A stretch of 64,000 bases of DNA from a bacterium (GTDB taxonomy: Bacteria > Electryoneota > JAOADG01): NCBI GenBank assembly GCA_963681965.1, contig OY820579.1, positions 2,880,001 through 2,944,000 on the forward strand. Reading direction: 5' to 3'. Shown here one piece after another: positions 1 through 64,000 of this stretch (position 1 is its first letter; each line of letters opens with the position of its first letter). The translations under genes were made by a program, and so were the position numbers. The notes under the pieces are model-generated. The model had not been told where the DNA came from and made no database searches. It saw nothing but the letters and a program-made list of their open reading frames with translations.

Positions 1-434
1 TGCGCCCAAGGTACGTTCTGTTCATTGGATTGCATATTATCACTTCTTTTTATGCTATCTTGAAACGGTATTACGTGCGATAAAAAATGTGAAATAATTT
101 GATAATCCTTCTTATAACTTATACTAGCGTCAGTCAGCATCATCATCCATATCTGCTTATCGGTTTCTGAAGTTAATGCCAGTATCTTACCAAATAAATC
201 TGATATCTTTTCTACGACTGCGAGTACTGGGGTAATTTCGATATCTGGAATGACATCCAGACGCAAATCCTTTAAAGGTGAAATCAACGTAAAGTAATCT
301 GTTACGACTTTTTCAATTGCGTTGTGATTAATGACCTTCGATTTACTTTTTAAGGCTACTAAGTCATAAGATAGAACGGCTTCGACTGCGTGCTTCAATT
401 CCAATTGTGCGATTGTGTCATTTTCAGAAATCAT
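1..434 (-). CDS. Hypothetical protein, partial (runs off the left edge); gene after hsdR in the island operon
   Basis: Hand translation from ATG at 434 (MISENDTIAQLELKHAVEAV...QNVPWA) shows no stop before the window edge. AAGGAAG lies upstream and the start is 13 nt after the hsdR stop. Confidence 0.65.
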   Translation of the reverse strand, partial: MISENDTIAQLELKHAVEAVLSYDLVALKSKSKVINHNAIEKVVTDYFTLISPLKDLRLDVIPDIEITPVLAVVEKISDLFGKILALTSETDKQIWMMMLTDASISYKKDYQIISHFLSHVIPFQDSIKRSDNMQSNEQNVPWA

Positions 435-447
435 ATTTTCTTCCTTC

Positions 448-3201
448 TTATCCCGCTAACACCTTGTTCAATTCATCCATCACCCGTTGATAATCCTTGC
501 CAAACAATTCACTGAATTTGTAAATCCCACCCTTCAAATTGAAGGGAATGCTTTCAAAATCGTCTTCGGTAATTTCGATACTGGTTGCAATATGTTCTTT
601 GATCATCTGCAACCATTCTAACTGTTGGGGTGTAAAACTGCGACCCGACTGCTGTTGCTGTTGCAACCAATCGTGAAAGCGGTGTTCCACAATATCGATA
701 AATGGGGTTAAATCGTCTGCCATTCCACTGGTAAACTTCACCAGCGATACCAGATCGGTCAATACCGATTTCGGTTGTCCCTTCACCCTGCTGTGTTCCA
801 ATTGATCGTAACAATGCCACAAGCGTTCGGGAATAAATCCGTTCGGTGGTCGCTTGATGGTGTCGGCTAATTCCCTGATTGCATCGTAAGTCAGTTTCCG
901 TTTGCCGTAAGGTTGGCTGTACAATATCTGTAATGCCGTTATTTCATCGCGATGGTCTTGCAGGTACTGTTGCCACGATTGAACATACTGTTGGGCTGCT
1001 TCCTTCGCCTTGCTGTTGAACCCTGCTTCCAGCACGAAATCCTGCGATACGATGTCGATGGTCTGTTCAAGCAGTTGTTTCGTTTCAATCAGCAGATTGC
1101 GTAGTTTTGGATCGTGAAACGGTTTGGCAACAGTTTCCGCAAGTTCCCCTGTAACGATTTTCAGTTGTTCGACAGTGGGGTTATCGGTCGCAAATTTCTT
1201 GCAGGCTGTTTCTACCTGTACATCGGGATCGAAGGCTGTGAATAACGGCAGGATCAATTCAGTCATCGATGCCACACCTGCGACATCCTGAATACGTTTG
1301 CGGTCTTCCTTCGACAATTGCCGATCCATTTGCGCTAACCGATTGCCCAATGAAATCAGATAATCTTCTTCACGATTACCTGCAGCAATCGCAAGTAACA
1401 ACCTATCGAAGGGTATGGATTTCTTGCGTTCCAGTGGTCTGCTATCCCCTTTATCGCTTTCGCAGACACCAATTGCATCGACAATAACGAAATGGGTTTT
1501 GGCTTTCGCATCGGGTGACACTAATTGCAATGCGTTGCTATCGATGACCCTGGTGCCCCTTCCCTTCATCTGTTCGAAGTAAACTGCGGATTTGATGTCG
1601 CGCATGAATAACAGACATTCCAGCGGTTTGATATCGGTGCCTGTCGATATCATGTCGACCGTGACTGCGATGCGTGGGAAGTATTCGTTGCGAAATGCTG
1701 CGATCAAGGCTTCGGGGGTTTCACCCGTGGTTCTGTAAGTAATCTTCTTGGCAAAGTCTTTGCCCTTGCCGAATTCATCCCAGATAATATTCACGATATC
1801 TTCGGCATGACTATCGGTTTTGGCAAAGATTAAAGTCTTTGGTACTTCGGTTCGACCAGGGAAGATTTCCGTGAACAATTTATCGCGAAAGGTTTGGATT
1901 ACGGTGCGGATTTGATCGACCATGACAATATCTTTATCCAACTGGGTCGGGGCATAATATAAATCTTCATCCAACAGTTCGTAGCGTACTTTGCGGGTCA
2001 TCTTGTTGCGTTTATCGATGTATTCGCCCGCTTCGACTTTGCCACCTTTCACACTAGCATTCGTCTTAATCCGATACACTTCGTAACCGACATTCACCCC
2101 TTCGGCAATTGCGCGCTGATGGTTGAAATCCATCACCTGATTTTGTTTGAAGAACCCCAGGGTCTGCTTCGACGGCGTTGCCGTTAATCCAACAATGAAT
2201 GCATCGAAATAATCCAATACCTGTCGCCACTGGTTGTAGATGGATCGATGACATTCATCGGTAACAATAAAGTCGAACGCTTCAATCGGGATGGTGGGAT
2301 TATATTCAATAGGCTTGGGATCGTTGTCCAAGGTTAAATCGAAGGCAGAATGTTCATCCAATTCGGGATCGAATTCAGTTCCCTTCAACATCGAAAACAA
2401 GCGTTGGATTGTCGTGATTGTTACGTTGCAGACGGGATCGATGGTGTTCGATGACATCAATTGGATGTTGTACAGTTCAATGAATTTGCGGTGGTCGTCG
2501 GGGGTTTCGTACTTCTGAAATTCAGTCGATGCCTGAATGCCCAATGTTCTGCGATCCACCAGGAACAAGATATGTTTCGCACCAGCGAATTTGATCAACC
2601 GATAGATGAAACTTACTGCCAAAAAACTTTTTCCACTTCCAGTCGACATGCTGATCAATGCGCGTGGTTTGGATTTCGCAAAGCTGGCTTCCAGGTTCGT
2701 GATAGCTTCGATCTGACAATCACGCATTCCCTTGGTAATGATCGGGGGCATTTCGCGCATTCGGGCACGCAATGTGTTTGGTTCTTGTAGCCATTCGGCA
2801 AGCTTATCGGGTTTGTGGAAAGCGAATACTCCGCGAGGTCTACAGTCAGGATCGCGGATGTCGTAAAACATCGTTTCTTCACCTGTACTGACATAACCGA
2901 ACGTAAGTGCTTGCTTGGCAATGGGGATGTGCTTCAGTTTACTGCGAAGATAGCTATCGGTTTGATCGACCACGCCTGATAGTGTATCGCCCTTTTTCTT
3001 GGCTTCAATCACACCTACAGGGCTGCCTTTTACGAACAGAACATAGTCTACAAACCCAACATCGGTGGGATATTCGCGGACTGCAACCCCAGGAAAAGAC
3101 AAGTTTAATTCATCGATATTCTGTAGCTGCCAACCTGCTGCAGTCAACAGTTCATCAATCTTGTCGCGGGCTTCTTGTTCAGGTTTCTGTGGTTGTGGCA
3201 T
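448..3201 (-). CDS. hsdR: Type I restriction enzyme R subunit (EcoAI/EcoEI-like HsdR)
   Basis: N-terminal PD-(D/E)xK motif (VDYVL...IEAKK), Walker A STGSGKS, DECH box, GLTATP, QMKGRGTR, and an EcoEI-R-type C-terminal region (FTPQQLEWL...PF..KGG). Confidence 0.9.
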   Translation of the reverse strand: MPQPQKPEQEARDKIDELLTAAGWQLQNIDELNLSFPGVAVREYPTDVGFVDYVLFVKGSPVGVIEAKKKGDTLSGVVDQTDSYLRSKLKHIPIAKQALTFGYVSTGEETMFYDIRDPDCRPRGVFAFHKPDKLAEWLQEPNTLRARMREMPPIITKGMRDCQIEAITNLEASFAKSKPRALISMSTGSGKSFLAVSFIYRLIKFAGAKHILFLVDRRTLGIQASTEFQKYETPDDHRKFIELYNIQLMSSNTIDPVCNVTITTIQRLFSMLKGTEFDPELDEHSAFDLTLDNDPKPIEYNPTIPIEAFDFIVTDECHRSIYNQWRQVLDYFDAFIVGLTATPSKQTLGFFKQNQVMDFNHQRAIAEGVNVGYEVYRIKTNASVKGGKVEAGEYIDKRNKMTRKVRYELLDEDLYYAPTQLDKDIVMVDQIRTVIQTFRDKLFTEIFPGRTEVPKTLIFAKTDSHAEDIVNIIWDEFGKGKDFAKKITYRTTGETPEALIAAFRNEYFPRIAVTVDMISTGTDIKPLECLLFMRDIKSAVYFEQMKGRGTRVIDSNALQLVSPDAKAKTHFVIVDAIGVCESDKGDSRPLERKKSIPFDRLLLAIAAGNREEDYLISLGNRLAQMDRQLSKEDRKRIQDVAGVASMTELILPLFTAFDPDVQVETACKKFATDNPTVEQLKIVTGELAETVAKPFHDPKLRNLLIETKQLLEQTIDIVSQDFVLEAGFNSKAKEAAQQYVQSWQQYLQDHRDEITALQILYSQPYGKRKLTYDAIRELADTIKRPPNGFIPERLWHCYDQLEHSRVKGQPKSVLTDLVSLVKFTSGMADDLTPFIDIVEHRFHDWLQQQQQSGRSFTPQQLEWLQMIKEHIATSIEITEDDFESIPFNLKGGIYKFSELFGKDYQRVMDELNKVLAG

Positions 3202-3206
3202 AGAAA

Positions 3207-4193
3207 TTATACTGTCTTCAATTTTGGTGTAACGTCATTGAAATTTGGCTTTTGACCCACTATCCTAAGGTACATCCGAACGAAGACATTTTTTTCCAAC
3301 CATTGAAACCTTTTTTCATATGCTGCAACAATACTTAATTCATTTTCAGATAATGCGGAACATGATTGTTCTAATTTATGCAATTTGTTTTTAACTTCTT
3401 GAAACAACTGTTCTAACACCGCAATACGTGATGTGTTACTTGATAATTCAGTTACGAATTTAATCATCTTTGCTTTCACTTGATCCAGATCCCTTTCGAG
3501 TATGGTTAGTCTATTAATTGCATATGCGAAGTTCTTTTCAAGTTCCGTAAGATGTTTATTCGATTGATCAATTATTAAATTTAAAGTGTCAATCTTCTGC
3601 AGCACTTCAAGCAATTCGTTCTGAATTTGTTTGAATTTTAAATCGAAACTATCTGCCATCGTTTTTACATTATTTATTGTCTTTTTCAAAACATCATAGT
3701 TGTGTACTAAGTTGTCGCCTTCATGATCAGTTAGAAATGAAGCAAGTGCATCAAGACGATCCAACCTTGCTTTTATCACGGTAAAGTTGTCTTTTGATAC
3801 TTGTCCAAGTTCTTTCAGGATTTCGCTTTGTTCGTAAACAGCTTCATAGATACAGTGGGTAGATATTGCGGTTCGAAAAATCATTTCAGATGTTTCGGCT
3901 TGTGATTGAGACATCAATCTTTGGATTGAATATTCGCGTTTCTTGTCATCGTCGCTGAACCATTCACCAATTCTTTTCCAGATTGATAAATTTTCTGCTA
4001 CAGTTAAGTTAACATCAATAATCCTTGATTTGTCCACTATCGAAGAAATTAGTTCACGATTTCTTACAGCATTTTGTTTAAGTACTTCGACACGTTTTCC
4101 ATAGGACATAGCCAATTCAGCATCATGTTCAACTGCTTCCAAAACACTTGACCTGTATTCTACAATAGATTGAATTTCTTCATTGTATGACAT
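3207..4193 (-). CDS. Hypothetical helical/coiled-coil protein (328 aa)
   Basis: Long heptad-rich C-terminal half. TAATG stop/start overlap with the upstream gene and a 5-nt gap to hsdR. Confidence 0.8.
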   Translation of the reverse strand: MSYNEEIQSIVEYRSSVLEAVEHDAELAMSYGKRVEVLKQNAVRNRELISSIVDKSRIIDVNLTVAENLSIWKRIGEWFSDDDKKREYSIQRLMSQSQAETSEMIFRTAISTHCIYEAVYEQSEILKELGQVSKDNFTVIKARLDRLDALASFLTDHEGDNLVHNYDVLKKTINNVKTMADSFDLKFKQIQNELLEVLQKIDTLNLIIDQSNKHLTELEKNFAYAINRLTILERDLDQVKAKMIKFVTELSSNTSRIAVLEQLFQEVKNKLHKLEQSCSALSENELSIVAAYEKRFQWLEKNVFVRMYLRIVGQKPNFNDVTPKLKTV

Positions 4194-5194
4194 TAGAATA
4201 CCCCATCAGTAAATGTCGATTTCATGATCGCAACATTACTAGAAGTCAATAAATTATTTCTGTTTGTCTGGTCGTACACAAATTCTGCTTCGTCATTTAC
4301 TAATACTACAGCCTTATTAGCCTTTTCTGAAGCCTGTCGATTGAAACGAAATTCATCAGCAAACTTCTTATCCATTTGTGCTTGTACTTTCAATCTGTGA
4401 ATACTCTTCGACCACAGAAACCTAGCTGCCATCGAAGCAGGTACACTAACAAAGGGTGTGAAGGGTGCAAGAATAATATTCGTAATCGACCCAATCGCAG
4501 TTCCAGTAGCACGTTCAGCAACCATACTAATAATGTCTTCTGTCGAAGTTCCCTTGTTGTAGGCGTAGATCGCTGACACTAGAATTGCTGATGCTGCAAG
4601 ATATGGGAAGTGAAAGTTCACTTGATCCTGTGATCCATCTACTAACGTATTCATGTGTTGGTTAAGTTCATCGGTAGACATACCACTGTCAATGTAATTG
4701 ATACCATCGATGTGTTGTTCAACATGATCCGATGTCGTCAGTACATTATGAATTTCAGGATACTTGTCTGCATGTTCGTAGATATCTGATAAGTTCACCT
4801 TTGACTGAATATAATCAACGACATTGTGATCATGATCATAGATCACATAATCATAACCAGGTTGCGTTGCACTGTCGGCTAATTCAGCATGTAAACCGTC
4901 AGTAAGATGCTGGTTCAAGTTGTCTAGATTGTGAAGTTCGAAATACTTTCCTTCAATACCATTTAATGCCCCTTGCAAGCTATTAGGATCGTCTATTTTG
5001 GACTGAACAAAGTCAACAAGGCTTGTGTGTTCAGCAACATTCGGGTACTGCAGTTGAAAGGCTTGAACAAACAGTGGATCAAGTTTACCATCAGTGGCAT
5101 GTCCAGCAATAAATTCAGCAGTTTCCTGGGTGCCCAATAATATTGCATCGAATATCGATTGCGCTTCTTTTTTTTCCTTGGTTCTTGTGTCCAT
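4193..5194 (-). CDS. Hypothetical protein with a PD-(D/E)xK-like (QxK variant) motif and C-terminal hydrophobic helices
   Basis: GKYFE...QPGYD...IQSK pattern. Hydrophobic segments PYLAASAILVSAIYAY and AIGSITNIILAPFTPFVSVPASMAARFLW. Confidence 0.7.
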   Translation of the reverse strand: MDTRTKEKKEAQSIFDAILLGTQETAEFIAGHATDGKLDPLFVQAFQLQYPNVAEHTSLVDFVQSKIDDPNSLQGALNGIEGKYFELHNLDNLNQHLTDGLHAELADSATQPGYDYVIYDHDHNVVDYIQSKVNLSDIYEHADKYPEIHNVLTTSDHVEQHIDGINYIDSGMSTDELNQHMNTLVDGSQDQVNFHFPYLAASAILVSAIYAYNKGTSTEDIISMVAERATGTAIGSITNIILAPFTPFVSVPASMAARFLWSKSIHRLKVQAQMDKKFADEFRFNRQASEKANKAVVLVNDEAEFVYDQTNRNNLLTSSNVAIMKSTFTDGVF

Positions 5195-5214
5195 TTGGTT
5201 CGCCTTTGGTCAAC

Positions 5215-5252
5215 AAAAAAAACAACCCAACACTTTAACGTGCTGGGTTGTT
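5215..5252 (-). terminator. Intrinsic terminator immediately upstream of the island operon (possible attenuator)
   Basis: Minus strand AACAACCCAGCAC-GTTAAA-GTGTTGGGTTGTT followed by a T run. Confidence 0.8.
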
Positions 5253-5385
5253 CTGGTTACTATTCGAACAAGTACAAATAGACCGTACATGTAAGAATGT
5301 CATCAATCGATGACTTCGTGATCAAGATGGTTAGAAAAGCATCCCGAAATAACCAACTGTCACATTCAGATTATTTTACCCAGCA
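5215..5385 (-). ncRNA. Putative structured leader or small RNA (~170 nt)
   Basis: Bounded by a sigma70 promoter and a terminator. Helices TGCTGGGT/ACCCAGCA, GAATGT/ACATTC, TGGTTA/TAACCA and GTCATC/GATGAC. Confidence 0.45.
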
Positions 5386-5391
5386 AGCCTT

Positions 5392-5421
5392 AAGATATGA
5401 AACAAGTTAAAGCGTTGTCAA
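5392..5421 (-). promoter_or_regulatory. sigma70-type promoter for the leader and island operon
   Basis: TTGACA-N18-TATCTT on the minus strand just downstream of the integrase stop. Confidence 0.6.
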
Positions 5422-5432
5422 CAATTTATTGC

Positions 5433-6524
5433 CTACAAAGCAATTCTATTGACCGTTTCCCTAAGACTTTCTGGCTGCAAGTGGGCATAGAACTTTTCAG
5501 TCGTACTGACTGTAGTGTGTCCAAGAAGTTTGGCTATGTGGTAAATCGACACACCATCTGCAGCAAGCCACGATGCACACGAATGACGTAATGAATGGAA
5601 GTGTAGCTTGTCGTCTAGACCAAGCTTCCTGATGTATTGTTTCAGCTTATGGGTCGCCCAGTACCCACTAATTGCCTTACCATCATCCATTCGAAACACC
5701 AATCCATCATTCAACAAGTCACGTCGTTTCTGTAGCAACAAACAAGCTGCTTCACCTAATGGAATTGTTCGCTGCTTTCCCTGTTTCGTTTGATAGTTTT
5801 CACTGCTTTGGATGTGAACCCAACGTTTATTCATGTCCACTTGTTGCCAGGACAAGTTAATAATTTCACCCCTTCTTAAACCTGTCAGTATTGCGAATAG
5901 GACAACATCACGTAACCACAGTTCATTAATCGCTTCAAACAACTTCTGGAAGTCATCCTGCCCGAAAAACGTTTTCGTACATTCAGCAACACGAACAAAA
6001 GGAATATTCTTGAAAGGATTGCTTTCAATCCATCCCCAGTTCATTGCAATTGTAAAAGCTGATCGAAGGGTTCGAAGTTCCAGGTTTACAGTTACAGGCT
6101 TCACCTGGGTTATGCGAAGGGTTTTGTATGTGTCGATGTTGTGTTTATTGACACTACCTATCCTAATGTTACCAACTGCATTCTGAAATGCCATGAATGC
6201 ATAATGAAATAGATCGATAGTGCCTTTGGTGTAATTGGATACGCCATTCTTCAGGAATTCTTCCTGAAATTCTGTTAGCGTACGATGTGATTTGGGACGT
6301 TTATGAATTTTTTCGAAGGAAGTCAAAACCTTTAATGCTTCTGACTTCTTCGTACAACGGGTGGTCTTCCACTGCGTCTTTCCATCATCACTTTGCGAAA
6401 GGATATACCAGACACCGTTCGCCCGACGGAATAGACTTAAATGATTTGGACTAGACATTGCTTTTCCATTAGCAATGCCATTAGCACTATTGAATTTCGT
6501 GTTCGGAACTATAGCATCTATCAA
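5433..6524 (-). CDS. Tyrosine recombinase / phage-type integrase (likely start ATG at 6458)
   Basis: Catalytic motifs TGLRRGE, HSLRH and LLGH...TEKFYAH. N-terminal beta-rich arm-binding-like segment (LFRRANGVWYI). Confidence 0.93.
   Translation of the reverse strand: MIDAIVPNTKFNSANGIANGKAMSSPNHLSLFRRANGVWYILSQSDDGKTQWKTTRCTKKSEALKVLTSFEKIHKRPKSHRTLTEFQEEFLKNGVSNYTKGTIDLFHYAFMAFQNAVGNIRIGSVNKHNIDTYKTLRITQVKPVTVNLELRTLRSAFTIAMNWGWIESNPFKNIPFVRVAECTKTFFGQDDFQKLFEAINELWLRDVVLFAILTGLRRGEIINLSWQQVDMNKRWVHIQSSENYQTKQGKQRTIPLGEAACLLLQKRRDLLNDGLVFRMDDGKAISGYWATHKLKQYIRKLGLDDKLHFHSLRHSCASWLAADGVSIYHIAKLLGHTTVSTTEKFYAHLQPESLRETVNRIAL
6466..6486. repeat. Direct repeat CCATTAGCA x2, candidate integrase arm-type sites
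   Basis: Exact 9-mers at 6466-6474 and 6478-6486, between the tRNA fragment and the integrase ATG. Confidence 0.45.
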
Positions 6525-6543
6525 GACTTAGCTGTGTATCATC

Positions 6544-6587
6544 CTAGACCCCCAGTCTAGTGCGCTACCAGGCTGCGCCACGTCCCG
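6544..6587 (-). tRNA. tRNA-Pro(GGG), 5' fragment only (att junction)
   Basis: CGGGACG-TG-GCGCAGCCTGGTAGCGC-A-CTAGA-CTGGGGG-TCTAG gives the acceptor 5' strand, D arm and anticodon arm. No T arm or 3' acceptor strand follows. Confidence 0.85.
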
Positions 6588-6600
6588 TTGTGCAAAGCGA

Positions 6601-6629
6601 AAGATAGTGTTTCGAATCGACTAATTCAA
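6601..6629 (-). promoter_or_regulatory. sigma70-type promoter of the tRNA-Pro locus
   Basis: TTGAAT-N17-TATCTT ending 13 nt upstream of the tRNA 5' end. Confidence 0.6.
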
Positions 6630-6680
6630 GTCAGACCGAAATCGATGGCATTTTGAACCGATTCACTCCTTTCAGATCGA

Positions 6681-7904
6681 TTAATTCCTCGCCGTTACCC
6701 GATAGTATCGCTTGGGTTGTGACGACGAACGAACGATCGAGGTATCGGATCCAGTCCACACCGAGGAAAAATTCGTCGACCAGAAATTCGGGATCGAATC
6801 GGCTTCGAATACCGAATAACTAGTAGCTCGACTGACACTCTGCCAACTCAACCGCATATTCTGAGCATCGATCTGGGTAATCGAAAGTACCGGAGATGCT
6901 GGCGGTGTTGGTGGTGTAGCTGGTCTGGTGGTGAATTTTGCCATTACTGGAAGATGATCGGATGCCCAATAAATTGCTCTCGCCACTGTCTGCGGCACAG
7001 AGGTATTCGTCGTTGTGTCGATTAATGTATTAAAAAAATTGCCACTCTGACCGATCGTTACAAAACTGTTGGGCACATACTGGATACCAACTGTGTCGCG
7101 CATCCCTTCGGAGTAGAGCAGAAAATCGAAGCGATCATCGCAACCACCCGATGCGCCACCACCAAATTGTGCATAGCGAGGACTTTGCGTATGGAGATAG
7201 GCAAAAGCAGCACCATCATGCCATACACCGCCATTGGCTAGTGAACCGGGTGCCAAAGGATCGATCAATCGACCCTGTCGATTGGCAGTCGAATCGAGTA
7301 AAAGTGTAAACGCTGCCTCAGTGGCTCGATATAAATTGAGGTCGCCTGTCATGATAAAATCTTGACCCAATGGAAATCGATTCAATGAATCGCGCAATAT
7401 TTGTGCTTCACCTGCTCGTTGAAGCGCTTCAGCTGTTCCATCGCTTGCTTTTAAGTGTGCTTCGTACATCCGCAATCGATTATTCCCAACAACAGTATGA
7501 AGATTGTATTCGACGATGTCGCGCAGTACCGTCGGAAAATACCGCGAAGAATCATACACGAATTTCGAAGTGCGATAACACATCCCCGGATCGGAGTCGG
7601 GACCATCGTGAAAAGGTGCCATCGCGTATTGACCGGGAAAAACTGCATTCAATACCGAGTCGCGAAATAGTTGCAGCGCTGCAGACGAACCGACTTCATC
7701 GACCGTAATCAAATCGGGTGACATATAAGCAAGGACAGTGCGGAAATGTGGTAAACGCGAAGTAGTGGCGGAACTTCCGGAATTAAATTGCAACAGCGAA
7801 TAAGTACCAATTCGCAACGTGTCGATTTGTGCAAAGGCGACAACCGGTAAACCCGATAACACGACAGTTACCGATAAGACAATAAGAAATGAACGCTTCA
7901 ACAT
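6681..7904 (-). CDS. Secreted endonuclease/exonuclease/phosphatase (EEP) family protein with an FN3-like C-terminus
   Basis: Signal peptide; HLKAS, GDLN, DRFD and SDHLPV motifs; Pro-rich linker followed by LSW...Y...YYRVTA. Confidence 0.8.
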   Translation of the reverse strand: MLKRSFLIVLSVTVVLSGLPVVAFAQIDTLRIGTYSLLQFNSGSSATTSRLPHFRTVLAYMSPDLITVDEVGSSAALQLFRDSVLNAVFPGQYAMAPFHDGPDSDPGMCYRTSKFVYDSSRYFPTVLRDIVEYNLHTVVGNNRLRMYEAHLKASDGTAEALQRAGEAQILRDSLNRFPLGQDFIMTGDLNLYRATEAAFTLLLDSTANRQGRLIDPLAPGSLANGGVWHDGAAFAYLHTQSPRYAQFGGGASGGCDDRFDFLLYSEGMRDTVGIQYVPNSFVTIGQSGNFFNTLIDTTTNTSVPQTVARAIYWASDHLPVMAKFTTRPATPPTPPASPVLSITQIDAQNMRLSWQSVSRATSYSVFEADSIPNFWSTNFSSVWTGSDTSIVRSSSQPKRYYRVTARN

Positions 7905-8011
7905 GTGAACTACTTCTTTCTAAGGCAAAAGCTACAAATGCGTGAAAAAAAGGTGAAACAATATATACTATTCATCGACATAGAAAAAATGAAGTTGAAT
8001 GGGCGAGAGTC

Positions 8012-8659
8012 TTAGAGCAGATCTAACAATTGCTTGAGATCCATTTTTGCGGTAGATAATTTATCCCGAAAAGACGCTATTTCGTCTTGTAATTTTTTAA
8101 TTACTAATAAATTGTCATTTTCTAATGATGGATTTAACATAGTTTCGCTCGGATCATTAACGGAAGACTTACCTGAATGTCCATTACTTCCAGTAGTTAC
8201 ATTTGGATTGAGCACAATCGGAACGTGCAACACATTTTCGAGGGGTGGAACAAAGATTTCGGATTCAAGTAAAGTATTACTGTTGAGCGGTATTAGTGTG
8301 CTTTCGGCGAAAGAATCTTCGATGACAAGGGATGTATCCGGTTTCGCAATCTCAAAATTAACCGGATTCAGGGAATTGTCCGATTCGAGGCGAGTGATGG
8401 CTTGATCGATTATCGTTCGACGATTTCGAAGTTCGGTTTTCGCCCCCTTGATCGTAAATTTTCGATTGTACAACAGGTCGATAATTTCTTTGATCACAAC
8501 AATATCACGTACTTGGTACTGTCGAACACCGGCAGTTGACCTGCGTGGGGTCAACATTCGAAATTCTTTTTCCCAATAGCGCAGAATATGCGCCTCGACC
8601 CCAGTGATCTCTGTGACCTCCCGGATCGAATAGTACAATTTTTTGGTTTGGATCGGCAT
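8012..8659 (-). CDS. MerR-family transcriptional regulator
   Basis: YYSIREVTEITGVEAHILRYWEKEF...R.Y helix-turn-helix and a low-complexity C-terminal tail. Confidence 0.85.
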   Translation of the reverse strand: MPIQTKKLYYSIREVTEITGVEAHILRYWEKEFRMLTPRRSTAGVRQYQVRDIVVIKEIIDLLYNRKFTIKGAKTELRNRRTIIDQAITRLESDNSLNPVNFEIAKPDTSLVIEDSFAESTLIPLNSNTLLESEIFVPPLENVLHVPIVLNPNVTTGSNGHSGKSSVNDPSETMLNPSLENDNLLVIKKLQDEIASFRDKLSTAKMDLKQLLDLL

Positions 8660-8742
8660 ACGGAATATTCTTACGATAATAAAACGAAGAAAATTGATTT
8701 ACAGATTACATGAATAAAAGATACGCATTTCTCGATAGAATT

Positions 8743-9540
8743 TCAAGAAAAGATCCTCCGAAAGTATTGCACAGCTACCGTTCCTCCGGCAAATTTATTT
8801 ATTATCGATAATTTATTACTATGAAACTTAGGTAGTGCTTCATTCCGGCATTTCTCTTCGAAAGTAGGCAGCGATTCCCAGCGATAAACGCCTCGTCGCA
8901 AAACACAAGCGGCAAGTAGATCATCCGACCAGTCCGCTTCGATTCGGGGTAGACACAGCCACTGATAGCCTGCCTCAAGCGCCATCTCGAGATGTTTTTG
9001 TCGAACTCGACCGAACGGAAAAGCGATGCTCGTGACTGACTGTCCGAAGTGCTGTTCTAAACGCTCTTTACTTTCGACGATTTCGCGTCGTGCGTCGGTA
9101 TCGGATAACAGTGTCAGTGACGTATGAGTGATACAATGCGATCCGATCCGCCAGCCATCGAAGATCAGCGAGAAGATCGCATTGTTATCGAGATGCTGGA
9201 AGGAACGCCAGGCAAGGCGTGCTTCCCAGTAATTTTTCTTCCCGATCGCATCGACAATGAGAAAGATCGTTCCGCGAAATCCGAATTTCGACAAAATTGG
9301 TGCTGCGTACCGCTTGATCGAATGATATCCATCGTCGAAAGTTAATCCCACGGCATTTTCAGGGGCATCCGTTTGCAGCGTTTCTTCCAATGGCAGCAAG
9401 ATCTTTTCAGATTGCGAAACCGCTGTCATTTGTCGTTTGAAATGCTCCGGGGTAATGGAGGTAATGCCGACTTCCCACTGCGGATCAACCTTGTGGTAGA
9501 GTAGAATTGGTTTGTGATTTAATTGGAATAAATTCGGCAC
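8743..9540 (-). CDS. Polysaccharide deacetylase (NodB/CE4) family protein
   Basis: ILLYH, LTFDDG, GSHCITH and AFPFG motifs. Confidence 0.88.
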   Translation of the reverse strand: MPNLFQLNHKPILLYHKVDPQWEVGITSITPEHFKRQMTAVSQSEKILLPLEETLQTDAPENAVGLTFDDGYHSIKRYAAPILSKFGFRGTIFLIVDAIGKKNYWEARLAWRSFQHLDNNAIFSLIFDGWRIGSHCITHTSLTLLSDTDARREIVESKERLEQHFGQSVTSIAFPFGRVRQKHLEMALEAGYQWLCLPRIEADWSDDLLAACVLRRGVYRWESLPTFEEKCRNEALPKFHSNKLSIINKFAGGTVAVQYFRRIFS

Positions 9541-9784
9541 AAAAGGCTCACCTAGATATCAATGGAATATAATATAGCCGATTATAATACAAACATACAG
9601 ATTAGTCGAGAGAACTGAATCTACTGATCGTTAAGTTAATGGTTAGGAACTTGACGCAAAGCTATAAAAACTTTTTTCTTGACAGACAAGAAATGGTAAA
9701 GTAATTTGCCTCTTGCTCCTGCTCGGCAAAAAAAGCAATCTTGGAAACAGTTATCAAATTTTGTGATGCAACAAAGGGAAGTAT

Positions 9785-10891
9785 ATGCCTTCGAATCACG
9801 ACGTTTTTATCTCACATTCCTCATCCGACAAAATAATTGCCGATGCAGTCTGTGCAAAGTTAGAAGCCTCACACATTCGGTGTTGGGTTGCTCCTCGCGA
9901 TATTATTCCCGGCGAGACATGGGCAGGTTCGATATTCAACGCGATAACAAACTGTAAAGTCATGATTATGATCCTATCGGGGAATGCAAATTCATCTAAA
10001 CATGTTATCCGAGAAGTTGAAATTGCTGTGAAACAAAATGTAGTAATTGTTCCATTTCGAACTGAATCAATCGAGCCATCGCCTGATTTGGCTTACTTTC
10101 TCGGTGCAACTCATTGGCTCGATGCCATGACACCTCCTCTAGAAGCACGAATACAAGATTTAATAAGCTGTATTGACGGATTTCTCAATTTGAATCGGAA
10201 ATCCAAGCGAAATCAATCGAATATAATCCTTTTATCGAAAGAAATATCTCCTGAAAGCGTTGATCCGCCCAAATCGCCTGTTCGATCAACTTCCGAACCA
10301 GTTTCTCAACCAAAACCGGCACTATCCGCTCGAGAAGAGCAGACTTCACCCGCGAAACTTGCAGATCCACCCTACTTAAAATATGATCTTGAACGTGCGG
10401 AGTCTGGTCAAGTTGTCGAAATGCGCAAGATGGGTCGACGCTATGAATCCGGTGATGGTGTTCCGAAAGATATGTCCAAAGCGATTATGTGGTACCGAAG
10501 ATCAGCCGAACGTGGTTATGAATACGGGATGTGTGATCTGGCAAACTGTTACGCACAGGGAAAAGGCGTCCCTCAAGACACCAACATGGCTTTAATGTGG
10601 TATCAAAAGGCTGCTGATAGTGTCTTCAGTTGGCAGGCAGGTGCTGAAGCGTTGGCAAATTGGTATGCTAAAGGTGGCGACGGTCTGACTCAAGATTTGG
10701 CACAAGCAGTAAAATGGTATAAAAAAATCGCTGAACGGGGGTATCCAAGTGACATCTATCAGGTTGCTGAATGTTACGCCAAGGGTGGAATCGGTTTACC
10801 AAGGGATTTGAAAGAAGCAAAAGCTTGGTATCAGCGAGCTGCCGAGAAGGGTCATAAAGTCTCTCAAGATCGCCTTAAAGACCTTTACTAG
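9785..10891 (+). CDS. TIR domain protein with C-terminal Sel1-like repeats
   Basis: DVFISHSS.D...CWVAPRDI.PG and REV (candidate catalytic Glu). Four or more G.GV..D...A..WY..AA repeats. Confidence 0.88.
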   Translation: MPSNHDVFISHSSSDKIIADAVCAKLEASHIRCWVAPRDIIPGETWAGSIFNAITNCKVMIMILSGNANSSKHVIREVEIAVKQNVVIVPFRTESIEPSPDLAYFLGATHWLDAMTPPLEARIQDLISCIDGFLNLNRKSKRNQSNIILLSKEISPESVDPPKSPVRSTSEPVSQPKPALSAREEQTSPAKLADPPYLKYDLERAESGQVVEMRKMGRRYESGDGVPKDMSKAIMWYRRSAERGYEYGMCDLANCYAQGKGVPQDTNMALMWYQKAADSVFSWQAGAEALANWYAKGGDGLTQDLAQAVKWYKKIAERGYPSDIYQVAECYAKGGIGLPRDLKEAKAWYQRAAEKGHKVSQDRLKDLY

Positions 10892-10923
10892 TGCCGGCTT
10901 TTCAAAATGCTACAATAAGGAAA

Positions 10924-10947
10924 TAGGTGAGCTGATTAGCTCACCTA
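10924..10947. terminator. Hairpin terminator between convergent genes
   Basis: TAGGTGAGCT-GATT-AGCTCACCTA. Confidence 0.7.
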
Positions 10948-10973
10948 CTTGAATTTACATTGTTGTGTATTAA

Positions 10974-12188
10974 TTATTTAAAATCCCGCTTGCCGGACAG
11001 CCAGAGCCGTTGATATTGATCAATCAGCGTAAAGGCTTCTTCGAGGATATCCTCAGTCGGCAGGAACACAAACCGGAAATGCTGTGTACCCGGTTTTTGA
11101 CCAAAGCCACTACCGTGCACTACAACTACGCCGGTTGAGCGAATCAATCCTTTCACCCAATCTTCGTCGCTTTCCTGAATGTCGAGTTTCGGAAAACTAT
11201 AAAATGCTCCAGTCGGTTTGACCACCGATATACCCGGTATCTGTGATAGTTTACTGACACTGATGTCGCGCCGTCGCTGAAGCTTTTGCTTCACTTCGGT
11301 CAAGAACGATTGATCGCCATCGAGTGCTTCGGCAATCGCGAATTGCATCGGGTGACTGGCGCACAAGCGTGCTCGAAGGAATTTATTGATCGCATTGATG
11401 TAATCTTTCAATTTCTCTTCCGGACCCGAAACAATACCCCAACCGATGCGCCATCCCGGTGCAACGTACCCTTTCGAAAGACCGTTGAAAGTAATGCACG
11501 GTAAATCGGGTGATAGCGAGGCAATACTGGTATGCGCCAATCCATCGAGTAGTAACTTATCGTAGATTTCATCGGCAAAGACGACCACATCATGAGCCAG
11601 TGCCATCTCGACAATGCGTTCCAACGTTTTACGCGAATACAACGATCCGGTTGGATTATTCGGGTTGATCAAGACGATGGCGCGAGTTCGCTCGTCAATT
11701 AAACTGGCAATCTCGTCGGCATCGGGTGCCCAATCATTTTCCTCTACGAGGTAATAGGGTCGATACTCTACTCCAAGTTTAGCTAAAATTGCCGAATAAA
11801 GCGGATATCCCGGTGTCGGGCAAAGAACGTTGTCGCCCGGATTGCATAGAGCGGTAAGTGCTAAATCAATAGCTTCCGAGGCACCGGTTGTAACAAATAT
11901 ATCCCGGATCGGTTGAATCCCTTTTCGGGTCGCTTCGCGTCGAATGGCGTCGCGCGCCGATTCGATCCCGGAACTGGGGGAATAACCGTTGTGGGAGTTC
12001 GCAATCATCCCTCGAGCGACGGCTTCTTTCAAGTGTTGTGGCGTATCGAAATCGTATTGATTGGGATCGCCAATATTTAATGCATATAGTTTGCCACCGC
12101 GCTGTTTCACTTCGTCGGCGATCAACAGTACGTCGCGGACGGCATAAAAGATCTCGTGTGAACGCAGTGCAGGTTGAATGGAAGACAT
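10974..12188 (-). CDS. Class I/II PLP aminotransferase (AlaA-like alanine transaminase)
   Basis: LNIGDP, INPNNPTG, DEIYD and NGLSK..PGWRIGW motifs. Confidence 0.88.
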   Translation of the reverse strand: MSSIQPALRSHEIFYAVRDVLLIADEVKQRGGKLYALNIGDPNQYDFDTPQHLKEAVARGMIANSHNGYSPSSGIESARDAIRREATRKGIQPIRDIFVTTGASEAIDLALTALCNPGDNVLCPTPGYPLYSAILAKLGVEYRPYYLVEENDWAPDADEIASLIDERTRAIVLINPNNPTGSLYSRKTLERIVEMALAHDVVVFADEIYDKLLLDGLAHTSIASLSPDLPCITFNGLSKGYVAPGWRIGWGIVSGPEEKLKDYINAINKFLRARLCASHPMQFAIAEALDGDQSFLTEVKQKLQRRRDISVSKLSQIPGISVVKPTGAFYSFPKLDIQESDEDWVKGLIRSTGVVVVHGSGFGQKPGTQHFRFVFLPTEDILEEAFTLIDQYQRLWLSGKRDFK

Positions 12189-12384
12189 GTTTAACCTCTG
12201 TAATGAAATGGTTTGTCAATTTACATCAAAAATGATACTCAGTTCAACGTACGATCTTGGATGTATGGCATTTCCCACTGAGAATTACTATCTTGTACAG
12301 ATTTGTCCTCATATTTTTATAATTGTATCTCAAACCTTGAAATAGAGTACTTCGAGGTCGCGCTGATAGAAAGGGTGCATCAAA

Positions 12385-13686
12385 ATGCGCAAGGTTTTAA
12401 TTGTTGTAGTAGTTTTTTTGGCAGCTTCTGCTTTTGCCTTCAGTCCTCAGGGGCGTTATTACGGTGACCCGATTGTCGGTATCACAGCTCGATCGCTGTC
12501 AATGGGTGAAGTTGGATTAATCGGCGCAACTGGTGCGATCGAAGGGGTACGAAATCCGGCACAGCTTTCAGCGCTTTCTTCTGGTTTTCATATCGAAGCA
12601 TCCGGGATGTTTCCACAAACGATTGAATCGCGATCTTTTCCAATCTACGACGGATTTGATGGTGTTTTAGCCGATAATCAGTACGTATCGACCTCGATGG
12701 GCGATGCACAATTCGCGATTGGTTTATCATTCTCGATGAAAAGTGAAGCGGGGACGCCATGGACGGTCGCTCTCGTTTCCAAACCAAGCCTCGATTATTA
12801 TTACAAATTCAAAGAAGAAATTCGCGATCGCTTTAGTACCGGCGGTCTTCAAGATCGCGTACGCGGACGAGTGGAAGACAAAACTGAAGGTGCACGACGA
12901 TGGTCGGGAATCGCGGCATCGTTTCCCATCATGCAATCGTTGTCAGCCGGTGTCGCGGTTGGTATGAATAGTGGATCGATTAAATCGAAGTACGCGTTTG
13001 CTCGCTTTTTAGATGGTGACAGTGCCGGAACGATTGAAATCAGCGATGAACCTGACAATGCGCACATGGAAAGCCGAATCGGTTTGACATATCAAATGAA
13101 CGACCGGCTTCGATTCGGTGCGAATTACACCCTTCGAGGAAGTTGGAACGACAAGATTTCGATCGATTCTACCTCGCGCTATTATGTTGCCAATAATTTA
13201 CGAACGAAGAGCAGCAACACTTCGATGGTGATCAACAGAACGTATCCTTCTTCGATCGGCGCGGGCTTGGAATATATCCCCGGACAAATGCTGCGGTCGA
13301 AATTCAATGCTGAATTTGAATGGACCAATTGGAAGAGTACCGATCTCGGTGTGAAAGGTTTAGAATTATTGAATACGATGGACGTACGATTAGGTATCGA
13401 ACATCGCATTTTACCGGAAGTACCCGTTCGATTTGGCTACCGCTACTCCCCATCGCCCTTTGATAAGGAATGGGCTGTGTCGTACTTATCCGCTGGCAGC
13501 GGTTACGATTCCAAGAATTGGGTAATTGATTTTGGTGTCCAATTCGGTCATCTATCGACCAAGGGCAACGATCCTGTGCCCGATAACTGGTTTGGCGGTA
13601 CTGCTCGTGTCGATCAGGACAAGGTCCAAGATCGCATGTTCCGGTTCACTGCCGGGCTTTCTTATCATTTTGACACCACTAAGTAA
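12385..13686 (+). CDS. Outer-membrane beta-barrel protein (FadL/PorV-like)
   Basis: Signal peptide, ARSLSMG...NPA N-terminal motif, amphipathic strands and a terminal AGLSYHF strand. Confidence 0.7.
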   Translation: MRKVLIVVVVFLAASAFAFSPQGRYYGDPIVGITARSLSMGEVGLIGATGAIEGVRNPAQLSALSSGFHIEASGMFPQTIESRSFPIYDGFDGVLADNQYVSTSMGDAQFAIGLSFSMKSEAGTPWTVALVSKPSLDYYYKFKEEIRDRFSTGGLQDRVRGRVEDKTEGARRWSGIAASFPIMQSLSAGVAVGMNSGSIKSKYAFARFLDGDSAGTIEISDEPDNAHMESRIGLTYQMNDRLRFGANYTLRGSWNDKISIDSTSRYYVANNLRTKSSNTSMVINRTYPSSIGAGLEYIPGQMLRSKFNAEFEWTNWKSTDLGVKGLELLNTMDVRLGIEHRILPEVPVRFGYRYSPSPFDKEWAVSYLSAGSGYDSKNWVIDFGVQFGHLSTKGNDPVPDNWFGGTARVDQDKVQDRMFRFTAGLSYHFDTTK

Positions 13687-13704
13687 ATTCCGGAGTCGGA
13701 CGTA

Positions 13705-14700
13705 ATGGGGGATTTCGTTTACGACTTTGGGATTATTGGTACTGGACCGATTGGATTATTTGCGGGCTTTTACGCCGGATATCACGGTCTGAATAGTGTA
13801 GCGTTCGATTTACTGCCGGAATTGGGCGGACAGTTAATCAATTTGTATCCGGAAAAATGGATCTTTGATGTCGGCGGTCATGTAAAGATTGAGGCTCGTG
13901 TATATATCGATTCGGTATTGCAACAAGCTTCGGTATTTTCACCGACCTACTTTGTGAATGAACGGATCGACCGTATCGAACCAGTCGATCCGGCTGTACA
14001 CCAAGGTGCTCGGTATCGATTGACCAGCAGTGAACGATCGGTTTTGGCGAAGTGTATTCTGATTAGTGGCGGGATGGGCGCTTATCGACCGCGATCACTT
14101 GATCTACCCAATCTGTCAGCGTTGGAAAATGCCGGTATTCACTACAAAGTGACTGCCAAAGAGCATTTTCGAAACAAACGGGTGATGATTGTCGGAGGTG
14201 GCGACAGCGCAGTCGATTGGGCAGTCAACTTACACGGCGTTGCACAAAAAATTTGTGCTGTTCACCGCGCTCATCAGTTCAAAGCATTGGAAGCTACTGT
14301 CGCGGAAATGATCCACGATACTGCTGCCGAAATCTTGGTTCCCTTCGAAGTCAAAGCACTTCACGGAACGACCCATTTAACCGGAGTCACGCTCATTCAC
14401 AGTGAAACCAGAACCGAACAATATTTCGAAGTTGACGATTTACTGCTGATGATCGGATTAATCGCCAATTTGGGTCCTATCGCCGAGTGGGGACTTCAAA
14501 TCAAGAATAACGGTATTCTGGTAGATCGCCATCAGCAAACCAATCTGGAAGCGATCTACGCCATTGGTGATATTGCCCAATATCCGGGTAAAATCAATTT
14601 AATCGCTGCCGGAAATGGCGAAGCTAGTACGGCAATCGAACATGCGATTGCCACATACTTGAAAGTCGAACCACGTCCTCGAGATTGGCTTGAACAGTGA
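13705..14700 (+). CDS. Thioredoxin-reductase-type ferredoxin--NADP+ reductase (YumC-like)
   Basis: GxGPxG FAD motif, GGQL..LYPEK.I.DVGG, GGGDSAVDW and GDIA.YPGK; no CxxC pair. Confidence 0.85.
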   Translation: MGDFVYDFGIIGTGPIGLFAGFYAGYHGLNSVAFDLLPELGGQLINLYPEKWIFDVGGHVKIEARVYIDSVLQQASVFSPTYFVNERIDRIEPVDPAVHQGARYRLTSSERSVLAKCILISGGMGAYRPRSLDLPNLSALENAGIHYKVTAKEHFRNKRVMIVGGGDSAVDWAVNLHGVAQKICAVHRAHQFKALEATVAEMIHDTAAEILVPFEVKALHGTTHLTGVTLIHSETRTEQYFEVDDLLLMIGLIANLGPIAEWGLQIKNNGILVDRHQQTNLEAIYAIGDIAQYPGKINLIAAGNGEASTAIEHAIATYLKVEPRPRDWLEQ

Positions 14701-14933
14701 TTTCTCGGAAATCGATGCTAAGTGAAATCGACCTATATATCGAGAGGTGAAATCGGATGTGGTTGGATTTCTTTCTTCTCTGCGGCGATTTTCTGGTCGA
14801 TATTCTGCTCTTTCGCTGGTGGCGCAAAGATCGCGAGCCGGGTCAGCGAAAACGAAGATCTAATTACAAGTATTAATCGAACGATCGGTAATTCCACTCG
14901 ATCGTTTTCTTATTCTTTCGCATTGGGTAGAAA

Positions 14934-16595
14934 ATGATTCGCTTTAGTTCCTTATTGCTTTTATTGTTGGTCTGTACCAGTGCCGCTTTGGCATTATCCC
15001 CCGACGACTGGAATAGCTCGTCTGTCCCACCCGGTCTAGAACGTATCACAGTGGTTTTCACCAATGACGTTCATGGTGGAATCATGCGTTCAAGTGCGGA
15101 ATTCTTGAATCCAGAATTTCCACCTTCACTCGGTGGTGCTTCCGCTGCTTATAAAATCATCGAGTCATTACGCGATCGGGCTAAACGCGACGGGCAAGCC
15201 TTTATGATATTTGACGCCGGCGATATCTACCAAGGTGCTCCGATCGGTACACGAACCCACGGTCTTGCAATCGTCGATTACTTGAATTTGATTGGAACGA
15301 CCGCTGTTGTCGTCGGTAACCACGATCTTGATCAAGGAACGTGGTCGTTAGATTCGATGTCGAAACATGCTAATTTCACTTGGCTGGCTGCTAACCTGAA
15401 AGAAAAAGGCACCGATAAAGTATACCATGCAGTCAAACCCTGGAAGATTTTCGAGTTAAGCGGTCTAAAAGTCGGTCTAATCGGTTTAACCACGACAGCG
15501 ACTAAATATATGTCGTTCCCCAAAAACATCGCTGCAGTGGACATTGAAGACGAAATTCCGGCATTAACTCGGGCAATGGCTGAAGTGAAAGCTGCTGGTG
15601 CACAATCGATATGGGTTATCTTTCATCAGGGAATCGAATTCGACGAGGATGCGAACTATCAGAAGCTACTTTCGATCGAGAAAAACAACGGATTTACCAG
15701 TCAATCGGTTCGCGACGCACAAGAACTGGCACACCGCGTTCCCGGGATCGATGTTATGTTTACCGGTCATATCCATATCGGCAAACCCAAAGGGTGGGTT
15801 CACCCCAAGACCCACACGCTCATGGTGCAAAACTACGGACATGGCGGCAATATCGGAGTAGTGGATTTGTTTGTTGACAAGAAATCGGGACGATTGGTGA
15901 AGTTCAAGATGCCGACCGATAATTCGATGTTGCTTCTGCTTCAGGAAGAGCAATGGGGTCGCGACGAGGGTATCGATAAAACCATTCAAGCGATCGTTGA
16001 TACAGTAGAACAGGGAATGGACGAGGTTATTGGCGAAGCGATGGCGGAATTCCAACGCGGTGATGCCAATTCGGCAATGGTTGAATTTGTCGCCGATGCA
16101 ATGCAGGACTACGGCAATACTGATCTAGCACTGCAAAACACCGGCGGTGTTCGAGAAAATTTTGCTCCCGGCAATATCACTCGCCGATCGATTTTTCATA
16201 TTGAACCATTCGGGAATGAGTTAGTTAAATTCAAAGTAACCGGTGACTTTATCAAGAGGTTGCTGGAAAACCGTGCGTCCAGCGATCGCCTCGGAACGGG
16301 TATTGCCGGCTTGGTAATCACCTTCGATGGAAGTCGCCCAAAAGAAGATCGCATCACAAAAATCGAATTTACCAATGGAAAAATCTTCAATCGAGACAGC
16401 ATCTATACGGTAACGACTTCCGACTATTTACTAATGGGTAATTCCGGTATGCAAATGTTAACGACTATTCCACAGGATCAAGTCGATTGGACCGGTGTTC
16501 GAATTTCCGATGCCATAACCAAATTCGTAACGAAGAAAACACCATTACAACCAGTCACGAACACCCGTTGGATCGATGTAGCCGAAAAGAAGTAA
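14934..16595 (+). CDS. Secreted 5'-nucleotidase / UDP-sugar hydrolase family metallophosphatase
   Basis: Signal peptide; NDVHG, DAGD, GNHD and GHIH motifs; C-terminal N.GGVR...PFGN domain. Confidence 0.9.
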   Translation: MIRFSSLLLLLLVCTSAALALSPDDWNSSSVPPGLERITVVFTNDVHGGIMRSSAEFLNPEFPPSLGGASAAYKIIESLRDRAKRDGQAFMIFDAGDIYQGAPIGTRTHGLAIVDYLNLIGTTAVVVGNHDLDQGTWSLDSMSKHANFTWLAANLKEKGTDKVYHAVKPWKIFELSGLKVGLIGLTTTATKYMSFPKNIAAVDIEDEIPALTRAMAEVKAAGAQSIWVIFHQGIEFDEDANYQKLLSIEKNNGFTSQSVRDAQELAHRVPGIDVMFTGHIHIGKPKGWVHPKTHTLMVQNYGHGGNIGVVDLFVDKKSGRLVKFKMPTDNSMLLLLQEEQWGRDEGIDKTIQAIVDTVEQGMDEVIGEAMAEFQRGDANSAMVEFVADAMQDYGNTDLALQNTGGVRENFAPGNITRRSIFHIEPFGNELVKFKVTGDFIKRLLENRASSDRLGTGIAGLVITFDGSRPKEDRITKIEFTNGKIFNRDSIYTVTTSDYLLMGNSGMQMLTTIPQDQVDWTGVRISDAITKFVTKKTPLQPVTNTRWIDVAEKK

Positions 16596-16625
16596 ATCAC
16601 CACTCACATCACCTTGTATCGATTT

Positions 16626-16651
16626 AAGGGCGTTTCGGCGCCCTTTTTTTT
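16626..16651 (+). terminator. Intrinsic terminator
   Basis: AAGGGCG-TTTCGG-CGCCCTT plus T run. Confidence 0.85.
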
Positions 16652-16792
16652 ATTGCTCAGATGAACGGACGTTTCTTTCAATTATTTACTTTTGTATTTT
16701 GAACGTGATCTTCCTCGATTCAATGTGTTTATTAGTAGATTGAATACGAACCAAACACCTAGTACTATTTTATTGAGAGATGAGGTCTACTC

Positions 16793-17434
16793 ATGGTGCT
16801 GCCATTTACTCAAGAAGAATTTCTATCCGTTTTTTCCGAGTACAATACCGCTATCGATCCAATGCCAATCGCCGGTTATTTTTTTGCAATAGTCATAGTT
16901 CTGGCAATTCAACTTAGAAAAAAATGGGCAGGCACATTTACCGGTTTCACTCTAGGAATGATGTGGATATGGAATGGTGCGGTTTATCAAATTGGTTACT
17001 TTTCGGCAATCAATAAAGCCGCCTACGGATTCGGGACGCTCATGATTGTTGAGGGAATATTGCTCATTCGGGTTGCTATCCGATGGGATCAAATCAACTT
17101 TCAATATTCACCCAATTGGAAAACCATATCGGGTTACATATTAATAATCTATTCGATGATCGTCTATTCCGTGATTGGTACTATGCTCGGACACGGATAT
17201 CCCCAATCGCCAGTGTTTGGCGTCGCGCCTTGTCCAACTACAATCTTTACTTTTGGTATTTTATTGTTACTCCGAAAACCGTATGCAAAGTTTCTGCTGA
17301 TTATCCCTGTGCTTTGGGCAGCAATCGGAACAGTAGCGGCGCTTCAATTGGGAATACGCGAGGATGTATTGCTCATAGCGGGTCCGGTGGTTTTTCTTAT
17401 CGATTATGTATTGAACCGAAGTAAAACGAAGTAA
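16793..17434 (+). CDS. Integral membrane protein (DUF6064-like)
   Basis: LPFT.E.F..VF..YN N-terminus, GVAPCPTTIFTFG motif and multiple TM helices. Confidence 0.75.
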   Translation: MVLPFTQEEFLSVFSEYNTAIDPMPIAGYFFAIVIVLAIQLRKKWAGTFTGFTLGMMWIWNGAVYQIGYFSAINKAAYGFGTLMIVEGILLIRVAIRWDQINFQYSPNWKTISGYILIIYSMIVYSVIGTMLGHGYPQSPVFGVAPCPTTIFTFGILLLLRKPYAKFLLIIPVLWAAIGTVAALQLGIREDVLLIAGPVVFLIDYVLNRSKTK

Positions 17435-17472
17435 AAGAGTGGGTAAATCGAAACGCACTGAATCAGATGAAA

Positions 17473-18057
17473 TTATTCGGCGATACCAGTAGCGGTATCA
17501 ACATTGACACCTTTGGCGCGAAGTTGCTCGATCGCCGATTGTATCATTGCAAAATGATGCATGTCGTGATAATGGATTGCCATTACCCAATCAGTTATTC
17601 CGGAAAAACCGATTGCCGGGGAATACAACCGAACACGATTGAGTTTAGTGGAAGATAGTGATGTGATCCGATGTTCGATCGTACGCGCGAATTTATCCAA
17701 TTCAGCGATCATGGAAGCGCGTCTTGCGGTGCCTTTCGGCTTAGCAATGTAAATGGGGGTAGAAATCGATCGGTTTGAATAGGGATCCGATAGTTGCGAC
17801 CGCGATCCATTCTTCATTGGAGGCGTTAGAAATCCGCAACGATTGGCAAGATTAAAGATCGACATACAAATCGCATCGTGCTTGTTCATGTGTTCGACAA
17901 TTTGCGCAACCGTCCATTTACCTCGGACGTATTTTATTCGCCAAGCATCGCGTTGCAGTCGAAGTAACACCCGGATGATTTCCCGTCTACCATCGACAAG
18001 AAACGCCACCGCTTCCTCCCAATCATGCTCCAAGCCGTTATAAGCATTTTTTTTCAT
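17473..18057 (-). CDS. DinB-family protein
   Basis: GKWTVAQIVEH and H...H..MI metal-binding pattern. Confidence 0.75.
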   Translation of the reverse strand: MKKNAYNGLEHDWEEAVAFLVDGRREIIRVLLRLQRDAWRIKYVRGKWTVAQIVEHMNKHDAICMSIFNLANRCGFLTPPMKNGSRSQLSDPYSNRSISTPIYIAKPKGTARRASMIAELDKFARTIEHRITSLSSTKLNRVRLYSPAIGFSGITDWVMAIHYHDMHHFAMIQSAIEQLRAKGVNVDTATGIAE

Positions 18058-18118
18058 TTACTTATCCGGTAACATGATTCGATAGGAAAAGGTGGCGACT
18101 TTTTCCAAATTGTGCGAA

Positions 18119-18319
18119 TTAGGCGATTTGCTGATTGCAGGTTGTGCAATACTTGATCCGACGACGGACGAACTTGACAGCCCCATCTTCGGTTTTCATC
18201 GCACTGACACGCAGAGTCGGCGCCGAAACTGTTTGTTTCTTGCAATTCGGACAGAACACCATCAACGAGGCGTTCTTTACTTTTTTTACCTTTTCGCCGA
18301 ATGATTGTTGCTTAGCCAT
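18119..18319 (-). CDS. Small basic zinc-ribbon protein downstream of rpmG (possible bL38/DUF4295-like)
   Basis: 66 aa with CPNC...CTTC, GGAG RBS and co-orientation with rpmG; the K...GA.KF segment recalls DUF4295. Confidence 0.65.
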   Translation of the reverse strand: MAKQQSFGEKVKKVKNASLMVFCPNCKKQTVSAPTLRVSAMKTEDGAVKFVRRRIKYCTTCNQQIA

Positions 18320-18356
18320 TTCAACTACTCCAAAATCTCAACTTAATGATTCTGCC

Positions 18357-18545
18357 TTACTTGGTTTCGCGAAACGTAGTCACCTTGCGATCGTACTTGC
18401 AATATTTCTTCAGTTCCAATCGTTCAGTCGTGTTACGTTTATTCTTTTCAGTGTGATAGCGTGCGACACCAGGCATACTATTTTTCCGGCACTCGGTACA
18501 TTCCATTGTGATATTCAGCCGGACTTCTTTCGATTTGCTAGCCAT
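18357..18545 (-). CDS. rpmG: 50S ribosomal protein L33
   Basis: MECTEC...[20 protein letters not shown]...FRETK with a Bacteroidota-like MPG insert; GGAGG RBS. Confidence 0.96.
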
Positions 18546-18615
18546 TCAATATTCCTCCAAAGCATAGTAAGATACAAATTTTAACGGCAAAGTCAAGTAA
18601 ATATTTTTTTCACCC

Positions 18616-18644
18616 TTGCACTGTCCTAGTTGATTTCGTATAAT
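18616..18644 (+). promoter_or_regulatory. sigma70-type promoter
   Basis: TTGCAC-N17-TATAAT upstream of the MshEN-repeat gene. Confidence 0.7.
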
Positions 18645-18699
18645 TTCAAGCTTTTATTGAATTCATACACAAATTCGCGAATCATCCCGGAGGTACTCC

Positions 18700-19062
18700 A
18701 TGCGTCGATTTGGTGAAATATTGCTAGATGAAGGTATGATTAGTGACAATCAACTTCATGAAGCCCTTAGTATTCAGAAACATGCTTCTTTGAAAGTTGG
18801 TGAAGTCATGTTACAACAAGGCTCGATCAAACCCCATCATATCGAAGATGTGCTCATTCACCAGCGCGATATCGCGCCTGCACTGCGGTTCGGCGAAATT
18901 GCCATTCATCTGAATCTGGTCGATGCAAATAAAGTGGCTGAAGCAATCCGCTATCAACAAACCAGTAAAGGTATGTTAGGCGATATCCTCGTGGAGTTAG
19001 GTTACATTACCGAGAAACAACGCATCGATATCATGGCGATGCAAGCAAGAGATTTTCAATAA
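18700..19062 (+). CDS. Stand-alone MshEN-repeat protein (putative c-di-GMP receptor)
   Basis: Four copies of an RLGxxLxxxGxIxxxxLxxxLxxQ-like motif; GGAGG RBS. Confidence 0.75.
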   Translation: MRRFGEILLDEGMISDNQLHEALSIQKHASLKVGEVMLQQGSIKPHHIEDVLIHQRDIAPALRFGEIAIHLNLVDANKVAEAIRYQQTSKGMLGDILVELGYITEKQRIDIMAMQARDFQ

Positions 19063-19098
19063 ATTACGATTTTTCTCTACAGATACCGGAGTGTTGAA

Positions 19099-19905
19099 TT
19101 ATGCTCCGGTATGTTTCTTTTCCTGCATTATTCGGACAACCCTCGGTATCATAAACCTTGGTGCAAATCGATAAGATTGTGCCAAAATCTTATTCTTTAT
19201 CCCGGTAATGATTAATGTTTTACCCTTCATTAATCCGTTATATCCTTGTTTTGCAACATCTTCTGCCGTCATCAGAGATTGTTGAAACAATTTGGATTCT
19301 GTCAACTTCGCACGTTCGGCAAAACCAGTTTCTGTCGGTCCGGGACAAAGAATCGAAACAGTAATATTGGTTTGTTTCAGCTCCTCCGCGAGTGCTTCAC
19401 TAAAATGAAGGACATACGCTTTCGATGCAAAATATACTGCCATTAACGGACCGGGTTGAAATGCTGCGGTGGAAGCTACATTAAGAATTCTTCCAAAACC
19501 ACTCGCTAGTCGAAGGTGAATAAACCGCTTCGTTATTTCTGTTAGCGCACGAATATTGACATCGATTAAAGATAGTTCTGCTGCCAACTCGGTTTGCGAG
19601 AATTCACCGTAAACAGCAAATCCAGCATTATTAATCAGAATTTCCGGGATGACTCCCCACTCCGATAACTGAAGAAAAATCGATTGGATCTTTGCTGTGT
19701 CGGCTAAATCGGCAGCGATAAATCGTACCGATACGTGAAATTCACGCTCGATTTCACTTGCGATCTGCGCTAACTGCTCGGTCGATCGAGCAGTGATGAT
19801 CAGAGAATATCCATGTTGAGCAAATTCTTTAGCTAGCGCAAGACCTATTCCGGAACTAGCACCTGTGATGAATACCCAACGCGTTTCTGTATCTTGACTA
19901 TTCAT
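19099..19905 (-). CDS. Short-chain dehydrogenase/reductase
   Basis: TGASSGIG, NNAG, YxxxK (YFASK) and CPGPT motifs. Confidence 0.92.
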   Translation of the reverse strand: MNSQDTETRWVFITGASSGIGLALAKEFAQHGYSLIITARSTEQLAQIASEIEREFHVSVRFIAADLADTAKIQSIFLQLSEWGVIPEILINNAGFAVYGEFSQTELAAELSLIDVNIRALTEITKRFIHLRLASGFGRILNVASTAAFQPGPLMAVYFASKAYVLHFSEALAEELKQTNITVSILCPGPTETGFAERAKLTESKLFQQSLMTAEDVAKQGYNGLMKGKTLIITGIKNKILAQSYRFAPRFMIPRVVRIMQEKKHTGA

Positions 19906-19933
19906 TCTGCCTCAACATCGAAATCAAAACAAG

Positions 19934-19956
19934 AAAGGGCGACGACGTCGCCCTTT
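19934..19956 (-). terminator. Hairpin terminator
   Basis: AAAGGGCGAC-GAC-GTCGCCCTTT. Confidence 0.7.
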
Positions 19957-19980
19957 AAAGTAAATAATGAAGGATCTGAT

Positions 19981-21087
19981 TTACCACCGGTAAATTTGTA
20001 CGCCTTCATCTTCGCTACAAACGACTAAGTAATTTTGAAACGTCGTAATAGCCACGGTTCCATTATGTTTCAGCAATCCCATCGGAACCGGATTTGCCGG
20101 ATTCGACAGTGAGAGAACATAAACACCTTTGTAGAATTTATCGTCGACGGCGAATAGTCTCGAGCCATCGGCAGATACTTCAACCTGAACCAATCCGTCG
20201 GATCGATCTAGTTGATATTGCGTAACTGTCGAAACTAATTGCGGATGTGTCGGATTGGATATATCGACAGTGGCAATCCCATTGGTTTTCAACGAGACAT
20301 AAGCATAATTGCCATGCTTGGCAATCCAATTCGCGGAACCGGGCAAATCCAGGTGACCCACTTCAACTGGCGCATTAGTCCAATTGGTATGATTGAGAAC
20401 AATTAAGCCGTACTCTTCAGCTGCTGCAAACGTATATGGTTTACCGATGACAGCGTGACGAATCTTACTCGTACGCGAATTCGGGAAAAAAGCACCGCTG
20501 GTAATTTTCGACCAAGTCTCTGTTCCAGTATTCGTATCGATTTCAATTCCAGTCACTGTCACTATCAAGAAACCATCCGTCATCTGATGACATTTCATGA
20601 AATGAAGCGAAGTATCCGGATCGTGAAAAAGAGTCGTAGTCGAGCTATTTCCCAATTCCAATCCTTGCATTCTGGTAATGGTATCGTAAGTAGCTTCGAA
20701 GATGTTGTAAAGGAATCGATTCGTCGTACTAGCTCGATCACTCGCTAGCAGTTTGTGACGTAAGGAATCATAACCAACCCAAATGAAACCGTGGTTGGCT
20801 TCAGTGATAATATTTTTTAAATAATGCGGTTCCGGTTTCAAAGCGATGATTGCAATACCCCGCTCATCATCTGCGACATATAACGTGTCGTTATAAATTG
20901 CAGCCGCTTCAGGTGCACCGGGCGTAAGAATTGATGCAACTAATGTCATTCCAACATCTTGTACAGAAACCGGGTTTGATTGCTTTGCACATCCAAGAAA
21001 CTGGGTAGTAAAGCAGATCGACGAAACCAGGATGACTATCGCTGCGAGTAGCGCGTGTTTCCGTTTCATTGCGATTTCCCTCCTCAA
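19981..21087 (-). CDS. LVIVD-repeat beta-propeller lipoprotein (likely start 21069)
   Basis: Lipobox FLGC; repeats such as YAYV...GI.TVDISNPTHP.LV and GVYVLSLSNPANP. Confidence 0.75.
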   Translation of the reverse strand: MRREIAMKRKHALLAAIVILVSSICFTTQFLGCAKQSNPVSVQDVGMTLVASILTPGAPEAAAIYNDTLYVADDERGIAIIALKPEPHYLKNIITEANHGFIWVGYDSLRHKLLASDRASTTNRFLYNIFEATYDTITRMQGLELGNSSTTTLFHDPDTSLHFMKCHQMTDGFLIVTVTGIEIDTNTGTETWSKITSGAFFPNSRTSKIRHAVIGKPYTFAAAEEYGLIVLNHTNWTNAPVEVGHLDLPGSANWIAKHGNYAYVSLKTNGIATVDISNPTHPQLVSTVTQYQLDRSDGLVQVEVSADGSRLFAVDDKFYKGVYVLSLSNPANPVPMGLLKHNGTVAITTFQNYLVVCSEDEGVQIYRW

Positions 21088-21378
21088 AATAATCTTTGCG
21101 AGTAGCTCTCGAAAACCTATGTAAATTCACTACACAGGTCGCTCAATAGCAATATATAAACAATCCTCGGGTGAAGACAAACAAATCGAAGATTTAAAGA
21201 CTTTAATCGTACTGACAGATTCAACGAGACTGTGATGTCTAGAAATACGAGAAAAATCTCTTGTCAAACTTCGATCTAGAATAATGTATTAACCAAAAGG
21301 ATAAACATATACTTAGGGACAAATAAATCAGCACTTACCTACTAGGTTGTGAAGGATCTCTGAATTTGTTTGAACAAA

Positions 21379-21401
21379 GGGGATAAGTCTATCTTATCCC
21401 C
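21379..21401 (-). terminator. Hairpin terminator
   Basis: GGGGATAAG-TCTAT-CTTATCCCC downstream of the nucleotide-sugar dehydrogenase. Confidence 0.6.
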
Positions 21402-21505
21402 AATTTTGTGAAAACGTCAGAAACCTCGAGTAACAATACCTGAAACGGCAAGTATCGTGTCTAATAACATATACTTGCAGGTGAAAGTGTAAATTTGATC
21501 AGCAA

Positions 21506-22828
21506 CTAAAGTTTAACAACCCGGGCATTTCCTTTGGGAAATTTCTCCATTGCGTTACGCGAGTCGAAAATTAACTTCGCGTTGTCGGCAATCAACCGGT
21601 AATCGATCACCTTATGATCGGTACTAATCAATACGAGATCGAATTTGGCAATATTTTCTGCCGTCAATTCGACCGATTTGATTTGGATCGCTTCGTTCAA
21701 TGGATCTCGAATAACAGGAACATAAGGATCGTAATAATCGACGATTGCGCCTTTCTTACGGAGTTGAACTAATAAATCCAATGATGGTGATTCGCGAACA
21801 TCGTCAATATCGCGTTTGTAAGACATGCCCAATAACAAGATCTTCGTGCCGTTGAGCGCTTTATGTTCCTTGTTCATCAAATCCATTATTCGGTCGACAA
21901 CGAAGTCGGGCATGTGTGAATTGATTTCAGTCGCCAATTCGATAAACCGTGCCCGGTAGTTATGAGATCTTAATTTCCATGCGAGATACGATGGATCAAT
22001 TGGAATACAATGCCCACCTAATCCCGGACCGGGGAAAAACGGCATGAAACCGAACGGTTTGGTCGCTGCTGCGTTAACGATTTCCCACACATCGACATTA
22101 AGAACATTGCACATGATCGCAAGTTCGTTCACCAAACCGATGTTAATTGCCCGGAAAGTGTTCTCGTACAATTTGACCATTTCTGCAGCAGTAGCGCTGT
22201 TTACACGGATGATCTTGGCAATCACTGTCTCGTAAAATGCTACCGAAATATCGCAGCAATTCAGAGTCGCGCCACCGACTACTTTCGGGGTATTCTGGGT
22301 ATGAAAGTGAGGATTTCCCGGATCAACGCGCTCGGGACTGAATGAGGCAAAAATATCTTCGCCGATTTTAAAGCCTCGTGAAGTCAACTTAGGTACAACG
22401 ACTTCATTGGTAGTGCCGGGGTAAGTCGTCGATTCCAATGTCACCAGCATGCCAGCATGGATCGCATCAGTCATCATCTCAAGTGCATCGAGAATGAAAC
22501 TCATATCCGGATCGCCGGTTTTATTGAGTGGAGTTGGAACAGTTATCGCAACAACGTCTGCCGCTTTCAATTCCATAAAATCGCTGGTTGCACGCAATTT
22601 GCCAGCTTTCGTCAATTCGGCTAACTCGGCATCGTCGACGTCGCCAATATAGTTTTCTCCAGCATTGACATGTTTAATTTTATTCAGATCGACTTCTATA
22701 CCGATCACTTTGTAGCCAGCTTTAGCTGTTTCAACTGCTAATGGTAAACCAACGTAGCCTAATCCGATTACGCCAATAATTGCAGTTCGGTCTTTGAACT
22801 TAGTTAGCAGTTGTTCCCGGTAGGACAT
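21506..22828 (-). CDS. Nucleotide-sugar dehydrogenase (UDP-GlcNAc 6-dehydrogenase, WbpA/WecC family)
   Basis: GLGYVGLP, ESTTYPGTT, SPERVDPG, KLYEN, GGHCIPIDP and D.RESP motifs. Confidence 0.92.
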   Translation of the reverse strand: MSYREQLLTKFKDRTAIIGVIGLGYVGLPLAVETAKAGYKVIGIEVDLNKIKHVNAGENYIGDVDDAELAELTKAGKLRATSDFMELKAADVVAITVPTPLNKTGDPDMSFILDALEMMTDAIHAGMLVTLESTTYPGTTNEVVVPKLTSRGFKIGEDIFASFSPERVDPGNPHFHTQNTPKVVGGATLNCCDISVAFYETVIAKIIRVNSATAAEMVKLYENTFRAINIGLVNELAIMCNVLNVDVWEIVNAAATKPFGFMPFFPGPGLGGHCIPIDPSYLAWKLRSHNYRARFIELATEINSHMPDFVVDRIMDLMNKEHKALNGTKILLLGMSYKRDIDDVRESPSLDLLVQLRKKGAIVDYYDPYVPVIRDPLNEAIQIKSVELTAENIAKFDLVLISTDHKVIDYRLIADNAKLIFDSRNAMEKFPKGNARVVKL

Positions 22829-22978
22829 AAATTGCTCCTTGCTAGAGATGAAAGGAAGTTATATCTTGATTGACTTGAATCTAAAAGGTAAAGCAATATT
22901 CCCCGTGGTTCAAGCAGCAAACTCGATTGGTAGAATCGATTTATTCTTGCATAATATGACAATTTACAGCAGGTTTCG

Positions 22979-23740
22979 ATGCAAATGAAGACAGGTGATG
23001 CGTTACGTCCGGTTTGGTCTCGAACGACTGGACCGCGAGTTCGAATCGTATTGGTTGAACCGCGTAACGAAGGAAATATTGGCGCAACTGCTAGAGCACT
23101 ACGCGTTTGCGGACTCAACGAATTGGCGATCGTCGGACTTCAGCACCCCTTGGATCGGGGCACTGCTTATGCAATGGCATGGGGTTCTGTCGATATCTTG
23201 CAATCGGCACTGATCGTTGATTCGTTAGAGGATGCGTTACAAGGGTGCCAATTAGCTATCGCAACAACTGCCAGACCACGCCATAGTAGTCATGTACCAA
23301 TGGATCCCCGCGATTTAGCGAAAGAAGTCATGAAATTCGATCAATCGGCAACCATTGCGCTGGTTTTTGGGCGTGAAGACAGTGGTTTATCCAACGATGA
23401 GATGGAACGGTGCGAAATATGGGCATCGATTCCCGCCGCAGTGGTATATCCCTCATACAATCTCGCACAATCAGTGCAAATCTTCTGTTACGAACTCTTT
23501 CGCGCATTTCATGAAGCCCCGGAACAGACTTCCCGTTTGGCATCGGAACCGGAACAAGTCGATTGGCTCTATCGCAGAATGCGAGAGCGTTTAGAACTAA
23601 ATGGATTCCATCCTCGTGACGGCATGGATAATTTCATCAATCACGCTCGAGGTGTATTAGGACCAGTTGTCGCCGATAAACATGCAGCTGGGTTCATTCA
23701 TAAACTACTCGATGGTTTATTGGGTATTCGAACTAAATAA
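22979..23740 (+). CDS. trmJ: tRNA 2'-O-methyltransferase, TrmJ/LasT SPOUT family
   Basis: IVLVEP..EGNIG..AR, FGRE.SGL.N.E and YPSYNLAQSV motifs. Confidence 0.8.
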   Translation: MQMKTGDALRPVWSRTTGPRVRIVLVEPRNEGNIGATARALRVCGLNELAIVGLQHPLDRGTAYAMAWGSVDILQSALIVDSLEDALQGCQLAIATTARPRHSSHVPMDPRDLAKEVMKFDQSATIALVFGREDSGLSNDEMERCEIWASIPAAVVYPSYNLAQSVQIFCYELFRAFHEAPEQTSRLASEPEQVDWLYRRMRERLELNGFHPRDGMDNFINHARGVLGPVVADKHAAGFIHKLLDGLLGIRTK

Positions 23741-24053
23741 ACTTAGTTGAATTATTATATAATACTATCTACATAATTTATTCTTAAACCATTTCGACAT
23801 AATCGCAAATAGGTATTCTCTTGGAGCTTACATCACTTCCTTTTTTCACGTATCATTTGTGCAAATTGGATCTGGTCGTTTATATTGTTAAGTTTGCGAA
23901 GTCTAATCACCAAATATTCAATTTTTAAGAACCTATCAGTTCAGATTGTGAATCAAAATCTGATCGGATCTCAGTTTTATTGAGTATTGTTTTAACAAAT
24001 ATTAACGATGGTTATGTGGTGTGATTGATGTTCGTTTCACAAGGGAGAGCTAG

Positions 24054-24950
24054 ATGAATCTACGCGCGAATCAATCTTTGGAACGGTATCTGCAAGAAAT
24101 TGGAGAAGTACCCTTATTAACCGCTGAAGACGAAATTGAATTAGCTAAAAAAATTCGAAAAGGCGCCCGTGAAGGCGAACGCGCTTTGGAAACGTTGACC
24201 AAAGCCAATTTACGTTTTGTCGTCTCGGTCGCGAAACAATACCAAAACCAAGGTTTATCGCTTAGTGACTTAATCAATGAAGGTAATCTTGGTCTGATTA
24301 AAGCTGCACGTCGATTTGACGAAACTCGTGGTTTTAAATTCATCAGTTACGCTGTTTGGTGGATTCGCCAATCAATTCTTCAAGCTTTAGCGGAACAATC
24401 TCGGGTAGTAAGACTTCCTCTTAATCGCGTTGGTGCGATCAATAAGATCACCAAAGCCTACTCTTCGATCGAACAACAACAAGAGCGCGAACCAACTGTC
24501 GACGATATCGCTGAAGCGCTGGAAATGTCACCAGTTGAAGTACTCGAAACCTTAAAAATGAACGGACGTCATCTGTCCATGGATGCACCGTTCAGTCAAG
24601 GTGAAGACAATCGCTTACTCGACATTTTACAGGATGAAAGTAGTCCCTCGCCGGATGTCGACTTGGTGCGCGATTCACTTGAAAAAGAAATCGAACGTGC
24701 TCTGTCAACTTTAACTGATCGTGAAGCGGATGTCATTCGATGGTACTTTGGGCTTCATAAAAAAGATGACACTGCACCAGTCGTTATTCCTGCTGAAGGT
24801 GAAGATATCCATCTCCCCGCCTTGACATTGGAAGAGATCGGCGAGAAATTGAAACTCACTCGCGAGCGTGTACGGCAAATCAAAGAAAAAGCGATCCGTC
24901 GCTTACGGCACCCGTCAAGATCTCGAGCGTTAAGAGCATACTTAGGATAA
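24054..24950 (+). CDS. rpoD: RNA polymerase sigma70 factor, RpoD/SigA family (short FCB type)
   Basis: [39 protein letters not shown] and TRERVRQI; no region 1.1. Confidence 0.88.
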
Positions 24951-24971
24951 TTCAATTTTTAGATTAAAGAT

Positions 24972-25000
24972 GAGCGCGAATGTTTTCGCGCTCTTTTTTT
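24972..25000 (+). terminator. Intrinsic terminator of rpoD
   Basis: GAGCGCGAA-TGTT-TTCGCGCTC plus T7. Confidence 0.85.
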
Positions 25001-25087
25001 GTAATCTTCTGGAATCCACTTCGCAACTCGAAAGTCAAATTTGTTAGCTGCAATTAGTACTATCCAACATTTTTTTAATCTGTTTCT

Positions 25088-25121
25088 AAAACAAACACGT
25101 CCGCGATTGCTCGCGGACGTG
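25088..25121 (-). terminator. Intrinsic terminator of the giant secreted protein gene
   Basis: CACGTCCGCGA-N4-TCGCGGACGTG with a T-rich tail on the minus strand. Confidence 0.75.
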
Positions 25122-25144
25122 CTATTGGTACTACTGCGATGTGA

Positions 25145-28100
25145 CTACTTCACCATGACCATCTTCTTAATCGAAGTGAACTTTCCACTTTCGATTCGGT
25201 AGAAATAGACGCCAGTCGCCAGCGCATCCCCTTGGAACCGCACTGAATGATACCCTGCCGGGAGATAGCTGTTCACCAGTGTGGTGACTTCCTGTCCCAA
25301 GGCATTGTATATCGTCAATCGAGTCAAGCCCGGGTTCTTCAGATCGAATCTGATTTCCGTAGCTGGATTGAACGGGTTCGGGTAATTCTGATGCAGTTTG
25401 TATGCAGTCGGTATACCAGTCGCTACCTCGTTGACATTGACCGAATCCGGTAACACATGAATTACTACTGGAATAGTAATCGTCGTACAGGCATTCGTTC
25501 CAATAATCATGTTGGCTGCTAAATCGGTATTGTCGATTGCAGTACTATCGAGATGGATACTAACACTCAATTCAAGAATCTGCGATTCGCCAATTTGCGC
25601 TTCTTCCGGAGAAACAATCGCAAAGTTTTGGAACGGACGATTCTGGAATTCTACTGCATAGTTGGACATGCTGTTGTAGAACAACGAGTCGCTGTAAATA
25701 TTGATACCACCGGTTCCTTCATTATCGATACCGGCGCATGCGCCCTGTCCGGTAGTCGTCGGAGCCAGTGTACCCAAATTACGATACTGGAACTTAATCA
25801 AACCATCGGAATAAAGAATGATTTGATAGGTTTTCGCATACGCAGCATTGGTCTGATAAGTGTAATTGTTGTACCGAACATCTTCGAATGTAAATACCAA
25901 GCGGGTTGGATTATCCAAGACTTGATACATATAACGCGAAGTTGTTACGTGAGCATTGTAATACTTGAACGGCGCAATTTGATAGTAATTGTCGGGCAGA
26001 GCCAAGTATGTCGGGAAACTAGCATAGTTTCTCAACATCAGGTACCCGCTTGAGCTGACATACAGTGAATCGAATTGCTGATTGTAGAACGGGAAACTGA
26101 ACCCAATCGGCACTTGTGCGACTGCATTGTAAGCTTGTGTTGCACCCGGCCAAATTTCAATTGCACCGGTCGCAGTTGTAATTGTTTCCCACCGATACGC
26201 CGCACCACCGTCAAGATTGTCGCGAGCTTCGTAACTACCCGCATCTATCGGCCACACTGTATTGATGGATGCACCGGAATTATTGCCCAACTGCATCATC
26301 GGCACACGCCGATTGGTATTGGAACCACGTCGCATCATTGTAGTAGTGGCAGAAATTGATTCGGGAATCAGTCGACCAGACGGATTTACACGGTCGATGG
26401 CATCATCGAATGGATAAGAAATGTAATTCGTAATATCGAGTTCCCAGTCGCCAACATCTTGAACGATAACGGTTTGCGATTGATCTTCGTTGCGATGCAT
26501 CGCGAATTCCAATGATGATGGAGACGCTGAAATCTGCGGAACGAAGAGTGAATCTTCAAATCGTGCTGTATCGGTATCAGTGAATACATAATTATCGTAA
26601 GCAACCACTGGATACATGCAAGGTTTGCTAATTCGGACATCCCAAGTTCCCGACGGAACTTGGAGCGACCACCGACCCGATGAATCGGTCTGGGCAGTCC
26701 AAATATTGTGAACTCGTACTGATGCGTTGGCTACTGGGCTGTTGTCGCGGCGGAAAACGTGTCCGCGTGCTTCAACAGGTGCAGCACCTTCAATACTGAG
26801 ATTCGTTACATAGAAGTGAGGTCCATAATAGTTATGGGCAATGAAACCAATCCGAACCGAGGGATGACCGATCGCATTCGTCGGCAACCAAGTTTCGGCA
26901 TGTCCCCAGTTGTCGATCACTGCCGGCGAAGTATTGTAACCACCACCGGTACCCGGGCTAACGCGTAAGTTGGTTTCACCAGTACCAATACCCGATCGTA
27001 CCCAGAATGGTGAGTATGTTAAACCACCATCTATCGAGTACACAACTTCAATCGTATCGGCGTAAGTGTTGGTAGTAACGTTGTAGAAATACCAATCGAA
27101 CGTGACATGTCCGATTTGAATATCTTCGGTATTGATCGGCGGCGACCACAGTTGGTCGATTTGCGCATTACCGGGATAGTAGTTGTAGAACGGCATACAT
27201 GCAGCACTAACGGATGAGGTTGACCGGATCCAAGTGATACTGTTGTCGGAATTCACTACCGTCCAATCTGGTGGTGGAAATGCCGTGCCACTGAAGTTCT
27301 GCGCAAACGGTAACTCGAACGCAGCTTGCGTCGTGAAAGTAGTACTTGATGACAAAGCGGTTTCAACATTCGCCCCGTTGCGAGCTTTGGTTCGAACAGC
27401 ATAATCGTTATTCGCAGTCAAACCGAACAGGACTACATTGCCCCAACTTGCCATCTTCTTCCAGACTGGTGTCGTACCCAGCGCACCGTTGGCTTGGACA
27501 TACATTGAGTCGACCATAACTGCATATTCGGTTAAAGCCGGATTCGGGAATTCTGCATCGTTATTGATAACGACGGTAGCGGAAGTAATACCTACCGATG
27601 TTACTGTTGGCGATGCCGGAATCGAAGCCAAAGTCCAACCATTCGTTAATGCAAAAGTGGTTGATCTTAATGTACCGTTCGCGGAATGTACTCGATAATA
27701 GTACTGAGTGTTCGGTAACAATTCGTTATCAGTGTAAACCGATAAAGTTGAAGCAACGGTCGAATCTAGAACAAACCCTGTGTCCGCAGTAGAAACATAA
27801 ATCGGGAAACCAGTTTCATTTGTGGCAGTTCGACGCCAATGCAACTGTAACGAAATGATTGACGCATTTGTTACCCATGCGGAATCTGGTGCTGTCGGAG
27901 TAACACCGGTACCGGTCGTAAACGACCAGATCGGACTGTTATTCACCGAAGCAGCATTTCGCGCCGCGATTTTCCAGTAATAGGTAGTGTTTGCAGCTAA
28001 TTGCGCCGGAGCAAACGACGTTCCGGGTTGATCCGTCGAAACGATATCAGCCGGCGGATTCGTAGTTCCCAAATACACATTGTATCCAGTTGCTGCTGCT

Positions 28101-31100
28101 GCGGCATGCCAACTCAATGTTGCATTTTGCGGAACATTCACTTCATCGGTATTCGGTACTGGAGCATAGGGTTGTCCCAGAGTATAGAACAAGTATGCAG
28201 TATTGGCTGTGGGTTGCGGTGGACCATACTGTAAGAAACGCGATCCATTCCGATCCTGAATTGCGGCTGCTGAGAACGGACAGTTGCCCGACAGCGTGCC
28301 GTAGTTGACCATTGCTTGACCGTTATCGTAAATAATCACCTGAATAGCAAGTGGACCTTGGCTGCCAAGTGAATAGAAATTGGTGTAAGTAATGACCAAT
28401 CGGTTCGGATTGGTGAGTGCTTCGTATCTCACTGTAGTCTGTGAAACCGACATATCGTAGTTCCAGAAGTAAATTCCTGCTGGATACGATACAAACGGGA
28501 ATACCGTAGTGGTATAATTGTAAGCGTTGGCAGAACCAAACTGAATTCGACCATTCGTACCGATATAATACTGTGTATACGAGGTGTCATACCAGACAAT
28601 CGGGAATGGTGCAGTAAAGGGACCTGCCTGACCGTCATCGGTACTCGTCCAACCTGTTACGGTAACAGCATTGGTAGTTGGATCGATCCAGCTATACGCC
28701 GGACCGCCAGGTGCATTCGAGGTGATGTAGCGATATCCGAACGCATCGGGACCACCATGATTGATGTCATTCGTCGTAATCGAAGCAGATGGACCTGCTG
28801 CAGCTTCAACACCTAGACCGTTCACTGCGATGGCTTCGAAAGTATAGGTAACGCCGGAAGTCAAACCGGACACAACCTTATTCGCCCAACCCCCTCGGGT
28901 ACCCAAGAAGATACCCATCATATCTAGCGTACCGGCTGCAGTAATCCAGCGATTGGAAGTTGTCTCCCGCAATTTGTATCGAGTACTCGAACCGTTATTG
29001 TCGATTCCGATACTATTGACTTGAATCGTGTAGAAACCTTGTCCCGATGGACTAAGCGATGGCACGGTCGCCGGTACGGGATTCGTCCAGCTATTCGCGG
29101 TCGCATAGTTGACAGTTACTACATTGCCATTTTGTGCATACACACGATACCAATATTGACGACCCGGCGAACAAGTAGTATCGCGATAGGACGTCGTGTT
29201 CGGTGACGCAGTAACAAGTGCTGTATATGTTGTTCCATCGGTCGATCGAGTGATCGGGAAACCAGTTTCATTCGTCGAGTTATCCTGCCAAGTTAATGTC
29301 ATTGCCGTGGTTGAAGGCGCAGGATTGGTTGCGATCGCGCCATTGGATGGCGTTCCCGGAGCCGCACCCGAACCAGTAGTGAATGACCATACCGGACCGG
29401 GATTGAATAATGCAGTATCGTTACCAAACGCTACAACTCGCCAGTAATATGTGGTATTCGCTGCAAGCGTTGGAGTATACACAGTATCGGTCCCATGCGT
29501 CACGACTTGCGCCATCGGTGGGTTTTCAGTGTCGTAGAAGACATTGTAAGTCGTAGCTGCGATTGCAGGCGACCAACTCAGCGAAGTATTTGTCGGGACA
29601 CCGGTTGCTGCATCAGCAGGAATCGGGTTCGACGGTTGACCCAATCGATAGAACATGTACGCGGTATTCTGTACCGGGATTGGCGGTGCATACTGTAAGA
29701 ATCGAGCACCATTGCGATCTTGAATAGCAGCACCGGCTATTGGACAAGCTGCTGCCAGAGTACCGTAATTGACAATCACTAAGCCAGTTTCATATAGAAT
29801 GACTTGGCAGGCAATTGGACCTTGGCTACCCAGTGTGTAAAAGTTGGTGTAAGTAATCACCATTCGGGTTGGATTGGTCAAGCCTTCATACTTAACCGTC
29901 GTCTGGGATACCGACATATCGTAATTCCAGAAGTACACACCTGCGGGATATCCAGTAAACGGGAAAGTACCTGATGAATAGTTGTAAGGATCAGCTCTTC
30001 CAAACTGAATACGACCGTTCGTTCCAATATAGAATGTGGTGTACGTCGTGTCGTACCACGGGAACGTAAATCCGAAATTAAACGGACCGGTCTGACCGTC
30101 GTCGGTGCTCGTCCAACCAGTTACCGTAGTCGCGTTGCCAGTTGGATCAATCCAACTGTAAGTCGGACCGCCAGTCTGTGCATTCGACGTAATGTACCGG
30201 TAACCGTATCCATCAGGACCACCGTGATTGATATCGTTGGTGGTAACTGTAGCTGATGGTCCTATGGGAGCAGAAACACCTCGACCATTGAATGCCATTG
30301 CGGCAAAACGATAGGTTCCACCGGAAGTCAATCCGCTGACCACATAGTTCGACCAGGACGGTCTCGAGAACAATCGTGCCGACATCGAATCGAGTAGCGT
30401 TCCAGCTGTCGAAACCCACTGATTTGAGTTGAGTTCCTTAACACGGTACAGTGTATTCGGTCCATTCTGGTCTGCTCTCACAGTTATTCCAACAGTATAG
30501 AAACCTAGACCAGAAGGAATGACAGTCGGCGAAATCGCAGAAACCGGATTGGTCCACCCGCTGACTGAAGCATAATTGACCGATCGAGCGCTGGTATTTT
30601 CCGAATAGACTCGGAATTGATACATCACACTCGGGGATAAATTGGTAATCGTCCGAGCTGTCGAATTTGCCGGCGCTGTAGCGACCAATGTAAAAACGGT
30701 ATCGGTCGATGCTTTCGCATAAATCGGAAATCCCGTTTCATTATTGGAGTTATCGGTCCATGTGATTGCTATCGATGACGTCGTTGGAGTTGGATCGGTA
30801 GCAATTGCTGCATTCGATGGAGTGGCAGGAGCAGTACCCGTACCAGTTGTGAATGACCATGTTGGACTGGTTGTCGTCGTAACGGAATCCTGACCGAAAG
30901 CAACTACTTTCCAATAATATGTTGTTGCGGCCGAGAGCGTTGGCGTGTAGGTCGTACCAGTTTGATGCTCCGAAATCAACGCCACTGGTGGGTTTTCCGT
31001 ATCGAAATAAACATCGTAATAAATCGCTGCGATCGCAGAAGTCCAACTCAACGAAGTGTTCGTCGGGACGTTGGTTGAAGCGTTCGCTGGCAATGGGTCA

Positions 31101-33535
31101 GAAGCAGTACCCAATTTATAAATCAAATAAGAAACTTCGGAAACCGGCATTGGCGGTGCCCACATTAAACCGCGCGTACCGTTTCGATCCTGACTTCCAG
31201 CAGAATAGATGACTGGTGTGCCAGTTCGTGTTCCGTAGTTCACTCTAACTGCGCCATCCTGATACAAGACGACTTGAGCATTAATCAAGTTAGTAGTGTT
31301 GTATGCAATGTTCGTATACGTAATAACCAATCGAGTTGGATTAGTCAAGGCTTCATAGGTAACCGTTGCATTGGTAATATCCATATACTGGTTCCAGAAG
31401 TAAATACCTGCTGGGAACCCCGCATACGCGATCGGCATCGTCGTATTGTAATAATACCCTTGATTCTGTGCACCGAATTGAACACGACCTTCCGTTCCGC
31501 AATAGAACGTAGTAAAAGTAGTGTCATACCATGGGAAGCTAAACCCAATCTGGAACGGTCCAGCAGCACCGTAATAATTATTCGTCCAACCGGTAACGGT
31601 GGTTGCGTTCGCAGAAGGTGCGATCCATTCGTAGGTTATCGGGCTGATAGCCGCATTCGATGTGATAAACCGGTAGCCGTAACTGTCGGGACCGCCATGA
31701 TTCACATCGGCAGTTGTGATCGTTGCAGACGGACCAACCGGTGCAATAACATTCATTCCGTTGATAGCGTACACCGCAAAAGTATATGTCGCACCGGAAG
31801 TCAGACCGCTGATAGTAAAGTTATTCCAGCCAGCTCGAGACGTGGTTCGCATATTGGCGGCATCAAGCGTACCTGAAGGCGAAATCCACATATTCTGCGT
31901 GACTTCTTTCACTCGATAAAGTGTGTTCGGACCATTCAGATCGGCATTAACAGTCACATTGACTGTGTAGAAGCCTTGACCTGAAAGCGATAGCCCTGGA
32001 GCATTCGACGCGACTGGATTTGTCCAACCCGATACCGGGCTGTAGTTAACCGATCGCGCAGCCGCATTCTCGGCGTATACCCGGAATAAATATTGAACGC
32101 TGGGTGAAAGACCGGTGAAAGTGTGCGTTGTCGTATTTGCAGCAGCAGTAGTAGCTAATACATAGCCGGTATCGCCTGCGGCTTTCATATAAATCGGGAA
32201 ACCTGTTTCATTATTTGAATTGTCAACCCAGTTGATGGTTAGGGCACTCGATGTCGGAGCTGGATTTGTTGAGATTGCTGCATTCGACGGCGGTGTCGGT
32301 GCGGAACCGGTACCGGTAGTAAAGCTCCAAACCGGACTGGAAGTTGACTGCGACGAATCGGCATTAAATGCGACCACTTGCCAGTAATAGGTCGTGCTAG
32401 CCGATAATGTCGGGGTATAAGAAGTAGTTGTTAAATGTGTACCGAGTTGCGCAACGGGCGGATTTTCGGTATCGAAGAATAAATTGTAAAAATCGGCTTG
32501 CGCAGCGGGATCCCAACCGAGCGAGGAATTGGTGGGGACGCCTGTTGAAGCATTCGCCGGTGTCGGATTCGCAACCGTACCGAGCCGATAAATCAAAATA
32601 GCACGATTGGCAGTAAGTAAACTGTTTGGATTCGCATTGTAAGTCATCTGTAATCCAACAGTTCCAGTAGTATTTTGACAACCGACAGTGCATAGTGTCG
32701 ATGCAGCAGTCGGAGCCAGCGAGTACTGCATTTTAATTGTACCATTTGGGTAGAGAATTACCTGAAAACGAATGATTTCAGTTCCGCTCAACTGAGTTGT
32801 ATTAATCCAGCTGCAAATAAACGCTGTATCGGATGACAAATATTGGATTGCGTTTGTAGATGCAGAGAGATCATCCCACCAAGCAAAAATGGCACCTCGA
32901 GGTGCGCCGCCATACTGGTTAGTATCGGCAGTTGGAAGTGCCGTATTTGTATACCAACCTCCTGCAATCGATGAATATCGTGGAAGGAACGATAACCATC
33001 CATTGGTGCTGATATAACAGCTAGTGTAATTATTTCCGTAATATGGAAATGTAAATCCTAATGATACAGCGCCAGTAGTTTGATCATCACCACTCGGTCC
33101 TGCAGTACCAGTTATGGTAATCCAAGAATAAGTCGGACCGCCGGTTTCACGATCATCCATCCAGCGATAACCCATCGAGTCGGGACCACCGAATGCATCG
33201 GTAGCAGGTGTCGAAGGGATGAAAGAATTGGGATGACGAGCGTGCATGATCGCATCAAGGTAGGGTGACACAAACGCCTTGATATCTGGCGTCATCTGCC
33301 GCTCTCCCCGGTAGATCTGCTCTGCTAACTCGCGAGCGTACCGTTCCTGATCGGGGGTTAGGTTCGGATTCGTCGCAATTGGCACGACCGAGGCTCCCGG
33401 CAGGATGGGTTTGTTTCTGTTTTCCAACGCAGCAAATGCTTGAGTGGAGATTAGTGCAATGAGCACAAAGATCACCCACCAAACAGTTTGCCTCGACCTC
33501 AAATTATGCATGATTACCTCCGCAGTAACATTCAT
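25145..33535 (-). CDS. Giant secreted multidomain protein: four ~490-aa repeats with FN3-like domains and a T9SS-type/FlgD-like C-terminal domain (likely start 33511)
   Basis: Signal peptide; GGPD.xGYR repeat heads near 33183, 31688, 30215 and 28748; YYW.V.A and NETGF FN3-like motifs; C-terminal QNYPNPFNP.T.IRF...GVYFYR...KKM. Confidence 0.85.
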   Translation of the reverse strand: MNVTAEVIMHNLRSRQTVWWVIFVLIALISTQAFAALENRNKPILPGASVVPIATNPNLTPDQERYARELAEQIYRGERQMTPDIKAFVSPYLDAIMHARHPNSFIPSTPATDAFGGPDSMGYRWMDDRETGGPTYSWITITGTAGPSGDDQTTGAVSLGFTFPYYGNNYTSCYISTNGWLSFLPRYSSIAGGWYTNTALPTADTNQYGGAPRGAIFAWWDDLSASTNAIQYLSSDTAFICSWINTTQLSGTEIIRFQVILYPNGTIKMQYSLAPTAASTLCTVGCQNTTGTVGLQMTYNANPNSLLTANRAILIYRLGTVANPTPANASTGVPTNSSLGWDPAAQADFYNLFFDTENPPVAQLGTHLTTTSYTPTLSASTTYYWQVVAFNADSSQSTSSPVWSFTTGTGSAPTPPSNAAISTNPAPTSSALTINWVDNSNNETGFPIYMKAAGDTGYVLATTAAANTTTHTFTGLSPSVQYLFRVYAENAAARSVNYSPVSGWTNPVASNAPGLSLSGQGFYTVNVTVNADLNGPNTLYRVKEVTQNMWISPSGTLDAANMRTTSRAGWNNFTISGLTSGATYTFAVYAINGMNVIAPVGPSATITTADVNHGGPDSYGYRFITSNAAISPITYEWIAPSANATTVTGWTNNYYGAAGPFQIGFSFPWYDTTFTTFYCGTEGRVQFGAQNQGYYYNTTMPIAYAGFPAGIYFWNQYMDITNATVTYEALTNPTRLVITYTNIAYNTTNLINAQVVLYQDGAVRVNYGTRTGTPVIYSAGSQDRNGTRGLMWAPPMPVSEVSYLIYKLGTASDPLPANASTNVPTNTSLSWTSAIAAIYYDVYFDTENPPVALISEHQTGTTYTPTLSAATTYYWKVVAFGQDSVTTTTSPTWSFTTGTGTAPATPSNAAIATDPTPTTSSIAITWTDNSNNETGFPIYAKASTDTVFTLVATAPANSTARTITNLSPSVMYQFRVYSENTSARSVNYASVSGWTNPVSAISPTVIPSGLGFYTVGITVRADQNGPNTLYRVKELNSNQWVSTAGTLLDSMSARLFSRPSWSNYVVSGLTSGGTYRFAAMAFNGRGVSAPIGPSATVTTNDINHGGPDGYGYRYITSNAQTGGPTYSWIDPTGNATTVTGWTSTDDGQTGPFNFGFTFPWYDTTYTTFYIGTNGRIQFGRADPYNYSSGTFPFTGYPAGVYFWNYDMSVSQTTVKYEGLTNPTRMVITYTNFYTLGSQGPIACQVILYETGLVIVNYGTLAAACPIAGAAIQDRNGARFLQYAPPIPVQNTAYMFYRLGQPSNPIPADAATGVPTNTSLSWSPAIAATTYNVFYDTENPPMAQVVTHGTDTVYTPTLAANTTYYWRVVAFGNDTALFNPGPVWSFTTGSGAAPGTPSNGAIATNPAPSTTAMTLTWQDNSTNETGFPITRSTDGTTYTALVTASPNTTSYRDTTCSPGRQYWYRVYAQNGNVVTVNYATANSWTNPVPATVPSLSPSGQGFYTIQVNSIGIDNNGSSTRYKLRETTSNRWITAAGTLDMMGIFLGTRGGWANKVVSGLTSGVTYTFEAIAVNGLGVEAAAGPSASITTNDINHGGPDAFGYRYITSNAPGGPAYSWIDPTTNAVTVTGWTSTDDGQAGPFTAPFPIVWYDTSYTQYYIGTNGRIQFGSANAYNYTTTVFPFVSYPAGIYFWNYDMSVSQTTVRYEALTNPNRLVITYTNFYSLGSQGPLAIQVIIYDNGQAMVNYGTLSGNCPFSAAAIQDRNGSRFLQYGPPQPTANTAYLFYTLGQPYAPVPNTDEVNVPQNATLSWHAAAAATGYNVYLGTTNPPADIVSTDQPGTSFAPAQLAANTTYYWKIAARNAASVNNSPIWSFTTGTGVTPTAPDSAWVTNASIISLQLHWRRTATNETGFPIYVSTADTGFVLDSTVASTLSVYTDNELLPNTQYYYRVHSANGTLRSTTFALTNGWTLASIPASPTVTSVGITSATVVINNDAEFPNPALTEYAVMVDSMYVQANGALGTTPVWKKMASWGNVVLFGLTANNDYAVRTKARNGANVETALSSSTTFTTQAAFELPFAQNFSGTAFPPPDWTVVNSDNSITWIRSTSSVSAACMPFYNYYPGNAQIDQLWSPPINTEDIQIGHVTFDWYFYNVTTNTYADTIEVVYSIDGGLTYSPFWVRSGIGTGETNLRVSPGTGGGYNTSPAVIDNWGHAETWLPTNAIGHPSVRIGFIAHNYYGPHFYVTNLSIEGAAPVEARGHVFRRDNSPVANASVRVHNIWTAQTDSSGRWSLQVPSGTWDVRISKPCMYPVVAYDNYVFTDTDTARFEDSLFVPQISASPSSLEFAMHRNEDQSQTVIVQDVGDWELDITNYISYPFDDAIDRVNPSGRLIPESISATTTMMRRGSNTNRRVPMMQLGNNSGASINTVWPIDAGSYEARDNLDGGAAYRWETITTATGAIEIWPGATQAYNAVAQVPIGFSFPFYNQQFDSLYVSSSGYLMLRNYASFPTYLALPDNYYQIAPFKYYNAHVTTSRYMYQVLDNPTRLVFTFEDVRYNNYTYQTNAAYAKTYQIILYSDGLIKFQYRNLGTLAPTTTGQGACAGIDNEGTGGINIYSDSLFYNSMSNYAVEFQNRPFQNFAIVSPEEAQIGESQILELSVSIHLDSTAIDNTDLAANMIIGTNACTTITIPVVIHVLPDSVNVNEVATGIPTAYKLHQNYPNPFNPATEIRFDLKNPGLTRLTIYNALGQEVTTLVNSYLPAGYHSVRFQGDALATGVYFYRIESGKFTSIKKMVMVK

Positions 33536-34330
33536 CTAAAAATGCGACTGTTCATCGCATGGTGTTTTATTGAAGAAAACGAGACGAAGTTGATTGACTC
33601 TTGGCGAGCAGTACGGGAAGCAAATCTAGATGGTGAAAACATCTAACTTGCAGAATGTAGAGCAATCTTCGGGAAATGACAATCCATTTTCAATTAAAAC
33701 TCATTTTTTTGAGTTCAGTTTCTTATTTACGATTTATCTTATTGATATAGATATACTTCGGTGGCGTTGTGTCAAATCGGAAAGACAGCAGGATTTGCTT
33801 TTCTAGGCAATTTTCAATTGTAAATGACAATTACCGATTTTTCTTCGAGTTCGTTAATCTCGAAAGCACTAGTACGCATTGAATCAGGTCGATTTTTTAG
33901 GAAACATTAGTAAATCTTGATCCTCTGAGAGATTGTTTCCATTTCACCCGCTTTCTATCTATTGGTTAGGATATCGATTTTGACTTTGAAGTTCATACGA
34001 TGCTAAATTTTCATTGAAAGTAAATTCAATTTTAACTATTAGATAGCACTCCGATTGAGTTGAAATTGGCATCGATGATTTTGGAATATTCGAGTAAAAG
34101 AATTTCATATTTTCAGAGTTGTGATAGTAATCACTCATTTATTGTTATCTATATTACAATATATTATCTTATATCATGTTGTTTTAATTAGTTATTTTTA
34201 ATTTAAGCAAAAATAAATACTACTACTTGTGGAAGCTATTCTCTTTCCACCCGATATTATTAGAATTGGAAGAATACACCCTTGAATATTAAACAATTGA
34301 AGAAAGAAAACTCTATTACTGCTATTTACC

Positions 34331-34362
34331 AAAAAAAAAGGGGTAGACCAAAGGTCTACCCC
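34331..34362 (-). terminator. Intrinsic terminator
   Basis: GGGGTAGACC-N3-GGTCTACCCC plus T9 on the minus strand. Confidence 0.88.
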
Positions 34363-34380
34363 AATTGTACTTCCGACAGA

Positions 34381-37300
34381 TTATTTGATGAGTAATAGCG
34401 GTTGTTTCTTGATAATGTTGTTCACTTCCATTATGGCAAAGTAAGATCCACTTGATACTCGCTTTGCTTCCCATCTTGTAGTGTAATAACCCGGTCGGAA
34501 CGATTGTTCCAATAACGTCGCTATCGTTTGACCATTAGCATTGATAATCCGAATTCTGACATTTCCCTGGTGAGGTACACCGAATCGAATTGTGGTTGAA
34601 TTATTGAATGGGTTCGGATAACTAGGTAGCAATTGATACTCAGTGGGAATTCCCGACATTTCATTCAACACAACCCCATTTCCCTGAATGAGAGTAAAAT
34701 TCGTGTCAGAAATATCGATGTTCGACAGATCGGTTGATCGAATCCGGATTCGAGCATTCAGAGTACCCTCTGATGCAGTAGCTGTCCAGATTTCTGAACC
34801 GTCATTCGGTGTATTGCTGATGATTGTTTCCCACTGACCATTCGGATAGGAGCGGTTCAAATCGATACTCAATTGAGTAGCTGCAATTCCGTTGCCAGCC
34901 CACCGAATAGTGACATGATCGCCACCAGTGAAATACTCTCCACCATTCGGAGCAATAATTCGGAGATCGCGAATTGTAAAAGTCGAATCGGTCACATCCG
35001 TTAATCCACCTGTGATGGTAGTAATCCGCATTCTGGCGTTGTTCGTCATCGGTCCGGTGACCAGCCATGAATAACTACCGCTATTCGCTATGCTGTCAAC
35101 GATCGTACCCCACGTACCGGACGGGTAATTCCGGTTTAATTGAATTCGGATTAAACTGGCATTGCCGTGCGGTAACCAAGTGATATTGGTTCGACTACCC
35201 GCGGTAAGAGTATCGAGTATGTTCGGTGCAGTTAATACCGGAGTACCAATCGAAATCGAGAAATTGGCAGTACCGACCGCGGTATTCAAGTTGTTAGAAG
35301 AGCGAATTCGAATTCGTGCCGTTTGCGTTACCGGTCCTGTCACTAACCATTGGTATGCACCGTTATTGGTAGCATTTTGAGCAATCGATTCCCATGTTCC
35401 ACTGGGATAGGTTCGATTTAATTCAATGATTAATGGTTGAGTGGTCGAATTCACATTCCAAACGATCGACTCGGTATTACCGATAAACCAGTTTGCGCCT
35501 CCGATCGGTGCCGTAAGGCGAATATCGTTAATCAAGAAATTACCATCGGAAGTATCGATCAAACCGGAAACTAACGAAATCAATCGAATTCGCGCGGTAG
35601 TGGTATTGGGACCACTAATCTGCCAATTCCAACTTCCATTGTTTGGGATACTATCTGCTAAAGTGGTCCAGGAAGTGCTAGGATAACTTCGATTCAACTG
35701 AAGTCGAACATAACCGGGTAGTCCAGCAGTTGTCCAAGTAATCGCACGTGTGGTTCCAGCAACGACGACATCTGAAGAGTAGGGGAAGCCCAATGCCGGA
35801 TTAGTATAATGAATTGTAAAATTGCTATCCGAAACATCAAAACATCGGTTGTTAGCTGTACGGATGCGAATTCGCGCAGACTGAGTGGCAGTTCCACTCG
35901 TGGTCCAGTTATGCCATCCGGAATTCGTTACGTTGGTGAATAGACTCTCCCAAGTTCCCGTGGGATAATTTCGATTTAGCTCAATCGTTACCGGTAAAGT
36001 CGTAGTTGTAGAATCCCAGAAAATCTGGTGTATTGTTCCGGTAGCCCAATCTTCATGACCGTTCGGAACATAGACTACGATATCGCGGATGGAAAATTCA
36101 TACCCCGACATACTAACGACATTACCCGGAATAGTAACAATTCTTACGCGTCCCGAAACCGCACGTGGTCCATTGATCGACCAATTCCATCGTCCATTGT
36201 TTGGCAAACTATCAGCCAACCTCTCCCAAGTTCCGGTCGGATAACTTCGATTAAGTTCGATCCGGATTAAATCAGTGTTTCCGTTACTCACCCATGTGAC
36301 AACGGTATCTCGTCCTGCTGTAAGTAATTCCCCACCGACCGGGAAAGAGATCCGTGGAGTACCTGCAGTGATTGAAAAATTTGAATCAGAAATATCGAAA
36401 TTTCGCCCGTTTGCGGAACGAATCCGAATTCTAGAATTAGTGGATGCTGGTCCAACAACTGTCCACGACTCCCAGCCATCGTTTGTCGTATTCGTATATA
36501 GTTGTTCCCAAGATCCAGCGGGATAATTCCGATTTAGTTCAATCGTCATCGGAACATTGACAATAGTGGAATCCCAGAAAATCATCTGTTGTGTTCCGAT
36601 TACCCAATTCTCTCGTCCATTCGGTGCGTAGACTGAGAGATCACGAATTCGGAAATTATTATCCGATATACACGATAAGTGACTGGTGAGAGTTGACAAT
36701 CGAACTCGCGATTGAGGCGATAAGGGACCACTGATCTGCCAATTCCATCTTCCAGTATTTGTAACACTGTCAGCTAATAATTCCCATGTTCCACTGGGAT
36801 AATTGCGGTTGAGTTCCAATCGAACTAATTCCGAGTTGCCATTATTTACCCATGTAATAACCGAATCTTGACCAGCAGTAAGTAATTCATAACCAACTGG
36901 AAATGTTAGCCGAGGTACACCATTAACAATTGTGAAATTCGCTTCAGAAGTTGCGATGTTTCGACTATTTGAAGATCGAACACGAATTCTCGCGATCGAA
37001 GACGAAGGTCCGGTTACAGTCCAGAATCGCCAACCACTATTAACGGCATTCGTGATGATCGTTTCCCACGTACCATTCGGGTAATTTCGATTGATATCAA
37101 TCGTCATTGGAACATTCACAATAGATGAATCCCATGAGATCAATTGTTGTGAACCGATCGTCCAGTTTTCTCCGCCATTCGGGGTATATAATGCTACATC
37201 TCGAATGGTGAAATTGCTATAGGTTACGCCGGTATAGCCACTATCGGAAGTGGTAAGACGGAGTCTCGCACTAGTGGTTCTCGGTCCAGCAACATTCCAG

Positions 37301-39981
37301 CTCCAACTACCATTGTTCGCAGCGGCAGCGACTAATGTAGCCCAAGAACCGATTGGATAATTACGGTTGATTTGGATTCGCACAGTCCCAGTTGATCCAT
37401 TGGGATTCCAGGTAACTGTCTGAGTCGTACCTGCGGTAAACGATTCACCACCAGCCGGGAAAATAAAAGTGGGGTCAGTGGATATGACGGTAAAATTGGT
37501 GTCAGATTCATCCAAATTGTTCGAATTCCCGGTTCGAACGCGAATACGTGCAACAGAAGTTGTGGGTCCGGTTACAGTCCAAGCAATTGTTCCGGTATTG
37601 GCGATATTCGTAAACAGTGGTTCCCATGATCCGCTGGGATAACTTCGATTAATATCGATCGAGACTGAATCGGTACATCCGTTTGCATTCCAAGTAATCT
37701 GATGAGAGGATCCAGAATTCCAAGTAACGGCACTGTTTGGCGAGGTAATTGCCATGGTTCTGATAATGAAACTCGTGTCGGAGATATCGTTACTGGAACC
37801 GGGAGTATTGGTAACTCGAATACGCGCATTGGAAGTTGCAGGTCCATTTACAACCCACGACCACGATCCTGTATTGGGAATACTCGTAACCAGAGTCTGC
37901 CACACACCATTGGGATAATCGCGATTGATCGAGATTCGAGCATTGCCAGTACCACTGTTGGGATTCCAGGAAACTTCGTGAGTAGTATTTGCAATCCAAT
38001 TCTCGCCACCATTGGGAATCAAGACAGTAGGAACTGGATAGATGATCGACATATTTCCGCTAGAGTAGGCAATATTAGCGCTATTTTGCGATCGAACGCG
38101 AACGCGCGCTGTAGTCGATATCGGACCAGTAACAGTCCAAACTTCCCACCCGTCATTGACCGTGTTCGTTGCAATGGTATCCCAATTGCCCGAAGGATAA
38201 TCACGATTGATTTCAATTGTCATCAGTTGGGTATTGATTGTTGCATCCCAGGTTATTGCATGTGCCGAACCGATCGACCATACATCACCAGCGGCAGGGG
38301 CGTATAATACAACATCGCGAATGGTGAAGACCGCAGCCGATTGACCACCAACTGATATATCAGTCGCAACCACTTTTATTTTTGCTGTTGTCGACATCGG
38401 TCCAGTTACTAACCAATCGTATTGACCAGTCGCAACGGGAATATTGGTTGCGATTGTTTCCCAAGCGCCACCGCTAGCACGTTGAATCGCGATATTTACG
38501 TTACCGTTATAATTATCCGATGCCCATTCGATAGTCTGTTGAGTATTCGCGGTAAAAATCTCACCCCCGGTTGGATACACGACGACTATCGCAGATTGAC
38601 TGGAGTTTGTCGACAAAGTCGCAGTCATCGTATTTCCGGAATTGGAAATATTGGTGACCATCACCTGAGTATTCACACCGTGATAACTTGAAGTGTTCGG
38701 TGTCGACATCTGACTAAATGATCGATTATTGGTCGATCCCGGCCAGGGATCGCCACTGTTACCGCTACTTTGGTCACGTTCTAATTCATACAATCCATCG
38801 GCTTGTTCCAATGCCACGCGATAGTGTCCACTGTCACTGTAGGTTGGATACCATTCATGATCGTCTTGAGATGTGACAGTTGTGTCGATGTGATAGATCA
38901 ATAAACCAGAGCCGGGCAAAGTAGTATCGTATCCCATCAATTGACGATTCTCGATCAGATAGTACTCCGGATCGTTCACATCTTGCGATCTTAGCATAAA
39001 TGTTGTCGCAGTGTTCTCGATAGCGGGAATAGATAGATTATTTGACGTCCCATAAATTTCAGTCGGAATCACCAAACCGGCAACATACCGGCTGTAAGCA
39101 TCGAAGTATGCTGGCGAGTTTCCCAAATTACCATTCCAACTACCACCAGCCATTAACGACCAACGACCAAGACCCCGTGATGTGTAGTCGCGATCATACC
39201 AATCCGGTACTCCAAAAACTGCGTGTCCCATTTCGTGTGCATACACACCACAGGTCATATCGCTGCTGTATTCCCAAAATTCCGGTTCGATTGAATAGTT
39301 TCGGACACGAACGCCATCGACCAATCGCGGTGTAATGTTCCAAGCATGAGACCAGATATCGGTACTATCGCCGGAGCTTTCGGCTCCCGTACCGGAGTGG
39401 ACGATGAAGAGACCGTCAACGTAACCATTCCCATCGTGATCGTAGAGTGCAAAATTGATGCGTGCATTGATTGAATCGACGATATCTTCGACCAGTGCCT
39501 GCGAATTGTTCGGATAAGCTCCAGTTCCATGATCGGTTCCGACGTAATAGGAATAAGGCATCGGTGCGCGGATCCAACCAATCGAACTCGGTAGGTTTTG
39601 AGTTTGAATTCGCAAGTTCCCGTAAGTTGCTGAACGCCAATAATGGTGCAACGATCCACGAGTAGTATCGAACATCAGATGGTCGAAGTAGGATGCCGGT
39701 GTTTGATGAACCTGATCGCTGAAATCAACCAAAACGACGAGAATATTGAAATAGACTTCGTCAGTAGCACTGGTCATTCCGACTCGATTTGGGGCATCGA
39801 CTCCCCGTGCCATCCGCTCCCGAATTTGTTGAGGTGTTCCCAGAGGATTAGGTAATCCTGCTCGGATTCGTGCTTCCAGTGCCGGACTCGGTGGCATCGC
39901 CGAGACTGTGGCTACAACCAGAATCACGAGTGAAAGGAGAGTGATGAAACGTAGAATAAGTCGATGCATAGCTAGCTCCAC
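34381..39981 (-). CDS. M6 (immune inhibitor A-like) metalloprotease with 14 Ig-like repeats and a T9SS-type C-terminal domain (likely start 39969)
   Basis: HEMGH..GVPDWYD zinc motif, WSLMAGGSW and YYLIENRQ; repeated P.GGE.W..G....I.W units; YPNPFN C-terminal domain. Confidence 0.9.
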   Translation of the reverse strand: MELAMHRLILRFITLLSLVILVVATVSAMPPSPALEARIRAGLPNPLGTPQQIRERMARGVDAPNRVGMTSATDEVYFNILVVLVDFSDQVHQTPASYFDHLMFDTTRGSLHHYWRSATYGNLRIQTQNLPSSIGWIRAPMPYSYYVGTDHGTGAYPNNSQALVEDIVDSINARINFALYDHDGNGYVDGLFIVHSGTGAESSGDSTDIWSHAWNITPRLVDGVRVRNYSIEPEFWEYSSDMTCGVYAHEMGHAVFGVPDWYDRDYTSRGLGRWSLMAGGSWNGNLGNSPAYFDAYSRYVAGLVIPTEIYGTSNNLSIPAIENTATTFMLRSQDVNDPEYYLIENRQLMGYDTTLPGSGLLIYHIDTTVTSQDDHEWYPTYSDSGHYRVALEQADGLYELERDQSSGNSGDPWPGSTNNRSFSQMSTPNTSSYHGVNTQVMVTNISNSGNTMTATLSTNSSQSAIVVVYPTGGEIFTANTQQTIEWASDNYNGNVNIAIQRASGGAWETIATNIPVATGQYDWLVTGPMSTTAKIKVVATDISVGGQSAAVFTIRDVVLYAPAAGDVWSIGSAHAITWDATINTQLMTIEINRDYPSGNWDTIATNTVNDGWEVWTVTGPISTTARVRVRSQNSANIAYSSGNMSIIYPVPTVLIPNGGENWIANTTHEVSWNPNSGTGNARISINRDYPNGVWQTLVTSIPNTGSWSWVVNGPATSNARIRVTNTPGSSNDISDTSFIIRTMAITSPNSAVTWNSGSSHQITWNANGCTDSVSIDINRSYPSGSWEPLFTNIANTGTIAWTVTGPTTSVARIRVRTGNSNNLDESDTNFTVISTDPTFIFPAGGESFTAGTTQTVTWNPNGSTGTVRIQINRNYPIGSWATLVAAAANNGSWSWNVAGPRTTSARLRLTTSDSGYTGVTYSNFTIRDVALYTPNGGENWTIGSQQLISWDSSIVNVPMTIDINRNYPNGTWETIITNAVNSGWRFWTVTGPSSSIARIRVRSSNSRNIATSEANFTIVNGVPRLTFPVGYELLTAGQDSVITWVNNGNSELVRLELNRNYPSGTWELLADSVTNTGRWNWQISGPLSPQSRVRLSTLTSHLSCISDNNFRIRDLSVYAPNGRENWVIGTQQMIFWDSTIVNVPMTIELNRNYPAGSWEQLYTNTTNDGWESWTVVGPASTNSRIRIRSANGRNFDISDSNFSITAGTPRISFPVGGELLTAGRDTVVTWVSNGNTDLIRIELNRSYPTGTWERLADSLPNNGRWNWSINGPRAVSGRVRIVTIPGNVVSMSGYEFSIRDIVVYVPNGHEDWATGTIHQIFWDSTTTTLPVTIELNRNYPTGTWESLFTNVTNSGWHNWTTSGTATQSARIRIRTANNRCFDVSDSNFTIHYTNPALGFPYSSDVVVAGTTRAITWTTAGLPGYVRLQLNRSYPSTSWTTLADSIPNNGSWNWQISGPNTTTARIRLISLVSGLIDTSDGNFLINDIRLTAPIGGANWFIGNTESIVWNVNSTTQPLIIELNRTYPSGTWESIAQNATNNGAYQWLVTGPVTQTARIRIRSSNNLNTAVGTANFSISIGTPVLTAPNILDTLTAGSRTNITWLPHGNASLIRIQLNRNYPSGTWGTIVDSIANSGSYSWLVTGPMTNNARMRITTITGGLTDVTDSTFTIRDLRIIAPNGGEYFTGGDHVTIRWAGNGIAATQLSIDLNRSYPNGQWETIISNTPNDGSEIWTATASEGTLNARIRIRSTDLSNIDISDTNFTLIQGNGVVLNEMSGIPTEYQLLPSYPNPFNNSTTIRFGVPHQGNVRIRIINANGQTIATLLEQSFRPGYYTTRWEAKRVSSGSYFAIMEVNNIIKKQPLLLIK

Positions 39982-40248
39982 GAGCGTAAAATCAATGAGT
40001 TAATGCCTATTCCAAACCAAAGTACTCAATATAGATAAAAAGTGTCCGTTTTTTAAACAGATTCGTGCTGAAAACGTAATCGACCGGGTGATCGATGACA
40101 CTGATTGGAGGAAGAAAGAGGCGTGGGGGTTTAAGAGAATACGAAACCGGTTGAAAGTCTTTTTTCAATAAAAAGATGTAATAGTGACTTAAAACAATAT
40201 CTTTAATATTGTTATTTATGGAAATACAATGTGATATAAAGCATTATT

Positions 40249-40404
40249 TCACTTCCCCTGCAATCCTTTCCGAATCGTCTTCTTAAATGAACCGATCACC
40301 GATGCGTGGGTGTAGGGCTTGGTTTTATCAACTGGAGTAAATTTACCGGAACCGGTTTCATGACCTTTCGGGGTTTTTGCACCACCACTTTTCTTCGTAG
40401 CCAT
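40249..40404 (-). CDS. Small basic hypothetical protein (51 aa), not in the ORF track
   Basis: Hand translation MATKKSGGAKTPKGHETGSGKFTPVDKTKPYTHASVIGSFKKTIRKGLQGK; GAGG RBS 6 nt upstream. Confidence 0.6.
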   Translation of the reverse strand: MATKKSGGAKTPKGHETGSGKFTPVDKTKPYTHASVIGSFKKTIRKGLQGK

Positions 40405-40510
40405 TGTAATCCTCACTCTCTAAATCAAAAATTGTGTTATCGTAACCTATTGATATTTTTCTCTCGAAAATGAGTTGTCATGATTCTGTGTCTGGCTTTG
40501 ACTGACCTGC

Positions 40511-40536
40511 GGGCGGACGTGGGAGTCTGCCCCTAC
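40511..40536 (-). repeat. GTAG-type REP-like palindrome
   Basis: GTAG-GGGCAGAC-TCCCAC-GTCCGCCC on the minus strand. Confidence 0.55.
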
Positions 40537-40676
40537 TACCGATGAAAACTTACTATCGAGAACCATTATAACATTCTCAATGTAAAACAGTTTCTGTCCT
40601 AAAAGCGAGACGATTCACAAGAAATATAAAGAAGTATTGAAGTCTCAGTACTGACTTGAGGGATTGATTTCGAATT

Positions 40677-40706
40677 AAAAAAAAAACGCACCGCAATCAC
40701 GGTGCG
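40677..40706 (-). terminator. Intrinsic terminator after tRNA-Leu
   Basis: CGCACCG-N6-CGGTGCG plus T10. Confidence 0.85.
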
Positions 40707-40720
40707 CTTAGTAAACTTAG

Positions 40721-40804
40721 TGCCGGAGACCGGACTTGAACCGGTATACCCTTTCGAGTGCCACCCCCTCAAGATGGTGTGTCTGCCAATTTCACCACTC
40801 CGGC
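40721..40804 (-). tRNA. tRNA-Leu(GAG)
   Basis: Full cloverleaf GCCGGAG...CCATC-TTGAGGG-GGTGG with a long variable arm, GGTTCAAGTCC and CTCCGGCA. CCA is not encoded. It sits directly after secG, a conserved arrangement. Confidence 0.96.
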
Positions 40805-40837
40805 GGAAAATCTCAGTTGCTAACGACGGTTAGCGAA

Positions 40838-41167
40838 TTAGCGGTTGTCAGGAACCTTGGGTAATTGATTACCTTGCGAAGAAGTCGGTTTCCGCTTCAA
40901 TTCTTCCTGAACCACAGAAGTTGGTTTATTCGCACCCGATGCGAACACCATGCCGAGACAAACGACAAAAAACAGCGCTGCCAATATCGTTGTCGCTTTG
41001 GAAAGGAAAGTTGCCGTACCGCGACCGCCAAACATGGTCTGCGCAGCACCACCGACGCCGCCGAACGCGCCCGATAAACCGCCACCCTTGGAAGATTGCA
41101 GCAGTACTACCACGATGAGTAGCGCGCAAACAATGACGTGCAGAACGATTAATATTGCGAAGAGCAT
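40838..41167 (-). CDS. secG: Preprotein translocase subunit SecG
   Basis: Two TM helices, [17 protein letters not shown] and FL.K.T.ILA.LF. Confidence 0.95.
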
Positions 41168-41258
41168 GTAAGTGAATCCTTTTCGTTTTCGAAGCCATAC
41201 AAAATATATGCTCGAACCCCATCAAGTCAAGCGCACCCTCCCAGCGTGGTCAGGCACA

Positions 41259-42032
41259 TCACATTGGTCTTACGGTTTTCCGCGCCAACCAGTTTGCTGC
41301 TAAAGCAAATAATATCAATAAAGTAATCCAACTTGCCGCCGGAGAAATCGCAATCGAGTCGCTACTACTGAGCGCTTGATGTGCCCACCCGAGTGGGTTG
41401 AATTTCGCCGCCCACTGTACCCAAACCGGTGAAACCGACAACGGGAGGAAGATTCCCGAGAGAAACAACATCGGAAGTTGGACAAAATTGAGTACCGGAA
41501 TGATTGCGTCTTCGTGTTGCCCGACAAATGTCAAAGCAAACGAGAGCGAGCTGAATGCCAACCCGATAAAAGTGATAACTACGAAAATGACTGCGAAGAA
41601 TTCGAACGTCATTGGTGGTCGCCACCCCATCACAACTGCGGTAATCATCACCACCGATACTTGCCACCAAATCGATACAATCAGTGCCACCGAATACCCC
41701 AGGACGATTGCAGTGCGCGAAATTGGCGAGACCAGTAATCGATTGATGAAACCAGAACGTAGCCGATCCAGCAGCGCCAAACCGCACCATGACGCCGAAA
41801 AGAAACTCCCCATCACCAATAATCCGGGAACAAAAAAGTCAAGATAGGTTCTTGTTCCGAGAAACGACTTCGTCACTTGGTCGGTATATAGTTGAGTATA
41901 GAGGATCAACCACATGATCGGTTCGATCACTTCCATCGCTACCCATACTTTCACGCGAAGCTGTGCCCGTAGACGATCGGCGGCTACTGCCCAGACATCG
42001 TGAAAAAATCGACCGATCGCTATAGTACTCAT
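41259..42032 (-). CDS. ABC-2 type transporter permease
   Basis: YLDFFVPG, LVSPISR, FLSGIF.P and NPL motifs; about six TM helices. Confidence 0.88.
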   Translation of the reverse strand: MSTIAIGRFFHDVWAVAADRLRAQLRVKVWVAMEVIEPIMWLILYTQLYTDQVTKSFLGTRTYLDFFVPGLLVMGSFFSASWCGLALLDRLRSGFINRLLVSPISRTAIVLGYSVALIVSIWWQVSVVMITAVVMGWRPPMTFEFFAVIFVVITFIGLAFSSLSFALTFVGQHEDAIIPVLNFVQLPMLFLSGIFLPLSVSPVWVQWAAKFNPLGWAHQALSSSDSIAISPAASWITLLILFALAANWLARKTVRPM

Positions 42033-42808
42033 TCTTCGTGTTCCTCCGCTAGCGACACTCCGGTATGATGGAGGAAAACATCATCTAAGGTCGGCTCGCG
42101 ATCGATCGATCCTTCCAGACTCTTTTTCAATTCGGTTGGTGTTCCTTCGGATACTAACTTGCCTTGATGGATGATGCCAACCCGATTGCAAATTCGATCC
42201 GCCTCTTCCAAGTAATGAGTCGTTAGTAGAATTGTCATACCACGCGCCTTCACGACCGCCATCAAATGTTGCCACAAATTGCGTCGGAACGGTACATCCA
42301 GTCCAAGTGTCGGTTCATCGAGGAACAACAATTCGGGTCGGTGGAGTAATGCAACTGCAACATCGACTTTTCGTCTCATCCCGCCGGACAGATCCTTCAC
42401 CCGGCGATTCAAAAACGACTCTACATCGAACACTTTCGCCAACTCGATCACCTCATCGTGAATAAAAGGGCGAGTGTGCGGGTAAAGGCTTCCGAACAAT
42501 TGAAAATTTTCTAGTACCGTTGCATATTCATTTAACGACACCGATTGCGCCACGAGTCCAATTTTTGGTCGCAACAATTTTCCTTGAGTAATGGGATTGA
42601 GTCCCAGCACTTCAAGTGTTCCACTAGTGGGTGTTAAGAGTGTTGTTAGAATTCGAACGGCAGTCGATTTTCCAGCGCCATTCAATCCAAGAAGTCCGTA
42701 GATTTCACCGGGTCGGACAGTAAACGAAAGATCGTCCAACGCCGTAACGGCAGGATTACCGCCGCGTTTGGGGTATATTTTACGTAAATTATCTACTCGA
42801 ATTGTCAT
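42029..42808 (-). CDS. ABC transporter ATP-binding protein (DrrA-like)
   Basis: GLNGAGKS, LSGGM, LDEPT.GLD, TTHYLEEA and PTLDDVF motifs. Confidence 0.92.
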   Translation of the reverse strand: MTIRVDNLRKIYPKRGGNPAVTALDDLSFTVRPGEIYGLLGLNGAGKSTAVRILTTLLTPTSGTLEVLGLNPITQGKLLRPKIGLVAQSVSLNEYATVLENFQLFGSLYPHTRPFIHDEVIELAKVFDVESFLNRRVKDLSGGMRRKVDVAVALLHRPELLFLDEPTLGLDVPFRRNLWQHLMAVVKARGMTILLTTHYLEEADRICNRVGIIHQGKLVSEGTPTELKKSLEGSIDREPTLDDVFLHHTGVSLAEEHEE

Positions 42809-42881
42809 ATGAATAAAATAGTCCGTCGAGAAGCCGATTCAAAAAAGTCGGTATGTGGAGGAATATCCAACTCAGAGAATA

Positions 42882-43397
42882 TTAACGACCTCGCTCCAAA
42901 GCCAAAACAAAAGCGGTCGAGAGTTTCATAATATTGCGGTTGGCGTCGGCTAATCGCTTCGATAAAATTCCACCGAAATTGTAGAACAATTTAAATCCGA
43001 ATGCGGGATTTGCATCGCAATAGTGTAACAGATCGTTGCGATTGATCAAACCCATTGTTACCGCGGAAGTGGCACGAACTGTCGCAGTACGTCGCCCGTC
43101 ACCAAATAACGATGTTTCACCGACGGCGATGTGTTGATCGGCGCGAAGTCGAGCCAACGATTTATTGCGTTCGTCGTCGGCACTCTTATTTTCTGAAAGC
43201 ATAAGTCGTTGGGTAATTTCGATCTCACCAGCTAACAAAATAAAAATATCGGTACCTAATTCATCTTCGGCAATAATTATATCTCCTGCGGAATACTCTT
43301 TTACGACAATTATTGAGCGCAACATTTCAAGATCTTTGGTCGACACTGCGTGAAAGAGCGTAAATTTCGAAAGAAAATCGAGATTTATCGTCAACAT
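42882..43397 (-). CDS. Stand-alone cyclic nucleotide-binding domain protein
   Basis: GE.SL....RTATVRA phosphate-binding cassette; no C-terminal HTH. Confidence 0.82.
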   Translation of the reverse strand: MLTINLDFLSKFTLFHAVSTKDLEMLRSIIVVKEYSAGDIIIAEDELGTDIFILLAGEIEITQRLMLSENKSADDERNKSLARLRADQHIAVGETSLFGDGRRTATVRATSAVTMGLINRNDLLHYCDANPAFGFKLFYNFGGILSKRLADANRNIMKLSTAFVLALERGR

Positions 43398-43400
43398 CTT

Positions 43401-44642
43401 TTATGCTCCTTTACTGGATCGACCGGGTAGGGCAACTGCAATATCATGTTGCCGCAAGACCGTATCATCGGCGGGATTGAGCCGAACTTGTTCTTGTTCT
43501 AATTCGGTCGGAGTGAGTCCCGCTTCGATAAATTTACGCCGAATGAACTCGTCGATCGAAGCCGAATCGTGCGATAAAATATCGACTGCCGAGAGAATCG
43601 ACGTTTCCTGAATGAGTCCAACAATCATCCCACCAGTATTTCGACGATAGTCGGCAGAAAATTCGCCGAATGTTTTCCCAAACCAACTGGATGAAATCGG
43701 AACCCTGATAAACGAATGCTTGTTATTAGGATTTAATAGTTCATCGTAGACACGCGGAATACCCGGGCTAAGCGTATGAGCAGCCAGAAGAAATCCGGCG
43801 TAAGGTGCGACATTGACAACTTCGTCGACGCCGGCTCGTTTCAAATGATAGATATTTTTTTCTTCCGAAACTTGCGCGTAGATCGTTGCATTCTTATTCA
43901 ACGCGCGGGCAGCTAGTGCCACCATGATTTGACGATCGTCACCCTGTTCATCGCGAGCTAATAGTACGATCGTCGCAGCTTCGGCAACATTGGCACGCTT
44001 CAGGGTCTCTTCCTGGGTATCGTCGCCATGAACAAACGTCATTTTCAAACCGGGATGACGAGCAGTCAGATCTTGCACATCATCGGGATTCAATTGATTG
44101 ATTAATACTACGCGGATTTTTCGATCGGTTGTAAGTTCCAGAGTATTCAACAATTTCTCGGCGATCGAGTTCCAACCACAAATCAGGATATGATCCGTCC
44201 AGAGCACTTTCCTCAACCCCCTTCCTTCCCGTAATCGAAGGACGATGAACACCGACGAAATAGTCGCCGAAAAGACTGCAACTAACGCAATACCACCGAA
44301 CATCAACAATACACCGGCGCCTCGACCCAACCAGGTTTTGGGTACGACATCGCCGTAACCAGTAGTCGTCATCGTTACTACTGCCCACCACAACGCTTCC
44401 GGTAAATCGTGGATTAACGAGCCCGATTCCAACCGTTCAAAGGTTAAGCCTATCCAAGCACCGATAAACGCAAACACAAACATCGCAAACGCGACAACAA
44501 GGATACCATTTCGGTATAATTGATGCCACAATTCGTACAATCGCAACCAATTTGCAAGCGACACTTCGCGGATCCACCGATCAATCCGTTTTCTTCGCAA
44601 TAACCTTGCTTGCGATGTCGATTTATTTTTGTTATTTGCCAT
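43401..44642 (-). CDS. Potassium channel with RCK (TrkA-N) domain, MthK-like
   Basis: TMTTTGYGD selectivity filter between two TM helices, followed by HILICGW and GD....L.RAN RCK motifs. Confidence 0.9.
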   Translation of the reverse strand: MANNKNKSTSQARLLRRKRIDRWIREVSLANWLRLYELWHQLYRNGILVVAFAMFVFAFIGAWIGLTFERLESGSLIHDLPEALWWAVVTMTTTGYGDVVPKTWLGRGAGVLLMFGGIALVAVFSATISSVFIVLRLREGRGLRKVLWTDHILICGWNSIAEKLLNTLELTTDRKIRVVLINQLNPDDVQDLTARHPGLKMTFVHGDDTQEETLKRANVAEAATIVLLARDEQGDDRQIMVALAARALNKNATIYAQVSEEKNIYHLKRAGVDEVVNVAPYAGFLLAAHTLSPGIPRVYDELLNPNNKHSFIRVPISSSWFGKTFGEFSADYRRNTGGMIVGLIQETSILSAVDILSHDSASIDEFIRRKFIEAGLTPTELEQEQVRLNPADDTVLRQHDIAVALPGRSSKGA

Positions 44643-44661
44643 TATGTATTAAGTATCGTAT

Positions 44662-45030
44662 CTATTCAACTACTTCTTCATCCAATTCTTGCCATGCTGG
44701 ATCGACAACACAATAAAATTGTATCGTCGCATCTCCGCAATTATGCAATGACTGCCATGCGCCTGGTGGGATGTACACAACATCGCCAGTGGTGACATAC
44801 TGTTCTTCATCGTCAATCGTCATCAATCCACTACCGGAAACGATGCAATATATTTCTGCGGAATGGCGCAGTCGATGTTTCTTCGTTACACACCCGGGTT
44901 CGATCTTGGCAAACGCAATGCTTGCTTTCATCGCAAGCGATTCATCGCGCTGCGGGTGTAACAACTCGGTTAATACCGAGTAGTCACCTGCTCGGAAATA
45001 GTCATTGTGTTCGATCGAAACGACTTTCAT
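44662..45030 (-). CDS. Cupin domain protein
   Basis: H....EIY.IVSG.G and GD.VYIPPG motifs. Confidence 0.85.
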   Translation of the reverse strand: MKVVSIEHNDYFRAGDYSVLTELLHPQRDESLAMKASIAFAKIEPGCVTKKHRLRHSAEIYCIVSGSGLMTIDDEEQYVTTGDVVYIPPGAWQSLHNCGDATIQFYCVVDPAWQELDEEVVE

Positions 45031-45872
45031 TTTGCTTTGACTTTGGCTACCGTGTTCGAACCAAAATTAATCTGAGTTGTAAATCCGTACTCCCAATGAT
45101 CCAGCATTTCATAAGTCGGTGGTCGCTTACCCACTACATACCGAACGAATGCGATTGGTTCGATACCGATCGGGAGTGAACCAGTCTGCATCGGCAACCG
45201 GTATGTGGCACCAGAAGTCAACAATGCATAGGGTTGAATGTCTTTTGCCCAATGCCCTTCACCAGTGGTAACCCAGCTAGTACCGCCTGCCATTGGAACT
45301 GTCCAATCAAGACCGGCATCGGCACGAATCGTCGATGAATCGATCGGTGGCAATTGTCGAATTAACGAGATCGCAGCACTCAATTTTGCCGGAGTAGCTG
45401 TCTTCGATACCGCATACATAAAATCGGTGAATGGAATTTGATGGTCTACGCCAAAGCTATATGTGTAGTTTTGCGCGTGATATTTTTTCAAAGTATCCAT
45501 TCGACTTTCAACACCCGTCTTAAGGAAGATCGATCCGACATATGTTCCTTGAAACATCGATGCTGGTACTGGAAGAGTCATTCCCCAATTCATTCCTAAA
45601 CCTACTGTTCCATTGAGGTGGGAAGCGGGATGATAATCGAAAGCATGGACAACATCGGCGGAAATTCGAATATCGTACCGGCGCACTGAAGCGAACCCGA
45701 CCGATCGACCGAAATTCAATAGCCGAGTTTCCGGTAATTGTAGCGCAACAGCCATCACATTCGGGTTACTCAGCATCATCAGTTCCAAATGCGGGACTTG
45801 AGCATAAGCATAGGTTGGTAAAATTGTCGTAATTGCGATCAATAACATTCCGATTAACAACAACCGCTTCAT
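45027..45872 (-). CDS. Hypothetical exported protein
   Basis: Signal peptide ending AYA, GGAG RBS and an ATGA overlap with the cupin gene; beta-rich. Confidence 0.7.
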   Translation of the reverse strand: MKRLLLIGMLLIAITTILPTYAYAQVPHLELMMLSNPNVMAVALQLPETRLLNFGRSVGFASVRRYDIRISADVVHAFDYHPASHLNGTVGLGMNWGMTLPVPASMFQGTYVGSIFLKTGVESRMDTLKKYHAQNYTYSFGVDHQIPFTDFMYAVSKTATPAKLSAAISLIRQLPPIDSSTIRADAGLDWTVPMAGGTSWVTTGEGHWAKDIQPYALLTSGATYRLPMQTGSLPIGIEPIAFVRYVVGKRPPTYEMLDHWEYGFTTQINFGSNTVAKVKAK

Positions 45873-45890
45873 TATATCTCCTTAATGATT

Positions 45891-47558
45891 TTAACGTAAC
45901 GTGCGATAAAGGCTTCGGCGTGGACGATCGTATACAGCGCCCACTTCTTTGCGTCTAGTGGCTTCATAGGCTGCGTAGTTCCCTTCGAACCATCGTACTT
46001 TTCCCAACCCTTCGAATGCTAAAATATGGGTACAGATGCGGTCGAGAAAAAATCGATCGTGACTGATCACCATCGCACAGCCATTGAAATCCAGTAACGC
46101 ATTTTCCAATAATCGAAGTGTCGCGATGTCCAGATCATTGGTCGGTTCATCTAATAACAAGAAATTGCCACCGCGTCGAAGCAGTTTTGCCAAGTGCACC
46201 CGGTTGCGTTCGCCGCCAGACAACTTGCCAACCAATTTCTGTTGATCCCGTCCTTTAAAACCGAACCGACCCACATAACTTCTGGCGTTCACTTCGATCG
46301 ATCCAAACATCAATCGGTCGTTATTATCTGCGATTTCTTCGAAAACCGTCTTTTCCGCTTTCAATGCATCGCGCATTTGATCGACATAAGCAATCTGAAC
46401 TGTTTCTCCGAGACGGATCTTGCCTTGGTCAGGTTGTTCCAATCCTGTGATCATTCTGAATAGCGTCGTTTTGCCGACACCATTCGGACCGATCACGCCG
46501 ACAATCGCGCCTCGTGGAAGATTGAGATCGAAGTTATCGATCAGTACCCGATCCCCATACCCTTTTGTGACTTTATCCAATTCCAGTACGACGTTGCCAA
46601 GATGGGGTCCCGGTGCAATCTGGAGGTCATTTGCGGAATCCCGGTACTCAAACGCTTCTTGCGACCGTTTCTCATATTCGAGAACGTGATTCATATTCCA
46701 TTTGCTGCGATCGATCGTCGAAAGCTTGATCCAGGATTGTTCCCGCTTTAACAGCGCTAATTTAGCCGATGATTTTCCATCCTTCGACATTAATTCGATT
46801 TTCTGATCCAGCCATTGGGAATAATTCCCTTCCCACGGGATGCCGTGCGCATTTTCCAGTTCAAGGATCCATGCGGTGATATTATCCAGAAAATAGCGAT
46901 CGTGGGTAATAATTATGACAGTTCCGGCAAATTCGCGGAGTTGTTTCTCAAGCCATGCCACGGTTTCGGCATCCAAATGGTTCGTTGGCTCGTCGAGTAG
47001 CAGCATGTCTGGCTGATCAAGCAGTACTTTACACAATGCGACACGACGCCGTTCACCGCCAGATAATTGTCCGAAGGTCAAATTATAATCAGGAATTACT
47101 AAAGCATCTGCTGCTTTTTCAATGTGTTGATCCAAATTCCAGCCATCTACTGCATCGATTGCATCTTGTAATTCAGACATCTTATTCAACGCTTTTTCCA
47201 TCTCATCGGGGTCCATACTCCCCATCGCTTCCGTAATGGCGTTGTAGTCGTCTAGTAACTTTTTGGTTTGTGCGAATGATTCTTCGATTAACTGTTTTAC
47301 GGTCTTTTCAGGATCTAATTGTGGTTCTTGCGGGACATATCCGACTCGAACTCCCTTCAGTGGCGCCGAATGTCCCAAGAAATTGTCGTCTTGACCCGCC
47401 ATAATCCTTAAAAGAGTTGTCTTACCTGATCCGTTGTCACCCACAACACCGATTTTTGCTCCGGCAAAAAACGCTAAATTGATATTGTCTAGAATTTTAT
47501 CAGTACCGTAAAATTTTTCAAGTCGGTACATTTCATAGACATACGGCGGCATTATCAC
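45891..47558 (-). CDS. ettA: Energy-dependent translational throttle protein EttA (ABC-F)
   Basis: Two ABC cassettes; GAKIGVVG.NG.GK, LSGGERRRVALC, PWEGNYS.WL.QK and LSGGERNRVHLAK. Confidence 0.9.
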   Translation of the reverse strand: MIMPPYVYEMYRLEKFYGTDKILDNINLAFFAGAKIGVVGDNGSGKTTLLRIMAGQDDNFLGHSAPLKGVRVGYVPQEPQLDPEKTVKQLIEESFAQTKKLLDDYNAITEAMGSMDPDEMEKALNKMSELQDAIDAVDGWNLDQHIEKAADALVIPDYNLTFGQLSGGERRRVALCKVLLDQPDMLLLDEPTNHLDAETVAWLEKQLREFAGTVIIITHDRYFLDNITAWILELENAHGIPWEGNYSQWLDQKIELMSKDGKSSAKLALLKREQSWIKLSTIDRSKWNMNHVLEYEKRSQEAFEYRDSANDLQIAPGPHLGNVVLELDKVTKGYGDRVLIDNFDLNLPRGAIVGVIGPNGVGKTTLFRMITGLEQPDQGKIRLGETVQIAYVDQMRDALKAEKTVFEEIADNNDRLMFGSIEVNARSYVGRFGFKGRDQQKLVGKLSGGERNRVHLAKLLRRGGNFLLLDEPTNDLDIATLRLLENALLDFNGCAMVISHDRFFLDRICTHILAFEGLGKVRWFEGNYAAYEATRRKEVGAVYDRPRRSLYRTLR

Positions 47559-47605
47559 TCCTTGGGTCTTCGAACACCGGAAATATAAGAACTTCTATCG
47601 AAAAC

Positions 47606-48451
47606 ATGAAGCCCTTGAGCCTTGTCTCGGAATCTTCTATCTTTTCCTGTCCTAGGAGAATACTTGTGAAAATTATCCATGAACCGGTTGTACGCGTTAT
47701 CGCTACGAGTAACTTATCCAGCGAAGGTCTTGACGATTTCTTAACCCTCGAAGCCGGCGAGTGGCAAACAGACGCTACTACCGATTGTGAAAAGTTACCG
47801 GAAATCGCTGGAAGAATCTGTTATATGTCTTTTGGTGCAAAGCAGGGTCGGAAATCGAATCAATCCTACCTTGACAATATTTTGACAAGCGCACACGGAT
47901 CGGTACTGGAACATGCCAATGTCACATTTCTCCTAAGCGGTATCTCCCGATCGTTAACTCACGAACTGGTCCGACATCGGGCGGGTTTTGCCTATTCGCA
48001 GCTTTCGCAACGCTATGTCGATGAATCGGAAACTGACTTCGTAATCCCCGATGCCATTGCAAACGATGCTGAATTGACAAATCTGTTTCAAGAGGCAATC
48101 GAACAGGCACACCAAGCTTATTTGAAGTTAGCGGATCGCTTATCGATTCTCGTCGAAAAAGATTTACCGGAATTATCGAAAACGGATCGACGGAAAATTG
48201 CTCGCCAAGCGGCAAGAAGCGTTCTTCCGAATGCCACCGAAACAAAAATCGTAGTCACTGCGAATTTGCGATCGTGGCGACATTTTGTCGAGTTACGTGG
48301 TTCACCACATGCAGAACCCGAAATTCGAAAGTTAGCAATCAAAGTCCTCGAACACTTACAAATAATTGCCCCCAATGTCTTTCGGGATTATTCGGTCGTG
48401 CCTTGCGAAAATGGTGGTTTTGCCGTAACAGTAATTCATCGCAAGGTTTGA
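47606..48451 (+). CDS. thyX: FAD-dependent thymidylate synthase (likely start GTG at 47666)
   Basis: H.SVLEH, RHR..FAYSQLSQRY, AR.VLP and N.RSW.HF..LR motifs; AGGAG RBS before 47666. Confidence 0.95.
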   Translation: MKPLSLVSESSIFSCPRRILVKIIHEPVVRVIATSNLSSEGLDDFLTLEAGEWQTDATTDCEKLPEIAGRICYMSFGAKQGRKSNQSYLDNILTSAHGSVLEHANVTFLLSGISRSLTHELVRHRAGFAYSQLSQRYVDESETDFVIPDAIANDAELTNLFQEAIEQAHQAYLKLADRLSILVEKDLPELSKTDRRKIARQAARSVLPNATETKIVVTANLRSWRHFVELRGSPHAEPEIRKLAIKVLEHLQIIAPNVFRDYSVVPCENGGFAVTVIHRKV

Positions 48452-48452
48452 T

Positions 48453-49406
48453 GTGTCCATCACTGATATTGATTTCGAAACCGCTGTTACTGAACTTCAA
48501 AAAGGGGGATTAGTCGCATTTCCAACCGAGACTGTCTACGGTCTTGGTGCCGATGCCTTCAATCCTGTTGCGGTCGCAAAGATTTTTGAAGCCAAAAATC
48601 GACCACATTTCGACCCGCTAATCGTTCACGTATTTAATCTAGAGATGGCACGATCAGTTGCTTCCGAATTTCCGCCGCTCGCGGAACAATTGGTCAAGAA
48701 ATTCTGGCCCGGACCGTTAACAGTTATTTTGCCGAAACGCGAATTAATTCCCGATATCGTAACTTCAGGTCTATCTACGGTTGGAATCAGAGTCCCGGCA
48801 CATCCCATTGCACTGGAGTTGATAAAGAGATTCGGGCGACCAATCGCAGCACCTTCAGCGAATCCGTTTGGTTCGATTTCACCAACAACCGCCGATCATG
48901 TTCGCACACATTTCGGCGATCGGTTTCCAATCCTTGATGGTGATGCCACTACAGTAGGCATAGAGTCGACAATTATCGATTTCAGTGAAGGTCAACCGGC
49001 GCTGTTACGTCCGGGTGGTTTAAGTTTAGAAAAGATCATTGCAGAAATTGGTAGAGTTAACATTCAAGAACGATCCGATGCACTTCCGAAAGCACCAGGG
49101 CAGCTATCGCGACACTACGCTCCAAAAATTCCACTGATTATATTTCCCTTCGGAACTCTACCGACACCAGTTTCCGGGAAAAAATGTGCGTGCCTCCTCC
49201 CTGCTCCCATGCTAGTATCAGGATTTGAGTACACCGAAGTACTTTCTCAATCCAATGATCTAACTGAAATCGCTGTTAATCTATTCGCTGCACTTCGACG
49301 TCTCGAAAACCTGTCAGTCGACCTCATTGTAGCAGTAGAAACAACTTCTTGCGGTTTAGGACTAGCTATCAACGATCGATTGCGCCGAGCTGCCAGTCCA
49401 AATTGA
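48453..49406 (+). CDS. sua5: L-threonylcarbamoyladenylate synthase (Sua5 type)
   Basis: FPTETVYGLG, K.RP..PLIVH, APSAN and PG....HYAP plus a C-terminal SUA5 domain. Confidence 0.93.
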   Translation: MSITDIDFETAVTELQKGGLVAFPTETVYGLGADAFNPVAVAKIFEAKNRPHFDPLIVHVFNLEMARSVASEFPPLAEQLVKKFWPGPLTVILPKRELIPDIVTSGLSTVGIRVPAHPIALELIKRFGRPIAAPSANPFGSISPTTADHVRTHFGDRFPILDGDATTVGIESTIIDFSEGQPALLRPGGLSLEKIIAEIGRVNIQERSDALPKAPGQLSRHYAPKIPLIIFPFGTLPTPVSGKKCACLLPAPMLVSGFEYTEVLSQSNDLTEIAVNLFAALRRLENLSVDLIVAVETTSCGLGLAINDRLRRAASPN

Positions 49407-49442
49407 TCATTAACTTGAGTTACTTGTTTGATTAATCACACA

Positions 49443-49470
49443 AACAGCCGTAACTAATGTTACGGCTGTT
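49443..49470. terminator. Bidirectional terminator
   Basis: AACAGCCGTAAC-TAAT-GTTACGGCTGTT between convergent genes. Confidence 0.8.
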
Positions 49471-49491
49471 ATTGTACCAATTCAGAACAGA

Positions 49492-52467
49492 CTAGAATTC
49501 TTTTAGATCGTCATCATCTAACGGAACAACATCCTGTGGTCGTTGGAGGCGACCTGTCTTCGGTAGTTCACGCTGCATGGTCCGGCGCCGATCGCTTGCC
49601 GTACTGGCAGAAGCAATGCTCTTGCGATTTATTGTTTCACGACGAGATGAACGGCGTGTTTCCGACAACTCAAACTCGTTCACCATCGCAGTCATTTCTA
49701 TCGCCTGACTGTTCAAAGTCTGGGCTGCACTAGCCGATTCTTCGCTATTGGCGGCATTCTGCTGAGTTAATGCATTCAACTGACCCACCGCGACATTCAC
49801 TTGCTCTATTCCGATCGTCTGTTCTTTGGAAGCAGTCGAAACCGATTCCACAAGTTCATTGATGCGCGATATTTCGCGTACGATCGACTTGAAGTGAACT
49901 GCAACTTCTGCTGTAATTGCAACTCCACTATCGGCTTTCTTGCGGGCCTCTTCGATCAAATCGGAAGTATTTTTTGCTGCCGAAGCAGATCGTTGTGCCA
50001 GATTACGTACTTCTTCTGCTACAACAGCAAATCCCTTCCCGGCTTCACCGGCTCGTGCCGCTTCTACGGCAGCATTCAAGGCGAGCAGGTTCGTTTGGAA
50101 TGCAATTTCGTCGATCGTCTTCACAATCTTAGCCGTTTGATCGGAGGCTTCTTTGATTTTACCAATTTCGACCGACATCTTCTCAAGCGATGAATCGCCG
50201 ATTTCAGCACTTTGTACGGTGCTTTGCGTCAATTGGCGTGCTTGATCGGCATTGGACGAGTTTTGCTTCGTCATCGCCGACATTTCTTCCAATGTCGCTG
50301 AGATCTCTTCCAATGAAGATGCCTGCTCAGAAGCAACCTGAGCTAGATTTTGACTGCTGGAACCGATTTGAGTAGCGGCATCGGAAACGGAATCGGAAGT
50401 CATCGATACTCGCTGAAGACTCTCATCAAGATTGGATACCGCCGTATTCATTGCATCCTTGATCCGAGCGAGATCGCCTTGGTAATTCCCATTCATTCTT
50501 GATGATAGGTCTCGATTGGCAACTCGCTCCAATGTTGCAGCCGCTTCGTTGATCGGTCCAATAACTGCATCTAAAGTGTCGTTTACCCCTTGAACAATGC
50601 GCTTGAAATCACCCCAATGCTTGGAAGCATCGGCACGGGTCGCCAATCTTCCCTCAACTGCAGCTTTAGCCAACATGTTGGCATCGGCAACCAGTAAATT
50701 CACAGCATCGATACAACGGTTCAAATTGTTCTTAATCACATTGAAATCGCCATTGTAATTGTCGATAATTTTACTTGGAATATCGCCTTTGGAGATTTTA
50801 TCGACATAGTCGGCAGCGACATTCAATGGACCAATTACCGAATCCAGTGTATCGTTAACACCTTGAACGATGCGCTTGAAGTCACCTTGATGTTTGTTAG
50901 CATCGGCACGAGTGGCAAGCTTTCCATCGACAGCAGCTTTAGCTAACATATTCGCATCGGTGACAAGTAGATTCACGGCATCGATACATTGATTCAGATT
51001 ATTCTTAATGATATTGAAATCGCCTTTATACTGATCGACGATCTTGGCGGGAATGTTACCTTTGGAAATATTGTCAACATATTCAGCAGCGACATTCAAT
51101 GGATTGATAACTGAATCTAAAGTATCGTTCACACCTTCGACAATCTTGCGAAAATCTCCTTGATGGTTCTTTGCTTCGGCACGAGTTGCGAGTTTTCCCT
51201 CGACTGCAGCCTTTGCCAACATATTCGCATCGGCAACAAGACTATTCACGGCTTCGATACATTGATTCAAATTATTCTTAATTACGTTGAAATCGCCGTT
51301 GTAATTGTCCGTAATCTTCGCTGGAATATTCCCTTTAGAAATTTTATCGACATAATCGGCGGCGACATTCAATGGTCCAATAACAGCATCCAGCGTATCA
51401 TTGACTCCCTTGACAACTTCCGAATACCCTCCATTGAATTTGCCAGTATCGCCACGCGAACCAAGTTTTCCAGCGATTGCAGCACTGGATAAGGATCTAG
51501 TTTCGTTTACCAATGCAGTCAAATTCTCTACTAGTTTGTTGAGAACGGGCGCAATCTCGTCGCGATTGCTTTGTGATGGAATTTTAATCGATAAATCTCC
51601 ATCCGAAATGCTTTTTAGTGCACCAATCACGAATTTTTGCAGTTTCTCGGCAAACTCATCCATTGTCTTCGCCATTTGTCCGATTTCATCGGTTCGATCG
51701 AATGCAAGCCTGGTAGATAGTTCGCCACGATTGAATTCATTAAGCATTTCTACCACTCGCTTGAGTGGTATAGTAATGTTTCGAGATAGATAAATCCCAA
51801 TGATCAAAGCTAGTATTGCATCGAGAATAACTAAGATCCAAGTATTTCTCGCGCCGTTCTCAGAGACTGCATCGGCGCTGTGGTCGGCTTCGGCAGCTTG
51901 TTTAACATTAATGGCGAGAATCTCTTTACAAAGCGGTATTGCTTCGTTGCGGAATTTGCGAATCCCGGTTCCAACTTCCCAGATCCGAAGGTCAAGGTCG
52001 ACAATCTGTTTCTCATTCTTCTTAGCATCGCCACTTACGAGCCGATCCTTGTCGCGATTCAACGATTGGAAATTCACATCTTGCTTTCGCCATTCTTCTA
52101 CTATTAAAACTAATTGCTTCCATTTAACTGCTTCTTCAGAAGTTTGTTTAAGTGATTCATAAACCGCTCTAGCTGCATCGAAGGACTTCCAACACTCGTC
52201 GGATTGCAAATACTGTGCTTCGCGTTCGGCACCCACCAAGCGGCGAAGTAACAATGCCCGTTCTTTCGTATTCAAATCCAACAAAGCCGATTGCATTTCC
52301 AAAATCGATACAGCACTAGGTAAGAATATTGTAGCAAGTTCGTCTTGTGCCGATTTGGTTGTGTTTTGAACCGACCGGGCGTATAAACCGACAATGATCG
52401 TTATAATCACAACGGCGATAAAACCGGAAATGAGTTTCTTGCCGATAGCGATGTTATCTAGACTCAT
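49492..52467 (-). CDS. Methyl-accepting chemotaxis protein (four-helix-bundle sensor, poly-HAMP array)
   Basis: Two TM helices, [34 protein letters not shown] hairpin tip, 91-aa repeats and C-terminal DLKEF. Confidence 0.95.
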   Translation of the reverse strand: MSLDNIAIGKKLISGFIAVVIITIIVGLYARSVQNTTKSAQDELATIFLPSAVSILEMQSALLDLNTKERALLLRRLVGAEREAQYLQSDECWKSFDAARAVYESLKQTSEEAVKWKQLVLIVEEWRKQDVNFQSLNRDKDRLVSGDAKKNEKQIVDLDLRIWEVGTGIRKFRNEAIPLCKEILAINVKQAAEADHSADAVSENGARNTWILVILDAILALIIGIYLSRNITIPLKRVVEMLNEFNRGELSTRLAFDRTDEIGQMAKTMDEFAEKLQKFVIGALKSISDGDLSIKIPSQSNRDEIAPVLNKLVENLTALVNETRSLSSAAIAGKLGSRGDTGKFNGGYSEVVKGVNDTLDAVIGPLNVAADYVDKISKGNIPAKITDNYNGDFNVIKNNLNQCIEAVNSLVADANMLAKAAVEGKLATRAEAKNHQGDFRKIVEGVNDTLDSVINPLNVAAEYVDNISKGNIPAKIVDQYKGDFNIIKNNLNQCIDAVNLLVTDANMLAKAAVDGKLATRADANKHQGDFKRIVQGVNDTLDSVIGPLNVAADYVDKISKGDIPSKIIDNYNGDFNVIKNNLNRCIDAVNLLVADANMLAKAAVEGRLATRADASKHWGDFKRIVQGVNDTLDAVIGPINEAAATLERVANRDLSSRMNGNYQGDLARIKDAMNTAVSNLDESLQRVSMTSDSVSDAATQIGSSSQNLAQVASEQASSLEEISATLEEMSAMTKQNSSNADQARQLTQSTVQSAEIGDSSLEKMSVEIGKIKEASDQTAKIVKTIDEIAFQTNLLALNAAVEAARAGEAGKGFAVVAEEVRNLAQRSASAAKNTSDLIEEARKKADSGVAITAEVAVHFKSIVREISRINELVESVSTASKEQTIGIEQVNVAVGQLNALTQQNAANSEESASAAQTLNSQAIEMTAMVNEFELSETRRSSRRETINRKSIASASTASDRRRTMQRELPKTGRLQRPQDVVPLDDDDLKEF
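50590..51408 (-). repeat. Three tandem 273-nt intragenic repeats (poly-HAMP units)
   Basis: GVNDTLD codons recur at 51408, 51135, 50862 and 50589. Confidence 0.85.
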
Positions 52468-52553
52468 TAGATCCCCCCAAGATGACTTTGAAACAGAAAC
52501 TGATTTGAATACCTGTAAAGCGGTGATTAGAAGGTAACATACACACTGATATT

Positions 52554-52580
52554 TTATCGGTAGATAATCGAAGGAAATTA
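52554..52580 (-). promoter_or_regulatory. Putative sigma28 (FliA) promoter
   Basis: TAAT-N15-ACCGATAA versus consensus TAAA-N15-GCCGATAA, upstream of a chemoreceptor gene. Confidence 0.55.
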
Positions 52581-52775
52581 ATTCTTTGCCTTAAATTTCT
52601 TAGAGTTAAGAGGGAATAAAATGTTTCACGGTGTATAATCAAGTAGTTACTTTTTAATTAATGCGATAACCTCTCAGAAGTTATTGTTGGTCAGCTAAAA
52701 GCCACAATTATGGATTCTTTATTTTTGATGCATTTCTTGTGTAATATTTTATAAATACATAATTTATACATAAAT

Positions 52776-52808
52776 AAAAAAGCGCATTCACTACAGTGAA
52801 TGCGCTTT
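52776..52808 (-). terminator. Intrinsic terminator
   Basis: AAAGCGCATTCAC-N4-GTGAATGCGCTTT with a T tail on the minus strand. Confidence 0.85.
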
Positions 52809-52829
52809 CATAGTTGATAGCGTGAACAA

Positions 52830-55800
52830 TCAGAATTCTTTTAAGTCATCGTCATCGAGTGGAACAACATCCTGAGGTCGTAACATCCGACCAGTTTTCG
52901 GTAATTCACGCGGTTGTGTTCTTCTACGATCACTATTTCCACTAGTTGGAGCAACACTCTTTCGAGTTACTTGTTCTCGACGTGTGGTTCGCTGTACGGC
53001 TGAAAGTTGAAATTCATTCACCATCTCGGACATCTCGATTGCCTGACTGTTCAATGTTTGTGCAGCACTTGCCGATTCCTCGCTATTGGCAGCATTCTGC
53101 TGTGTCAGCGCATTCAATTGACCGACTGCAACATTCACTTGTTCGATTCCAATTGTTTGTTCTTTCGATGCGGTCGAGACAGCTTCCACAAGTTCGTTAA
53201 TTCGCGTGATCTCTTTCAGGATGGATTTGAAGTGCTTGGCAACCTCATTCGTAATTAAAACGCCACCATCGGCTCGTTTCCGAGCTTCATCGATGAGATC
53301 GGATGTATTCTTTGCTGCGGCTGCACTTCGTTGCGCCAAGTTACGCACTTCTTCAGCAACTACTGCAAATCCCTTTCCAGCCTCTCCCGCACGAGCAGCT
53401 TCCACTGCAGCATTTAATGCGAGTAGATTGGTTTGGAACGCGATCTCGTCGATTGTCTTCACGATCTTCGCAGTTTGATCGGAAGCTTCCTTGATCTTAC
53501 CGATTTCAACCGACATTTGTTCGAGTGAAGCATCGCCGATTTCGGCACTTTGAACGGTATTCTGGGTCAGTTGTCGAGCTTGATCGGCATTGGTCGAGTT
53601 TTGCTTGGTCATCGCCGACATTTCTTCCAATGTCGCTGAAATCTCTTCCAACGAAGATGCTTGTTCTGAGGCAACTTGCGCCAAACTCTGACTACTAGAT
53701 CCAATTTGTGTCGCAGCATCGGAAACAGAACTGGAAGTGATTGCAACTTGTTGCAGACTTTCATCAAGATTATTAACTGCAGTATTCAATGCTTCTTTTA
53801 TTTTGGCGAGATCACCGAGATAATTCCCAGTCATCCGGGAAGTTAAGTCGCGATTTGCGACTCGTTCCATCGTATCTGCAGCTTCATTAATGGGTCCAAT
53901 AACGGAATCCAAAGTATCGTTTACACCTTGGACGATCTTGCGGTATTCGCCTAAATGCTTAGAGGCATCGGCTCGTGTTGCAAGTTTTCCTTCGACTGCC
54001 GCTTGGGATAACATCATTGTGTCGTTAACCAACGCAGAAATCGAATCACGTGTTGTCTTGAAATCGGCGAAGATTGCCATATATTGATCGTACACACCCC
54101 GCATATCCGCCGTAGTTTCATCTACTTTTAGATTCAGATCGAGATCGCCCTGCGACATCTTCCGCAAATTGCTCGTGATCAAATCCACACCGTGTTTTCG
54201 ATAAGCAGCTTCCTTGGCTTGTGCTGTAATTTCCTGAACTACTTCAATGTGTCCGATCCGCTCCCCTTTCCGATTGGTTATATAGGAAGAATCTACTTGG
54301 AAATTTCTTCCATTTTGATCGAAAGCGGTTCGTGATTTTCCACGACGGAGACACTCCACACCGCAATTTTCAGTCCTACATATTGCCGCGTTCCAGTTAC
54401 TGCAAGGTTGACCGATCACATCTTTTCGCTTCACATTCAGGAATTGCTCGACCGGTTTGTTGATGAATGTCCATTTCATATCCATGTCGGTAACCGATAA
54501 CGGTTGCGGAACCGAGTCAAGCAGTGCTTCATACCAAAAGACTTTTTCGACAACTACATCCAATGTATTGTTGATACCGTCGATAATTTTTCGGTAATCG
54601 CCGCTGTGATGATTAGCATCGGCTCTTGTATCGAATTTCTCGGCTGTCGCGGCTTTCACCAACATATTGGTATCGTCTACCAAAAGGTTGATTGCTTCGA
54701 TACATTGATTCAAATTTACGATTAGAGTATTGAATTCGCCTTTAAACGAAGCTTTGTTTTTCTCAGGGATCTTACCACTGGAAATTTCACCGATCATCTT
54801 AGCTGCGACTTGAATTGGCTCGGTAAAAGCTTGCATCGATTGGTTGATATTGTCGATTACTTGTTTGTATGCCCCTGCGAATTTCGATGAGTCCGCGCGA
54901 ACGTTCAGTTTTCCTTCAAGAGCGGTGTTCGTTAAAGATATTTGAGCAGCAATCACATCGTTGAGTTTATCTCTCAACAATGACATCGATTTCCCAAGTT
55001 TATCTTCATTCGATAAGATGGGGATTGACACTGAAATATTGCCATTCGATAAATTCTCCATCGCATCGACTTTTGCTCGCTGTGCTTCAACGATGTTTTG
55101 AAACGACTCGGCAACCTTCGAGATTTCGTCATTGCCAGATTGAGCTACAGTTACACTAACATCACCTAACGCAATTTTACCGGCACAGTCGGTAAGATTG
55201 TTCAACCTTCTGGAAAGACCATTTACCAGCCAAAATCCCCATAATCCAACGATACTCACCGAGATTAATACGACGATTATAATTAAAATGAAATTGTTTG
55301 AAGTGGATTTATTGAGAAATCCCTTGGAGTACTCGATTTTGATGTAACCGAGCACTTCTCCATTGGCACTTTTCAAAGGTTCGGAGATGGTTAACTCATC
55401 TCCACTCTGTTGGATCTCTTGTTTGCTGATTTCGTCGATTTGTTTCGTAGAATCGGCACGGAAACCAAAAACGTAATTTCTTTTCTCGTCGTATACCGCT
55501 ACCGCTTTGATAGTTTCGTCGCTGTTTTTTCCACCCTGATCGAGTAATTTTAGTGTTTCCTTGATCGAATTGCCGCCATCAATTATCCGAGCCTGCATTC
55601 CCAGGGCGACACTTTCACGCGATAATTTCGAAATGAATGCTGCATCATTCGACAAGATATTGTTGCCTAATTTCTTCATTGTAAGTGGAGCAAAGATACC
55701 CGACACTATTAAGAAAATTACGCCGATAGAAAGCAATAGGACTAATATTTGGTATTTCAGTGACTTTCTCATCGTAGTTTCCTCTACAATCGTTAAACAT

Positions 55801-55835
55801 TGAATGAAATAAATAAACGTCGAGCAACGCTTCAA
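52830..55835 (-). CDS. Methyl-accepting chemotaxis protein with Cache/CHASE8-like periplasmic domain, HAMPs and cytoplasmic PAS (likely start 55772)
   Basis: TM-~130 aa-TM architecture; [26 protein letters not shown] domain; MCP signalling hairpin; GAGG RBS before 55772. Confidence 0.93.
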
Positions 55836-55856
55836 ATTGCGAATTTGAAGCGTTGC
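55824..55856. repeat. Perfect 15-bp inverted repeat between the YfiR-like gene and the MCP
   Basis: GCAACGCTTCAAATT-GCG-AATTTGAAGCGTTGC. Confidence 0.8.
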
Positions 55857-55880
55857 GAAGAAAGCAGATCTAGACCTAAG

Positions 55881-56399
55881 TTATTTGATCGTTTCGGCAA
55901 TTTTCATGATCGCCGGCTGCCAATTCAATCCTTCTTCCGAAGAGGAAGAAAGATTCAATAATATCTTCGGTTTACCACCTTCGGCGGCAATGCCCAAAGT
56001 AACCCCTTTGGCAACAAGTGCGACTTTATTCGTGAGTGAAATGATTTTCTTCGAACGCGAATATTTCACTGCCTTATCGACCGAACCAGCATCACCAACA
56101 AATAGTATTGTAGGTGTTTCCGATGGTAAATCCGATCCGCTGGTAACTTTCTTTAACACCGAACCACCGATCTTCGTACCAATTCCACTCTTAAAAGCAT
56201 CGATGATGTCTTGCGATCCACCCATAATGTAGATACTAACATCGCCTTTCGATGAGACACTGTTTTCCAGTGCCAGGATTTTAACGGAAATTGGTGCAGT
56301 AATAGCAGCAGGTGCATCATCGGCGCATCTTGCGACTGGTGCAATCAGTAAAATGACAAATGCTGCGATGACTGAGATCTTAAAGTAAAGCTTACACAT
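55881..56399 (-). CDS. YfiR/HmsC-like (DUF4154) periplasmic protein
   Basis: Signal peptide, 172 aa; ILFV, G..LGI...GKPKI.LNL.....GL.....M.IA C-terminal pattern typical of YfiR-family proteins. Confidence 0.75.
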   Translation of the reverse strand: MCKLYFKISVIAAFVILLIAPVARCADDAPAAITAPISVKILALENSVSSKGDVSIYIMGGSQDIIDAFKSGIGTKIGGSVLKKVTSGSDLPSETPTILFVGDAGSVDKAVKYSRSKKIISLTNKVALVAKGVTLGIAAEGGKPKILLNLSSSSEEGLNWQPAIMKIAETIK

Positions 56400-56519
56400 G
56401 ATAATCCCCTTAAAAATACGCTCGACGCAACGACTTGACTAATCGATTCGTGTTTTCGACAAGCCAAGTCTTAACCAAGGAATAAGTTCCTTCAACAATA
56501 TAACAAAATTGATCATTAT

Positions 56520-58571
56520 TTACAGTGTTACAGCTAATTGATAAAGTATTGTACGCCCATTTCCAAGTGGAACTGTGTTCAACTTGCCACGAGCATATTC
56601 CGGTTCTAAAGTAACATTGTTCAACAAGTTCTTGCCAGTGACCGAATGATTAATTGTAGTCGAACCGACCTGTTGGGTAAATGTCAAACCCGATGAAAGA
56701 ACATACTGTAAGTCGATCGATTCAAGCGGTGCACCTCGCGCACCCCAGACTCGTACCGTCGAAGAGAACATGAAATTGCCGAACGGTTGCGAAACACCGA
56801 TAGTACCCTGATGTTTCGGGATGAATTTAAAGTTATACGCCGACGTACCGATTTGATCTCCGTTATCGCCCTCAGTCCAGCAATAATTGATAAACGCATT
56901 GGTCGATTTTGGACGATAGTACTTCAATTCCAATTCGATCCCCTTTGCCGAGAATAAATCGCTGTTTGTGTAAATCGTCGATGCATCCGTTGGAACGTCC
57001 GGCAGACGTTTTGTTCGGTAAATCTTTTTATCGTAGTTAGCAAAATACCCTAACACTTGATAAAAGAGCGGTCCGTTACTTGATAGATATGCCAATTCCA
57101 CATCAGTGCTAGTTTCCGGTTTCAAATCAGGATTCCCATAAACGGTAGCTGGTGACGGAATGTAATAGAGTTCGAAGAGTGAGGGCGCTCTGAACGATTG
57201 ACCGGCGATGAGCTTCACACTATTTCGATTGGTAAAAGCGTAAACAAAAGTTACACGCGACGAGATATTGTCGCCGAATAATTGATTGTGTGTGTATCGA
57301 CTGCCTGCTAACAAACTGAATTTTTGGAGTGTGTAGGATGCCTGTCCAAACCCGGATACTTCTTCGACATTGCGACCTTTCATGTTGTTATCGGCGGCAG
57401 TCGAATCTGTCTTCTTGATCGCATTTCGGAATTTGACGGTCTTCCGAATTTCGTAATCCGCACCTAAGTCGAATCGAATGCGATCACTGAATGTATACCC
57501 TAGTCGACCATTTGCTGAATTTCGATAAGTCACTAGATCACTTCGCGTTTGATCGTCGAGCGTTCTCGAATAATTCCAGTTTTGCCAATCGTAAATACTA
57601 GAGATCGATCCATCAAGATTCTTTCTGATCTGACCCGCGAATTTGTACTGGACCATGTATCCACGTGAAAATTGGTCATTACCTATGCCGGCTGAATAGG
57701 ATGGTGTCACTCCGATATAACTCTGATGAGCAGTAAATCCATTGTACAACAAAGAATGAGGACCGTATGACATTCCCATCGTGAAGTTAGATCCCCTGAT
57801 GTATTCCGGATACTCGCCTTTTACTTTCGATTCGTCGATAAATGGTTGTTTGTAACCGAGATCATCCGATGAATTCGCATACCCAAATACTCTGAAACCT
57901 TTATTCTCATACTGGGTTCCACCTCCTACGCCACTATTACCGCGAGTGCCAGAATAAATAAATGCAGAACCTTTTTCGTCACGTTGTTGTCCAATTACGA
58001 TGTTAATTGTCCCAGTGTATGCATTCGTTCCATAAATGACCGACGCTGGACCTCGCAGCACTTCGATTCGATCCACTTGACGGATATCGACTCTTTCCAA
58101 CCAAGGTTCCCCGGTCGTTCCATTCCACACCGGTACTCCATTGATTAATACAAGCACTTTGTTGGCGTATTGATCTTGAAGAATTCCGCGAGCTGTCGGT
58201 ATGCCACGCTTTAAGTAGGTTCGCATAACCTCCATACCGGGTACTTCATCGACGGCTTCTGCAATGGATTGATAATGATAGCGGGAAATGGCTTCGCGAT
58301 CGATTACATATACTGAGGAAGGAGTATGAAAAATATCTTGGGCAACTGTCGATGAAACTGAAATCTCAACTTTCAACAGTTCATCGAGTGATTGATTCCA
58401 CAGATCTTGATTTTCGGCAGCGTTTGCGGATAACACCATTGCACAGAATGCCGCAATTACAATAGAAAAGCATTTATTCTGAGTAGACATAATCGTCTCC
58501 TTCTTAGTAAAGTAAATTCGAACCTCAACATCATTACAAGAATATTCATTCTTTCTTTCGTATCGTATCAA
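56520..58571 (-). CDS. TonB-dependent receptor (likely start 58490)
   Basis: SLDELL.VEI N-terminus, P.SV.VI plug, KVLVLING, RIEVLRGPAS.IYG, FRAPSL.ELY, NPDLKPE and NLLN...GRT motifs. Confidence 0.93.
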   Translation of the reverse strand: MIRYERKNEYSCNDVEVRIYFTKKETIMSTQNKCFSIVIAAFCAMVLSANAAENQDLWNQSLDELLKVEISVSSTVAQDIFHTPSSVYVIDREAISRYHYQSIAEAVDEVPGMEVMRTYLKRGIPTARGILQDQYANKVLVLINGVPVWNGTTGEPWLERVDIRQVDRIEVLRGPASVIYGTNAYTGTINIVIGQQRDEKGSAFIYSGTRGNSGVGGGTQYENKGFRVFGYANSSDDLGYKQPFIDESKVKGEYPEYIRGSNFTMGMSYGPHSLLYNGFTAHQSYIGVTPSYSAGIGNDQFSRGYMVQYKFAGQIRKNLDGSISSIYDWQNWNYSRTLDDQTRSDLVTYRNSANGRLGYTFSDRIRFDLGADYEIRKTVKFRNAIKKTDSTAADNNMKGRNVEEVSGFGQASYTLQKFSLLAGSRYTHNQLFGDNISSRVTFVYAFTNRNSVKLIAGQSFRAPSLFELYYIPSPATVYGNPDLKPETSTDVELAYLSSNGPLFYQVLGYFANYDKKIYRTKRLPDVPTDASTIYTNSDLFSAKGIELELKYYRPKSTNAFINYCWTEGDNGDQIGTSAYNFKFIPKHQGTIGVSQPFGNFMFSSTVRVWGARGAPLESIDLQYVLSSGLTFTQQVGSTTINHSVTGKNLLNNVTLEPEYARGKLNTVPLGNGRTILYQLAVTL

Positions 58572-59020
58572 ATTAAATCCAAAGCAATGACGACAATCAA
58601 AATTACTTCATGTATCCTTACAAATGCTCATCCCAAACGAATAATCGTAAGCCGACCTCGAAATTCGATCCGGCAAATATTATTTTGAGTATTTTTAATT
58701 CTTATCGACTTTCGGTAGCATATTTGCTCGACCTACTACATCCTACAACATTATCGGGAGAGTGAAGATCAAAGACCAATTAAAGCAGAGTAATAGCTAG
58801 TTCATATTGTCAACTCAAGAAAATCTGCAGACCAATTTGAAGAAGTGAAAATGGTTTATTGAATCGCGATTTTCTTGACCTGACGTTTACTCAAAAGATA
58901 ACTCATCTGATACTGTTATCGTATAGAAGACGCCAAAATATTAGTGAATTATTTACTAAGATAGCTTTTTGAAGCAGTTGCGTTTAAGGCGTTGTGAAAC
59001 AAATTGGATGAATGGATAAC

Positions 59021-60025
59021 CTACTGAACAAGGTTTTTCAGAATAGCAGCGATTGTAGATATCGAAGTGGTAGTTCTTATTTCGTTAGATATTTCAATGT
59101 GATAACTAGTCTTCGTCACGCTCGATTGAAGCGACCCGCAGCTTTTTGTTGTCTTCGCAGTGAAATGCAATGGATGGAGACCATCAAATTTAACAATTAG
59201 GTCATTTTTGAATAAATTCTTAGAAGATCGAATAAAAAATTCATTTTTCAATTTTAAATCTTCGACAGAAAATCCCGTGGTCGTTATCTCAAAATCAGCA
59301 TCAATCTTCTTTCGCTTTTTAAAACCGTGAATTTCAATTAATAGATCAAGAGGGGTATTCTGATCGTTTTCCATAATTGCAGCGAGATACTGCCGATACA
59401 CATTTTCGGCTCGGTTGGTTGGTAGTTCGATAAAACGATTTAACTTTGTTTTTAATTTTTCTGTTGGACGATTTACGTTAATGTACCTTCCAATCGGATG
59501 CGGAATAAATCGATCGCCGCGATCGCGATATCCCCACGCGATCACACATCGGCAATTCAAGATTTGTGATAACGACTTGGCAATAGCAGCAGTTTTTGTC
59601 TCAGAAGGGGCATGCGGAGCTGCCACAACTATCTTTGAGTGTTCCCCAGAAATACTCTCGAAGCATGGTGGAAAAAGCTGTTCGACGAATTGTGCAAGAT
59701 CGATAATCGAAAAATTAGCAGACATATCAAGATGTGTTTGGATATTTGAATATGCTATTGAGAAATCATTTTGTTTTTTTTCGAACTGAAGTATTCCATT
59801 TTCAAGCTCTATCGAAACTCTATCATCACTAATCAACATGTTGGATAAAATATTTTGTAAATTATGAGTAATTGTGTCTGAACAAAAAATTACCGGGAAG
59901 TCTGTACCGTGAAACATCAATTCCACTGCATTCCCTTGCCATTTTACGACAATACGAGGTTCGGTTTCAGGTACTTCACCTGCTAGCCAATAGAAACCTT
60001 TCGAATTACAAATCCATTTTTCCAT
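59021..60025 (-). CDS. Hypothetical protein with a C-terminal Zn-hydrolase-like domain (N-formylglutamate amidohydrolase/PghP-like)
   Basis: VVAAPHA..E..T, NVNRP, IEIHG and HIEI motifs. Confidence 0.55.
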   Translation of the reverse strand: MEKWICNSKGFYWLAGEVPETEPRIVVKWQGNAVELMFHGTDFPVIFCSDTITHNLQNILSNMLISDDRVSIELENGILQFEKKQNDFSIAYSNIQTHLDMSANFSIIDLAQFVEQLFPPCFESISGEHSKIVVAAPHAPSETKTAAIAKSLSQILNCRCVIAWGYRDRGDRFIPHPIGRYINVNRPTEKLKTKLNRFIELPTNRAENVYRQYLAAIMENDQNTPLDLLIEIHGFKKRKKIDADFEITTTGFSVEDLKLKNEFFIRSSKNLFKNDLIVKFDGLHPLHFTAKTTKSCGSLQSSVTKTSYHIEISNEIRTTTSISTIAAILKNLVQ

Positions 60026-60078
60026 CTTCTCGACTCATCTATTTCCGGAATATAATCATGGTACAACTACAAACACAC

Positions 60079-60113
60079 AAAAAACGCGGATGAGTAATAA
60101 TTACTCACCCGCG
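60079..60113 (-). terminator. Intrinsic terminator of sppA
   Basis: CGCGG-TGAGTAA stem with a T run on the minus strand. Confidence 0.75.
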
Positions 60114-60135
60114 CTAAAATCATCTGGGAAAAGAT

Positions 60136-62721
60136 CTACCGTTTTACTTGTGGTATTCCCTCGTCATCAATGGTTTCTTTTACCCAATCCGGAGCTACCA
60201 ACATAATTTCACCGGGTTTGGTATTCTTCACTGCATACGATGTCCGGATTGCTTCGCACATCGGTTCGGGAAGAACAGTCATCATTGCATTTTGTAATTC
60301 CAATGCTAATCGAATACCCATCGGTTCTGGATAAACCAGGATGTCGGGTTTTTGATCGCTGCCGATTTTGGCTTTGGCTTTGGCAATCTCAATCGCTAAT
60401 TCAAGACCACCAAGCGTATCGACAAGACCATTCTTTCGACCTTGCATGCCGGTCCAAACACGACCGTTGCCGATCGAATCAACAGATTCCCATTTCATCT
60501 TCCTACTGTCAGCGACTTTCTGAACGAATTCGCGATAGAAGTATTTAATCTGCCGCTCGACCAACGAACGTTCTTCAGGAGTATGCTTGCGGAATAGATT
60601 AAACATACCTGCATGTTTTCCAAATTTGATCTCTTCGTAATTCGAGCCAATTTTGTAAAGAGTGCTGTCAAGAACCGGTCTCATCGAGAATACACCGATC
60701 GATCCAGTGATCGAACCTTCCTCGGAAACAATTGTCGAACCTGGCGTTGCGATATAGTAACCACCCGAGGCAGCAACATCGGAAAATGAAACTACTACCG
60801 GTTTGATATTATTGGTATCATCTCGGCAAAGCATCAATTCTCGCCACATTTCATCCGAAGCAAAACCACTTCCACCGGGACTGTCGACGCGCAACACGAT
60901 TGCTTTCACTTGCTTGTCGTTGCGAGCTTCGCGAATAGCGCGAACCATCGTTTCACTTCCCATCGATCGACCGGACAACAAACTGCTACCGGAGTTTCCC
61001 GATGTAATCGTGCCTACTGCATAAATGACGGCAACTTTCGGTTCCAGTGGACGATCCCAACGCGGATCGACTTCCGAGTCCATAAAATAGAAGCCTGCTG
61101 AAATCAAGCGAAGATCGTGTCCAGTCGAAAAATTGAACAATTTCTTCTGATCGGATTCCTTCTTACCGGTAAACATTTCCTTGAATTTTTTGTCGACTTC
61201 GTCGGGATACATCGTACCGTCGATCAATTTTGCAGCTAATGCTTCTTTCGCATTGTACGGACCATTGTCGATCTTGGCTTTGACGGTATCGACACTCCAG
61301 CCCCGATATCGGGCAATGCGTTCGGTAAATTGACGATACAGATCACCAACCAACCATTCACGTTGTGCACGATCCTGATCGGTCATATGCTTTTCGGTAA
61401 ACATATTCGGAGCAGTTTTGTGTGGACCACTGGCTTCAACTTCCATTTCCACACCAAGCTTGTCTAATGTGCCTCTGACATAGAGACTACCTGAGGCATA
61501 GCCAACCAAGTAGACGTCGCCTTCAGGGTGAACATAAATCTTGTCTGCCATTGATGCGAGCATGTAGCTGCCGTTGCTTAACGATTTGCTGTAAACATAC
61601 AATTTCTTGCCAGCCTGCTTGAATTTATCGAATTCGCGCATAATCGCTTGCATTTTTGCCGCACCGATCGAGATACCATCGACATAAAGAATGACTGCTT
61701 TCACATCCTTATCGTTGGTTAAGCGACGAATCTTCTTGAGGAATTTTTCTAGTTCTGGATTCCGCGAGGCAAAGAAACTGAACGGAGCCATCTGTTCATC
61801 CAGCGCAGACGGCATTTTCATAGTAACGATTTTGGGTTGTTCGGGGAATTTCAATGAAAGCAGACCGTCACTCTCGAAGAGATAAGTTGTCAAACCACCC
61901 TGCATCTTACTATCGGCATTTCGGACGTTATGAGCAACTTGCGAGTGATTTGTCGCAAAGCCGATTCCTACTCGGGTTTCTTTCGGTTCGGCAGCATATT
62001 GTGCTTGAAGTTTGATGCCGTCAATGGGTTCAACTTCAATAAAATATCGTGGATCTAACTTGTCACCGTATTTGATTTTCTTGGTAGTCGTAGTCGAATC
62101 ACGTTCGTATAACGACACATCGGCACCAACCGTAACGCGATGTCCGTGCTTCCAAGAGGAGATTGCCAAAGGTCTAAAACTAAGTCCTAAATCGAAAATC
62201 GATTTGGTTTTCTCGGAACCGATGCGAGGTTCATTCACATTTCGCGCAACTGCGCCAAATGATAACCACGAATAGGGACGTGCCAGCATACCAATCGACC
62301 AGGCATTTTGCTGATCTATTCCGGTTGAATATTGATAGCGCGTTCCAAAATAGAAACCGTCGCCCATCTCCCATCCTAATCCCCAGTTGTAAATGGCGGC
62401 TTTGGACATTCCGGATGGTACTTCGTTGATATATTCGGCAGAATAAGCCAATCCGCTTATTCGAGCACCGAAACCACCATCTTTTACATAATCCTTGTTA
62501 TTCGTGGCACGCATATACATCAAACCGACACCATCATATACGCCAATCGCTGCAGGATTGCCCCACAACGCCATTAAACCATCGGTTGAGGAAATAGTTG
62601 TGATCGGGTGCGATCGAATACCAATTCCATCATTGTAGGGACTTCCATAGACAGGTGACGTTTGTGCAAACGTCAGTGTCGTCAGAAGTAATAATAGGAG
62701 AAGCAATGCGACATTCTTCAT
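60136..62721 (-). CDS. sppA: Signal peptide peptidase SppA (67K type, S49) with an N-terminal beta-barrel-like extension
   Basis: Tandem S49 domains: G.HK.A lysine, LRVDSPGGS, AASGGYY, TGSIGV and GRVWTG...GLVD.LGG. Signal peptide and ~290-aa amphipathic beta-rich N-terminus. Confidence 0.88.
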   Translation of the reverse strand: MKNVALLLLLLLLTTLTFAQTSPVYGSPYNDGIGIRSHPITTISSTDGLMALWGNPAAIGVYDGVGLMYMRATNNKDYVKDGGFGARISGLAYSAEYINEVPSGMSKAAIYNWGLGWEMGDGFYFGTRYQYSTGIDQQNAWSIGMLARPYSWLSFGAVARNVNEPRIGSEKTKSIFDLGLSFRPLAISSWKHGHRVTVGADVSLYERDSTTTTKKIKYGDKLDPRYFIEVEPIDGIKLQAQYAAEPKETRVGIGFATNHSQVAHNVRNADSKMQGGLTTYLFESDGLLSLKFPEQPKIVTMKMPSALDEQMAPFSFFASRNPELEKFLKKIRRLTNDKDVKAVILYVDGISIGAAKMQAIMREFDKFKQAGKKLYVYSKSLSNGSYMLASMADKIYVHPEGDVYLVGYASGSLYVRGTLDKLGVEMEVEASGPHKTAPNMFTEKHMTDQDRAQREWLVGDLYRQFTERIARYRGWSVDTVKAKIDNGPYNAKEALAAKLIDGTMYPDEVDKKFKEMFTGKKESDQKKLFNFSTGHDLRLISAGFYFMDSEVDPRWDRPLEPKVAVIYAVGTITSGNSGSSLLSGRSMGSETMVRAIREARNDKQVKAIVLRVDSPGGSGFASDEMWRELMLCRDDTNNIKPVVVSFSDVAASGGYYIATPGSTIVSEEGSITGSIGVFSMRPVLDSTLYKIGSNYEEIKFGKHAGMFNLFRKHTPEERSLVERQIKYFYREFVQKVADSRKMKWESVDSIGNGRVWTGMQGRKNGLVDTLGGLELAIEIAKAKAKIGSDQKPDILVYPEPMGIRLALELQNAMMTVLPEPMCEAIRTSYAVKNTKPGEIMLVAPDWVKETIDDEGIPQVKR

Positions 62722-62887
62722 AATAACCTCTAGGTTGATCCGCTTCGTGACTTGAAATAATCCAAAATTGATGCAAGCAACTAGTATGATACTTCGAGGT
62801 GGAAAGAGGTTGCAGTGAGTATGAAAGCGAAGCAGAATGACAACTAGCAGAGTGTTATTAGATTGATTAAATCTAAGTAATTTGATT

Positions 62888-63787
62888 TTAGAACAGACGT
62901 GCTCGACAAGAGAGGTAGTGCATCAATGCAATATCGTAACTGGTATCGGTCGTCATTCTGACAATCTCGATCCCCCGATTGAGGGCTTCCCGCTGTAATT
63001 TCCCGAAAAACTCCGCAACCGTAGTTTGAACGGCACTCGCAACATGGCGCGGACGTGTTACGATCTCTTCGCTGGTTTCCATATCGACAAATCGACCGTC
63101 TTTGGGAAATGCAAACGATAGTTCCCATGGATCCAGAATATGAAAGACTAGCACTTCGTGACCATTATGGCGGAAATGCGCCAGACCTTTCCAGAGTTCG
63201 TCCGGATCGTCCAAGAGATCGGAAAGCACGATTACCAATCCGCGACGGTGAATCATTTCTGCAACTTGATGTAGCAGTGGACCCATGTCCGTCTCGCCAC
63301 CGGTATCCACTTGATCGAGAATAGAGTGAAGTACTGTCAAGTGACTTTGCGTAGATCGAGCAGGAATTACCTCGCGGATTTCCGAATCAAACCGAACCAG
63401 TCCTACAGCATCGCGTTGGCGTAACATTAAAAAAGCCAACGCGCCTGCTAAATCGCAAGCATATTGAAATTTGCTTATTCCTTTGGAGGCTGGTGATGAA
63501 AACGCCATCGAACCGGAGCAATCCAACATAATGGTAGCACGAAGGTTGGTTTCTTCTTGAAATTCCTTTACTACTAGACGTTCGCTTCGGGCATATCCCT
63601 TCCAGTCGATGCTGCGTAAAGAATCACCGGGGTGATATTGTCGGTGTTGTGCAAACTCGGCTGAGAAACCGTGATAGGGTGATTTGTGTAAACCCGTTAG
63701 AAAACCTTCAACGACGTATCGTGCACGAAGCTGAATGTTTTCCAGCCTTCTAACGATTTCCGGGCGAAGTGTTTCGCGTAAATTCAT
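62888..63787 (-). CDS. DUF58 / vWA domain protein
   Basis: G.H.SP..G.S.EF..HR.Y.PGD..R.IDWK, LD.SGSM and VLSDL motifs. Confidence 0.92.
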   Translation of the reverse strand: MNLRETLRPEIVRRLENIQLRARYVVEGFLTGLHKSPYHGFSAEFAQHRQYHPGDSLRSIDWKGYARSERLVVKEFQEETNLRATIMLDCSGSMAFSSPASKGISKFQYACDLAGALAFLMLRQRDAVGLVRFDSEIREVIPARSTQSHLTVLHSILDQVDTGGETDMGPLLHQVAEMIHRRGLVIVLSDLLDDPDELWKGLAHFRHNGHEVLVFHILDPWELSFAFPKDGRFVDMETSEEIVTRPRHVASAVQTTVAEFFGKLQREALNRGIEIVRMTTDTSYDIALMHYLSCRARLF

Positions 63788-63845
63788 TCTGACTTTCTCA
63801 CAACCGAGCTTTCATTAATTGTACAATACTCTCTTTATATGGATA

Positions 63846-63867
63846 AGGGCGGAAACAGTTCCGCCCT
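63846..63867 (-). terminator. Hairpin, probable terminator
   Basis: AGGGCGGAA-ACAG-TTCCGCCCT. Confidence 0.55.
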
Positions 63868-63895
63868 CATCTTCACTTAAGTGATTTCAAAATCA

Positions 63896-64000
63896 TCAAT
63901 TTGTGACGCTGGGAATACTATTGAGTAAGCGATTCAACACGGCGTTAATTTTAAAGAAAGTGGATGTTGATAGCAACGCCTGATGTGCCGAATCGGGATT
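63896..64000 (-). CDS. Possible 3' end of a gene entering from the right edge
   Basis: Open frame ...NPDSAHQALLSTSTFFKINAVLNRLLNSIPSVTN* ends just before a terminator-like hairpin; the frame is uncertain. Confidence 0.35.
   Translation of the reverse strand, partial: NPDSAHQALLSTSTFFKINAVLNRLLNSIPSVTN

Follow-up and report, generated by a model that had tools for sequence, protein, structure and literature searches.

A terminator and a competing 5' helix form a candidate attenuator in front of an inserted cassette between integrase and hsdR genes

In the 64,000-nt stretch of DNA analysed here (the window), the gap between the integrase gene of a genomic island and its first cargo gene carries a terminator/antiterminator architecture which is real, and which in silico switches between two states. 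Devices of this kind are already known, while this instance is new and orphan. Our favoured reading, which we hold tentatively and at slightly under an even chance, is that of a cis-acting leader, or attenuator, which would throttle the first cargo protein, P0001, a PD-(D/E)xK-like protein, and perhaps hsdR. If the switch works, a defence cassette, and possibly a type I restriction subunit, would be gated at the RNA level, and it would also follow that such cassettes can carry their own promoter, leader and terminator with them. To our knowledge, type I systems are regulated post-translationally rather than by attenuation, and our literature searches gave no paper linking hsdR or type I restriction-modification with attenuation. 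The leader is a single orphan sequence from an uncultured lineage, and it is presented as a well-defined candidate, not as an established new class.

Gene layout and origin of the cassette

All genes around the gap are on the minus strand. From 5' to 3', their order is tyrosine integrase, a gap of 238 nt (5432..5195), P0001, P0002 and hsdR, as follows:

6543..6592, minus strand: island boundary repeat, identical to the first 45 nt of tRNA-Pro(GGG) and to the 5 nt that precede them
5433..6524, minus strand: tyrosine integrase of the island (Phage_integrase, E 1e-34), whose nearest relative is 51% identical
4193..5194, minus strand: P0001, first cargo gene (333 aa), of an uncharacterised family, with a PD-(D/E)xK-like core and hydrophobic C-terminal helices
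3207..4193, minus strand: P0002, second cargo gene (328 aa), a coiled-coil orphan with weak coiled-coil matches only
448..3201, minus strand: hsdR, type I restriction subunit, which begins 5 nt past P0002

The boundary repeat was recognized by alignment with the intact tRNA-Pro (L002 8714..8640) and with the help of ARAGORN, and it shows a depth spike and tRNA-like loose ends in the contigs of the DNA runs. Left of the window, a 453-aa ORF, a 307-aa ORF, hsdS, a PD-(D/E)xK-like ORF and hsdM follow on the same strand and without real gaps. Beyond hsdM comes a gap of 930 nt, then primase-type genes. A T9SS-tail protein is also encoded nearby.

The nearest relative of the integrase is found in G003, a genome of the same family but of another genus. 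Both DNA and translated homology with the G003 island run to the integrase stop (5433) and resume at 3202, one base before the hsdR ATG. Between its integrase and hsdR, G003 has a terminator placed 6 nt past the stop and one gene on the opposite strand; its island is devoid of the leader, of P0001 and of P0002. Together these three elements span 2230 bp, with a G+C content of 0.36-0.40 compared to 0.47 for the genome. As judged from this sequence comparison, the leader, P0001 and P0002 are an inserted, low-GC orphan cassette lying in a variable spot, since homology with G003 stops at the integrase stop and resumes before hsdR. The 238-nt gap would then be the promoter and 5' leader of a P0001-P0002 cassette inserted between integrase and hsdR.

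Terminator and promoter candidate in the gap

Two signals were recognized in the gap:

5392..5421, minus strand: sigma-70-like promoter candidate TTGACA-N18-TATCTT (10/12 match), with a predicted +1 near 5385
5211..5254, minus strand: intrinsic terminator (hairpin 5254..5219, -23.3 kcal/mol) with a 15-bp stem, a GUUAAA loop of 6 nt and a U8 tract

The preliminary description had announced a strong terminator some 20 nt before the first cargo ATG, and this 15-bp stem with its U8 tract lies there: the P0001 ATG (5194) is 17 nt past the U-tract, and the integrase stop is 178 nt before the hairpin. A loose terminator scan returned one match, as against 0.8 in shuffled sequences. For calibration, 346 terminators were predicted in 1270 co-directional gaps of the genome. 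The median distance from stop to terminator across the 346 was 33.5 nt, compared to 178 nt here. A leader-type geometry, in which 100 nt or more separate the terminator from the stop and no more than 40 nt remain to the next start, was displayed by only 19 of the 346, and the hairpin at 5254..5219 is the most stable of these 19. Among the other 18 cases, Rfam recognized an FMN riboswitch (112 bits), two tRNA genes and, below threshold, a PyrR site (47.9 bits for a gathering score of 54, E 2e-4). In the related island of G003, the integrase terminator sits 6 nt past the stop, so that a distant terminator is not usual for this integrase family.

The promoter previously proposed, with a +1 at about 5385, is indeed present as a site (minus strand, 5421..5392, 10/12), the start itself being a prediction. 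A loose promoter rule gave 2 sites in 900 nt and 2.1 in shuffles, and was uninformative since its count is close to that of the shuffles. Sites with at least 10/12 matches number 846 genome-wide on both strands, from which 0.024 are expected in 238 nt of one strand. Upstream of genes in this genome, TATATT is enriched 5.9-fold and TATCTT 2.6-fold, TTGAC-N17-20-TAnnnT is about 5 times denser than genome-wide, and AGGAG and GGAGG are most frequent immediately ahead of start codons, indicating that Shine-Dalgarno sequences are used. Given this use of Shine-Dalgarno sequences and the enrichment of TATATT-, TATCTT- and TTGAC-type motifs upstream of genes, a sigma-70-type promoter at 5421..5392 is plausible. 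A promoter of the Bacteroidota type (-7/-33), which the nearby T9SS-tail protein had suggested, was considered and dropped, as TAnnTTTG shows no enrichment and the genome makes use of Shine-Dalgarno sequences. The leader RNA is probably about 174 nt long, with a start near 5385.

Direct reading of the sequence gave no fitting promoter between the terminator and the P0001 ATG, and no -10 is found at any permitted spacing from the TTGACC that follows the U-tract. The P0001 ORF cannot begin earlier, because an in-frame TGA lies 18 nt upstream of its ATG. As a promoter does not fit into the 17 nt that follow the U-tract, transcription of P0001 must cross the terminator. The situation of hsdR is different: it has a promoter-like site of its own, GTTACA-16-TATAAT (3233..3206, 10/12), which ends 4 nt before the hsdR ATG, so that the case for leader control is weaker for hsdR than for P0001. 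The preliminary description had placed an attenuation switch in front of a defence operon. The unusual two-state architecture and a terminator crossed into P0001 were both retrieved, but the genes adjoining the switch are an inserted orphan cassette, and hsdR has its own 10/12 site. The delay of expression following transfer, which had been suggested as well, is speculative.

These observations also bear on a simpler explanation, which we regard as somewhat unlikely while giving it serious weight, namely a plain integrase terminator placed after a long 3' UTR and insulating the cargo. The promoter match and the complementarity described below would then be due to chance or be a by-product of the insertion, and the cargo would be expressed by leak only, or hsdR from its own promoter. 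The loose scans, being no better than shuffles for either signal, are consistent with this, as are the promoter-like site directly before hsdR, the lack of conservation of the leader and an inner domain that is not significantly structured. The terminator scan also found no other terminator between the integrase stop and 5254. Against a plain terminator stand the distance of 178 nt from the stop, when the genome median is 33.5 nt and the G003 value 6 nt, the rarity of the promoter site, and a complementarity that is rare and above that of all 45 ordinary terminators tested.

Complementarity to the terminator and folding of the leader

Three segments of the minus strand are involved in pairing upstream of or within the terminator, and they enclose an inner domain:

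5403..5417, minus strand: outer complementary segment, CAACGCUUUAACUUG, which pairs with 5242..5228, that is the terminator loop and 3' arm (13/15, 87%)
5378..5385, minus strand: 5' strand of the closing helix (P1, the antiterminator), UGCUGGGU (TGCTGGGT in the gap), 100% complementary to 5248..5241
5255..5377, minus strand: inner leader domain, with two different minimum-energy folds, depending on whether the closing helix is present or not
5241..5248, minus strand: 3' strand of P1, ACCCAGCA, inside the terminator 5' arm

It had been claimed that an 8-mer at the 5' end of the predicted RNA is a perfect complement of the terminator 5' arm, and 5385..5378 is indeed complementary to 5248..5241 over its entire length. 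The pairs of the P1 8-mer are all Watson-Crick, whereas the terminator stem has one G-U pair in the same stretch. The outer segment overlaps the promoter spacer. Because it lies within the 5421..5392 promoter, it would be absent from RNA made there, and is present only in transcripts started upstream, for instance by read-through from the integrase gene. Together with P1 it forms one helix of 12 bp and 8 bp interrupted by a bulge (-26.9 kcal/mol). Since 5417..5403 pairs as well, the upstream region can cover 21 contiguous nt of the terminator, from the top of the 5' arm through the loop and into the 3' arm, half of which is included.

We estimated how often such a complementarity arises, bearing in mind that all statistics were computed after the feature had already been picked. 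When the upstream 176 nt were dinucleotide-shuffled 5000 times, 136 of the shuffles contained a perfect complement of at least 8 nt to the 5' arm. The duplex energy of -26.9 kcal/mol was attained in 15 of 2000 shuffles and, among natural windows of the genome matched for GC, in 14 of 3000. The upstream-to-hairpin duplex was then evaluated for the 19 leader-type terminators and for 45 randomly sampled ordinary ones, with 120 shuffles each. Our site had a z of -2.7 (1 of 120 shuffles as good), while the 45 ordinary terminators ranged from -2.0 to +1.5. The PyrR-site leader of this genome, taken as positive control, had a similar score (z -4.1). The test is however neither sensitive nor specific, because the FMN riboswitch of this genome scored only -0.9, and the top score, z -6.5 (genome 3713253-3713540), came from a tandem hairpin array which is no attenuator.

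The complementary blocks might be a matter of DNA only, such as an inverted duplication, a scar of the cassette insertion or a recombination site, without any RNA function, an explanation which we regard as improbable. The upstream block resembles a reverse-complemented terminator apex into which 17 nt were inserted, and the outer segment, lying in the promoter, fits an inverted duplication as well as an RNA device. Moreover, an 8-nt direct repeat, TTGTTGAC, brackets the region (5424..5417 and 5216..5209), homology with G003 breaks at the integrase stop and before the hsdR ATG, and a tyrosine recombinase gene adjoins. The distances of the repeat and of the inverted blocks from the ends are nevertheless unmatched, and give no clean pattern of terminal repeats or target duplication. 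A search allowing up to 4, 2 and 2 mismatches and an nhmmer search retrieved no further copy of the blocks in the genome. As for an inverton, inverted blocks are present, but the promoter is not enclosed by them and overlaps the left one, and 4900..5800 contains no promoter-like site on the plus strand which an inversion could turn on. No joints were detected in the contigs of 4 DNA runs, a weak test as it involves contigs only. These contigs are identical to the window wherever they cover it, with no variants; those of one run have no cover at 5355..5451 and those of another have none at 4579..5451.

At the RNA level, 5386..5210 folds at -56.1 kcal/mol (z -4.8), and 5385..5241 folds as one domain closed by the 8-bp helix, at -43.7 kcal/mol (z -4.0). 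The inner 123 nt (5377..5255), when folded alone, only reach a z of -1.9, with 9 of 200 shuffles as good, and take a different fold, the GAAUGU/ACAUUC version. The significance of the fold thus rests on the closing helix and the terminator, and the earlier mention of a structured RNA holds for the whole leader but not for its inner domain taken alone. The inner helices listed on that occasion (GAATGT/ACATTC, TGGTTA/TAACCA and GTCATC/GATGAC) were all retrieved in the sequence and take part in the computed folds; the inner domain includes a perfect hairpin, GUCAUC-GAUU-GAUGAC, at 5314..5299.

Mutually exclusive folds had also been proposed, and folding both conformers in silico bore this out: the 5' helix forms first and the terminator wins later. 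In growing transcripts started at 5385, P1 has a probability of 0.95 once its 3' strand exists, and keeps it until 4 nt of the terminator 3' arm are out; with 8 nt out, it falls to 0.008. In transcripts started at 5432, P1 is still present with 8 nt out (0.955) but has disappeared with 12 nt out (0.003). At full length from 5385, the terminator form has -57.3 kcal/mol and the forced antiterminator form -46.6 kcal/mol; for the long transcript, the values are -67.6 and -60.0 kcal/mol. In computed equilibria, the terminator always wins over the antiterminator. The locus thus displays in silico the generic features of an attenuator, with a promoter candidate upstream, a terminator before the start codon and a helix that excludes the terminator.

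A mechanism for the cis-acting attenuator can be outlined from these elements. Transcription would probably start near 5385 from TTGACA-N18-TATCTT and produce a leader of about 174 nt, followed by the strong terminator 17 nt before the P0001 ATG, where it would either stop or read through. The first eight bases of the RNA, UGCUGGGU, would pair with ACCCAGCA and close the leader into one domain. P1 would leave only one loop-proximal base of the 5' arm free, and nucleation of the terminator hairpin should thereby be hindered. Once the 3' arm is made, the terminator would be favoured by about 10 kcal/mol. The fraction of read-through may therefore be set by a kinetic race between P1, which forms first, and the terminator, which overtakes it in stability when the 3' arm has been transcribed, and whatever signal stabilises or opens the 5' helix would be expected to shift this race. 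Expression of a nuclease-like, probably harmful protein would in this way be limited or made conditional, and that of the type I restriction genes possibly as well. Several observations speak against such a cis attenuator: no search retrieved a homologue, the inner domain has a z of -1.9 only and competing folds, the reverse strand folds equally well (z -4.4), and at equilibrium the terminator wins. Furthermore, a second, weaker promoter-like site, TTCATA-17-TAAAAT (9/12), would start the RNA downstream of the 8-mer.

Well-studied attenuators relying on an intrinsic terminator and an antiterminator helix include the PyrR-controlled pyr leader and the ON-type adenine leader of pbuE/ydhL. They share with our locus a promoter, a long leader, a terminator before the first gene and mutually exclusive folds. 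Contrary to them, no protein-binding repeats, conserved aptamer or Rfam family were identified here, the antiterminator strand is the extreme 5' end of the predicted RNA, and the genes are the cargo of a mobile island and not metabolic ones.

In transcriptional riboswitches of the ON type, the 3' strand of P1 overlaps the terminator 5' arm. The same overlap in our leader, together with the leader-type geometry that it shares with an FMN riboswitch of this genome, would suit a ligand riboswitch of a new class, in which a small molecule stabilises the P1-closed domain and turns the operon on. We consider this very improbable: the leader has no Rfam match, its inner domain is weak and ambiguous, it is a single copy without relatives, and the downstream genes are neither metabolic nor linked to transport. 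Finally, the leader contains an ORF of 22 codons, from an ATG at 5303 to a TAA in the terminator loop (5237..5235). A ribosome on this ORF (5303..5235) might mask the hairpin, which recalls attenuation of the pyrBI type, where termination is coupled to translation of the leader. Of all readings this is the one we credit least: the ORF is not preceded by a Shine-Dalgarno sequence, although these are clearly in use in this genome, and its ATG sits inside the perfect hairpin at 5314..5299.

Relatives of the leader, the P0001 protein and comparison with other systems

We searched for relatives of the leader at increasing distances. Rfam covariance models run on 4000..8000 of the window, with E values up to 10, gave no family reaching its gathering score; the sole match in the region was RT-6, with 17.5 bits for a gathering score of 46.7 (E 2.1), in agreement with the earlier opinion that the leader is not a known riboswitch. 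BLAST and nhmmer detected no second copy in the genome itself, the one extra match (534774-534957, E 0.042) being carried by a similar terminator hairpin. No leader relative was found in the other 3 genomes of the family (4 in all), nor among plasmids and phages by distant blastn, nor with nhmmer in 29 loci containing integrase relatives. A single-sequence covariance model applied to 79 genomes of the phylum returned only the query and terminator-like hairpins, and a strict three-block pattern had 0 matches in genome contigs and 0 in viral contigs. The integrase itself had no close relative in genome contigs. A MITE or repeat element was dropped as a candidate, as there is no other copy in the genome. 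So was a retron, whose msr-msd RNA has paired ends: no reverse transcriptase gene adjoins the RNA, and no reverse transcriptase domain was found in six neighbouring proteins or in 13 further island proteins.

P0001 matched no Pfam, PADLOC, NCBIfam or PHROG model, and neither ToxN nor AbiQ. It belongs to a family of 415 representatives at E<=0.001, the two closest being 37% and 35% identical. Its 20 metagenome relatives, most of them of about 480 aa with an N-terminal extension, occur in other contexts, and none of the 20 has a relative of the integrase, P0002, hsdR or the 453-aa protein beside it. Upstream of P0001 relatives, we read 9 of the 20 loci and saw no comparable RNA-plus-terminator; the two nearest relatives have a small coding gene instead of an RNA. 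As for P0002, it had no relative other than itself.

An AlphaFold model of P0001, built with 44 sequences, had a pLDDT of 88.4. The top Foldseek matches were restriction endonucleases, with E values of 0.013 or weaker. With VIA-align, residues 32-190 matched the PA-N endonuclease (Z 6.2-6.4), BsaWI (5.8) and AgeI (5.5), values of 5.5-6.4 being below the safe level of this tool and of a kind that can be generic. The C-terminal helices align with channel-like helical chains at Z 8.3, a value which is also possibly generic. Among the 44 sequences, G82, K83, E86, D115 and K132 are invariant, and Q130 is present in at least 90%. E86, D115, Q130 and K132 may form a nuclease catalytic motif, as we infer from this conservation. 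This makes it plausible that P0001 is a potentially harmful product which has to be tightly throttled.

Such a product invites comparison with toxin-antitoxin systems. In PMC10511110, AvcI is described as the non-coding RNA antitoxin of a defence system, and the RNA and toxin genes of type III toxin-antitoxin systems are stated to be typically separated by a Rho-independent terminator; according to the same paper, none was predicted between avcI and avcD. When set against these descriptions (PMC10511110), our locus resembles type III systems such as ToxIN and AvcID by the order of promoter, non-coding RNA, Rho-independent terminator and effector, and by its defence context, and its terminator would likewise set the ratio of RNA to protein. 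The RNA of about 174 nt could thus be a stand-alone one, acting in trans on P0001 as a type III-like antitoxin or cofactor: the promoter would produce the RNA in large amounts, minor read-through would make P0001, and the RNA would restrain it until transcription is shut off, for example by a phage. We think this unlikely. The layout is the usual one of type III systems, and the nuclease-like core of P0001, with its invariant acidic and lysine residues, is found beside type I restriction-modification genes. However, the candidate RNA has no tandem repeats (0 arrays in 5100..5500 at a minimum score of 30), and P0001 is unrelated to the effectors ToxN, AbiQ and AvcD and matches none of the other PADLOC models. 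In the 9 loci of P0001 relatives that were read, the effector is not accompanied by such an RNA, and the pairing of the 5' end with the terminator arm is a feature of cis switches, needless for an RNA acting in trans.

A broader proposal, which would unite both roles and which we regard as quite unlikely, is that the RNA is at once the cis gate and the trans partner of P0001. It would then be a repeat-less antitoxin or sensor of the type III kind, P0001 would represent a new family of membrane-associated PD-(D/E)xK nucleases, and the whole would be a self-contained promoter-RNA-terminator-effector cassette in the integrase-hsdR hotspot of a tRNA-Pro island, also driving transcription of hsdR.

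For the cis-acting attenuator, a last point of comparison is given by the operons of conjugative elements. According to PMC8955417, terminators in mobile-element operons block spurious transcription and are overcome by antitermination. The terminator at the head of the present operon could in the same manner insulate the cargo from transcription coming from outside or from the integrase gene. Conjugation operons involve processive antitermination factors acting on several terminators, whereas the present locus has one terminator and a local, self-encoded competing helix.

Ends of the island and its primase-type genes

A 50-nt repeat, comprising the 5' half of tRNA-Pro(GGG) together with the 5 nt upstream of it, marks both boundaries of the island. 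The features at its two ends, and the primase-type genes, are as follows.

Window 6543-6592: partial tRNA-Pro(GGG) copy, adjoining the integrase gene; 50-nt exact direct repeat
L002 (same genome, left of the window) 8640-8714, genome 2868640-2868714: intact tRNA-Pro(GGG), at the far island end, ~17.8 kb from the partial copy
L002 9195-14036, left of the window: AEP-type primase gene and primase-polymerase-like gene

Since the copy beside the integrase is the partial one and the complete tRNA stands at the opposite end, the element apparently brings a 5' tRNA half with it and donates this half, the less common of the possible arrangements. Directly after the intact tRNA-Pro comes another integrase, 40% identical; a single tRNA thus hosts two elements in tandem. 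Contigs of metagenome runs show a sharp rise in depth, to 350-760x, at window 6519-6615. The loose contig ends in this interval read as T-arms of tRNAs from other organisms. The rise is due to foreign contigs drawn in by the conserved tRNA half and does not reflect copy number. The AEP-type primase (PF22548, E 7e-11) and the primase-polymerase-like protein (phrog_13901, E 4e-59), two primase-type genes, suggest a replicative integrative element rather than a passive island.

The integrase-hsdR junction and its cargo

L053 (G003:C121) 12590-13332: different insert at the integrase-hsdR junction of a related island; single 214-aa gene, opposite strand
Window 3206-3233, minus strand: promoter-like site GTTACA-16-TATAAT (10/12)

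As the island of G003, a genome of the same family but another genus, holds another insert at the same place, the junction behaves as a cassette hotspot. P0001, the first cargo gene product here (window 4193-5194), and its relatives P0004-P0151 form an unnamed family with 415 representatives at E<=0.001, without a match among Pfam, NCBIfam, PHROG and PADLOC models. The family combines a nuclease-like core with hydrophobic C-terminal helices, conserves the signature GK..E ... SATQPGYD ... QxK and, in many members, bears a Gly/Ala-rich N-terminal extension of ~170 aa. Further downstream, the -10 of the promoter-like site overlaps the stop codon of the coiled-coil orphan P0002, and 4 nt separate the end of the site from the start codon of hsdR; from this predicted promoter hsdR could be transcribed independently of the leader, as a near-leaderless mRNA.

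A hairpin array elsewhere in the genome

L078 (control locus, same genome) 1330-1545, genome about 3713330-3713545, plus strand: tandem array of ~five 40-nt units

Each unit contains a hairpin, GCGGACUUUAGUCCGC, and a U-rich tail, and a GC-rich hairpin follows the array. No Rfam match was obtained for it at E<=0.1. With a folding energy of -80 kcal/mol (z -7.3), it resembles either a stack of terminators or a REP-like array; a 138-aa ORF lies downstream.
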